Notes under the pieces: model-generated | Seen by the model: only the letters and a program-made list of their open reading frames with translations | Database searches by the model: none | Told to the model about the DNA's origin: nothing | In this document: positions 1-64,000 of the stretch, in pieces | Numbering within the stretch: the stretch's first letter is position 1 | Layout of the letters: every line of letters starts with the position of its first letter | DNA from: Octopus vulgaris | Lineage: Eukaryota | Direction: 5' to 3' | NCBI GenBank assembly: GCA_951406725.2 | Contig: OX597816.1 | Coordinates: 124,930,001 to 124,994,000, forward strand | Length of the DNA: 64,000 nt | Made by a program: the position numbers and the translations under genes

Positions 1-272
1 TTTTTATGGCGTGGTTTCACTTCACTACCGAGCGCAGCTCTGTGTGCCTTGGGTATGTGCTGTGATTTGTTGTGATGCTCTGATGGTTATTGTATGGAAA
101 GTGTTCTGCGTAGGATGTGTGCAGTTCCTAGTAGAGCAATTTTCTGTATGTTATATGCGTTTGTAAGTCCTGGTGTTTTTGTTATGTATTTGTCTGAATA
201 TTTTTTTATCATGTTTAATGCACCTACTAAGATAGGAATTGTTTCTGTTTTTAGATTCCACATTCTGGTTTC
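1..272 (-). mobile_element. R4/Dong-type non-LTR retrotransposon, family A, short 5'-truncated 3' end
   Basis: ORF 87-275 (RMWNLKTETIPILVGALNMIKK...IQKIALLGTAHILRRTLSIQ) and 3' UTR nearly identical to the copy ending at 42628-42920. Confidence 0.9.
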
Positions 273-519
273 CACAGAAACACTACTATAACCCTGCGGA
301 ACAACTGAAAATTAACTCTCAAAGACTCGAATATCTACAATTTCCTGTGAGTATTTGAAGTTTGCCTCAAAATAATTTAAGAAACTTACATTTCTACAGT
401 TTTCTAACACACAAGCGATCATCTTTAAAAACTTAAATGTCTACAACTTCTATGAATACCTATCTTTTCCTTTCTGTGGAAAGACAATAAAATAATAATA
501 ATAATAATAATAATAATAC

Positions 520-1085
520 TAATAGCCCAGAAGAAATATGAGACGCCACGACAATATAGCCAGGCTTGTCTATTGGACATTGCAACAAGTATGGACTTGA
601 CAAAGCAAAAAATTGGTACAACCACAAACCCGAAGGCATCATCGAAAATAAAAAGGCAAAGATCCTACCGGATTTTTGATTCAGTGCGACCATAAGATAT
701 AGAATAGGAAGCCACACGTAGTCTTAATTGAGAAAGAAAACAAACTATGCTGGATCATAGATATAGAATACCCAGCTGACAACAAGGTATACGATAAGGA
801 AGAAAGAAAAGTCGAGAGATATGACAGCATGGGAAGTTTAGCAGCTGTGGTCGATTAAAAAGGTAGCACTAGTACCAATAATTGTCGGAGCACTGGGAAG
901 AGTAGCCAAAAATCTCGAGAAGTACGTGGAATAAACAGTGGCTGCACTTGCAGGAAACAGCACTGCTTGGAATCGTTCAAATACTCCGGAAGGGGCTCGA
1001 AAAGTAAGAGGTGTTACCTTAGTTCACTGGTAGTGAACAGCTGACACCGTAGTACATCTCCAGCGTTAGAAGCTGTGCAAAGGCA
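520..1085 (+). mobile_element. R4/Dong-type non-LTR fragment, family B (RLE domain + 3' UTR), degenerate
   Basis: Manual translation across frameshifts gives RHDNIARLVYW, WYNHKPEGIIENKKAKIL, KPHVVLIEKENKLCWIIDI.YP.D, VPIIVGALG, ETALLG; (AAT)n on both sides. Confidence 0.85.
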
Positions 1086-1113
1086 ATGGTAATAATAATA
1101 ATAATGATAATAA

Positions 1114-1164
<51 letters not shown>

Positions 1165-1209
1165 CAGTAGCAGTAGTTGTAGTAGTAGTAGTAGTAGTAG
1201 TTGAAGCAA

Positions 1210-1263
<54 letters not shown>

Positions 1264-1295
1264 CAGCAGTAGTAGTAGTAGTAGTAGTAGTAGTA
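1086..1295. repeat. compound (AAT)n/(GTA)n/(GCA)n microsatellite
   Basis: Directly visible. Confidence 0.95.
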
Positions 1296-2217
1296 CATAT
1301 GTATGGTTATATATAAGTCATTTGTTTATAATTTTTTCATCGTTATGAAACCCGGGAGGAACTCATGACTTTTACAAATTCGCTGAGAGAGGTGATGTTG
1401 ATGCAGTTAAGCTGATTCCTTTTAAGAAATGATGTGCAGGGAGGGAATCACAATTAACTGCATTTCTTGAATGAAGGATTTGTCAACTTGTTTTATTGGA
1501 TAGACTATGAAATAAGATATGGATGGAGCATCAGGGGATTCTGAAGCAGGGCTATACGCATATATCATTTGCAGCGTTCACTACGTTGATCGGATGTCGA
1601 CTAGAATCACAATGATTTAGCGTTGTTGCGACCTGGGAATATCAGGGTTCTTTTGACTCAAACTGCTTTTTCATTTCTTCCCCCGCTTTTATTCATGCAG
1701 TCTCCACAGCTGTAATAACTCTAGTGTCACAACAGCAAGTTTGTTTTATTACACTTGTGAAGAATTTGCGTTTTATTTCAGTTTGACCATTCATTTCACA
1801 CAATGCTAACATGTACATGACAAAATATTGTCGACTTACTTCTGTTCGTTAGTCCTTGTTCTGTCAGCATTCTCAACTTCAAAACTAGCTGACTTCTAGT
1901 TATAATCGTCTGGCACTCATTTCTACTGGAAGCATCATTCCATGCAATTTTTGTACCTCACACTATTCCTTAAGTATTTCGTAAGTCTAATTCTTTCATT
2001 AACTAAGTCTATAGCGACTTTCCAAAGTATCAATTCTGGAATCAAAACTTATCGGTCAAATCAGAATGTATTAAAACGAGCACTTTCTCAGATGTATCTG
2101 CATATTCCAGTCATTAACACAATTTATAAATCTGAGTGACAGCTAATCTTGGTGTTGCCTTTTATTTTGCCCCTTCTTATTTATGTTTGCTATAGAAACA
2201 CAAACAGGTTATGTTCT

Positions 2218-2445
2218 ACACCAGTTGCGATAGAGGACAAACACATGCATAACGACACATGCACTCACACTCGTATGCACAGACAGCCCCCCCCCCCCAT
2301 ACACACACATAAATGTATGTATAACGGGCTCATTTACGACCAAATTCATTCATAAAAATTTAGTCGGCCCGAGACCATAGTAGAAAACACTTGAGCAAGG
2401 TACTACGCAGTGGGTCTGAACCCGGAACAATATGGTTCCACACAA
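2218..2445 (-). mobile_element. degenerate tRNA-derived SINE, family 1 (head and middle)
   Basis: gtcggcccgag...acacttgagcaaggtactacgcagtgggtctgaacccggaac aligns to the copy at 14410-14788. Confidence 0.75.
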
Positions 2446-2923
2446 CGTCTTTGCAAACTTCGCCCAACGTCTTTGTTTACGCAAACACACAGAATATTCT
2501 AGTTGGTAAAAGTAAATTGAGTGGTGAAGACATGTTCTGACACATATATGACATTGACGAAACATTGTGATACGAACGTAAGCTCTGACCAAATTCACGA
2601 CCCTCAAAATATTCGCTAGATAACTTTTCTTTAACCATACAGAACGCTTTCATACATATAGATTCAAAACAACAGAAGGAGTTAGACATTCTTCATCCAA
2701 CTCCCAAAGCAGAGCAGAAAAATCTACTAAAAATAGCTGTACTTTTAACATCTTCGATATTTTTCCACAAATAGGTGACATTCTTCCTACACATATAAAG
2801 CAAAAGTCTTAATGAGCCCAACATCTTTGATCATTACCTTTAAATAGAAAGAAAGCACTTACAAGTAATAATTAATAAAAGGAATTGTATTTTCCTACAT
2901 CTGACGACTTTATATATACATTT

Positions 2924-2924
2924 G

Positions 2925-2956
<32 letters not shown>

Positions 2957-2993
2957 TGTATGTATGTATGTATGTATTATGTATTTATGTATA

Positions 2994-3088
<95 letters not shown>

Positions 3089-3158
3089 TTGTCTGTCTGT
3101 CTGTCTGTATGTCTGTATGTCTGTCTATCTGTTTATATATATATGTGTGTGTGTGTGT
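2924..3158. repeat. compound (TATG)n/(TCTG)n/(TCTA)n microsatellite
   Basis: Directly visible. Confidence 0.95.
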
Positions 3159-4379
3159 CATAAGAACGTTATTCTGAGAAACATGATGTATAATAGCTGA
3201 ATGTTTTTGGAACTAGAAATCTATTTACTTATTACCACTATTTAATGTAGCTAATTATAGCTTATAACGTAAAGCTAGTGGATTAATAAATATTTGAAAT
3301 TTTAGTTTAAAGAATGTTTAGCATACTTTGTTTACAGAATGGAAATCCCTTCTAAATTTTTTCAAAGACATTAAGTGTAATCTTATGGGGATGAATGGGC
3401 TGAATCAATTTTGAGACATGTCTAGCAAATGTAATATTTTCTCTCGTCCATACTACACGAAATTGTTCCAGACAGTACAGAGTTAAAATGAAACTGATCT
3501 TTTAAAAATATAGTTAATAACTGAAAACTTTAAACTGAGATAAGGATATAGGATTTCTGTTACATTAAAATGAGTAATGAATGTTTTGTGCAGAAGTGAT
3601 ATAAAATAAGTGATACAAATAAGTGGTAGAAACCAATGCGTAAATATGTATTTTGATTATTATAAGACGTGTTAGCCTGTTGTCTTTTCAAAAGATACAC
3701 ATAAAGATAGATAAGCCGAGGAAGGGATTTTTGTTAACCAGCACTTAAAATTTTATATCCTAAGTTCCCCTACACTTAGCTAATATACTAATATGATAGC
3801 CTTATTGCAAACCTTATCAATTTGTAGGTGCATATTATGGTGATATTTTCCGGAGATCACTACACCTATAATGGATTTATTTTCGTGTGAACACGTTCTA
3901 AATAACTTTCAATAAAATTTTACGTTTTGTCGCTGACAGTTGTCTTCTTTGCATTTATCATAATACAAGATTTAAATATTTCCCCTTCACTGAATATGTC
4001 AATGGTTTTCTTCACACGCACAGGAAACAGCACCTTGATACTTTGTATATACATATATATCATATATACATAAATATATTGTTATCAATTGTATATTATA
4101 TACATTTTGCTATGAAAAAAATATTACAAAATATCGTTCAATAAGGAAAATTAAAAATATTAGGTTTCCACAAAAATACAAATGTCGAAGTTTCTAAGCT
4201 TTTGATACTTATCTTTGTAATATTTTATTAAAAAGTATTTCAACACAATACATTTCAATAATATTAGCACAATTTTCTGGTTTCTATAAATATAAAAATG
4301 GAAGAAATTGCGGATTATTATACGAAGTGTCTGTATATCATGAATTGTACATATTGAAATCGGAAGAGAACACAAAAAC

Positions 4380-5360
4380 AAAGCAAACGCTCTTGTTTAT
4401 GCGGAACGAAAATATATTAGCATAAATGATATTTATTATATCATATCCTCAATGAATATATTGTGAAAAAGGAATTGTTTAGTTTTAGTTTATAGTCGGG
4501 TATGATGCGTTATGTGTTTCGTTTTATGAAGTTTTGAAGATGAATTCTTCTTTTCCATAGTGATTATTCATTTATTTCATATAAATTCTGCTTGATTTTT
4601 GTATCTTTCAGTGTACTCTCTGATATATTTGTTGTACTCCGACATATAAGCTGGTATTGATCCCTGTACAAGCACATTTGAATATACATTGCTAATTGAT
4701 ATTTGTTTTATTTTGTGGATTTCATTTTTTTTTTCGTTAAATTGTTTGTGGATAAGAATTTAAATGACTTTGTCATTGATACCTGTGTCATAGTTGTCTG
4801 AGCATTCACTCTCTCTGTGTAGGTATTGGCATTTATATTATTTTTTGCTGTATAGCAGTGTAATTCGTCTGTCTTTTTCTATTTGTATGTTTACAGAGTC
4901 TGATTTGTATAATCGGGATGTTAAATATTTTCATAGGGAATTATTTTCTAAGTCATTTAAGAGTTTTTTTAACGTCATTTAATGTCCCCAGTTAGACTTG
5001 TATATCATCTATACATCTAATGCATATTACATATTTATATTTTGGTACTATTTTGTTGGCTATTGCGAACAGATAAATGCCACAAGCGTAAATCCTAAGC
5101 GGGAACCCGTTCTTACTCATTTAGATATATAAATTGCCAAGTGAACAGCTAAATGGAACCTCATTAGTACATAATTTGATTAGTTTATTTTTAATGACTT
5201 TGCTGATACAATCTGTTTTCTTTTGGGGGTGTGTCAGTCTTCTCAGAACCGCTGTAAAATACATAGATCACTTTAAACTATATTTCTCTAGTGTTTATTC
5301 TTTGGTAATGTCTATTTGTTTTGTTTGTCGATTGGCATTATTGTTTGGCAATCAGTGTTC
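4380..5360 (-). mobile_element. degraded Penelope-like element (RT + GIY-YIG remnant)
   Basis: Minus-strand translation: TGSRLGFTLV (cf. MGSPLxPxLA), IRCIDDI (cf. RYVDD), QYLHRES, IFKCAC...LYVG (GIY-YIG-like), in the PLE order RT then endonuclease; many stops and frameshifts. Confidence 0.6.
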
Positions 5361-5604
5361 TGGGTAACTGAATGTATTGCTTTAAGGTGTATTCATTTGG
5401 AATATTACTTGTCTGGGGTGGAGATGGTATTTTACTCTACCCTCTATGTCTGGTGAGGAGAATTCTCATTTAATGTAAATAAATGTAACTTTATTTTTAA
5501 ATGTCTGCCGTTATTCCTGAAGTTAGTGATTTTGTTTTGCCCCTGTGTAGTTATTGATTACTGCATTATGTTTTTGTCAATTCATTACACACACACGCAC
5601 ACAC

Positions 5605-5677
<73 letters not shown>

Positions 5678-5957
5678 GACCCGATGCAAATTGTCTCGCT
5701 TGAGTGTGATATCCTCAAATGATTTTTACACCAGGCACATAGAGAATACATTATCTTAAGCCTAAAAAGTGTAGCCGACCCACAATCTAACAACGCACAT
5801 ACCTTGTGTATATGTGTTCTATCTTGTTTATATACCTCGAGCTGTTTGTAATTCATATCTGAAAAAAGTGTATCCACATACCACATATATATGTATACGT
5901 ATATATATAGCTATACATATGTGCGTGAATGTGTGTGTTTGTATGAGTCCCAGTGTA

Positions 5958-6225
5958 AGTGAGGGGTCAAAACATAAAGGGAAAATGGATTAAAAGTCTA
6001 GGTGAATACTTTATAGGCGGTTCATAGGGGCGAAACTTAAATAACTAAATTCTCTAGTGAAAGGCATTGTAATACATGTAGAGTGTAAAGTTTCATTCTG
6101 CTGCTGACCTGAACAATTGAGTCCATAATTTAGTTGGCCATGTTTCACACCTACAGAGTTTTTATAAGGGTATTCACCTGGAATTTTAGTTCTTTTTCTC
6201 TTTATGGTTTGAGTCCATACTCACT
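5958..6225. repeat. foldback (inverted-repeat) element with diverged ~90-bp arms between microsatellites
   Basis: agtgaggggtcaaaacataaagggaaaatggattaaaagtctaggtgaatac... aligns to the reverse complement of 6130-6225 (agtgagtatggactcaaaccataaagagaaaaagaactaaaattccaggtgaatac...). Confidence 0.7.
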
Positions 6226-6327
6226 CTCGCACGCACATAAACACAAAGAGACACACGCTCACGCATACATACACTAATACACACATGCACACACACACAC
6301 ATATATATATATATTCATAGATAGATG

Positions 6328-6358
<31 letters not shown>

Positions 6359-6437
6359 ATGTGTGTGTGTGTGTGTGTAAAGCAAGAGATAAACGATACA
6401 CACACACATACATATACATATGCATGCATATATGTAA

Positions 6438-6481
<44 letters not shown>

Positions 6482-6934
6482 TCGTAAATCCGGAGTTTAA
6501 ACACCAAAAACATTTAGTATAAGGGCACAGAGTATAGTAGAAGGACGCAAAAACTGGAGATTTATACATTATTTAATCAGTGTACGATAGTTTCTTATAG
6601 TTTGGGCAAATTACAAAAATCTGCTGCGCACTAATCATTCACATTAATTGATCCCATTTTATTGATACCATTAATTGATCTCATAGTAATTAGCAACAAC
6701 AAGGTAATATACTTACTATTATACAGGCGGATGTTCACCTGATTATAATACTAGATTTTATAATCATGTTTCTTCGTTCAAATATTAGAAAAAGAAAACT
6801 AAGCTTCACTTCTTTAACTAAATTTCTCTAGTGCCTCAATAAGAGGAGGTTAAAGCAAGCTAGCAGCAAAACCGGACCTAAAACAGAGGCGAAAGCTACG
6901 GGCAGTGCACACAGGAAAATGACAAACGATAACA

Positions 6935-7360
6935 AATACTTATGCAGAGACAAAACAAATTGTCGCAATGTAAAATATGAATGCACTATGAACACTAGCA
7001 GGAGCGCATCTGTAGATATTTTGAAAAAGCTATAAAGAAACAACATCGTCAACTTCAAGAAAGTAAACAGGAGATACTTAACATCACTGTCGGATTTCGT
7101 CTGGAAAACAAAAGACGAGAAGATTAAATATGACATGACTTTGTCAATAATAAGGCTTGAGAGTACCGAGGAATCGTTACATATATTGTTGACCAATGAT
7201 AGGATTATTAATAGATTTTCAGAACAGTTCATAAAAGGTGTACACGAAAACAAACGCACATTTGCGCAATACTTATGCAGAGACAAAACAAATTGTCATC
7301 TGCAGAGCCTCTGATGAGTACATAATTATTACACATCATTTACAGAAAACATAAGAGTTA
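6935..7360 (+). mobile_element. Penelope-like (Naiad-type) GIY-YIG C-terminal remnant with a 30-bp direct repeat and a decayed hammerhead-like motif
   Basis: Frame from ~6964: RNVKYEC...KKL*RNNIVNFKKVNRRYLTSLSDFVWKTKDEKIKYDMTLSII, resembling FKxRYxNHxxSF...TxLSxYIWxLKD; CTGATGAG at ~7311. Confidence 0.55.
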
Positions 7361-8146
7361 GATGACTTAAACTGTCCCCAAATGGAAGCATCCAGCGATA
7401 CTACTTTGCAACTTAACCAGATCAACCCGCTATACTGTCTAACGTGAAGATGAAAACAACTGCCTGTATATTGTGTGTGATTGTTTGTCTTTGAAAATTG
7501 ATTTTGGTGCGACGAAAAAAGAACTGGATACATCCCCACCACGGTATATGATATGTTCTATACGTTATATGTTACAGAGTTGAGATATTTGTATCCCACT
7601 AACTCATATAGACAGACAATACAATCCTAGACTGTATATTCAAGTAGTACGTACCAACTATCTATAGCATCGAGATTATTGTCGAATGTTATATGTACAT
7701 TTGTAAACTGTTTATCCATGTAGTTCGTACTAAATATCTATATAATTCCAACATATACAATATGTATTGTGATTATTGTCGGATTATATATGTAACCATG
7801 GGAATTAGGCTAGGTGTCCGACTGCTACTAGACACACATGAACTCGATAGATGTACTGTCATATGTAAATACGAAAATATAGGTATGTTTATAAACATAT
7901 AACTATGTTTGTATGGGTATGTACGAGGAAGAGTAAATATTTAGATAAACATGATGAAGTTGGATTGCACACCTGGAATATATATGTTTGTATGTGGGAA
8001 CGTATGTATAAGAAATATATATGCACATAGGTAATGCATGTAACTATGTTTATGTGGATATGTAAATGCAAAGCAAGATTTGGACTCACACAACAGAAAA
8101 AATATTTGCCATTTCGCCTAGCATATATATATATATATATTTTTTT

Positions 8147-8363
8147 TACTTGTTTCAGTCATTTTGACTGCGGCCATGCTGGAGCACCGCCTTTCATCGA
8201 GCAACTCGACCCCGGGACTTATTCTTTGTAAGAATCCACTCACAAGGATTTGGTCGGCCCGAGGCTATAGTCGAAGACACTTGCCCAAGGTGCCATGCAG
8301 TGGGACTGAACCCGGAACCTTGTGGTTGGTAAACAAGGTACTTACCACACAGCCACTCCTGCG

Positions 8364-8365
<2 letters not shown>
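8147..8365 (-). mobile_element. tRNA-derived SINE family 1, internally deleted, inserted in (TA)n
   Basis: Head ggcgcaggagtggctgtgtggtaag (A box) ...ggttccgggttcagtccc (B box) and tail gactgaaacaagta; middle missing relative to 14410-14788. Confidence 0.9.
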
Positions 8366-8422
<57 letters not shown>

Positions 8423-8532
8423 CTTATACCAATTCCTCCATATAAATAGAGAGATAGACAGACAGACAGCCAAACAGACAGACATACAGATAGATAGATA
8501 GATAGACAGACAGATATATGTGTATACGTATG

Positions 8533-8567
<35 letters not shown>

Positions 8568-9632
8568 ATAATAATCAAATGTCTGGTCTCCTGTTTTGGT
8601 TTGCGTAGGTTCTATTGACAGGTGTTAGACTTACTGGGTTGCATACATATACATATATATATATATATACACATACATATATACAATTATATATATATAC
8701 ATATATATATTATATGTACATACACATATATGCATATATGCATACAGACAGGCATACATAGACTCACACATACATACATTGCTGGAGAAGTTATATGTAA
8801 AGCTGTATGCCTCTATGTTTTGTATCTATGCAAGTAGAAAGTAGACTTTGATATACCACTAAACTTCTTTTTTTTGAAAACACCATTGAGGATCATATTG
8901 AAAAATATTAATATTATGCGTTTATACTCTTTCTAATAACTCGTCATAGAATTATTAAAACTGTTTGAAGGTGAAAAGGAGCTGTCTGCTTTGCTATTTA
9001 CCTTAGTAATAATTATTTGAATAATTGCAGTTGCTATATTATGATGTTTAGTTTCTTGTGAATGGAAACGATAATGGATTTCAGTATTACTGCGTATTTT
9101 CCTTATGAGTGATAGAAGTGTGATGTTGACAACAAAAACGTTTGAGAATCTAAGCAATTGATAGTGTGAGTGGAATATTAATTTATTCGCTGTATTTGAA
9201 AGAAATATATTGAATGAAATATAGTGGCACTGTACTGTGCCAATGGCCAATCCATTTAACTCTCAAATTACATACTGCATCGATATGTTAATAGCTATAA
9301 GTAGACGTAAATATTTACATGGTATATCAATGTGTAATTCGAATTTCTTTTGCAATGGTGAATCGACTTTTACCTATAGTGTCGCGTCACGAATACAGAT
9401 TAACAACTTTCACCAAACGAATGTCTCTAGACATATTACATGAAAAAAGAATATTTCCTTTGAACTTGTACGTTCCAATTAATTCTAAAACGGATATTAG
9501 TATATTGAAATTTATATTAATCGTATAAACTATATTACTTTTGTCAGCAGCGAAGGTTATTGTTTAAAATGATCTACGTAGAGAAAGGGACACTCACAGG
9601 CGGCGATTACGCATAAAAAATCCCTTCTGCAA

Positions 9633-9676
9633 ATGTATGTATGTATTTATGTATGTATATACACATATATATATAT

Positions 9677-9728
<52 letters not shown>

Positions 9729-9735
9729 GTATATG

Positions 9736-9796
<61 letters not shown>

Positions 9797-9801
9797 ATGT
9801 G

Positions 9802-9856
<55 letters not shown>
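9633..9856. repeat. long (TA)n/(TATG)n microsatellite
   Basis: Directly visible. Confidence 0.95.
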
Positions 9857-9857
<1 letters not shown>

Positions 9858-9984
9858 AATAAACAATTATCATTTAGAAATATCTGAACGAGAGACATTC
9901 AGTAACAGTACTCTAGAGTAAAGATTATTTAGCCCCAGGGGATGGACTACCACCTTATGTTGGCAAATAGTATTTATTCTTTCT

Positions 9985-10033
<49 letters not shown>

Positions 10034-10503
10034 GTATATATATATATATATATATATATTTATTTATTAATTGGGAATATATAATCCAGGTGTTTACATT
10101 TGGAAGTACCATTACGGACAGCGGCTATCGAAAACTGGGAGGGGAAATCCGTTTATGCATATTAATTATTCAGCGTAAAGTGTGAAAAGTAAACATGGAT
10201 TTCGCAACAATATTTTTATTTCATAGTTCACAATTTTTTCTACAATTCCCTGTTGACGAATTGCAAGTCATGATTATAAACATGTTTGCAATTAATTTTC
10301 AAGTTTTCTCCATGCTTTTCTACGGTTTTCCGAAGAAATAATTTCCATTAATGCCCTGTGTCTTCATAGCTAGTATGATCATCACGCAAGATTATTCAAG
10401 AGGCCATCATAGAAACAATTGTAAGCTATGTAATAAAAATAATATCGCGAAATGCAATCGTCGGTACTTATTCTAAATATATATATATATTCTTTTATTC
10501 TAT

Positions 10504-10553
10504 TACTTGTTTCAGTCATTTGACCGCGGCCATCCTGGTGCACCACCTTGAAG
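10504..10553 (-). mobile_element. 3' tail fragment of SINE family 1
   Basis: tacttgtttcagtcatttgaccgcggccatcctggtgcaccacctt matches the family tail. Confidence 0.75.
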
Positions 10554-10599
10554 TGTGTTGTTTTTTTTTCAACAATTGCAGTGCTTTGCTGAAATCGAC

Positions 10600-11770
10600 A
10601 GCGTGCTTGGTTGTAGACTTTCTACTAAAGAGGGGTCGAAATGATTTTTAGGAGTCTCAAGTTCAATACAAAATGACCTAAGACAAGCGAGTGGAAATGT
10701 CAAGCCGACGAAAGTACAATGCATGGCAAAGAGTCGATCAGAATAAGATATGTATATGATAACAAAACATGTGAACGATTTCTTGGATTCTATGAAGTCA
10801 GAGATAATAAAAGTGCTACAAGACTGGCTGATGTGATCACAACTGCGTTGAACTCCTTCAGTGACGCTACAGATAAATTAGTGAGCCAGACTTACGGCAG
10901 AGCAGCTGTAATGGCAGGAATGCTAAACAGAGTACAGAGCAAGTTAAGAGATATAGGATTTAAACACGCGTACTTCATTCACTGCTATATGCATAAGCTT
11001 AACTTAGTCTTCAGTAAAAGTGCTGAGAAGGTCAGTGGAGTTTTCTCATTCACGTGCATTTAGTAAATTTACGTCTTCCTGTACCAAGCGGAAAACATTT
11101 ACAGGCAGTTTAATGTCAGTATCCCATCAGTGTGCGAAACAAGATTGTGCTATAGATGAAGAACAATGTCATCCATAAAAATATTACATGAAAAATTGAA
11201 AAATGGCTTCAGAAGTATTTTGGGATTTAGTGAAAAATGGGAAGAAGATACACTTTGTCAAAGAGACAATCTATTGGCAAATTTGAATGATTTCACATTC
11301 AGGTTTTTCATCAATTACTTTCATAACATACTTTCTCAGGCTGGCAAAGTCTTTAATATACTACAGTGTAAGCTACTCGAAATAAAGTATGGTCAGAGTA
11401 AACTAAATTACTTCATTCATTGTGTTAAAGGTTATTGTAAAGATAGACATTATGAAAATATTCTGTTCTGCGAAACGGCTGCTGTCACTGAACAGGCAGA
11501 TGAATCCGATCCTCCTCTTAGAAAAAGAGTCAGAGGTGAACAAATTAATTACAAAACTACCTATTTTGAAATAGTTGGCAGCATTCTAATGCCCTTACGA
11601 GAGAGATTTCCTGGCATACTGGAGTATGCATATTTGTAGTTACTAGACGTTAATAAGTTTGAAGAGTTTGCTAACACATTTCTCATGCAACATATGAACT
11701 CTCTAGAAAACAAGTATCTCTGTATTTTTTACTGTAAGAGCTTAGTGAACGAGATAATATATATATATAT

Positions 11771-11809
<39 letters not shown>

Positions 11810-12180
11810 GTGTGTGTGTGTGTGTGTGTGCGTGTGTGTGTGTGTGTATTGACAGTAATTTCAAAAAGGGCAAGTCAATCAGATCGTTTTTAGAATTACT
11901 GTATAAATTGGAGTTGAATTCCGCTATGCCGGATTCGCTTAAATTAATTAAGCTAGTGCTGACCGTCCCTTTAACATTAGTTGCTAATGAGAAAGTTTCT
12001 CAACGTTGGATAGAATCCGCTCATATCTGAGAAGCACAATGACTCCAAAACGGATGTCTTCATTCCCTCGTATTTCCATCGAGAAAAGCATTTTGAACGA
12101 CTTAGACAACAAGAAGGAGCTGCAGGAAAGGATATTACACGAGTTCGTCATGAAAGACGACTGGAGCTCATGTATCAATG
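10600..12180 (+). pseudogene. hAT-superfamily transposase pseudogene (ZMYM1-like/Tip100-like), interrupted by a (TA)/(TG) microsatellite at ~11755-11848
   Basis: ERFLGFYEV, SQTYGRAAVMAG (cf. QxYDGAxxMxG), FIHCYMHKLNLV (CxxH), and C-terminal dimerisation-like LTVPLT..NEK..RIRSYLRSTMTPKRMS...IEK; split over several ORFs; no TIRs found. Confidence 0.85.
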
Positions 12181-12457
12181 AGGTGAGTAATATTTATATT
12201 AAAACTATATTTCTGTTTTATTGTTAAATTATCAGTGCACATATAAGCCTCTGAGCAGGTATTACTATGACAACTTTCTCTGTCAAGTCAATGCGACAAT
12301 CACTCGCTATACACCTTCCTTCCAAGCACTGCTGTAAACAGCGGAAGTGAGCAAGAACGTTAAAAAACTTAGTACACATGCACAGGAGTATTCAAAGTCA
12401 ATTTTTGGCAAGAAGCGTCACTTTGCGGGCTTTAGCTTCGGAGACCTCGTCTTATAG

Positions 12458-12547
<90 letters not shown>

Positions 12548-12579
12548 ATGTATGTATATATATATATATATATATATAT

Positions 12580-13184
12580 TCCAGAGCTTTAAACTAATAC
12601 ATCTGTTTGTTGTTTACACACCCGTCTTCGTCTTTTGTTTTGTTTGTTTTTGTAAAATTCAACTATATATTGCACGCTCACGTGCTTGCACCAGTTTCAT
12701 CCTGTCTCTACCTCATACACTTTGGACTTCTTCCTGGATTTTCTACACTTCGGACTATTCTACCTGGAATTTCTACTCTCTTATACTTCGGACTCCTATT
12801 CTTCGGACCGCCTAGACTTCGGACTCCTGCACTTCGGACTCCCACCTGTTTTTTTTTTTTTTGCACTTCTCCTTCATACACATGCATTACACTGCAATCT
12901 GTCGTTGATGAGAAATCGCTCCAATACGCCACGACGTTTGAACCTGTTGAGCTTTCTGAATTTTTTGGTACTTTCTGCTTTTTCCTATTGTCGTTTTTTC
13001 TTACTCTGTTTTCTCTCAATCGGCACATCTTTCTGTTTATATGTGTGTTCCTTTCTGTTGAAGAGCGTAGGCTTGAAACGTAAGAGACTTTATCACTTCC
13101 CGAGTGTTAAACTAATGCATTTGTTTGCTGTTTACACACCCGTCTTCGTCTTTTGTTTTGTTTGTTTTTTTTGTAAATTTCAAC

Positions 13185-13190
<6 letters not shown>
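12580..13190 (+). mobile_element. microsatellite-embedded repeat bounded by ~85-bp direct repeats (pLTR-like), with a decayed hammerhead-like motif
   Basis: ttaaactaat(a/g)cat(c/t)tgtttg(t/c)tgtttacacacccgtcttcgtcttttgttttgtttg...tcaactatatat at ~12589-12670 and ~13107-13190; ctgttgaagagcgtaggcttgaaacgta at 13055-13082. Confidence 0.6.
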
Positions 13191-13217
<27 letters not shown>

Positions 13218-14409
13218 ATGTATGTATGTATGTATGTATGTATGTATGTATGTGTGTGTGTACGTATGTATGTGTATGCATGCATATATATATATGTGTG
13301 TGTGTGTGAGTTTGCATACGTGTGCATATTTATACATAATGTTCCAATGTTGTTGCTTGCCTAACAGTTTCTTTGTACTTTTCACAAACCATCAGCAGTT
13401 CAGAATAATATCAAAAATAAACAAACCATTTATACAGGTGAAACTGATGAAGTACATAAAGTAATATCGTACATATAGGGAAAAATTGCTTTAAAACTAT
13501 TCTAAAGAGATACGAAAATCACTAATTCTGTTATCTCAAATGAGCTAAACAGTCGTTAGACTTTATTTGTCAAACGAAAGTCTCTAATACACTCTTATTT
13601 TGTTCAATATCAATCTTTTGTAGATTTATGAAAAATACCTCTTTAAATATGATTATAGTTTTGATGTTAACTTATTTTTTCACGTTTCATAAAATGTGAG
13701 AACAATTTTAAAAATTTGATGTAAGGCCACTTTGCATTCTATAATTTTATAGTGGTGAGGGAACTTTGTCTCCCTTGCCAGTCGTTAGAAAAGTGCTCTT
13801 ACGTGGCTAAGTATTGTTTTGACTTATATTTCTAGCCATGCTGGTGCTTACTAGCACCTACGTCACTTTTCCAACAGTACTCGAATGTATTATCCGTTTT
13901 ACAATTCATCTCAATTTCATAAATATAGATTAAGGGAAGAGATGTAATTGACTTCATACGTCTTCGTTCCTAACGAGGCCACATTGCCTAAATGATATTT
14001 CTCAGAGAATTCAGTTCTGCGGTCGGTAGTAATATTTACTTTTATGCCTTCTGTATTAAATTCTGAACTCTACGTTAATCACTCACTAGAGAAGCTCTGA
14101 ATGCCCTCTTAAAGTGAACAAGATGCATTATCGTAAATATAGAAGCCATTTTTTCTGCTTATCAGTTCTCAGGACTGAGAATTGCCTTGTTTATCAGTTC
14201 TGAGAGTATTATCGAAAACTATTTAAAAACTAAAAAGGCCAGTGCATTTAGTGCCTTTGATCGAAATTAGAAATTGCACTAAAATCAGAATTTGTTTTCT
14301 AGTAAAAGAAGGAACTTTTGAAAATCTACTCTGATTTTTATCTTTTATCTTTTATTGTTTTTTAGTCATTTGTTTAAAGCCTGGCACATTCTCTTTTTTT
14401 TTCTTTTTT

Positions 14410-14788
14410 TACTTGTTTCAGTCATTTGACAGCGGCCATGCTGGAGCACCGCCTTTAGTCGAGCAAATCGACCCCGGGATTTTATTCTTTGTAAGCCCAG
14501 TACTTATTCTATCGGTCTCTTTTGCCGAACCGCTAAGTGACGGGGACGTAACCACACCAGCATCGGTTGTCAAGCAATGCTAGGGGAACAAACACAGACA
14601 CACAAACACATACACACACATACATATATATACGACAGGCTTCTTTCAGTTTCCGTCTACCAAATCCACTCACAAGGCATTGGTCGGCCCGGGGCTATAG
14701 CAGAAGACACTTGCCCAAGATGCCACGCAGTGGGACTGAACCCGGAACCATGTGGTTGTTTAGCAAGCTACTTACCACACAGCCACTC
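14410..14788 (-). mobile_element. full-length tRNA-derived SINE family 1 (resembles octopus OR/OK-type SINEs)
   Basis: A box tggctgtgtgg, B box ggttcagtccc, internal (TG)n, tail tgactgaaacaagta + A-rich end; multiple copies in the window. Confidence 0.9.
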
Positions 14789-14851
14789 ATCTAACTGCTA
14801 AGTTACGTACATTTAAACAATCAACACCAGTTGTCAAGCAGAGGTGCAGGT

Positions 14852-14882
<31 letters not shown>

Positions 14883-14924
14883 GTTTGCGTATATGCATAT
14901 ATTTATATATTATTTTTATTATAA

Positions 14925-15495
14925 TATGACCGAACGCCACACATCCTTTTCCAAGTAAGCTTTATCTTAATAATTATGATGCGCACTCTTCTGTACTATT
15001 TCTTCTCTGTCTATCTCTCTTCCTCTCTTGTTCTTCACCCTTTCTGTTTTTCTCTCCCACCCTTCCCTATTCTTCTTCTCTCCCTTCACCGTTCCCTCTC
15101 TTTTACTCCTCCTCCTCTCCTCGGCTCTCTTGTCACTGTCACATGATCAGAGGGAAGCCATCTTTCCAACTGCTATCTTCCCAAAGACAAGACCACTTAT
15201 CCTGTCTCCCTCATAAGTTGTCTCCTCAATAATTTTTCCATCGTCTTGGCTTAATAGCCCGATCCCAAATTTTACTTAATTTGTTTTACGGGAATGACTG
15301 TTTCAACGAAGTCGCGTCTTGTCCTTACCTTCGGAACGTGGTGTAGACAAAACAGGGACAACTGAAGAAGGGGAATGTTCCTTGTGTTGTATGTCTTGTA
15401 CTCTGTTTTTTTCGTTGTATGAAATAAAGTTCATTTCCATGTTTTTGTTTTTGTTTTCGTTTCTCATTATGTTCAATGTTTTTTTTTTATATCCT
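14925..15495. repeat. unclassified interspersed repeat inserted in the microsatellite of an older SINE
   Basis: Pyrimidine-rich unique block flanked by TA/CA tracts, separating SINE middle (14790-14875) from SINE head (15625-15780). Confidence 0.45.
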
Positions 15496-15585
15496 GTACC
15501 TATATATGCATGTATATATATATATAGATATATGTATGTACATATATGTATGTATATATGCATATATTTATATATTATTTTTATC

Positions 15586-15619
<34 letters not shown>

Positions 15620-15624
15620 ATACA

Positions 15625-15780
15625 TACGACGGGCTTCTTTCAGTTTCCGCTTACCAAATCTTCTCACAAGGAGTTGGTGGACACGTGGCCATAGTAGAAA
15701 GCAGTTGCTCAAGATGCCACAGAGTGGAACTAAACCTGGAATCATGTGGTTGAGAAGCAAGCTTCTTATCCCACACCACG
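15625..15780 (-). mobile_element. SINE family 1 head (older copy)
   Basis: cgacgggcttctttcagtttccg...caagatgccacagagtggaactaaacctggaatcatgtggttg...cttatcccacac. Confidence 0.8.
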
Positions 15781-18700
15781 CCGGATCAAATGTTCTTAAG
15801 GACAAAACAAGATGGTTATAGGTGATATGTGTCTTTGATTGTTAGTCTGCACGATTCAGGCTGACCTGCCGCTAAAACACAAGAGGTACCATAAAAATAA
15901 TTGGAGAGAGAGTAACTGTTGACCTAGAAGTCACTGAGAAATATTTAAAACTGTAATCGTCTGATTACATAAAAATGTAAGAATAGTTTAAGTTATATTT
16001 TCAAAATTCTCGACTGCCTGACTTTAAATTCTATCCCAGGAAACTAAATCATACTGAGATAAAAAAAAAATCGGTGGTCTTGTTTGAAAGAAGCATAATT
16101 GCCAGGCTCATATATGAACTAAATGTCAGTTCTGATGAGTAACATACGGAAAGGGACTAAATAGATGTTGAATGTGGTTCCTCTGGCAGAAGTTGAAATG
16201 CATACATACAAATAAAGTAATTCAATGCTTAGCTTTGTGCAATAAGATTTGCAAGTTGATATTATGTGTATGGTGGGAGAGAGTCTGTGTGTGTGTGAGT
16301 GAGTGTATGATTCTATGGCTGTGTCTGTGTACGTGTACATTATATACGCACATATACATTCAGGTTAATATCTACATGTAAGTGTAGATGTGTGTATGTA
16401 GGTGTGCGTATATGTGTGCTAAGCATACGTAGATTATGTTTCAGTTTATTGCTTTTTTTTTTGCAGCCATAATTTTACCGATAAAGAAAGCCTAATTAAA
16501 GATTCTTATGAGAAATGTGTATAATTCTCAGAATAATTAATATTGTTAGAAGATAAAAGATAAGATTAATTAAATTGAATTAACTGAAATAAACTCCATG
16601 CAAAATAGATCAACATCGTAAATCATACTTAACTGAAAGTATATCAAAATTACCTCTTGAGGATATTGATTTTCTGTGCAACTTAGATTATATATCCTAA
16701 TACAATAAAATATTTGACAATAAGGAAAATTATCCTTAGAGATTTTATATTTAAACGTTATTCAATTTATCTAAATCTCCAAACTATATGCATGATAACA
16801 TTTCTTGCTCTATCTAATGCATTCCTCTCTGTGTGGAAAGGAAATAAATAACCTTGTAAGTTATGCTTATTCAAAATCCAACTAAATCAAAGGGATTTGT
16901 ATAAATGAGTGAAACCAAATTTCGTCTGGAGAATTGTTCACTTAGAACTGAGATTCTTTTAATAAATATGTCACACATGTGTTTAATTTTTTTAATATTC
17001 CATTTGATAATTATGAATTACACTTTCTTAAATATGTTTCATTTCGTATAGATGAAACATCTTTTGCTTTGAAGGCGAGTTAAATTACGAATTATAATCG
17101 TAACATCCACGTTTGTTTCATTAGATTGCTATATAAATACATCAAATTGCAATTAGCTACACTTCATCCTTAATAAAGGAATAAATAATTTTTGTGAGCT
17201 GCATTTATTTCGAAATAGTTGACATTTATATAACTCAGTATATTCTAAGACTGTTTTACATTACATTTTAAAGAGTTAAAAATGTTGTATAGCAGTAATA
17301 ATAATTCGATTTTACAAAATTGTAAGCATTTAGTTAAGCTGTAAGCCCACTTGGTTGAAGAGAGATTATTTTAATTTTCACTCTTTTTTATCGGTTACAA
17401 CCATTTACCACACGCATTACTTCTCTTTTCGAAGCTTTTCCATGAAGCCTATAGAAATCCCTTAATTTCTGCATATAATCTCTACATTTTATACTTCTAC
17501 TAGTCGAAATATTTGGAGAATGTTTATATATTTCTCTTCCCAAATGGAAGCAACACAGCAACGTATCCTGTTCATCTGTATCGCAATCTAGATAACATTT
17601 ATTACACAGTAGAAAGTAAATATCTATGTTTTTTATGTCTATTATTGATTGAGTATAACGAAAGTTTGGGATCTGTAGAGCAACGGCTACCTAAATAAAC
17701 AGATATTTCTTGATTCACGATTGAAAATCCTATAGACAGCAAATCGTTTCCAGAGACACATAACTATTTGTGTTTCGATTAAACTAATCTTTATCATCAG
17801 CAAACTATAATTGATCATTAATTCTACAAAATTGATTATTTGATAATGTTTATTTAATTATTAGCTATCTTCAATTACTTTTATCTTTTATCACTAATTT
17901 CTTCTTTTGTTATACAATTCGCTAAATTAAGTCAATACACTTATATTTGGTCATAGTATTATAAATTTATTCACACTTTCGAAAAGTTTCGATGTCAAAT
18001 ATTTACATCTAATACAAATTATGTTATTTAGGTAACCAATAAACTACAATATTTACATGGAGAGAAATACAATGTGAATGGGTCAAACAACTTACGCATT
18101 TCATCAGACTGTAAGGTTTATACAATATACAGAAAAATAGCTGTACATTTGAAGGATCAATATTGAGGCTGCAGTTCATATCCATATATAGCATGGGTAC
18201 AGTGTTTCCGGAGCCAAGGTTAGTTAAATGTAAAGGAATTTAATTATCTACGACAAATTCCATTTGGTTATAGCTAAGTAGCTCTTGCTGAGACGTTTCA
18301 TAACTGTAAACATTGCACCACTTTACAATTGATAAAATATTCGTTGCCTCTACTTGCATTAGAACCCATCTGTTGGTTGGATTTACAACCAAATAATAAT
18401 AGACTATGTGCATGTTAATTAAAGGGATTGGTTGCAAATGATCACTTATCACATTTACCTTTTAATCAAAGCAAAGCATGCGAATTAAAGGAGGAGAAAT
18501 GAGAGAATACAATGCATATTAAACGAATTTTAAATTATTAATTATCATTTCATTTAAAAGTATATTTTCCGTCTGAGATGTCACTTCAACCAAGCTTTCA
18601 AAGGCAGCATTTAACTCTATTATTTTATAAATAATATTCTCGACTTGCCATTAGGCATAGTTCAATTTGATCTCAAATGCATGCTATTAATAAACTTAGT

Positions 18701-19400
18701 TTTCTATATTAAGAGCATTCTTCAAAGAGTATAACTGTAATTCCATCAGCAAGATTTAAACGATTATCACTTTCTAAATTGCTGTGCATTTCTTTAGCAA
18801 AATGTTAACACTTAAAAGCTTTAGAGGAATTTATGCTTCCATTTTCAGTTTGTGCTCTGGTTCAAGCGCCATTTGCTTCTGGTAAATATTCTCAAAATAT
18901 GAACATGATAAATCAATTTTTAAATAAACTTTGTTTTCTATTGTAGTTATACGTAATGCCAACGTTTACATAATCAACATTGATCATCCAAATATTTAAA
19001 ATATTTCCTATCAAAGTGAGATAAAATTATTTTTCCTAATTCGAAACCTTTCAGATATTTACTAAAAATTAAATATTGTTTTCATTCCTCAAATGGGAAT
19101 ATGTGTGACGAATACCACAAGTATTTTATCGCTTCTTATAATTAAAATGTTAATACAAGTAATTACAAGACGAATATAATTCATTAATTTGAAAATGAAA
19201 GCACACAAACATTTAAGACCATATATGTGTATGTGTAACAGAGTGTGCGAGTTCGTAAAGAGAAAGAAGGAAATATCTGTAGAGGAAAGTAAATATAATT
19301 AGTTGCGTTACAGTTAGGAATGGTAAGATTCGCTCTCAATATTCTAACATGAATTGGTATGAGAGCTGGAAAGTAGCAACTGAGCTTTGAAACAAATTTA

Positions 19401-19528
19401 TAGGCGTGGCTGTGTGGTAAGAAGTTTGCTTCCCAACGATTTCCAAGTAAAAGTGTTTTCTGGTATAGCCATGGGTTGTCGAAGGCTTTGTGAATGTATT
19501 TGTGGACGGAACCTGAAAAGAAGCCCAT
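19401..19528 (+). mobile_element. SINE family 1 head, partial
   Basis: aggcgtggctgtgtggtaagaagtttgcttcccaac...gacggaacctgaaaagaagccc. Confidence 0.75.
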
Positions 19529-19551
19529 TTCTCTCTTTCCCTCCCTCTCTT

Positions 19552-19620
<69 letters not shown>

Positions 19621-19629
19621 TATAGAAAG

Positions 19630-19674
<45 letters not shown>

Positions 19675-20087
19675 TATATAGAGTGTATATATATCAAACT
19701 TATTAATATGTGATGTTTTATATATTTATTGAAGAAATATCTCTTCAAAATATAATATATGAAACCAGAGTATCTTGGATAAAACTATCCCTATAAGAGG
19801 TTCAAATATCCTGATAGTCAGTGTGTGTGTGTGTGTGTGTGTGAGTGAGTGTCTGCGTATGTGTGTGTGTGTGTGTATAAATGTAAGATCCAAGAATCAA
19901 GGTGTAGGAAGATAGTAAGCTTCGAGCAGCCCGTAGAAGGTATAAAAAACAAATTTCAGGAACACTAGTGGTTTATTGACGTAGAAGGTTGTACATTTTC
20001 CCCCTTTCGAAGTTTTGAGCTGAAAAAATTGTTTTATAATTTACGCTTAGCAGCAGAGATTGCTCTGTGCACGAATAGAAATTCAAA

Positions 20088-20412
20088 AATTAGGGAGTTA
20101 ATTAGATAAAATCCAGGTTACATAAGTTTCATAGCTAGCAGAACTTCGGAAGTAGTATTTATCCAAACGAGGAGTAATCCGCTAGGTACTCGTCGGGCAA
20201 AAGATATATTAATCAGAAGTTTACATTGTTATCAAGGGATCCCATGTTGACTTGCAGGAGATTCGATTGAAAATGCAAACTTCTTTTGATTGAGGTACCT
20301 TTGACCGGAAGAGTAGCCAGCGGATTACCCCTCGTTTGGATAATTACCACTTCCGAGGTTCTACTAACTATGAAACATATGTAGCTTGGATTTTATCAAC
20401 TCTTATCCCTAA

Positions 20413-20414
<2 letters not shown>
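20088..20414. repeat. ~325-bp foldback element (arms pair almost to the centre)
   Basis: ataaaatccaggttacataagtttcatagctagcagaacttcggaagtagtatttatccaaacgaggagtaatccgc vs reverse complement ataaaatccaagctacatatgtttcatagttagtagaacctcggaagtggtaattatccaaacgaggggtaatccgc. Confidence 0.92.
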
Positions 20415-20474
<60 letters not shown>

Positions 20475-20632
20475 TTGCAAGATTTGTGATGTGAAATCGT
20501 GTTGAAACAGTTATTGTTGTAATTAGGAATAGTCATGTTGCCAGTTTAGCCAATAAAAACACACGCACTATATATTTGGTGTTAATTTGCTTCAGCTTTA
20601 TAGATTTTTTACATTAATCTTAATCTTATTTC

Positions 20633-20677
20633 GGCCAGAGTTCTTTCGTCACACTTCTGTGACCTCATCAGTGGTCC
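20633..20677 (-). ncRNA. minimal type-I hammerhead ribozyme motif (PLE-type)
   Basis: Minus strand ggacca-CUGAUGA-g-GUCAC-agaagu-GUGAC-GAAA-G-aa-C-UC-uggcc: all core nucleotides, 5-bp helix II, helix I with one mismatch, very short helix III. Confidence 0.65.
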
Positions 20678-20779
20678 TTTGCTTTCTTTTTTCTTATGTG
20701 TGTGTCTGTCCTTACTAACTTGTATGTATGTATATATACATATACATATAATTATATATATATATATAGAAAACAAAAG

Positions 20780-21670
20780 CAGGGTGTGATGAGTAAATTG
20801 TCACCATTTAAAATTTTTAATATCACGCATGCGCATTGTTTCTTTTTTATTTTATCGTCGACTACACAGTATAGTAATAGTCTGTTTAGCACCATCTGTG
20901 ACAAAAACAGCAATATGATGCAATTCACTCTACCAGAAAATTGGAAACAACATGCTGTACTGCTTGACATTCGCACCGGAAGCTCTAATACCAACAGTTC
21001 AGAGTGTTTAGGTGTGAATCTGAGGACTGGGCTGTGCAATCTGAGGACATGTACCGAGAGTGATAAAAATTAAACATCCAGTGAACATGAAGGTGTTGGT
21101 AGTGATCACTAATGATGGTGACGCTATGCCTCTATTCACCTCGTATGGGCTCAAACTCAACACCGTGGCTACATCAAATGCCTGAAGGAAATAGAACTGC
21201 CTTGGCTCAAGAGAGTGTTTGCTAGAAGACACTATGCCTCGCAACAAGTCTCTGCACCATAACACACAAACTGGAGGACCCTGTCATGGCTGTCAGAAAA
21301 ATTCTGCGACCTTATCACCCCTAACATCTGACTACCTAACTCCCCAGATTGCAACCAACTTCATTGCCATATGTGGGACGCAGTTCAGCGAGAGACCAAC
21401 ATAGTTCTTTGTAACACCAAAGATGAAATGAGGGAAAGGATTATGGTAACATTCACCAACTTAAACAAGGATGTCGTCTAGGAGAGTTGCAGATTCCGAA
21501 GTTGTCTGGGGGCCGTGGATGAAGCCAATGCCGATTTTATTGAATAAATTTACTTTTTAGTATTTTAAGATATCTTAAAGTAAGTTTGGTAAATATATCT
21601 GTTAAAATGAGACTTCAGTGTTATTTTCATTTATGCGTAATTTAGACGACAGTTTATTCACCGCACCTTG
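20780..21670 (+). mobile_element. internally deleted Tc1/mariner element (maT/DD37D-like) with imperfect TIRs
   Basis: TIRs cagggtgtgatgagtaaattgtc / rc caaggtgcggtgaataaactgtc, TA at the right flank; remnants KHPVNMKVLVVITNDG (cf. KHPxSVMVW) and PNSPDCN. Confidence 0.75.
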
Positions 21671-21705
21671 TATGTGTGTGTGTGTCTTCGTGCGTATGTA
21701 TGTGT

Positions 21706-21736
<31 letters not shown>

Positions 21737-21979
21737 TTTGTCTATGTGTCTGTCTGTATGTATGTATTCATGTATGTATGTATTTAAATGTATAAATGGA
21801 GAGAAAGAGAGAGAGTGAGAGAGAGAGTAGCGACGCAATTTAAGTAGCATTAAATAAAAGTCACCATCTGCTTATCTTACTATCAGAAATCACCTCGCTT
21901 GATTACACGATGCTGTGGATTTCTCTGAGATAAATTCTTTTTATGGAATTGTTTGTTTAAAATACAACTTAACTCTGGA

Positions 21980-23010
21980 AAAGACGTGTCCCATCGCTTT
22001 AGTAGATCACGAAATTAGTAGACGCACTTCGGTTTTCTTGAGACTTTGGAATGCCCTGTGTCCGAGTGTCACCTGCCTAAACTGGATATATTGCTACCTA
22101 ACTTTCACTGCTTGTTCCATTTCTCCTCCTTTTGCAATTCCACGAATATTCCATTACATTTTCCCTAGGAGGTAAACTTCCTAGCACTAACAAATTTATA
22201 CCTTCTTTCGGAAACAAGACTTGTGTTTAAGCGTAAATGTTCAGTGGAGATTATTAAAACAGTTTTATTTGAATTCGTCTTGCTCCTCGCGGAGTACTGA
22301 GAATTCTTCACACAATATTGTCGCAAGCTCTGCAATGAGCTACATATTCTACAATGACCTATAATGACCTACATATTCTAGGTCTTACTCTACAGACCCA
22401 TATATTCTAGATCTTCCTCCATTGTTCTCACCCAGCTCTACCATGGACTGACACATCTTACACCAATTCATGAATTCGTGAAAGACTATCACTGTACATT
22501 TGTATGCGTAGCAGGGAACCCAGCATCTTTTGCAGTTTGCTGGTATCACGTAGGTTATTCAATACTACCTTACCTATTACTTCTTCATTCGTAATATGGC
22601 TTTTCTGATTCTTAGTAATGCAATATCCATGGAGATCATCCCCTTCTTCCTAGTAAATTGTAAAATATCTATCAAAGAAGAAAATTGGGATTTTCTTTTT
22701 TAGTGTTGTATCTCTGCAGAGCTTATTCATTTCGGAAATATGATTCATAAATTGTATAAAATATATTAGGAGAGATTTCTGGAACATAGAATGCATAAGA
22801 AATATGACACATAAATATATAACGGGATCACTTTTGTCCATTGGTATTATCTTCACACTTAACATACGCAAATGCAGCTCTGAAATCAATATTTTGTTAT
22901 ACTTAAGTTTTATGCATCTACTCTGATACATAAAGACTATTTCAGTAGATGTCCCTCCGAGAATGTACTTCCTAAAGTCAATGAACAAACGGGCATATGC
23001 GCATCTAGTC
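21980..23010 (-). mobile_element. highly degraded LINE RT remnant (RTE-like)
   Basis: LFIDFRK, GDDL and LGSNIS...AFQSL-like fragments in the expected order; heavily decayed. Confidence 0.35.
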
Positions 23011-23878
23011 AATTTATTTATTGAGCTTTATTATGCACCGAGGTTAAGGGATATTTTACAGCATCAAATTTTCATAAACATTTGCTTCCTTTTCCCACTG
23101 TAAACTTCAGTTTTGTGACTTTTATAACTTTCACAAGAATTTTCTGAAACTTTTATGAATTTATTTTACTCTGTTATTTATAGTGGAAATATATTTCCAA
23201 TAGTTTGTGTAAGTAAAGGTCGAATTCAGTCGTATACTGGAGTCTATTTTTTATAGAATTTCTGAATGGTTTACGAAAAAATCATTCTAAATATTTAATT
23301 TCGGTCACTATTCAACTCTTTTCTAATTAAATTACTTATATTGAACTATATATCATAATCGTGCAAGAAACACATCAATATTATATTTCGCAAACTTCAA
23401 CAACAAACTAAATTATTACTTTAAAAGTAAATGATATTGGTGAAAACCATAACCAATCGATTTCATGACATTTACGGTAACATCTCTTGGTCATTGAAAG
23501 TTATATGCCGCAAGAAACATACAGCAATCTGTTCAATAGAATTTTCTCCCTCTATGGCGTAAGAATTCATTCTATTCTGTGAAGTTTTTTCCAAATGAAG
23601 TTCGTCGACAGAACACAATTAATATCCTAGGTTATAACAATTACATACTCGTTAAATATCATTGATTAACTCTCACGTCTTTTGATATCTTAAGGAAACA
23701 TTGTACGAAATTCTGATTATTATTTTTCGACAACTTTATATATTGCTCTTAATTTTCTTTCAACGATCAGGATTAATGTCTCCAGATTTGCTATGGTTAT
23801 TGTTGTTCTCTCGTAAGACACGAAATATCACTTCTTGCAATTCTTCTCCTTTTGCTTGTTATTATTTCTATATTCTTA

Positions 23879-24048
23879 AGGCGGTGGGCTGGCAGAATCG
23901 GCATTTTATCCGTCTTCATGTTCTGAGTTCAAATACCTCCTGGATCGACTTTACCTTTCATCCTTCCGAAGTCGATAAATTAAATACTAGTAAAACACTT
24001 AGGTGGATGTAATCAACTAGCCCCCTTACCCAAATTTCAAGTCTTGGT
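23879..24048 (+). mobile_element. tRNA-derived SINE family 2, partial
   Basis: ggcggtgggctggcagaatcg...gttctgagttcaaat (B box)...gactttacctttcatcc...gtcgataaa; shared with copies at 27993, 39620 and 57455. Confidence 0.8.
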
Positions 24049-24199
24049 TTCATTTTGTTGTTTACATAAACATGTGGGCTACTGCTGTTCTTTAATATTT
24101 TGGCCTGGTACTTTCTTTTAGGTAGTCGTTGACCTTGGGCTGCTATGATAAATCCTTCCGTTTCTGATGTTAAGCCCGAAGATACTAACTACTGATGTG

Positions 24200-26000
24200 T
24201 AAGGGCAATGTCAACATCAGCAACATTGGGTATCTGGCATTGAGAGGTTTTTCTTACCATTTGTCAGTATGACTATCTAAGGCAGGGTTTTCATACGCTT
24301 AGATTTTCCTGTGCTTGTTTCCAGTACGCCTAATTGTAGAATTTATTGTATTCGGAATTCACTTAGATATTCCTTTGCCTGTTTTCTTACTGAGTATGAT
24401 GCTTTCTTGTTTTCATGCAGTGAGTGTAGTATCTGATGGAGCCTGTACTTTCTGGGCAGCAGTGGCGTCACTGAAATACACTATTTGGGCGTTTTCCAGA
24501 TGAATAGCAAGCTAAGCAATGACAGGATACCTTTCGTGTATTGGAAAACCGAAAATACGCCAAAACGCTTCATTGCAGCTTATGTACGGTGCAGCCTAGT
24601 ATTTCATTACTTCATCGTGATGACTGATGCCTTGGAGGCCAAACATTGTGGCATCGGACCCTTTGTTAACGTATTTACAGTAATATTTGATTGATTTGAT
24701 GGAATTGAAAAATTCAACATTGATATGCGCTTTAAATATCTTTGAAAGAAGCGGACAGTAAGGTACTATCCATCTATTGTCAACTTCGAATTTCCCTATG
24801 GTTAAGGTTAAGCCTCCGTCGCATGGCTTCCACCGCCTATACAGTGAGTACCTGTCTTGAGCATTTTGAGCCTGGGAATTTTGGAGGGGTAATTCTAAGA
24901 GGATACACTATTTATCAAGAAATATTTCCTTGCATAGACAGGCCCACAAGGGCCATGGACCATATTAGACTTCACTATGTCATGGAGTTCACTATCAACA
25001 CCCAGATGAGGTATTTCAGCGGAAATTAGCCTGTCAATATCATTTTCATTTGTTTTCTAACTAACCACAGAAGTGTGTGTACGTGAGGCATGCCCCTCTT
25101 TTGCCACACAACAGTGAACATGAAGCCTTTAACATGGCTAAACATTTACCCATTGGTGAGGAGGTCCTTGAATTTAAGTAGTTTAAGCCTAAAAACTCTC
25201 GCATTGACATCAGGCCTATCATGGGCTTGTTGACCGGGCAGAAGACTCACTTGTATTTCATTCCACCTGGCATTACTAGTGAAGGTAATGAAAAGGTCGG
25301 GCCCACCGTGGTGCCGAATGTAAGTCATGGCGCCTTGCGTACGTTCGTGCATATATCGAGGACTACCAGTAAAGGAAGACGGAAGTATGCACAATTGGCC
25401 TATCTTTCCAGGGGCAACATCGTTATTGATGCTATCTCTAAGATGGATGTGCTTTTCAGCCCGTAGCTTAGCCTGATTGAACCGTATGTATTGTAAGAGC
25501 TGATCTTTACTCAATCTTAACAGCATTGTCTACGGCATGTTGTTGAAAAAAGGTCACGAGAAAGGTGTAGGTGATTCAAACTGCTGTCTCTAACCATGTG
25601 CCGATAGGTATAGTAAGCCATACACGTAATTGATTTACTGCCAACAGAACCTGTTTCTGATAGATTTTGTTGGGGAATGTTTAAGTGAAAACCGTCTTCT
25701 CCTTGACTATGAAGTAGGGGATACTGAAGTATGTCGTAGGACCTATGGGTTTCGCAAATTCGTTGGAGCGCATCGTCTCGGATGCGCAAGACTATGTCCC
25801 TATTTTGGTGTTGTTCACTTCGAATAAGCACCGCAACCTCATTATATGAGGGCTCGTTATAGCGGCGACCGTATTGCCCTGAAGGCCTATGGTCCGCATT
25901 GATAACTGACACGAACGCTGTTCTTCATTCTCCGAAGAGTGTGAATGGGCCTTTGAAGCAGCGTCGCGCGTGCGGTGGGCAGTCTGCTGTTCTTCATTGA
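24200..26000 (-). mobile_element. Helitron Rep(-helicase) pseudogene
   Basis: RRYNEPSYNEVAVLI, HRSYDILQYPLL..GEDGF, NQAKLRAE, ILPSSFTGSPRYM, GGPDLFITFT, HDRPDV.ARVF, QKRGMPHVH (HUH, ~25080-25102), MVHGPCG (~24942-24962); frameshifted. Confidence 0.9.
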
Positions 26001-26399
26001 TTGTTGCAGAAGCAACTGCGGTTAAATTTTTGTAAACAGCATATTATGGCGAACCAACATGGGCAACACCGCGTGCACCTGCTAGGGATTGAGCTGGATC
26101 AGCTCTCTCATTTTTGTCTAGTCGTGTAGATCCGATCGTATGTAAATGGAAACAAAATAAATTATATCTTTATATTGATAGTCTGCAACAAAAAAGTTGA
26201 AAAAAGTTGTGATTGGTACAGAGTGAGTTACAGTTACTCCCGCCGTTCACCTGCACTTTGCTACTCCTTCGAGTTTTTCAGAACTTCAGAAGATACGTAC
26301 AGCCGGATCCAAACATACTTTTGGTATTTTTGTGTAAAGATCACCTGCAAAAGAAAAGTTAATCAATAAAAGTCACAATTAACCGGTATTACATCATCA

Positions 26400-26742
26400 A
26401 TTCTAGAGAGATTCGCTAAAATGTGCCATTTTCCTCTCTAAAAGGCAAACTATGGGTCCGCACTCCGTTTATCCGCAAGAGGGTGTTATTTTTGCCCATA
26501 GTAACATCCGCTCACATACCCACAAATACAGATACGCATATGAAATGGGAGTCATAGTTTCTCCCGCCGTTCACCCGCGCCTAAATGTTATTCCACCCGC
26601 CGTTTACACGAACATTTTTTCGAAATCAATTTATACTTAAAACCTCCCGAGACACAGGCAATGTGCGTGTGAAGTGTAAAAAAATCAGTCGAGCCGTTTT
26701 GGCGCGAAACGAGGACATACCGATACACACTTTCAGTTCTTA
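26400..26742 (+). mobile_element. possible non-autonomous Helitron/HINE-like end
   Basis: aaaatcagtcgagccgttttggcgcg...cataccgatacacactttcag resembles DINE-1/Lep1-type 3' ends (recall only). Confidence 0.35.
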
Positions 26743-27992
26743 AAGAAACTATTCGTAATTATATTTCCCATAATAGCAATCAAAATATCCCGTACGTATC
26801 ATAGCATGTATTAATTATTGATCGAATAAGACCAGTTCGTCCGTTACAAATAATACCTTTAGTCAGTACACATATTTGAACAACCATCACATCCAGATGC
26901 TTAAACGATTGCGAACTTCTCCATCAGTTGCAGTGATTCAAGTTTTCACTTAAATATGCCGACAATTTTCGGCAGAATTAACTCGGATGATAACCTTCTT
27001 ATGAAAACTACCGTTTTCTTACTTTCTTATTCTGCGGCCTTTCGCATCCTCACCGTAAATTTGGACTACCGTCGGCCATTTTATTTTGTCATATCCTTTA
27101 ACAGTTATAATTTTAAATAAGCTGAATTTGAATAAGCTGTTGATGTTGATTATGAGAAGTTGGATTGTTTTAATCTATCCTTCCCAATGCATCACTTATT
27201 GAATTTCTAAAGTACTAGTAAAAGTGTTAGTATTAAATGCCTTTCCCTTCCAGCTTCTTCTTTCTTCCCCGCTTTGTTTCTCACCCTATTTTTTGCATTC
27301 TATTTTCACCAATAACTATTATCATTAATCTTAGCAGCTAAAACATTAAGACGTGTTTTTCATATTGCTCTTTAAGGCCCTGAGGTCTGAACCATATGAC
27401 GCAGCATGGAATAATAATATGGTCTAATTATTTTCGTACATGAACATTACAACATTTGGATGTCTGCTCATGCCCGGTCCCGAGGTAAAAAGCTTTGATT
27501 TTAGACAGATTAAATCTTTCTTAGTATTTTATCAACAGACATACAATATAATATTGCAGAGAACTCACTAAAACAAAAAATATATAAGGTAATTTTAATT
27601 CCACAGAATTTAAATACAAAATCTGGTAAGAAGATATTGCAGCAAATTGCACCCATTTTAGAATGAGAAAATATTAATGTAATATTAATGTTTCCGTGGA
27701 AACTATAGATACTAAGAGTGATTCTGCTGTTGGACTTGTTCCAAAAGGATAAAGAAACAATAAGCTGGAGAAAAAAATATATATAACGTAAGTAACACTG
27801 TTCCTTTTTTATCATAGAAATTTCGGTGGCTTGTTTGTAAGATAATGTACCTGATGAGTACTGAGATTGATACAATGGACCATACACAGCTCACATAACT
27901 GATATTGTGCCAAATTATAAATTGTTAGTGGTGCTATTAACTATCATCCTCTTTATCATCATTATTGCTGTTGTTGTTGTTACCGTTATTGT

Positions 27993-28282
27993 TGTTAGAA
28001 CGCCGGACAAAATATTCTGGAACATTTCATTCGCATTTACGTTCTGAGTTCAGAAGATGACGTTCATCGAAGTCAACTTTGTTCTTCATCTTTTCAGTCG
28101 ACAAATTAAGTACCAGCGGAGCACAGGGGTCGATGTAATCGACAAGCTCCTTGCCGCCAATCTCCAGGGTCGATAAAACAAGTACCAGTAGAGCACTTGA
28201 GGTTTATGTAATCGGCTATCCTTCTTCCCAAGAATTACAGGCCTTGTGCCGATAATAGAAAGGATTATTATCATCATTATTT
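27993..28282 (+). mobile_element. SINE family 2 with tandem duplication of its central core
   Basis: gtcga(c/t)aaa..aagtaccag..gagcac..g.ggt..atgtaatcg.c occurs twice (~28098, ~28168); ends gccttgtgcc..taatagaaaggattattatc. Confidence 0.8.
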
Positions 28283-29855
28283 TTATGCGCCATGAAGTTC
28301 ATGCTACTTTATCTAAGTAGGGATAGTATTCTGAGGTTTGGTGAGAAATTTAAAATCATAAGTTTCTTTTTTAGGGCAGCATTTACCAGCAAATTCACAT
28401 TAGATGGCTTATTCCCAGTTATCATTTTATCTCTAAGGCAGCTAGTAGCCATTGTGCCAATTGCGCCATCTACACGAAGGAAAACATTTTGATCATTGAG
28501 TTTTACCATCACGTCATCTATCCGGCTTGGTCACAATATTTCTCAATGTTCCAAGGTTTTTGATATCCAGTTTACTATAATATGGATTTACAATATCAAT
28601 GCTATTGCAATGCCTTCTGTTTCTCATTCTCTTCTCCAGAAACATGGCTGATCGCATCCCTTCAATACATTGATTATTTCTATACAGAAACCCCATAAAT
28701 CCCTCTAATTGTCACCATGACACTCCCTCACTTATGTTGAAACCACTCCAACATTTACGTCTTCTCATTTTCGCTCTACACTTAATATCATTCTATTGGT
28801 ATACACTAGATCATCAGTTCCTCTTCGGTTTTTGTACTCTATTTACTCTTCAGAAAACAATTTACATTTTCTAGAATGATATATTATTTATTTGCTGCAA
28901 GACAAGCTAACGATTTCCAGACCAGTGGTTAAGCATTGAATTAGCTTATTATTAATGACTACCGCTCACTCCTATCTCACACTCTATATTAACAATTCTT
29001 ATTCTTGTGTGTTCCATTTTCTATAAAATCAATAAGAAGTAGTTGTATAAACTAGAACCCTCTACAAAGCGTTCTGTTTCAATAAAGTTCTGAGCATCTC
29101 CTTTATACCCGTTCGTGTACTACTTATATTCACAAATCTCGAACTATTTTATATTTCACTTTTCATTCGTCGTAAGCATGCTTCACTGTGGTTTTGAAAC
29201 TCCATGCATCAAATAAATCACCAAAATTTCCTTGTAATGCCAAAATCTGCTAAATCTCTCTTCCAATGTTCATTATCATTGCTCATGTTTCGGTTATTGT
29301 TTTCTTTTCTTTTATTAAGGGACCCCATTGCTGATATCCATTTATTCTTTATTAGTAGCAACCACATGTCTACTATTTTTACCCGTTTTGTCTTACTTTG
29401 GGAGCTTTTCTCCATTACTTAGCAGATTGTAACCCTCTATGGCTGTTGTCATGCTTTTGTTGCAGCCGTAATATCATTCTGTCATCGCATTCTTTTAATT
29501 ATAGCACCTATCCATTTATCCTTCCAATATCATTATTGACGTGTTCAACTAGGCTTTTAAAACACTTTTTCCATTATCAAATTTAACCTTTTATCGAATG
29601 TTCCATCAACAACAGGAAAAAAAAAACTGACGTCAATGATCACATACTATTTCTCATTTTCATTCCCTATACCATATGTTGCTTTCTCCTTCACTTTTCG
29701 ATACTTTCTTATCACCAGGACATTCAATAGCTATGATTACACAGATTTGTTTTCCTCTTTATTCACAACTAAATCCGACTTTCGATGTTCAATTCCATTA
29801 TTGGGTCTTTTTTGTCTTTGTGCACTCATTCACAATATGCCATGTAGTTTCATTT

Positions 29856-30033
29856 ATACTACCACCACTACAACCACCGACACCACCAACACCACCTCTA
29901 TCACCACCACCACAATCACCACTAATGCTGCTACTACTACTACTACTAATAATAATAATAATAATAGTATCGTCGTCATCATCATCATCATCATCAACAT
30001 CATCATCATCACCATCATCCTCATCATCATCAA

Positions 30034-30082
<49 letters not shown>

Positions 30083-30098
30083 GTTATTATTATTATCA

Positions 30099-30175
<77 letters not shown>
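29856..30175. repeat. compound trinucleotide microsatellite (ACC/ACT/AAT/ATC/ATT)
   Basis: Directly visible. Confidence 0.95.
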
Positions 30176-31615
30176 TTACTTCTCAGGACATTCGGTCTTG
30201 TTTGTTCTGGTAGACTCCGTGAGAACGGATAGCAGCCTCCCGTCAGAGGTCTCACAGGGTCTCTTACTGCAAATTATAAACTTTAATACTTGGTTGTTAA
30301 TTATTGTGGTAGGCATTCAACATCTAAGTACCAATCTCAAACTCCTAACTGTCCCCAGCGGAGCATTTGTGGGGTGGGGCTTGCTCTGCTCTCATATCAA
30401 TACCGATTTCTTTGACAGATTTCTCGAACTTAGTTGTTGGTGCTCCGAATGCCCCTACAACAACTGGAATGACAGACACTCTCCTCATAGTCCACCTTCT
30501 CACAATTTCGTCTGTTGGTAGTCTACACTTATCAATTTTTATAGCCCTTTGTCACTTATGCGTGCATTTCAAAGTAATGCAATACTTACGATCATGGTTT
30601 CCTTTTTTACTTTATCTACCACAACAATATCTGGTATCCAAGCCTAGGGAACACATTGGATTGTAAAATCCCAGAGTATCTTATGTTCCTTGTTCTCGTT
30701 GACTACTTCTGGTTCATGTTCGTACTCTTTCCGTGCTCTGTTCAGGTCATACTTTTCACAGAGATCCAGTGGACGACCTTGGCTACGTTATCATGCCTGT
30801 CTTTGTAGTGCTTTTGGCCCAGCTTGCTACGCTCACTCACAATATCTGAGTTTGTTTCATTTCTGCTGCCACACATCCTATAAAGGTGCGATTCATTACT
30901 TTTACCTATATGGAACATGATGTAATTAGTTCTCAGAGCTTGTTTCTGAGCGCTGCATATCAATGCCTCAGTGCATCCTTTTTCGTAGCCATCTCCAAGT
31001 GTTGATCTTGTTTTTTCCATTGATTTCTCAGAGGTATTGTGCATGCAATGGTTTCATTTTCCAGCTTTTTACTCTTTCTTCTTAATTTGTTTCTTAAATG
31101 TTTGTGAGTGCATCGCATTTTCGGTAGGTATTATATTGTTAATTCTAAGAGCGGCAAGCAAGGATTCACTCTGCTGTTTGATTAACCAACCAAGACTGTT
31201 CTTCTCGTTGACAACACTGATTTTCCATCCCATGAGACCTATTTCACTCCTGTTTCTAGGCACATACAGTCTGTCAGTATCGCTTTTGAGGAGTAGCACC
31301 TTGTTAATTGTCATCACTTTTCTAGCTTTCCTATCCATTTCCTCAAGCTCGTTCTTTGTCCACCTCACAATACCTGCGTAGTCTCACGTTACAGAAACAG
31401 CGCATGTGTTCATTGCCCGAATTTTGTTTTTTTTCATTGAGTCAACTTCCCACAATTAATTTGGTTCTTTTGAGATATTCTCGTTTCGAGCTTTCCTTCA
31501 TATCATTTTCTTTGTTGTTGTCGTATTCTAAAATCCCCAGATATTTATATCCATTTGTCTCAATATCCTTCATTTTCTCGCCGTTGTGTAGCTCTAAACC
31601 AACAGAAGACACTAC
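30176..31615 (-). mobile_element. R4/Dong-type non-LTR copy, family D, 5'-truncated and degenerate
   Basis: GYKYLG, WTKNELEEMDRKARKVMT, DRLYVPR, TEALICSAQKQALRTN, YRMCGSRNET, RHDNVAKVVHW, VIPVVVGAFG; triplet tracts on both sides. Confidence 0.85.
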
Positions 31616-31621
31616 TTGACA

Positions 31622-31893
<272 letters not shown>

Positions 31894-31899
31894 ATATGT

Positions 31900-32606
31900 C
31901 GACTAACAGACTTTCCTCTTCTTTGTTGATCTGGGTAACAATATCTGGGCAATAATATACGATCTTGATATCTATGAATACGGTTGCTTTTTCATATCCT
32001 CAAAAATGGTTTTGGGATATGCCTATACCATCTATTTTATGAAGGCATTTCACAATGTTTGTACAGTTCGCGATATATGTAAGTCCCAAATATGTGTGGA
32101 TATATCATTTCTTGATTATGACTGGGCAGCGACAGATAATATATTATATTGTTTCTTCCCATTAATAAAATATTCTGATTCTAACTGTATTCTGCATTCT
32201 GTTTCATTGTGTGTTCGTCGGTTGTTTTTATGTGAAGGCTTTCATTTTGTGTCGAAATTGTGAACCCACCAGTCTCTAATCAAAATCCTCCTATAAATGG
32301 TTTTCTTACCATCACTTGATCATGATATTCTTTACACGCAGTTTTAACATAGAATTTGCTTGGACTACAGTTACTGTTTTTCTTCTCTTTCTTCATAACA
32401 ATTAGTTGTTTTGACTTGTACTTTGTATTTTGCGGCTTCCCTGACAAAAGAGAACTTTTTGAATGTTCATTTAGGTATGTATGTATGTATGTATGTATGT
32501 AAGTTTCTCTTGATTCCGATTTATATATTTTTGCACTCCTGTATTTTATAGTACTTCTCTAGTTCCACAATAATGATACAAACTCTCAACGTTTTCAACT
32601 TCGTAA

Positions 32607-32650
<44 letters not shown>

Positions 32651-34050
32651 CATACATACATACATACATACATACATGTGTGTGAGGGTGTGTGGATGTG
32701 TGAGCATGTATGTCATTATGTATGTATCTATGTATATATGTATGTATGGTTTTTCTGTCAGATTTTGAGCTCTGTATTCTATTTCCGGCAAAGTCTTGCT
32801 AGTTCATGTTGGGGCCAATTCAGTATATTACAACTGTAACTTATAACAAAGAAAACTTGAGTGTTGTTAGATATTATTTAAGTTTTCGCTTTTAGCACTA
32901 TTTAAGGAGTAAACGGAATTTCTATGGTATTCATTCCTTATCTTTTTTTCATTCGTGCCTATTCTATCTAGCACACCAAATTTATTGATTCATAAGTAGT
33001 TGCGTTTCTCGAATTGGTTTCTTGATATGGTTGAGTATACTTGTTATTACGTAGTTTTCCACTCTTGAATGTTGCTTTAACACATCATTCTAAGACGAAT
33101 TTCATATTGTTTCCTTCGGTAAGTCTGTTGCCTTTCTAACTGTTTATCACTGGCAGCAAGGGACGGTTGATTATTTTACAATTTTAGTTTTATCTAAATC
33201 AGTTCTGTTTAACGTATCGGTTTATGGTGTTAACGCTACATATAAAAGAAGTCTATTTGGAATAGTTCTTTTTAATGGGGATAGGTTAAGCTTTCCTACT
33301 TCTTACTTTTGTTTGTAGCTGCAGAACCGTTTATCATTTAGTCATGATAGGTTTCATGTATGTATTTTTATTGCCTGTGCTACCGCACTCATAGTTAATA
33401 TTTCCAGAACCAAGATATGAGGAATATTGTCAAAATAACGTACAGTAATCAATACTTGCTATGCTCAAACACTTTCTTTTTTCCTGTCGGTAGTCATCAT
33501 TTATGATTTTGTTGATCAATAATCGATCTTTACAGTCATATGAGCCTTTGCAACATCCCTTCTGTCCTGCTAGAAACGAGTTTCTGTTTTTATAGTTTTG
33601 GGCGTGTGAAGATTCTGTGAATTTGAAAATGAAGACGGTTTTCCCGTCCCTGAACCATGAAGTATTGTCTCTGGCTCAGTCAGTTTCGAATGAAACTCCT
33701 CTGCTTCTATTTTATAGGTCCATCTTAGATATTTTTAGAAAAACTTGGGCATCTTGTCGTGCTTTCGTGCCTTTTTCTTGCGTCATTTTTTGAAGTACGT
33801 ACCTTATTTCTTTGCTGGTAATGGTATCCTATGTTGTTAAGGCACAGTGTTTGTTATTTTGTGAAATATTTTTTCACCTTGATTTCTTCAAAACCAAAAA
33901 TATCTTCTACTTATATTGCTGCTGGTTCTGTATTGACTTCTATTTTATTTGCACTAATTTTTTACAGAGTGTTTTTTGATTGGAATCAAAGAATCGTTGG
34001 CGTTTTCCATACCGTCGAAATTTTGTGATTTAGCAAGGATATTTCGTGCA
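31900..34050 (-). mobile_element. old, degraded R4/Dong-type element (RT and RLE remnants)
   Basis: Minus strand: GQKGCCKGSYDCKDRLLINKI (~33506-33572), FDNIPH, LSPL, IICRCPV, RWYRHIP, PDIV. Confidence 0.7.
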
Positions 34051-34112
<62 letters not shown>

Positions 34113-34113
<1 letters not shown>

Positions 34114-34989
34114 TTTTTTTTTCTTCTTTCAAATTTGCTTCCATTTCTTGCCGAGTGTCTTCCCGACTCCTAGGGCAAAGAAACTCATAGTATACATTGG
34201 TAGGCCATTAAACCAAACTCAATAGTTCGTTCATTTTTTTTTTTTTTTTTAGGTTAAATTAAAATACATGAGCAGCAACAGTTCTCACATCGACAATGCT
34301 CTTCTCAATACGTGTGATGTACCAGTTAAGACAATCTTTTGCACTTCTTGCAGGGATGGTAAGCCAGAGATCATTCTCATATAATTTTCGGTTCCCTTCT
34401 TGATCATTCCTAGTGCTCCTACGATCAGTGGTTTTGTAACCGCCTTGAGATGCCACATTGTCTCAATTTCAATGAGTAGGTCTTTATATTTTCTGAGCTT
34501 GTCAAACTCTTTCGCTGAGATATTATGATCACAGGGGATGCTCATGTCGATCAATAAGCAAACTTTATTGTTTTGGTCTTTCACAACAATATCTGGTTTA
34601 TTGGCCTTGATGGTTAGGTCTGTATGTACTGGAAAGTCCCACAGAATGGTTACATTTTCTCCTTCAGTTACAGCCTCAGGGTGGTGATTATACCACTTGT
34701 CGGCAGTTTTGATATTGTAATGCCGACTTATTAGCCAGTGTAGATATTGGCCAACTCTGTCATGTCTTAATTTATACTCCACTGGAGCTAAGACTTTACA
34801 TCCAGAGATTAGGTGGTCCACTGTTTCAATCATGTCGTTGCAGAATCGGCATTTTGGGTCTGCTCCATTTTTCATCACATTGGCCTGGTAGTTCCGGGTT
34901 AATAGGCTTTGATCTTGAGCAGCCAGGATGAAACCTTCGCTCGCTGCTTTTAGCCCTGAGCTCCGTAGCCACTGATGGGTTTGCTTCTG

Positions 34990-34990
<1 letters not shown>
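34113..34990 (-). mobile_element. R4/Dong-type non-LTR copy, family C, 5'-truncated between (ATT)n tracts
   Basis: ORF 34285-34878: CRFCNDMIETVDHLISGC (CCHC), RHD, KPDIVV...IDMSIP.D...K..KY (RLE); (ATT)n at 34053-34112 and 34992-35061. Confidence 0.92.
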
Positions 34991-35044
<54 letters not shown>

Positions 35045-35061
35045 CATCATTATTATTATTA

Positions 35062-37375
35062 TGGCCGCCATAATGTGAAGTCACGGAAAGTAGGTGCTCC
35101 GTTAGTTGAAAAGGTGTTTTAGAAATTTTTCAGCCGTCTTTTAATTTCTGCTGTTAACAGTGAATGCATCTTTGAGATTGTCTGGCCTGTGCAGATAGTA
35201 CTTTACTTTTGTGTAAAATCACCCCCGGTTTTGCAAGGGGTGCACATCAATAATTTTTAGATTTTAACTGCTTTCGGCAAAAACAAATATTTTGCAATTT
35301 TCTCTAATGATTTAAAGATGGCTGATAAAGAAGCCGTCATAATGTTCGACAAAGGTACGTGCTCCTTGTCGAGAAATATTGAGAACGAAGAAAGAACTTA
35401 GAATATAAATCTCGAATGGCCTAAACTTAATGATGTTACCGAGGCGAAAAATGTTTCGTCTCTAAGCAACGTCAAAACTTTCGATGTCGACAATGAGAAC
35501 AACTGCAACATCATCATCAGCAGTGACAATGACAACAATAAAAACAACAACAATAATAATAACAGCAGCAACAACAATAAGAAAGAAATGAAGCAAAAAA
35601 CACAAATATTGACTCTGCGTCTTTTGTGTCAACGGCGAGAAATATGGAAGGTTTCCACATAGATGAAAAAAAGAGATGGGTGAAGGGCAGCTCTAAACAT
35701 TCCATCCGAAGTGGTAGAAAATATTGCAAGATGCACGGTAACCTACCATTACATTGGAGTCAAGGCTCGGTGGGTGGAACATGCTGCTGAGAGCGAAGTA
35801 CAAAAATGCCCTGTACGCGTGTGTGAGAAAAAGACCCACATCATCCGAGGAATGAGGTTTGGAACCATTGAGGTGAGATTTGGGACGGAAGAAGCTAAGT
35901 GTAATTCCACAACCACTTTCAGGAATGACAACTTTTTCTGAATCCCCAGCTATCGCGGCCAACGCCTTGCCAAGATGAGGGTGTTGAATGTGCTGCTAGA
36001 AATATTCATTACCTGATTAGTAGCGGCCGTCTTGGCAGGTTTAGAAGAAGATGAAGTCATAATATTAGAGGTCAGGAAACTACCTAAGCAAAACTGTTTA
36101 GGTATAGGTAATAAATTAACCTTGCAATGCAAGCAAGACCATATCGAGCAGCTTCCTGATTTAATCGGTCTCCTTGATTATAATCGCCTGTCAGTGTTCG
36201 TGGAGGGTAGAATGCCAAGATGCTACAAATGTGGATCTGTAAATCACTTAAAGGTTTGATGCCCCGAAACAACGAAGATAAAGTCCTACTGCTGCCAGCA
36301 TTATAAATGCAAGTGCAAAATCATAAAGAAACGCTCAAGACTCCTACACCTACTCCCACACCCACACTCACACCCACTCCCAAACCAAGACAAACAAGGA
36401 GTCTACCCCCTGTTGCCAGGGAAAATCAAGTTTTCCCTGAATGCTGTTCCTCCCAAATCAACATCAACTGCAATGGCATGGAGAAGGAAGAACTGGACGT
36501 TCAATAGATCACAGTGACAAAAAAGGGTAGGTGAAAGAGGAGGAGGGTACATAGCCCTACAAAAAGAAATCATCAAAAATTTATTCTGAAACCACAGCTG
36601 CTACACAATTCACAACCACTCCAACAAAAACAACAGGAATACGATCACCGAGAATACGATGGTAGGGAAGTGGTCCTGAACGTGACTGGTAGCGAAGGCG
36701 GCGCCTTTGGACTGGTGGCGGTTTATGCCACAACAAGGGCTGAAAGGCCAGATTCCTTCAGGCGTCTAGAAATATTCTTGGGAATGTCTCGCACTTAAGT
36801 ACTAGTGGGGGACCGAAATAGTATTTTGGACGCACGGAAAGACAATGTGGGTTCAGTACACAATAGAAGGTTGTGTAAAAAATTTGAAAGCCTGGTCATG
36901 ATTTACCAGCTTTCTGACAGGTACGACTGGATTTCCCTGATGCGCCAGTGTGGATATGAAGCAACCACAGCGGGTCATCTAGATCGTATTTGTTAGATCA
37001 GAGGATAGGGATAGCATAGGTTATCCACAATTTTAATTGGTCGGCTAGACATATCACACATTTGTGATATGCTCAGTCGATTTAGATTGGACTCGTAGAC
37101 AGGGACCCAGTAAATGGGAAGTTGAATGTGTCCTTACCGGCTCGTAATGACTACAAGAACCGGATTAGCGAGATAGTTAAGCGGTAGTTGACGGGGGCTA
37201 TCGCCAACAACGGGTGGTGGATCACTCTGTAGAGAGCGATTAGAGTAGAATCGATAGCATTGAGCAAGATTTAGCAATAGAAAGAAATAGAGAGAGAACT
37301 AGTTAGCAAACCAGAAAAGGCTATTAGCAAAGACATCGCGACCGACGTGTTAGCAGTGAGAATGGCCCTTGACTT
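35062..37375 (+). mobile_element. Tx1/L1-clade LINE remnant (ORF1 zinc knuckle + APE endonuclease), lacking RT
   Basis: ORF1-like GTIEVRFGTEEAK and GRMPRCYKCGSVNHLKV*C (CCHC); APE-like LVAVYA, LVGDRNSILD, LDRI, WKLNVSL. Confidence 0.75.
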
Positions 37376-37399
37376 ATAAAAACTTTCAGTATTCACCTG

Positions 37400-38450
37400 G
37401 AACGCATAGCTGTCCTTGAAAATGTTTAATCTTTTCTCGAACCACTTTAACGGTGTTGCTTTGGCTTGGATAATTTGCTTGGTTTTTTTTTAACTTCTAC
37501 GATTTCGTTTATTCGTTTAATATCAGATTTTCGTTTCGCTTTTGGTATCTTAACATCTTTTTTGCTTTTAATATTTTTGAGTATTTCAATATCTGATTCG
37601 AGTAAACTACTTTTTTTCTAATTTTCCTTTGTCATGCTGTATTCCTGTTTATACGCAGAGTCATTTTTGTTACTTGAATATCACACAGTGTAGTGGTTAT
37701 TAAAGCAGCAGCTTAAAGTATGACAGATGTACATTTTCAGTTAAGATGTATAATATAACTCCGATTTCCTTATCTATTAATCTCTCATTTTGTTTTGGAA
37801 CATCTTTGCGTTCTCCCAGTTCCGTGTTTTTGACTTCAGACTCTGTAACAGAGATTTTGATTTTAGATTGTCAGGTTTTGTGTTTGTGTTTCCACTTTCT
37901 ACCGTAATCACTCTCTATTTCATCAACGCGTGCGGCAATTTCGTCGAGCTCCTCTCTTTGGGTATTTCTCTTTCTAAGCTCTACATTCCAGTAGAGAGAT
38001 GCTTTGCATCATTATTTACATCTTCATTTCTATGACTATCGGTATGCATATATAATTGAATTTGTTGGATACCCAGTCACTCAACAGCATTTTCTTTATA
38101 ATGCTTCAGCGAATATTAAATAATTTATTATCATCCATATTTGGTCTATTGGTAGATATTTTCGTACACCTGTTTCACTATGTTTGTTCCGTATTCGATC
38201 TAACTGAGTGGGGAAGATATTTCGCAGTTATCCGTTCTGGTTTTCTTCTTTAACCCATTCTTGTCTCTTTTTTTAGCTGTACCAGATGAAGAAGGCGTGC
38301 AAGACGTGAGCCATTGTTTAGAGTTATCTAGTTTTAAGTTATCTCTTTCATGCTTGTGTTTTGAGAAGGAACCAGACCATCAGCAGACTTTTCAACCTTA
38401 GATTGGTGTGACGCTGTGTGTCATAATCCCTTTCTTCTTCCGAGTATAGA
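37400..38450 (-). mobile_element. probable N-terminal part of an old R4/Dong element
   Basis: Decayed motifs resembling the R4 N-terminus (NKLFNIR*SIIKKMLLS, AAALITT); weak. Confidence 0.4.
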
Positions 38451-39619
38451 TTGATTGGTGGTCTATTTTCTTTATTAAGTATTTCAGATAAACTTATGTG
38501 TTGTCCTTATCACCAAAGCGGTACTTTTATAGTACATGAGTTTCATGTTAGGCAGGGAAACATGTCCTATATTTCCTCAATCCCATATTACTATCATTGT
38601 TATTTTTTAAAAACTTTTCATTGCGTGGTAATATTTCATAACATTCTAGCATTATACAGCATTGCGTGATTCAGTTACTTGAAGTGTTTTGTTTGATTTT
38701 TGTAATGTCATTTATAAACATGTGAATGCTTATTCATGAAGTTAATGCCATTTGCGCTCGTTTATATATGTAGATATAGGCGAGTGGTATAAATAATGGT
38801 TCTTTATGTAGAGCCGATATTTATGCAGGGCCGATATTAAATGTTAATAGATACAATTCCTATGCATTGTGTTCGAGGTAGTCATAAGTAAAGAAGTTAT
38901 GAGGAGACAGAGGCAGGAAGAAAAAGATTGACTGGCAAACACACAAATAAGTATCATTAGTCTATGTATAGATTCAATAGAAGTTAACAGGAAAAGAGAA
39001 GTAAAAAGTGTTGTTTGCTCTTTGATAGGACTAGCATAGTTGGTGCTGATCAGTACAGTCAGCAAATGTCAAAATATGTAAGTTGCTACTATTTGCAATT
39101 ACGAGAGTGTTGGCAGAGTTTGAGAAGTACTGACTAATTTCTTCTGAAAAATAAATATACACACTGTTGCTTATTATAACATCAAATGCAGTTTCGTAGT
39201 GATATGAATTCTTGTAGCGGTGCTGTTAAACAGTGTTATTTGTATAAAGAATCGGATGCGCTTGACAGCTTTCGGAATTCTGTAGTTTGTAAATTTTTCA
39301 ACTGTTCACCTTTGTTAAAATATCGGCTGCACTTCGCAATTTTGTAGTTGTGTACTTTGTAAATATGTCAGCTGCTTATATTCAGCATGTGTTATCAATA
39401 TTAGATAGTGTTCTGAGTTCTGAATTTTGGAAGTGTTCAAATTTATCTTGGATATGAAAGAAAAATGTAAGCGTGTTGGAACGGCTAGGAGAAATTATAA
39501 ACTCACACTGAGTCACTGATTTTGAATTTACTTAAAATGGTGTGTAAGCTAGATAACCGGTAGTCTTTAAGAGTGTTTTGGGATAAAATTGGGCGAATGT
39601 TAACATATACGAATTATCG

Positions 39620-39826
39620 AAGCTGGCAGAAATGTTAGCAAGCCAGGCAGAATACTCAGTGACATTTTGTCCGTCTATACGTTCTGACTTTAAATTCCCC
39701 TGAGATCGACTTTGCCATTCATTGTTTCGGAGACTATAAAATAAATACCAGCTGAGTAGTGAAGTCTATCTAATTGACTAGTCCTCTCACTTGAATTGTC
39801 AAGCCTTGAGCCTATTATAGAAAGGA

Positions 39827-39830
<4 letters not shown>
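39620..39830 (+). mobile_element. SINE family 2 ending in an (ATT)n tail
   Basis: gctggcagaaatgttagca...gttctgactttaaattcc...gactttgcc...gccttgagcctattatagaaaggatcattatt. Confidence 0.8.
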
Positions 39831-39911
<81 letters not shown>

Positions 39912-39912
<1 letters not shown>

Positions 39913-40055
39913 TTACCCTTTTACCCTCTTTGTACAGCTTGTAACACTGGAGATATACTACTGTGTCAGATTTTCCCTACCAGTGAATTAAGGTAACACC
40001 CGTTCATTTTCGAGCACCAACAGGAGTATTCGAGCGGTTCAAAACAGGGCTGTTT
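39912..40055 (-). mobile_element. R4/Dong family B 3' end
   Basis: Reverse complement of the 3' UTR seen at 1006-1085. Confidence 0.8.
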
Positions 40056-40289
40056 TCACTCATATGAGGTAGCGATTATCAGGTTGTGCAATTACCAGTG
40101 TTTTTTTTTTTTATTGTGAAACCATCACTCGATGTATCATCAGTTAGGACATGGGGAGATTCCAACCGTTCTTTTCATTATTATTATTATTATTCTCATC
40201 ACTAATATTATCTTAATTTTTTTACTATTTGTCGTTGTTAATACTTCCTCTGATCCAACATGAGCTTTGGCTAAATTATTATTATTTAT

Positions 40290-40810
40290 TGTTTTTGCAC
40301 ACCTTCCAACGCTGGAGATGTACTACGGTGCCAGCTGATCACTACCAGTGAACTAAGGTAACATTTGGAGTATTCGAGCGGTTCCAAGCAGTGCTGTCTT
40401 CTGCAAGTGCTCCAACATTATTAAAGCCCCTATTTGTTCCATGTAAATCTCAAGATTTTTACCCACTGTTCCCAGGGCTCCTACAATTATTAGTACTACC
40501 ACCACCTTTTACTACCACATACCTAGTTAGCAACTTCCTTGTCTTTCTGCCTAAGGTGTTTATTTCGTCTAATGTCCATGCGATTACTCCTGCTCCATAT
40601 CTAAGGAGGGAAAGTGTCCAGGTGTTGATAGCTTCGATCTTAATCCGTCCATTAATTTCGACTCAAGGATCAGTTTCAGACTGCGAAAGTACTCCATCTT
40701 AAATTTTTCTGTCATTTCTTTCTCCATCAATTTATCTATTTCCAAAATCTCCAAGTACTTATAACCCGTTTCTTCTATCTGTATCTGCTTCATAACCTCC
40801 TCCGACGGTA
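40290..40810 (-). mobile_element. R4/Dong family B, internally deleted copy
   Basis: GYKYLEILE...EYFRSLKLILESKL, LQKTALLG, family B 3' UTR. Confidence 0.8.
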
Positions 40811-40882
40811 TTATTATTATTTGTTGTTGTTGTTGTTGTTGTTGTTGTTCGTCTTCTTCTTCTTCGTCTTCTTCTTCTTCTT

Positions 40883-40986
<104 letters not shown>

Positions 40987-40991
40987 CATTG

Positions 40992-42461
40992 TTCAGTAGT
41001 TTTATTTTTATAGCGTGCTTTCACTTCACTACCGAGCACAGCTGTGTGCCTTAGGTATGTGCTGTGATTTGTTGTGATGCTCTGATGGTTATTGTATGGA
41101 AAGTGTTCGCGTAGGATGTGTGCAGTGCCTAGTAGTGCAATTTTCTGTATACTATATGTGTTTTTAAGTCCTGGTGTTTTTGTTATGTATTTGTCTGAAT
41201 ATTTTTTTATCATGCCTAATGTACCTACTAAGATAGGAATTGTTTCTGTTTTTAGATTCCACATTCTGGTTACCTCTATTCCCAGGTCTTTGTATTTTGA
41301 AAGTTTCTCCATTTCTTTTCGAGACACGTTGTCATCTGCCGGTATTGATACATCAATTAGAAAGCATGTTTTTTCTTCATGATCTCTGATAACTATATCT
41401 GGTCTGTTGGCCTTAATTTCTCTATCTGTGTGTATCGGCATATCCCAGAGTATGGTTCCTTTCTCGTTTTCTGGGACCGTTTCTGGTGTGTGCCTATACC
41501 ATCTTTTTTCTGTTGTTATTCCATAATGTTGGCATAGCTTCCAGTGTATGTGGGTTCCAACTCTGTCATGTCTGTGAATATATTCCTTCTTAGCCAGGAA
41601 TGGGCAGCCAGAGATAATATGATTTATTGTTTCTTGTCCATCTCCACATATTCTGCAGTTACTTGTTATATTTCTTTTCATTACATGTTTTTGGTAATTT
41701 CTGGTGGGGAGGCTTTGGTCATGTACAGCAATTAAAAATCCCCCTGTCTCTGCTTTGAGTTCTGAGCTTCTCAACCATCGCTGGGATTTTTCTTTGTCTA
41801 TTTCTTTCGCGTTTCGTTTAGTCCAGTATTTACCATGAAGGGGCTTTTCTTGCCATCGTTTTATCATGGTTCGTTGCTGTTCTATTTTTAGTTTGGATTT
41901 CATTTGTTTTATAGCTTTTGTTGTTTCTTCATCTTCTTCTTCTTGTTCTTCATATTTATTAGGTGGTATGATTTCTTGTTTGTATTTGTCAGCTTCCTTA
42001 AATACTGAGAACAGTTTTTTTGTTTTGCTCGTGTTTTGCCGCTATTTGTATCAGTTTTCCTTCCTTCTGAAGTAGATATTTTTGCAGTCCTATGGTGGTT
42101 ATTTTATAGTAGTTTTCCAGCTGTATAAGGCCTCTACCACCTTCTATACGTTGTATATATAGTCTTTCTATGTCAGATTTTGGGTGATGCATTCCAGATC
42201 CTGTCATTATTTTTCTTATTTTCCTATCTATTTTGGTCAGTTCATTTAGTGTCCAGTTAAGGATATTGTAGCTGTAACATATAACTGGGACAGCTAAAGT
42301 GTTAACACCTATTATCTTGTTTTTAGCATTGAGCTCTGTTTTCAGTATTGATCTAACTCGTCTATAATATTCTTTTTTTATTTTCTCTTTCATTTGTGTG
42401 TGTTGTGTCTTATCTAGTTCATGGATTCCTAAGTATTTGTAAGTTTGGCTTTGGTCTAATT
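40992..42461 (-). mobile_element. R4/Dong family A copy 1, 5'-truncated, frameshifted
   Basis: ORFs 41998-42393 and 40986-41903 closely similar to the 540-aa ORF but broken by indels. Confidence 0.95.
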
Positions 42462-42467
42462 TTTATA

Positions 42468-44365
<1,898 letters not shown>

Positions 44366-44406
44366 TATTTAGCATATCAATAATATTTAGCATATCAATA
44401 ATATCA

Positions 44407-44458
<52 letters not shown>

Positions 44459-44797
44459 TCCATTTGTTAAAAAAAGTTATTATATATTGCTTAGTCTCAA
44501 CTTTTGTCTTGAAATTGAGATAATAATATATATGTGAGGGTTGAAAGGAATAGTAGGTGGAAGAGATGCAGCTTGGTGAATAGACCAAATTTAACAGGTC
44601 TGTTGAAATATTCGACAGATGGTGAGGGGATCATTAATGGGCATTCCTGTACTGTAAGGAGACAAAAGAGGCCTCACACCCTTGGGGTCAGCAAAGGTCA
44701 AATGTGTTTACTCCTACTAGCGATCAATAAGAGTGCTGACTTTGGCCTTGAAAAGAACCAATTCATCTTGTTCTATTTTTGATTACTGATAGAAAAA

Positions 44798-44879
44798 TAT
44801 TATTATTGTTGTTGTTGTTGCTGTTGTTATTATTATTATTATTATTAGTAGTAGTAGTAGTAGTAGTAGTGGTAGTAGC

Positions 44880-44948
<69 letters not shown>

Positions 44949-44982
44949 TGTTGTTGTTGTTTCAGCAGCAGCAACAGCAGCT
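44798..44982. repeat. compound (ATT)/(GTT)/(GTA)/(GCA) microsatellite
   Basis: Directly visible. Confidence 0.95.
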
Positions 44983-46383
44983 TGATTGTTCTGATTCTGT
45001 CAGTTGGCAACGTTAGACTAAAAGTCTAGCAAAATTTTTTCCGTCTAATTACATTCAGATTTCCAATTCTGTTGGGATCTACTTTATGTTTTTTTCCATT
45101 CTTGATCGATAAAAAGGATCATGCATTCTAATGAGTTTATCGAAAAAATGTTGTGTAGCATTTCTATATATTTGTCCTATTCAATTTTCTGACACCATAA
45201 CGTGCGAAGAAAACTACTCTTCTTCATAGAATTTACCTAATTACTCGAATTAAGCTTGGACTTTATTACACGCTTAATATTTTTCACATATAGTTTTATT
45301 TTTCCTTCATTTCCTCATACATAATGACATGAAAATCTTAGGATGGTGTTTCGATATGATTATCTCATTAAAATGAAAGAATCTTATAGGTAAAAACAGA
45401 TTTTAGAAAATACTCGTCCTCAATTTTAAGTTAGAATTGCATATTTTGATTTATCAAATTGGATTTCAATATCACACGGTAAAATGGTAACACAACTTTA
45501 CTATTTAAAGAAATAAATTGATCTCTTTTCCTTTTCCTTTTTTTTTTTTTGAGATACTTCAATATCTTACATCCCTTCGTTTCTGATGTCCATATTGATA
45601 TTCCAAATTTAATTCTCTTTTCAATGCAACGCACATTTGCTAATTTACCAATTTAATGTATCTAGCAATCGCTTTTTCTGAGTTTGAAAATATCATTATG
45701 TTATCCATTAAGAACAGATAATTTAGAGGTACATTTCTACCTACCTTGTGGCCCATGTTGCTTTCTCTAAATATCACTGTACAGTATAGATACAAAAACG
45801 TTTCTTTGTTTTTTTTTCTTTTGTCTTTTCTTTAAAGTAACCTAAACCTTTAACACGGGTATTTGACAAAAATTACTTTTATACGAATATGAGTTGCTTC
45901 AAGGACGAAACACTTTTGTATACTTCACATATGAGTATTCATATGTTATCAAATCATAATTCAGGGTCCTATTTTTCCTGCGACAGATGTATTCAAATAG
46001 ACAAAAGTGTTTATTTCTAAGCCATTTCAGAAATATGCGAAAAGAAAGAAATGGCGTATAAGTTCAGTTCTAAATTTACAGTAGCATTTTTCACGTCTCT
46101 CTCACATTAGCTGGAGTCAATCTGAATGATATATGGAATATAATTTTGTTCATCCTACTTAAAAATAAGTTAAGGAAGAGGAGGTAACGTGCACTTGTAT
46201 AGCACAAGGCTACCTATTGGCTAGTTCCCCAATTTATAAGTCCAAGGCACGTGTCAATGTGAAAACATTTTCAATAACGTTGACCAACACTAATTGTAGC
46301 TAGTAACTCAACATTAGAAGCCGGTAAACATTAACATAAATTTAAATGATATGTATTAATCATAGAGTGTCTCTGTTGCTATA

Positions 46384-47588
46384 TCAGGTCATCCCATAAG
46401 TTCTGTCTGAATTGTGAATAAAGAAAACAAGTGATCAGATGTTATATTTAACTGAAATTTAATCCTCAATGTAAAACTCTTTTGGTTTCAAAGCGAAGTA
46501 ATCTGAAATGTCAATTTCGACCTCCTCCTGGCTTGCGAAAGTTATGTCCCCCTAATGATTCTTTAAACTACGAAACAAATGGTAGACTGAAGGAGCAAGG
46601 TCGGGAGAATAAGGCGGATGACGAATCTTTCCCAACAAAGCTCTTCGATCTTCTGTGATTTGATCTTTGCAGTGTGGGGTCGCGCATTGTCCTAATGAAA
46701 CATCACTCCTTTTCGATTCACTAAAGCGGGTCTTTCTTTCAAGAAAGCTTGGTTCAAACGCTCTAATTGCTGACAGTAGACTTGAGCATTGATTTTTGCA
46801 TTAGGCGGTAACAATTGAAAGTGAATGACTCCTTTGCAATCCCACCAGATAGAGAAAAGAATCTTTTTCTCGTGAAGTTTTCTTCTCGGTTGTGGTTGAG
46901 ATTTTCCCCTTTTACCAATCGACTGTTTACGACGTTTAACATTTTGATAGACGATCCATTTTTCGTCACCAGTCGCAAGTCTATCCAAAAAGGGTGAAAT
47001 GAGTTCGCTAGAAAGGAGAGAAGAGCAGACGTCAACTCGTGATTTGCGGTTGCTTTCGGACAATTCATGAGGCACCCACTTTTCAAGTTTAGGAACATTT
47101 CCAAGTTGTTGAAGATAGCTTAAACGAAGCTTCATTGCCAATTCTTCGACTGACAATGCAGGATTTTCTTCAAGTAATACCCCAAGGAGCTTATCATCAA
47201 ACTCAACTGGACGTCCTGTTCGATCTTCATCTTCAAGGCTGAAATCTCCACTTCTGAATTCTGCAAACCATCTTCTGCAGGTTCTTACATTCAAGTATTC
47301 TTTCCCATACATTGAGTGTATGTTTCGAGTCGCTTCGTCTGCAGAGTTTCCTTTTATGTACTCATAAAGCATTACGTACCTCAAATACTCTTTGGATACT
47401 TCCATGTTAGAAAGGGTTTTAATCGAAGAAATTGTAATTCTATTATTCTGTAAAATAGTATTTAATAACTTTAAATGTACGCAAATGCATAAAAATAATA
47501 TTTAATTCCATTAGACATTTAAAATACTATTAAATTTCATTCAGGTTTTAAAAAGGTAAAATCGGACAGAACTTATGGGATGACCTGA
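46384..47588 (-). mobile_element. full-length mariner (DD34D) element with 27-bp TIRs and TA target duplication; transposase inactivated
   Basis: TA-tcaggtcatcccataagttctgtctga ... tcggacagaacttatgggatgacctga-TA; ORF 46692-47405 with HTH, WVPHEL, TGDEKW; stop in H*DNARPH; downstream HPPYSPDLAPSVYHLF. Confidence 0.97.
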
Positions 47589-49940
47589 TAAAATATTTAA
47601 TGATTGTAGAAAATCACGTAGCAGTTCTAAACGGGTGTGCTGAGAAATGTTTTAAGCATAGCAACACACAGCAGGGAGTCCACATGCCACAGATGTGGGA
47701 ATACGAATAATTTAAGTGTCTGACTAGAAGAACTAGAGAATCTAAGAGGAAAGGAACCACACAAACTGCAATATCAATAGCCGCGCCAGAGAGATGTCGC
47801 ACTCAGGATACAACTTGTCTCATATCTTGAAACAGTGGAGAATGTTGAATTCTCTTATCTCTCAAAAGCCGACAAAAATGTCGACAAGGGAATCGCTGAA
47901 AAAGCAGTTGAGGATCCACTCCTCGATGTCATAAACAACACAGGTATTCTCTGATGATGATGCGCATATCGAAAGTTGCTATATACTGTGAGAGAGAGAA
48001 GGACATTTATAGAACGAACAATTGCAAGAAATAACACTAAACAAGAGTGACAGCAAGACAGCTTTATGAGACGGAACCAATTTATTCCACCCCATTACAT
48101 TGGCGATCATAGTTTTTTGGGGTTTTTTTTTTTTTTGGCATATTAAACTGGTTCCTGGCATAAATAACTATGTAATCCTTACGTAACGAATGTATTACAA
48201 AAGTCCAACATTACGGTCTCTGATTACGTGGGCACCCAAAAGAAAGGATTGTAATGAAAATCAGTGTAGACTATTACGGAGAACTAAACATTACATCAAG
48301 TCGCTAGAGCGTTTCTTGACTGCTTCAACCATTTCGTCTCAATGAATTTCGGTCTGTACAACTGCATGAAAAAGACTGCAGATGGAGTGCCCCAATCTAA
48401 TTTAGATGGAAGTTTTCGACCTGCGTTTAAGTAGAATGGGCATTTTATATCTGACGTTGTTTCAATCGAATTGTTTATAAATTATGTAATGTGTTTAAGA
48501 GTTTTGTGAAAATATTATGCGATTTCAGAATCTTAAGTAACTTCTGACATGTAAGATGCGTTTACTTCTTCAGAAATTCTGCTTTAATAATTTTGTTCGT
48601 ATTTCAAAAAACATTTTCAATACTTTTCTAACTCGTTTATTGCACGAATCTATGGAATCTAGCGGCAAAAAGAAACAAATTATCATTATTGTTATTGTTT
48701 GTGTTAGTAAAAAAAAAATAAATGAAATATTAAATTTCTTTTCAATGTTTACTCGTTTAAATGTATCCGGAAACGCCTTCACGTACACTAAATTTGTACT
48801 TAGCAACACAGACTACAAACAGAAAAAACAACATTTAATTAAGCTAGCAGACACATACATTTCGTCAAATGAAAATATTAATGTAACTTGTTATTTTCTC
48901 CAAAAATATAAAAGGAATAATAACACTTTCACTTTGTTCCTAACAAATGAGAAGAACAAGTTTTAGTAGAGAAAACAAGTCATTAGCTTCTGTTATCAAC
49001 AATACAGAGAGTTTTAAATAGAATTTGAACGGAGAAGAAAAGGTCTCAGCGCAAATATGTGAAAAAAGAAAATACTTCCTTACATAGGAGTTGTTTCCAA
49101 GTGCTGGATGTAAGATAGTAAGGTGTCTTTGTTTTGAAAACAAGAGATATTGTTTCCATCTTCCCTCAGTAGACCATTTCAAGTAAGCCATATTTGCATG
49201 TAAGATGTTTCTATCGATTGGAGAATAGTTTATGAGAGGCAAGCGCTGTTTTTCAAGAGAGGAAGCGAAATAGTGTATCAAATACATGCCGGTAGAATCA
49301 TTGCGCAATATGGTGAACAAAGGCTTAAAATTGTCAGGATCTGTTGAAAAAGTCAAGACTAACGGGCAAAAAAGTTTTAAAATCCTCCTACGTTAAGTTT
49401 GCATTTGTTTACAAATTTTTACCACATCCCTCATTCAATATGTCTAAGAAATACGACTATCATACAGACAAAATATAATTGCAAAAACAGAACTCAGGCA
49501 GTACAAGACAGAATTACATCACAGAATTCTAGTTTATAACACAATGACATAAAAATGAGCACTGAATACAGAACTAAATTATTTCAGACAAATTAATTAA
49601 AGCTTTTGGCAACAGCAGCAGCAACACAAACTCTAATACAGAGATATTAGTGGGCACTCCAGATATGACTAACTGAACAGGTACTGAAAGAGTGAACTTT
49701 GCTTCTATAACTACAAATACACAATTTTATATTAAAGTAGAAAGTGTAATTAACAGAGAGCGTTGTGTTAAGCGAGAAAAGTTCTAATCTAAGAGAGGGC
49801 TGACGATTAACTGACACATATGTGCCTTAAAACGATAGTACAGCAGAAGACATGATAATGATAATAGTCAACAACACTTTCAAGGAAATAAAAGGTTGAT
49901 TTACTACTCTGAAAGATTTGATCATAAACCAGTTAAAATA

Positions 49941-50837
49941 CGAGGTAGTATCGAAACGTTTCCGGATGCTTGATAAAAAAATCCTATTTACCTAAGTTTT
50001 AACATCGTCCCCTTCGAAATATCCACCTTACGCAGCAATATTCTGGTCCCAGCGTTCCTGCCACTTTTGTAATCCGGCCTGAGAGTCGTTTTTTCCGTAA
50101 GCGAGTCGAGGAACTTCTACGATTCGCTCTTGATTTCGACAACGGTGCTAAAGAGATGACCTTCGTGCTGCATTTGCATCTTGGAGAAGATATGGAAGCA
50201 CACAGGTATAAATCTGGCGAATAGGGCGGCTGCGGAAGCGATACCATGTTGTTTTTAGTTAGAAACTCATGAGTGAGGAGAGCTCGATTACAGGGTGCTT
50301 TGTCGCAGTGAAGAACCCAATTCTTCGTGCTCCAGAGATGCTGTCGCTTTCGCCGAATGTCCTCCCTCAAACAGTTCAAAACGTCGCAATAGAACTTCCA
50401 ATTGACAGTCTGGCCCTGCGGAATGAATTCTCGATGCACAATACTGCAGATATCGAAGGAAATTATGTGAATGCTCTTGATTGAGCTACAGATCTGTCGT
50501 CCTCTTTTGAAGCTGCCGTGTCACTCGAAACATTGCATACGACTCATTGCCTTGTCACCGTAAGCTTACTGAAGTATATGCCTAATGTCTTTGTAGGAGA
50601 TTTTCCAAGTTTAACGCATAATTTCACGTTGGCTCTTTGTTCCAAATTCCAATCCATATACACATACATGTGATCACAAAACAAATCATATTTCCCAACT
50701 TGCGAAGTAACGCAGCAATCTCACTCGGCACACTGCCTCATTAAGGTCACTGCTAGCTCTCACTGTGCACGAAGCCGTGTGCTGCAATTTGTTGGCACGC
50801 TACCTAGCTAGTCCTGGAACTTTTTGATACAACCTCC
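49941..50837 (-). mobile_element. degenerate, internally deleted mariner element with TIRs and TA flanks
   Basis: TA-cgaggtagtatcgaaacgtttccgga / rc ggaggttgtatcaaaaagttccagga; EFIPQGQTVN..FYCDVL, LHCDKAPC, QPPYSPDL. Confidence 0.85.
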
Positions 50838-51049
50838 TATGATAAAAATCGATCAAGCAACAGCAAAATAAGCAAAAGAATTATGGGAGGGATTACGGAC
50901 AGTAAAGAATGTGTCAAGATGATAGTTTTCCAACACCCAAACCTCATTATGGGAACAAACGACTGAGATCAAGAGTAATCACAACACGTCTTAAAACGAA
51001 CAACATAAATGCACCAGAGCATAATGATATCCATAACTTTTGAGTTAGA

Positions 51050-52220
51050 TATAGATCCAGCAAAATACTGAGAAATATTTTAATAACATCCAAAAATGAT
51101 TAAAAAAATATATACCAGACTGATAAATTGATATGGAAACTATCTTATTCCCGAAGAAGAAACAAGCACTAAACACTACTCACGCATAACTCGCCTATTT
51201 GGAGCTTGAAAAACGCTAACCTGAATAATATAGCGGAGGGTGATAAGCATCTTGTTCGAAAAGTGTTTTCAAGAAAGCAGAAATGACCTTGTTATGTCGG
51301 GTGTAGATTTTAAATCTTAACTACGTATTCAAATATTTACCCGATAAATGTGAAAAGGATTACAGATTATTTGTGATAGTGTTTTCCATATGAATCCTGA
51401 ATACATTAATCATGTATTAAGCAGTACCATTCATAAGCAGGTGATTGAAACAAGTGATGTGTAATAAAATTTTACAGAGAGACGGAAGGGAATGTAAAAA
51501 AAAATAAACATTTGTCAATGGAACGATGGTTATTTCATGAAGTTCGTGTGAATTTTGAAGAATTTACTACTTTTAAGGGAATTTACTACCTTTAAAGGAT
51601 TATTCTGCATACAGGAATGAGATCATAAAAACACCAGAACAGCTCAGGTGCTGCATAAAACGAACAGTTGGAAGTTATTATAACATGATCAAATCCGAAA
51701 TTTGTAGTTCAGATATTAACCGAAGCACGAGCAATATATAGACTGATTTGAAAGCTTTCCCGCAAACTAAAGAAAAAGGTAGTTCGAGGTAACGCTCAAT
51801 CGATACAAAAGCTGTGAGGGATAATAATTCATCGTTCTAATATAGACAATCTCAAGTTATATATTGCAAGTGTGTTAAAACAATATAAACTTGAAAATAC
51901 TTAATAATCAATGCATATGAGTACACATAACACTTATGGAAAGGAGTATTATAGACGCATTAGATTAATACTCAAGAAATCAAATTTATTTTCTCTCTTC
52001 ACTCTTGAGGGAAACCAACAAATAAATGTAAAATCAAAAATTTGAATTAAGAGTTGTGAGGAAGAACAGCAACAGCCATTTTGAAAAAATTGAAATATCA
52101 TGCTATCAATGAATGAAAAAATCGTCTATATGAGCATTACCTGGAAAATACGGAATAGCGTAAAAACTGAAGTACAAAAGCTGTAGTTCTGACACATAAT
52201 TGCAAATTTTGTACTCTGCT
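51050..52220 (+). mobile_element. very old R4/Dong-like RT remnant
   Basis: TYLIP/ITRL-like fragments near 51140-51200 and KEYYRRIRLILK at ~51940-51976. Confidence 0.45.
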
Positions 52221-52787
52221 TCTTCCGTTATTAGTACAACTGAATAATTTTCAGTGATGAAACAAAATTAAACCGGTTATACCAGAATACACCACAATCA
52301 TATAGTGAACGGTATTTCGTTAAATGAATGCCCAATATGTAGAGATTCAACAGAAACAAGTTTTTGGCAAAATGGAATTCATCTAAAGGCTCACAGTATT
52401 TTGTGTGTTTTTTTTAACACAGGAAATTATTATATAGCATTAAATATAAACAGAATCGCGGTGGAATAAGCAGGCAATAGAATGGTTCCTAGAGAAAGAG
52501 ATGCTATTATCCTGTAATATGACAATCCCGAGTTAAAGCTCATATCCCGAATATTTTTTCAAGGATCAAGTGGAAAAAAATTCTTGCAAATTAAGTGTCT
52601 AGGCGTGTTGACTTAGTAACGTGTTGATTTCGATGCGGTTTATTGAAAAACAATACCCTTGAAGGCCATTTGACCTTTTAGCCCTATTTGTTGTTCAAAA
52701 CTGTTGTTCAAATTTAAACATTAAGTGTTGTTCAAAATTTATCATTTCGTATAATTTTCATACCTCTAGAAATTTGTTCCGTACTAT

Positions 52788-52975
52788 TTGCCCCTCCCCA
52801 ACCATCGCTTGACCACCGAATTTGGTGTCTTTACATCCTCGTAACTTTGCGGTTCGACAATAGGGACCGATAGAATAAGTACTACGCTTACAAAGAATAA
52901 GTCCTGGGGTCGATTTGTCTGACTAAGGGCGATGCTTCAACATGGCCGTTGTCAATTGACTGAAACAAGTAAAAA
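52788..52975 (+). mobile_element. SINE family 1, 3' half
   Basis: gcggttcgac...gaccgatagaataagtact...gaataagtcctggggtcgat...gactgaaacaagtaaaaa. Confidence 0.85.
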
Positions 52976-55900
52976 TAATATACGTATATACATACACACA
53001 CATACGTGATATATATATATGTGTGTGTGTGTGAGTGTGTATTTGTATATACATATATGCGTGTGTGCATATGTGTATTTGTATGTATGTGTGTTTAAGT
53101 AGATAGCTAGATAGTTAAATAAACAGAGGGACAGACATTCAAAGACAGACAGATGATAGGTAGTTATACGCGGTACGTAGATTCATTGATATATTGATGC
53201 GTACTCACAAATATGTATTTGTTATTATATTCATTATTTCGATTAAGATGAACACGTTTCTTTTATATCTTCATCATACTTATGTACTCTGAAATATTTG
53301 CCATCCTCTCTGTATGTGGACGTTATTGTATCTCCAACTACAAGTCCGTAGGTTAAAACATAAAATTGTAACATGTAGTAAACTACATTCCGTAGAAAAA
53401 TCTACCAGTATCACTGATTCTAAATTTAATATGAAATATTTGGGGCTGGTGATGAACAAAATGTATTTTTCGAAGCCTATCGAACATTTTTCCTTATACA
53501 CAACGTTTTTTATTTACCTAAGTGAATGGTGGATTTCGAACCATAAAAGAACTCCTATACATAATAATCTAAATCTCTCAAATCACATCGAAAATTAAAA
53601 TGAAGACCACGTTGTATAATGTTGTATTCGAAATACAGAAAACGTATGTCTGTCAAAAGTAGAGCGTCTTTTCCTCTAGGTCTGTCCGATCACAGCTAAA
53701 CAGAGAATCATTATCGACGACAATAACAACAACATCAAATCAAGTGAAATTATTGTTCCCGAGATAATCAGAGTCTTGATGCTTCTAATTCCAAGATCCA
53801 GTGCTTGAGGGTTGTGTAAACGAAGATTGAAGAAAATTCCTATAACAGATATACGATGGATTCTTTGCGTGAGTGAGTGTGTGCACGCGCGTGTTTGTGT
53901 GAGTGTGTGTTATGTGTGAGTCTGTATGCGCGTATATGTGTATGTATGTTTATATGTGTACTAAAGGCTATAAATATATATATATATATATAAGTATATA
54001 TATTTTCAGAAGTATCTTGTCGATATTTATTATACATCTCCCTCTGATAACCTGGACAGTGTACAATGGAAGTTTCATACCGTAATTGGCTCTTCGACCT
54101 CTGAGATTAGGTCACACCAGATCTTTTGTTTTATTTTTGCTTATTGAGAATGGAGTTTAAACACATTGGCAGATATTCCAGTAGATAAATTAGGAAATCC
54201 TATCCCAATAAGGCCAGTGTCCACCTGCTAAATTGTCAAGTGATATTTAGACAAGGTGTAGAAATAGTAGTTAACGTATGTATGTGTGTTGATTAGTTCT
54301 GAGTGTTATCGATGTATAAGGCTTCTTCTCGATAGCTTGCACATTTGTTCTTTTTCTATCTGTCTTAAAGTTCTGAGCTGCTGAATGGTTACAAAGGCAG
54401 AAACGACTTCTATCATAATTATTATTGCTGTTTTAATTGTAGCATCTATTTATTTATAGTGGTGTTACTATTTTTACTACTTCTATTAAATAGTTATATT
54501 TATCGATGTGTTTTATCTCATATTTTGTCTTGTACCATAACTTTGCATCAGAATTTGCTTTTAGAATTTTGAAACAAATCTAGAAAATAGTAAAAGCTTC
54601 TTTTATTCCACTTCTGTTTTGCTGCAAAAGGCAATCGGATACATAACATTATGATATAACTTTTAACTTCCTTGCTTAATGATACATTTGAAAAGTGCGT
54701 TACAAAGGGTTAAGTTATTTGATACTTTCTTGATCATAGTCTATATCGATAAAATTTACACATATTTTCTTTAATAATATTATGCTAAAGGAGGATCTCA
54801 CATTAGAGTTGTATTCATTCACCTTCCTCATGAAAAGGAGGCTGATATTGCTTTATTCCCTGTACTAAAGTTAACTATGAGATATTTATTTACGTCTATT
54901 TATATCTCACCTCTAATATCACAAAGTATGGAGTGGAACATAAATGGATCCACAAAGAATTGTTCTTCCCAAACCAGCCTAGATGTAACAACACTTAAGA
55001 ACTCCTAACTGTACATCAGGTGACTTTTGTTTTCATAGTTTCTGAAATATCGCAAATGTATCTGTAGGTATTAATATTAGAACTTTCTAAAATATACTTA
55101 AGACTTGTTTTCACGAACAATATGCTTAATGGAACTGTTGCAAAACAAAACAAAGAAGGATGGAGAGAATCGCTTCAGAATATTACATTTAGTAGTGTAT
55201 ATTGTCTCCACCTTGACTTTGCTCTCTTATTCTCATAAATTCTACATTTACTCGCATATATAGATGTTTATTGATAATATTTGTTATAGGATCAGAAAGC
55301 TGTGGATATAGTCAGAAGCATTTTATCGTGGTCATTGAATGCTGATTTTTATCGTTTTCTCTCGAGAATCTTTCAAAAGGGCTTTGTTGCACTATTTTGT
55401 CGATATTTGTATTAATCCATTTCTGTATGGATGGTTAAAATAGCGGTTATTTAGAAACGTAGCCAATGTTTTGCAAAAGCTGGATAAAATCTTATTGATC
55501 TAACCGTTTATGCTTATCATTTTCTTCAAACCGGGGTTCTTAGTGTCATAGATTCAATTGTTTTGTTTTTCTATATAATTGTTATATTTTTGGTTTTCTC
55601 CATCTAAATATTCTGGAAATTGTGACTGCGTTTTAGGGAGTTTAATCAGAAGCTATGCATTATATCACCGTGTAAGAATTCACGTTTATTTTTATTTCCT
55701 TTTAATCTATTGTTTTCCCGTCTTTCTCGTTGAGCGTATTATAAACTTTTATAGATGTTGTCTATCCATTTCGTGGAATATTTGAATCGTTCTCTGCCTG
55801 TTATATTTATCCAAATATATGTACGATACCTATTGTTGCTGAATGCATCAAAATATTTACATTCTCGCCACTTATTCATGAAAACGTACTACATATTTAT

Positions 55901-57454
55901 TCAACATAATGCATATAATATTTTAAAACATATTCGCAACTTCTGATGCTATGTTATTTATATTTTCTGTACTTTTAACATATTACTTTCAAGTAGTGAA
56001 TTTATACCTTCTTAGTTTTATCTTTTTCAGATGGAGCTTTTTTTTATTGCTTGTTCATAACAAGATGCACTGAGTAATGACTTTCTTTAAAAAGACTGAA
56101 AACTTAACATTTATATCTCTAATACACTCGGCATCAAAATAAAGCGATCATATAATACTTGAACCAGGAGATAATTTTCCACCACGTGAGGCCTTTTTAA
56201 CTCTACGTGTATATTTGTGTATTTAATCCCTCATACTGATAACACTCTCTTGCGAATCTATAGAAGATTGTCATGAATATATCGAACAATATGATGGTTT
56301 ATAAATTTCAATAAATGGTGCACAGAGAATTATTTAGTATCCTATCAAATAAACAGTTAAATCTGATTAGACAAGGCTTTGTTACTTATCGAAATAACAG
56401 GACATTGTTGGCTAAAAATGCCTGGACATTAACAGCGAGTTGAAATTGAATTAAAAACTTAATAATACAGGATGAAGGAAGAATAGCAAAAACTGGAACA
56501 ATATCTTTGGATTTCGTCCACGAAGAACATTCTAATCTCACCAAATAAAAAATATTTAAACGAAAGATTTTATACGCAGAATGAAATGGCGTGCTAATCT
56601 TTTTTTACGCAGGTTTGTATCAGAACCATTCTGACTGCAAATATGGACTTAAATCTAGAAAATTTCCTTCAGCGATTAAGGACCTATAATTTTGAAAAAG
56701 ATCATATTTAACTGATAAAAATATATATAAAACAGCGCAGTGAACAGCAGCTGCCAATGGTCTCTCAAAGAAAGCTTAAAGTTTTGCGATGTTACGATAA
56801 AATACTCATCTCAACTGACAAGATTTAAGAATTTGTACATTCTTGACAAGATACTTTGTAAAAGACTCCTGTAAAATTAATTGTTTAGATATCACATTTA
56901 GATCTAATATTCACCAGTTTGATACATTATCGCAAGCCTTATGGAATTATATTTTGTATACAGAGTGACTCCAGTTACCTGCCTTGTATGCTCAAAAGCT
57001 TAGTTCCTAAAACAGGGAAGCCAATTCCTTTTTTGTCATCATATGAAGCGGCTTTTAACACGATTTATTCACCCTGTAAGGCTGCCATTCAAAATTCAGA
57101 TTCTCTAGGAAGATATTTTATGTTGAGAGTGAGACATATCTTCATCAGATATCGTAGAATCAAAACGGGAAAGGTTCTGTGATTCAACCCAACATTTAGA
57201 AGTAATATCAAAGGTAATGTAGCGTGAATATATTTGGTATCTAGGCGTTTCCTCAAGGGTGATAAGTAAGTATTATAGAATGCTTACTGGAAGAACTGTG
57301 ACGACTGGTTATCATTACAGTAAAAACTTTACTTTTTTTACCAGCATAATGTAAGTATACTCAATAAATCTAATGGGAATAATGACCGCACAAAATACAA
57401 TTGTAGAAATCCTAGTACTCGCGCTTCTTAATGGGCAATGCCTGATAAAAAAAA

Positions 57455-57577
57455 TGAAACTGGTACTTATTTTAGCGACCTTGAAAGGCTAAGTCTAAGA
57501 ACTGAGAACATAAAGACGGACGAAATGCTGCTAAATGTTTTGTCGGATGCGCCAACGAGTCTGCCAGCTCCCCGCCA
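57455..57577 (-). mobile_element. SINE family 2 fragment
   Basis: Reverse complement ggcggggagctggcagactcgttggcgcatccgac...ttcgtccgtctttatgttctcagttc. Confidence 0.75.
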
Positions 57578-57751
57578 TAAATCTGAAATATTAAAACTGT
57601 TGTAGGCATTCCTCAAGATGTCATATTTCTATATTATTACGCTATCATGCATAGTTATATCTAATGTGAATTTCACCGATGAGAAATAAATTATTTCACG
57701 TTCTCTCGGAATCTCTAAATTGTTACGACGTAAACTCTCCCTATATAGAGG

Positions 57752-58135
<384 letters not shown>

Positions 58136-59267
58136 TGTATTTGTGTTTATTCATCTTCAAAGCAAAGATATTTTGCATTAGATTAAACGACCATTACTTT
58201 GAATTTATGCTTTCTAGTCAGAATAATTTTTGTAATTCAGAAGCATTGAACCTTCTGTAGAGTATGACATTTTTCAGTAATTTATTAAAACTTTTCATTT
58301 TATGACTCATTATAAATTGCTGTAGTGTATCAATAACATTTTGCTGGCCTTATAAATGCAAGAGAACGTTTGGAACATTTATTCTTTTATTGCTTAGTAT
58401 ATTTCTTCATCAAAAAATAGTAACAATAGATTTTGGAAAACAAGGCCTCGTTTAATAAGAAAATATATTGGCAAGTTAGTTGACCTGCGCCTGCTTTGAA
58501 AATGAAATATTTACACGCTGAATAATCATTTAACCATTTAAGAACACACAAAAACTGTTGTTTACTTTTGTTGCAGTATGGTACATATCTAATACGAAGT
58601 GAACGAAAAGCAAAGGACGGAAAATATTTTAAATGTTCCTATATTTTGTAGTATATATTTTGTTTCTCGCATAAGCATTAGTTGCATAAATGATTCTAAT
58701 TTAAATCTTTCGCCACTTGTGTATTAGCTACAACTAGAACGACTGTATCAGGTTAAGAAAATTTCTTTTTGCAAGGTTAAGAGAGATCATACATAATCGT
58801 AGAATCATCAGAGCTTGCATGCTTTGTGTTTCACAAAGGCATATTTTTGAACGATGCTCTTGGAACAGTTACTGTGGTGGGTTAAACTTTCTTGCGGTAA
58901 TGTGCTCCCGTTGTGTGTTGAAATATGATAGACGAATTAGTTTGGTAACTTGGGGTAATGGGCTCTGGCTCTGCGTTGAATATGATAAGGTAAATATTTC
59001 TGCCCAGTGGTTAGCTTTTCAGGTGGAATAAAATGTAAAGACTATTTATTACTATGAACAGTTGACAGAAACATATATATATACCTGAAACATTAGCTGA
59101 TAAAAAGCGCCATAGCATTCGAGTTTTGAGCTGTAGGTGTGTATCTCATCTACTTTACTCCAGTCGTTAACAACCAGGTGAAACGAGGATACCTAAAGTG
59201 CTTCACTGCAAATATAAACATCGTGGTCTTCTGAAAGTGATTCAACAATGGTGAGTTTTATATTACT

Positions 59268-59629
59268 TACATTGTTTACATTATTTACATATGATGGATT
59301 GGATATTTGTCCCCATCTTGTTTGTTGTTAACACGTTTCGGCTGATATACCCTCCAGCCTTCATCAGGTGTCTTGGGAAATTTCGAACCATGGTTCTCAT
59401 TCCTGAGGTATTTTTCGATGTTGTTGTTATTGTTGTTGTTGTTCTTCTTCTTCTTATCATCATTATCATCATCATCATTATTATTATAATTATTATTATT
59501 ATTATTATTATTATCATTATTATTAGTATTATGATTATTATTATTATTATTATTATTCAGGTCACTGCCTGGAATCGAACTCAGAATCTTGGAGTTAGTA
59601 GCTCGCGCTCTTAACCACTACGCCATATG
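59268..59629 (-). mobile_element. tRNA-head SINE-like element with internal (AAT)n and a hammerhead-bearing tail
   Basis: Minus strand head tatggcgtagtggttaagagcgcgagctactaactccaagattctgagttcgattccaggcagtgacctg (A box TGGCGTAGTGG, B box GTTCGATTCC), triplet tract, then gacac-CTGATGA-a-ggctg-gagggtatat-cagcc-GAAAC-gtgtt, ending in tgtaaa(t/c)aa repeats. Confidence 0.8.
59328..59372 (-). ncRNA. hammerhead ribozyme-like motif (probably defective in this copy)
   Basis: Core CUGAUGA and GAAA with 5-bp helix II GGCUG/CAGCC; GACAC/GUGUU can form helix I, but no room is left for helix III and the UH site. Confidence 0.55.
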
Positions 59630-60422
59630 ACCTGAATAATAATGATAATAATAATAATAATAATAATAATATTTTGCTCTATTTATTTACAATTACTTTA
59701 AATATCTACACAATAGTCTTATGTTTTAGTTTACAATTATATTAAGATTCTGGTTGCAGACAAACAATTATAACCCCGTATCTAGTACTCTTTATATTAG
59801 TTATATTATTTTATGACTAGATATATTTATTATTGCTTATTATAGCCATATCTTTGAATTTTGCAATATCTCTTACATTTTCCGGTGTTTTAAAGACTGG
59901 ATGATTTTTCTTTAAGATAATTTTCGGATGTGCTTATAGTACACAATCCATTCTCCAGTTGCAAACATTCTAACAATTATGTAGCATATACTTCATTATT
60001 CTGATTATACCTCATAAATTCACTGACACCAGCTTACCTCAGCTTTTTAAAATAATTATTACAAAATATAGCATATATTGTTGGGAACCGAATCGTAACG
60101 ACAGGAAAAGGAAATTATCCTAAATATGATAGTACAGCATCCTGCATCTACACTGATGTTGTGCATGCAATTATAGACTTTAATAAGCATAATTTTATCC
60201 AATTAATCGTTACATGCTGCTGTTTTACTGTTTCACATTGAGTTTGTTCTCCATTCTGAAACATTTCACGTCAATAACGCTGACAATACTCTAGACAAAA
60301 GTGGTCATGTTCTATATTATTTCGCAATTATCAGAAAATTAGAGGTATTTTCCTTCAGTCACATAATACCAAACTTACCTTGTCAAATAGGATCTTCACT
60401 TTTCAGGTTACAATATTTATGT

Positions 60423-60497
60423 TTTTATAAGACTTGATCAATAGTCTTAAAAATATTTTTTTATAAGACTTGATCAATAGTCCTTAAAAATATTTTT
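60423..60497. repeat. ~36-bp tandem duplication of a self-complementary unit
   Basis: ttataagacttgatcaatagtc(c)ttaaaaatattttt twice. Confidence 0.85.
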
Positions 60498-61124
60498 AAT
60501 ATAGTGTAATCCAAATATTTCTGTACATAGTATAATAAACATATTTCAGAGTAACTATTACTAATGTCTTTCCTTTTTTCTTTGAAATCAGTAAACGCAG
60601 TAAACATATTTATTATTTTCCTCTATTTATATGCCAATAGACAGTTTCTTCATTTGACGTTACATGCGAAGAAATAAGACCTTTCCTGTTATGCATCATA
60701 AAATCTTGATGAAAAGTCAGCTAGATAATCACGAACTTATAATACCATCAATCAGAGTTATATACATAAAATCAAACATGACAAAATGTAGCGGATGAAC
60801 TTTAAAGAAGTGGCTTTGGATAAAATGCTCCATTATACACAATGATTCATAAATCTCTGTCACTTCTTTTCCTAGTTATATGTGGCGGGGCTTCAACATT
60901 TAATTATGCTTAGTCGGCCATGTTGTTGTGCGTAAGTGAGTTGATATACAACCCAAACGCGTTACATAGAATATCAATTATTTTCTATCAATCGATTGCG
61001 TAAATCAAACCACATATTTTTGCAGCATGTTTCATGTTAAGACTAATGTTGATGTCTACACTTTTGTGTATATTTATTGTCATGTAATATAGCTTCCCCA
61101 TGAAGGATATTTATATGAGTGTAC

Positions 61125-61202
<78 letters not shown>

Positions 61203-63965
61203 GTTGATAACGTTGCATATATTAGTAGCATATGTGACGCTACTTAATAGTAGAAGCTATCTTGCATATGCACCAGACAGTCTACTACAGATTATACATT
61301 AGCGGGCAGAATGAACAAGTGCTATTGTATTTGCATCATATTTGAATACTCTACTAAGTCTCCAACCTCTTGAAACTTTACTTATAGAACCCTTAACTTC
61401 TAGAACTTGAAATACATTATATGGTTTTCAAAAAATAATATAATATAACCAATATATTTATAGTTGGGGTGAGATATCGTAATATAAGTTTATGAGTATC
61501 ATTCCCACTACACAGAGTATTACATCTTCGGGATTATTTGTTCCTTACTTGTTCCAAAATCTTTTTTGCGTTCGCTACATATCAGGCAAACATTCCTTCT
61601 TATCTCATCGGCATAAGCTGGAATATGTGAAACGTTCCCTTCAAATGCAAAATTTCTTTTGGCAAGGAAAATATTTAATATATTTAGTTTCGGTTGTTTA
61701 AAACATTCTAAATAATCTCAAGCATTTCATATAGATGCATAATATCTATAGGCTTGATGTACTGCATTTTGTAATATTTCCGTTATTATTGGCGAAATAA
61801 TTGGAGTTAGGTTGTATCATGTCCGGTGATGAGTGAACGTTCATAGCCATAGGATGTAAAAGTAGTTAGCCTAATGTTTCTGACTTCCGTCTCGCTGAAT
61901 ACTGAGTGTTTTTTTAATATACTGCAGTTGACCGAAGATTCTAAGTGAAATCTGATTCATGGAAACTGTGAAGAAGCCGCTAAAGGAACAGAGTTTAACT
62001 ACTATTGCAATTGAAGTTGCAGGGAAGCAGTCACAAGCAACATGTGGAAATTCCGAAGAGAATGCATCGCAAATGTTTCACAATGCACGCAGAAGTCAAG
62101 TATTGCTTAATGATAACTAAGAATAAGTTGGGAATGTATGTGCTGTAAACATTTATTATGATTTTATTAACTTTGTGATTTTCTCCAGCTATACAAATCC
62201 GGCGTAAATACAAGGAATCTTAGATGCTTCTGGGAATCAATGTCACTCTTTATTCCATGGTGTCAACTAGCTATTCAAAGGGATTCTGCTTTCATATAAA
62301 GCTTCTTCTTTGCTCAGTAGTTCTGAAATTGATTTAAATCTCGGCATTCTTATATACTTATGCATTAGTTCGGAATGATGCGACAGTTCATCACAGGAGC
62401 TTTGTCTCGTTATTTTGACACTGATAATGACGGCATTAGATGAATCACTTCAAAGTCGTTTTCAAAAGTATAAATACATTATAATCCAATTTTGTTCCTA
62501 ATGTTATGTAGGTTGATTTTTGTTACTAGTTTAAACATTTGATTTTAAGATATTTTAGTTAAAATACTTATTGATACTTTTAATCTTTTATGCTGGCTTG
62601 TTGATAAATCTATGATTTTACAATAAATAAAACCTCTTAATCCTTGATCAAAAGATTTTATTCTTGGTCGGTTGCAAATCATAACTTGAATAGCTTTTTA
62701 TAAAGATAACCTTATATGACGTAAGTAGAAATATGAGTTATCTATTTTTCTCATTGTAGCTTTAAGTATTTTCTACTTGAATAAATATCTGGTCTCTGAC
62801 TTCATTTGTGCGAGAGACAAAAGGTGAAGCCTATTAAACTAAATTTAAATTACATTTCTCTTTTCGTTTTTTAGTTAAGACAGGGTATATGACATTGTGC
62901 TTAGATATATTAATAAAATTAATGCATATGAACTATAACTATAATCAAATTTTCTTATTATTCTGCTGAGTTTCTTGTCAAAATTATTCTTCATATTCTA
63001 ATCTAATATCGCATAATTCATGCAACCTAATATTTCAATTTTTATAACTACAGCAAAATATGTCTTTCATAATTCACAGTTAATTTTTATCAACGACTAC
63101 TACTTATAATCATCGACTCGTTTTTATTGGTGCAACATTAAACAATTAAAGTAACTATCGAATTCTTAGCTTCGTTGCTTCTGAGGCTATTACAAAAATT
63201 TGGTGATATAGAGACACGAAAGAGGACAAACCATCATCACTTCACTTCTTTAATCTAATTGATCTGCTGTTCCAATTATAGAACAACAGATAATAACATT
63301 CAATATCATAGCTAGAAAGAAAAGGAAAACAGGAATTTTTACTTGAATATAATCAGCATCTGAAATTGTCATCTATAATTTACTTTATTAGAAATAACTA
63401 ATGACGAGATAAATTGATGAATCTATCAGCTGATAAATAATTCAGAAGCCCAAACAACATTGGTTAATAATGGTTATTTGCTGATTTGCATATCAGTTCT
63501 CCTAATTGCAACGATACTGTCACTTCTGGGTTTTGTTTCAGACGTAGTTATTTATAGGAATCGATAGAAATTGGATAAATACTGATTGTCTTTGTCATAG
63601 TCTGTTCAATAATATCAGCTTGTTTTATCTATTAAATCTCCTTCTCTTCAGCTATATATCAAATCTATTCTATATTTCTTTTTCTATTAAACTTTCACCA
63701 TTTCCACACACTACTAATCACCATGTTCCGTTGTATATATATGCATATATGTGTGTGTGTGTGTATGCATATCCAAAGGTAGAGCTAGAGTTATAGAAAG
63801 ATAGAAGAGAAATAGATATAGCGATGTTCCAAGCATCTTCAGAAATATAGTGTATGGCAATGCTACATAAAGTTTAGAGGGAAAAAAATTGATGTGCATG
63901 TTCTCTAAAAAAACATAAACAGTTATTGTAATTATTGCATGTATATTAGAATTTTAAAATAGTAT

Positions 63966-64000
63966 AGGTGCAGGCATAGCTGTTTAATTATGAAGCTTGC
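63966..64000 (+). mobile_element. start of a SINE family 1 head at the window edge
   Basis: aggtgcaggcatagctgttt...gaagcttgc resembles the head ggcgcaggagtggctgtgtggtaagtagcttgc. Confidence 0.45.

Follow-up and report, generated by a model that had tools for sequence, protein, structure and literature searches.

A tRNA-headed, hammerhead-bearing repeat of Octopus vulgaris read as the terminal repeat of a Poseidon-type PLE

On the minus strand of a 64,000-nucleotide stretch of the Octopus vulgaris genome (assembly GCA_951406725.2, contig OX597816.1, positions 124,930,001 to 124,994,000; hereafter the window), a tRNA-like head with an A and a B box is followed by an AAT-rich tract, a unique stretch, a hammerhead motif and short repeats. 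The first-pass annotation described these parts just as we find them, and proposed that together they form a ribozyme-bearing SINE that either uses PLE machinery or defines the end of its RNA by self-cleavage. The question raised by this locus is whether such a unit is a SINE in its own right or a piece of something larger. Our analysis points to a real and abundant PLE terminal repeat rather than a new class of SINE, with transcription of a coding retrotransposon by RNA polymerase III (Pol III) as a possibility, one that would be unusual among mobile elements that encode protein. The parts of the window copy are as follows.

59632-59263, minus strand: whole element
59558..59632, minus strand: tRNA-derived head, read as the opening of the PLE terminal repeat (pLTR); without a cloverleaf call
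59625-59615, minus strand: A box of the head
59580-59571, minus strand: B box of the head
59421..59557, minus strand: AAT/GAT/AAG/AAC tract of variable length, an R4/Dong-like insertion target
59398..59400, minus strand: ATG, likely start codon, in frame with the PLE ORF in intact copies, the frame crossing the ribozyme
59330..59372, minus strand: minimal type I hammerhead of the PLE type, with 3 bases missing at helix III and the scissile site
59263..59329, minus strand: 3' part of the pLTR with 9-base repeats, stopping at the shorter of the two family 3' ends, without the optional tail
59628..59671, plus strand: remnant of an inverted second arm (last 7 head bases and AAT tract), head-to-head with the main copy

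The window head differs from the commonest letters of its family at four positions, one of them due to the inverted arm, and its A and B boxes are spaced as in a tRNA. That arm, an ATT tract and the motif AGGTCA just upstream of the head (59628-59671), had been overlooked in the earlier description, and the window copy is a head-to-head pair whose inverted arm has decayed. ARAGORN called no tRNA in the window, Rfam at its gathering score called no hammerhead there, and under the gathering score Rfam matched neither hammerhead nor head in loci L026 and L034.

Family size and identity of the repeat

Across the 2.8 Gb of genome searched (227 contigs), 21-base words from the ribozyme, the head and the downstream part gave 5,231, 4,006 and 11,492 exact matches, respectively, whereas the reversed word of each gave none, which argues that the matches are not due to chance. 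Since the downstream word is carried exactly by 40 of 94 sampled copies, its matches would correspond to roughly 27,000 tail segments, and the element belongs to a high-copy family; an alternative copy estimate of about 93,000 was discarded as invalid owing to how its sample was picked. The linkage of head and tail extends genome-wide, as the first-pass annotation had supposed, since 23 of the 29 further head-anchored loci have the tail downstream on the same strand. Several host tRNAs are 55-65% identical to the head; of the 10 compared (an incomplete host set), Arg-TCG, Arg-TCT and Ala scored alike, and none could be singled out as the parent. At locus L187 (G000:C12:25267077-25270148), seven tRNA-Cys-like genes or pseudogenes are clustered within 3 kb.

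The surroundings of the unit indicate what it belongs to. At one tail-anchored locus an endonuclease frame lies directly upstream of the head, and a search with this frame yielded 30 ORF-anchored loci, in 27 of which the head follows the ORF stop and in 2 more of which its first bases do so; the spacing between stop and head is 29 bases in undamaged copies. At the other end, L216/L349, L347 and L348 show the 3' end of the tail passing in frame into the beginning of the ORF. The order in L234 is tail-ORF-head-AAT-tail, and in partial tandems (L234, L216, L347 and L348) the pLTR is common to both ends of the ORF. No intact head-AAT-tail-ORF was seen in one piece; there were four exact matches to the junction, and L350, the sole one with a full head, stops a few bases into the ORF. 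Because the head follows the ORF stop and the tail runs into the ORF start, we identify head, (AAT)n tract and hammerhead, on sequence evidence, as the pLTR of a Poseidon-type PLE, and recognize no independent SINE. Hence the machinery does come from a PLE, as had been suggested, namely an autonomous one with head, AAT tract and hammerhead as its own terminal repeat. The notion of a separate SINE borrowing a PLE tail, on the other hand, is not supported, since the PLE carries the whole unit and short and ORF-linked copies show no diagnostic difference.

The end of the ORF matches Atlas GIY-YIG clusters at 0.97, with the GIY-YIG family on 15-20% of cluster members, and relatives of the ORF protein at 57-72% identity carry RVT_1. 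Pfam gave a weak RVT_1 match on the ORF (E 0.001) and no direct GIY-YIG match, and a PDB sequence search returned nothing. The predicted product is an RT followed by a C-terminal GIY-YIG endonuclease in a single ORF, as in PLEs of the EN+ type, and we take the clade to be Poseidon, judging by the domain order and by sequence motifs. Some 70 bases ahead of the scissile bond lies an ATG whose frame runs through the ribozyme into the ORF; the frame is open for 55 codons in L350, continues into the ORF frame of L216/L347 and is stop-free in 2.5% of shuffles, so that this ATG is likely to be the PLE start codon. The tail also contains a GT..AG stretch of 38-56 bases, which was considered as a retained intron, and no spliced GT..AG joint for it was present among the RNA-run contigs. 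A metagenome protein scan for relatives with flanks found none, while a metagenome scan with the ribozyme pattern gave 11 contigs, 2 with a PLE ORF upstream and none with an A/B-box match or tRNA call.

Of 162 insertion clusters, 80 were single, 79 head-to-head and 3 of other kinds. TSDs of at least 7 bases accompanied 37 of the 79 head-to-head pairs, compared with 4 of 162 in a shifted control; they were found only around such pairs and at none of the 80 singles. The 3' ends are bimodal, 43 of 94 falling at T126-155 and 45 at T167-175, and in 95 of 110 inverted pairs the optional tail of about 35 bases is present on one arm only. Head-to-head pairs, a one-arm optional tail and TSDs are PLE signatures. 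An optional tail is described for PLEs in the available portions of PMC8557442 and PMC3846280, and the accessible part of a study of an anole PLE (PMC11167929) traces it to two internal reverse-transcription start sites on uncut RNA and places the ORF start of that element inside the ribozyme. Head-to-tail tandem monomers bounded by the cleavage site, the mark of a retrozyme, were absent from the 162 clusters.

The AAT tract has a median length of 41.5 bases in 136 uninterrupted units, and 23 of 159 head-to-tail units carry an insertion in it. At least 7 of these 23 insertions show protein motifs that we take to be of the R4/Dong type, in agreement with the proposal that the tract is a landing site for R4/Dong-like LINEs. 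We read this Dong target as a by-product and not as a function. A recurring element of about 500-600 bases, in which no coding motif was found, occupies the tract in eight units (L003, L011, L026, L042, L045, L058, L257 and L311) and is possibly a Dong-dependent SINE or a long LINE 3' UTR. Many AAT tracts elsewhere in the window are flanked by R4/Dong-like LINE fragments (486-1100, 31400-32100, 34800-35000, 40600-42700 and 44200-44400), and these tracts look like insertion targets or products.

The hammerhead and its scissile site

Ribozyme columns were counted on 56 segments picked on head or ORF, and not on the ribozyme, and the sequence built from their commonest letters comprises a helix I of 5 bp, CUGAWGA, an additional A, helix II, GAAACGUU and the return strand. 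Judged by the descriptor of minimal PLE hammerheads in the available text of PMC4209133, the family has the CUGANGA/GAAA/UH core, the extra base after A9, G10.1-C11.1, a palindromic helix III and a helix I of 4-5 bp, and the window copy falls short of it. The first-pass annotation had pointed to the consensus as the place to look for a cleavable core, and there the family indeed has an intact minimal hammerhead of the dimer type. It had also guessed correctly which bases the window lacks at helix III: in a hand count of the first 100 of 7,849 matches, the linker was full-length in 89, shorter by 3 bases in 7, by 2 in 2 and by 5 in 2, and 44 of these 100 read exactly GAAACGTTGTG. The core is intact in the family. 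The window copy has lost 3 bases at the scissile site and has no UH triplet, and its ribozyme is predicted to be inactive. Single-strand folding did no better than shuffled sequences.

The gap rate at the cleavage site is 6%, against about 2% nearby, and this excess may be a weak genomic hint of self-cleavage. The 3-base loss at the scissile bond (window 59330-59340) recurs in about 7% of copies, usually in one arm of a pair; the two arms are discordant in 5 of 6 affected pairs, and the loss is commoner in ORF-linked copies (12/54 vs 2/46, nominal p 0.005). Its excess over a 2-base slip (7/100 vs 2) is suggestive of a scar left by RT jumping across cleaved RNA, but slippage at microhomology would also account for it. 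That self-cleavage sets the end of the copied RNA, the second suggestion of the first-pass annotation, is not supported, as copies pass uncut through the site of cleavage. Of 94 3' ends a single one falls at T80-95, and of 71 5' ends four fall at T84-90. We rejected cleavage-defined ends for want of a pile-up at the site, which was missing even though the 5'-end sample was depleted of copies with the exact ribozyme word, a bias that should favour such ends.

Origin of the short copies and the polymerase behind them

For the 5' ends, we used 89 loci chosen by the ribozyme word alone, from among the first matches on contig C1; 79 of the pieces include the head. Among these, 31 begin at -8..+3, 25 within the head, 18 further upstream than -30 and 5 at -30..-9, the last on inspection being mostly fold-back or AT-rich artefacts; the density of ends is 2.6 per base at -8..+3 and 0.01-0.02 per base beyond -30. 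Exact-word matches likewise number 4,006 for the head but 1,029 for a word some 40 bases further upstream. This 5' wall coincides with the place where transcription from a tRNA-type promoter would begin. When 57 head-start and 67 ORF-linked copies were compared over 249 columns, none separated them after correction (best p 0.004), and their divergence is 6.2% and 6.4%, respectively, so that there is no sign of a separate SINE lineage. Gaps in ORF-linked copies reach about 10% at -9..+10 compared with 1-5% elsewhere in the head, upstream gap rates being biased low as many loci were chosen for their likeness there; a template jump or a palindrome at the ORF/head junction would give such a peak.

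The pile-up of 5' ends at the head most likely represents run-off at the RNA start. In the scheme that we propose, the PLE RNA would start at the tRNA-derived cassette, possibly made by Pol III, and the uncut RNA would be copied from two internal start sites, located 120-160 bases inside the ORF, to produce the two 3' ends, as extrapolated from the anole PLE (PMC11167929). The cDNA running off at the RNA start would give rise to short copies; it could also fold back on a short palindrome at -7..+5, or jump or read on into an upstream ORF, which would yield long copies. The least secure step, which could about equally well hold or fail, is that the polymerase is Pol III and reads the whole 2.5-kb unit. 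We regard the window element as probably a solo pLTR copy of a Poseidon-type PLE with the tRNA-derived A/B-box cassette first, likely generated by RT run-off at the 5' end of an RNA that is possibly a Pol III product.

Short copies might instead constitute a true SINE, in which Pol III transcribes solo heads independently and the PLE protein mobilises them again in trans, making it a SINE nested in its partner's pLTR. Internal A and B boxes go with every copy, the 5' wall stands at the head, head-start outnumber ORF-linked copies among tail-anchored units (57 vs 19), and the triplet directly following the head is slightly skewed (AAT in 27 short and 15 long copies, AAC in 7 short and 26 long; nominal p 0.004), all as such a SINE would have it. 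We nevertheless consider it unlikely, given the matching ages and the lack of a diagnostic column after correction. Moreover, the anole PLE template requires ORF sequence to +172, past the copying start sites (PMC11167929, available part); solo copies end at those sites and would lack this stretch, and both 3' ends are kept at about equal frequency, which fits a longer template. Still less credible is a structural stop, whereby RT on a longer RNA breaks off and folds back on itself at the -7..+5 palindrome with no RNA start there. Fold-back sequence does occur at the head start of several copies, and palindromes at pLTR 5' ends have been reported and read as self-priming (PMC3846280, in the portion available), but the stem here measures just 5 bp, many of the pieces with ends at -7..+3 show no fold-back and are joined to unrelated flanks or to an arm truncated on its own, and a snap-back requires a freed cDNA end, which run-off provides.

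If run-off at an RNA start is the origin of the short copies, the polymerase has to be considered. Taken over 180 heads, the commonest sequence retains an intact A box and an intact B box, although no cloverleaf was called; at 0.945-0.954 vs 0.929 for the rest of the head, the conservation of the boxes in genomic copies is barely better and uninformative, since only a weak difference is expected for dead copies. Pol III reading the ORF implies that TTTT runs should be absent from it, and across the 2.3-kb ORF (108 segments) TTT is the majority state at 12 sites and TTTT at none. By comparison, TTTT accounts for 8 of 28 TTT runs in a sister PLE that shares the genome and the T content, for 6 of 29 in another PLE, found on a metagenome contig, and for 15 of 75 in 14 Dong-like stretches, a set from which 10 of 24 rows were dropped as non-LINE or flank-contaminated. 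Given these ratios, 0 of 12 has a p of about 0.02-0.07; a Fisher test against the sister PLE gives p 0.079, dinucleotide shuffles p 0.057 and 0.12, and synonymous-codon shuffles p 0.32 and 0.12 (two overlapping stretches). It should be noted that the test is modest and concerns one family, with a coverage of only 7-13 copies in the first 600 ORF bases, and that TTT runs are also fewer in this ORF. The lack of shared TTTT in the ORF is a hint, not proof, of Pol III transcription. Depth in RNA-run contigs goes up at the head, as does copy number, and these contigs carry no start, strand or level information.

The same PLE end-piece and the same run-off are compatible with a Pol II RNA whose promoter, in tandem arrays, is a TATA-like motif at -34; the tRNA cassette would then be a captured passenger. 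The motif, TATAAG, overlaps the ORF stop and would place a Pol II start near the same position, its spacing fitting a start near -4, so that by position Pol II is supported as well as Pol III. Known PLE promoters are Pol II-like in the accessible text of PMC2377424, with TATA/Inr in that of PMC3846280; capped RNA would be easily translated, and the TTTT signal reaches only p about 0.02-0.08. Against this stand the consensus A and B boxes, left unexplained in a head whose remaining sequence has diverged by 35-45% from host tRNAs, and the equally unexplained zero TTTT in 2.3 kb vs 8 in the sister family, so that we hold Pol II to be a serious contender and yet rather doubtful. Pol III transcripts are uncapped, which counts against Pol III as the source of a coding RNA. 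On the fullest form of the Pol III reading, the PLE would have swapped its Pol II promoter for a captured tRNA-type one and purged its 2.3-kb ORF of TTTT terminators; Pol III would transcribe it end to end, the uncapped RNA would be translated from the start codon upstream of the ribozyme, and run-off products would flood the genome as SINE look-alikes. We advance this tentatively, with slightly more doubt than conviction.

Relation to known elements

The family resembles Penelope/Poseidon EN+ PLEs in its ORF of RT followed by GIY-YIG (available portions of PMC4209133, PMC8557442, PMC3846280 and, for anole PAc, PMC11167929). As far as these sources extend, it also shares with their pLTRs the minimal hammerhead with an extra base after A9, the palindromic helix III and an ORF start overlapping the ribozyme, and with the elements at large an optional tail of 30-40 bases, inverted pairs, TSDs and a ribozyme left uncut in copies. 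It departs from the Penelope/Poseidon PLEs described in those portions in that a tRNA-derived A/B-box cassette and an AAT tract form the start of the pLTR, 5' ends are concentrated at the cassette and the ORF is without shared TTTT. In PMC3846280, the terms 'tRNA' and 'polymerase III' occur 0 times.

The schistosome SINE-like elements Sm-alpha and Sj-alpha, too, reach high copy numbers and combine a tRNA-related Pol III promoter with a type I hammerhead downstream of it (PMC6765202, PMC2770079 and PMC8490949, in part). In the available text they are non-coding and often tandem, with a canonical hammerhead and no autonomous carrier named, whereas here the unit lies within a coding PLE and copies are solo or inverted. 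The TRIMp3 elements Cassandra, Helenus and Ajax offer another parallel, a small-RNA-derived Pol III promoter captured in a terminal repeat, proposedly via SINE insertion; according to the accessible portion of PMC10886601, these are short non-autonomous LTR elements, in contrast to a cassette in the repeat of a protein-coding PLE, and autonomous LTR partners are argued to require Pol II. Animal non-LTR retrozymes are likewise short hammerhead units related to PLE pLTRs (bioRxiv 10.64898/2026.07.22.740005; PMC7761336), and a PLE origin has been proposed for them (bioRxiv 10.64898/2026.07.22.740005, 2026); in the parts available of these sources they form head-to-tail tandem units, and no such arrays were noted in the loci examined here. 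The bioRxiv text has 0 matches for tRNA or Pol III.

Searches confined to published papers found no PLE with a tRNA-derived pLTR. The family is not described in the available portions of two cephalopod repeat papers, and that of PMC4758252 mentions only OR2, as a CORE-SINE. The family may already be catalogued under a SINE or Penelope name, in Dfam, Repbase or SINEBase or possibly as one of the published octopus SINEs OK/OR1/OR2. What appears to be new is a PLE pLTR that opens with intact Pol III A and B boxes, together with a 2.3-kb ORF without shared TTTT.

The RNA start site of PLEs and the origin of solo pLTRs are open questions in the field. With thousands of copies whose 5' wall coincides with a recognisable promoter cassette, this family allows the run-off model to be put to a direct test. 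Should Pol III indeed read the ORF, this would contradict the expectation, voiced for LTR elements in the available part of PMC10886601, that autonomous elements need Pol II; how such an RNA gets translated would then become a question, and a direct route from PLE to SINE would be provided. Furthermore, the family serves as a caution that what repeat libraries list as 'SINEs' with a tRNA head can in fact be the ends of PLEs, and it offers a possible origin for Sm-alpha-like elements.

The sister PLE is a second, young family (L343-L346, e.g. G000:C2:60201486-60205970, and about 30 further matches) with intact frames of 674-1199 aa. It is unrelated at the DNA level, and in its pLTR CCAAT- and TATA-like motifs precede a variant hammerhead-like motif; some of its matches are inverted pairs about 4 kb apart.
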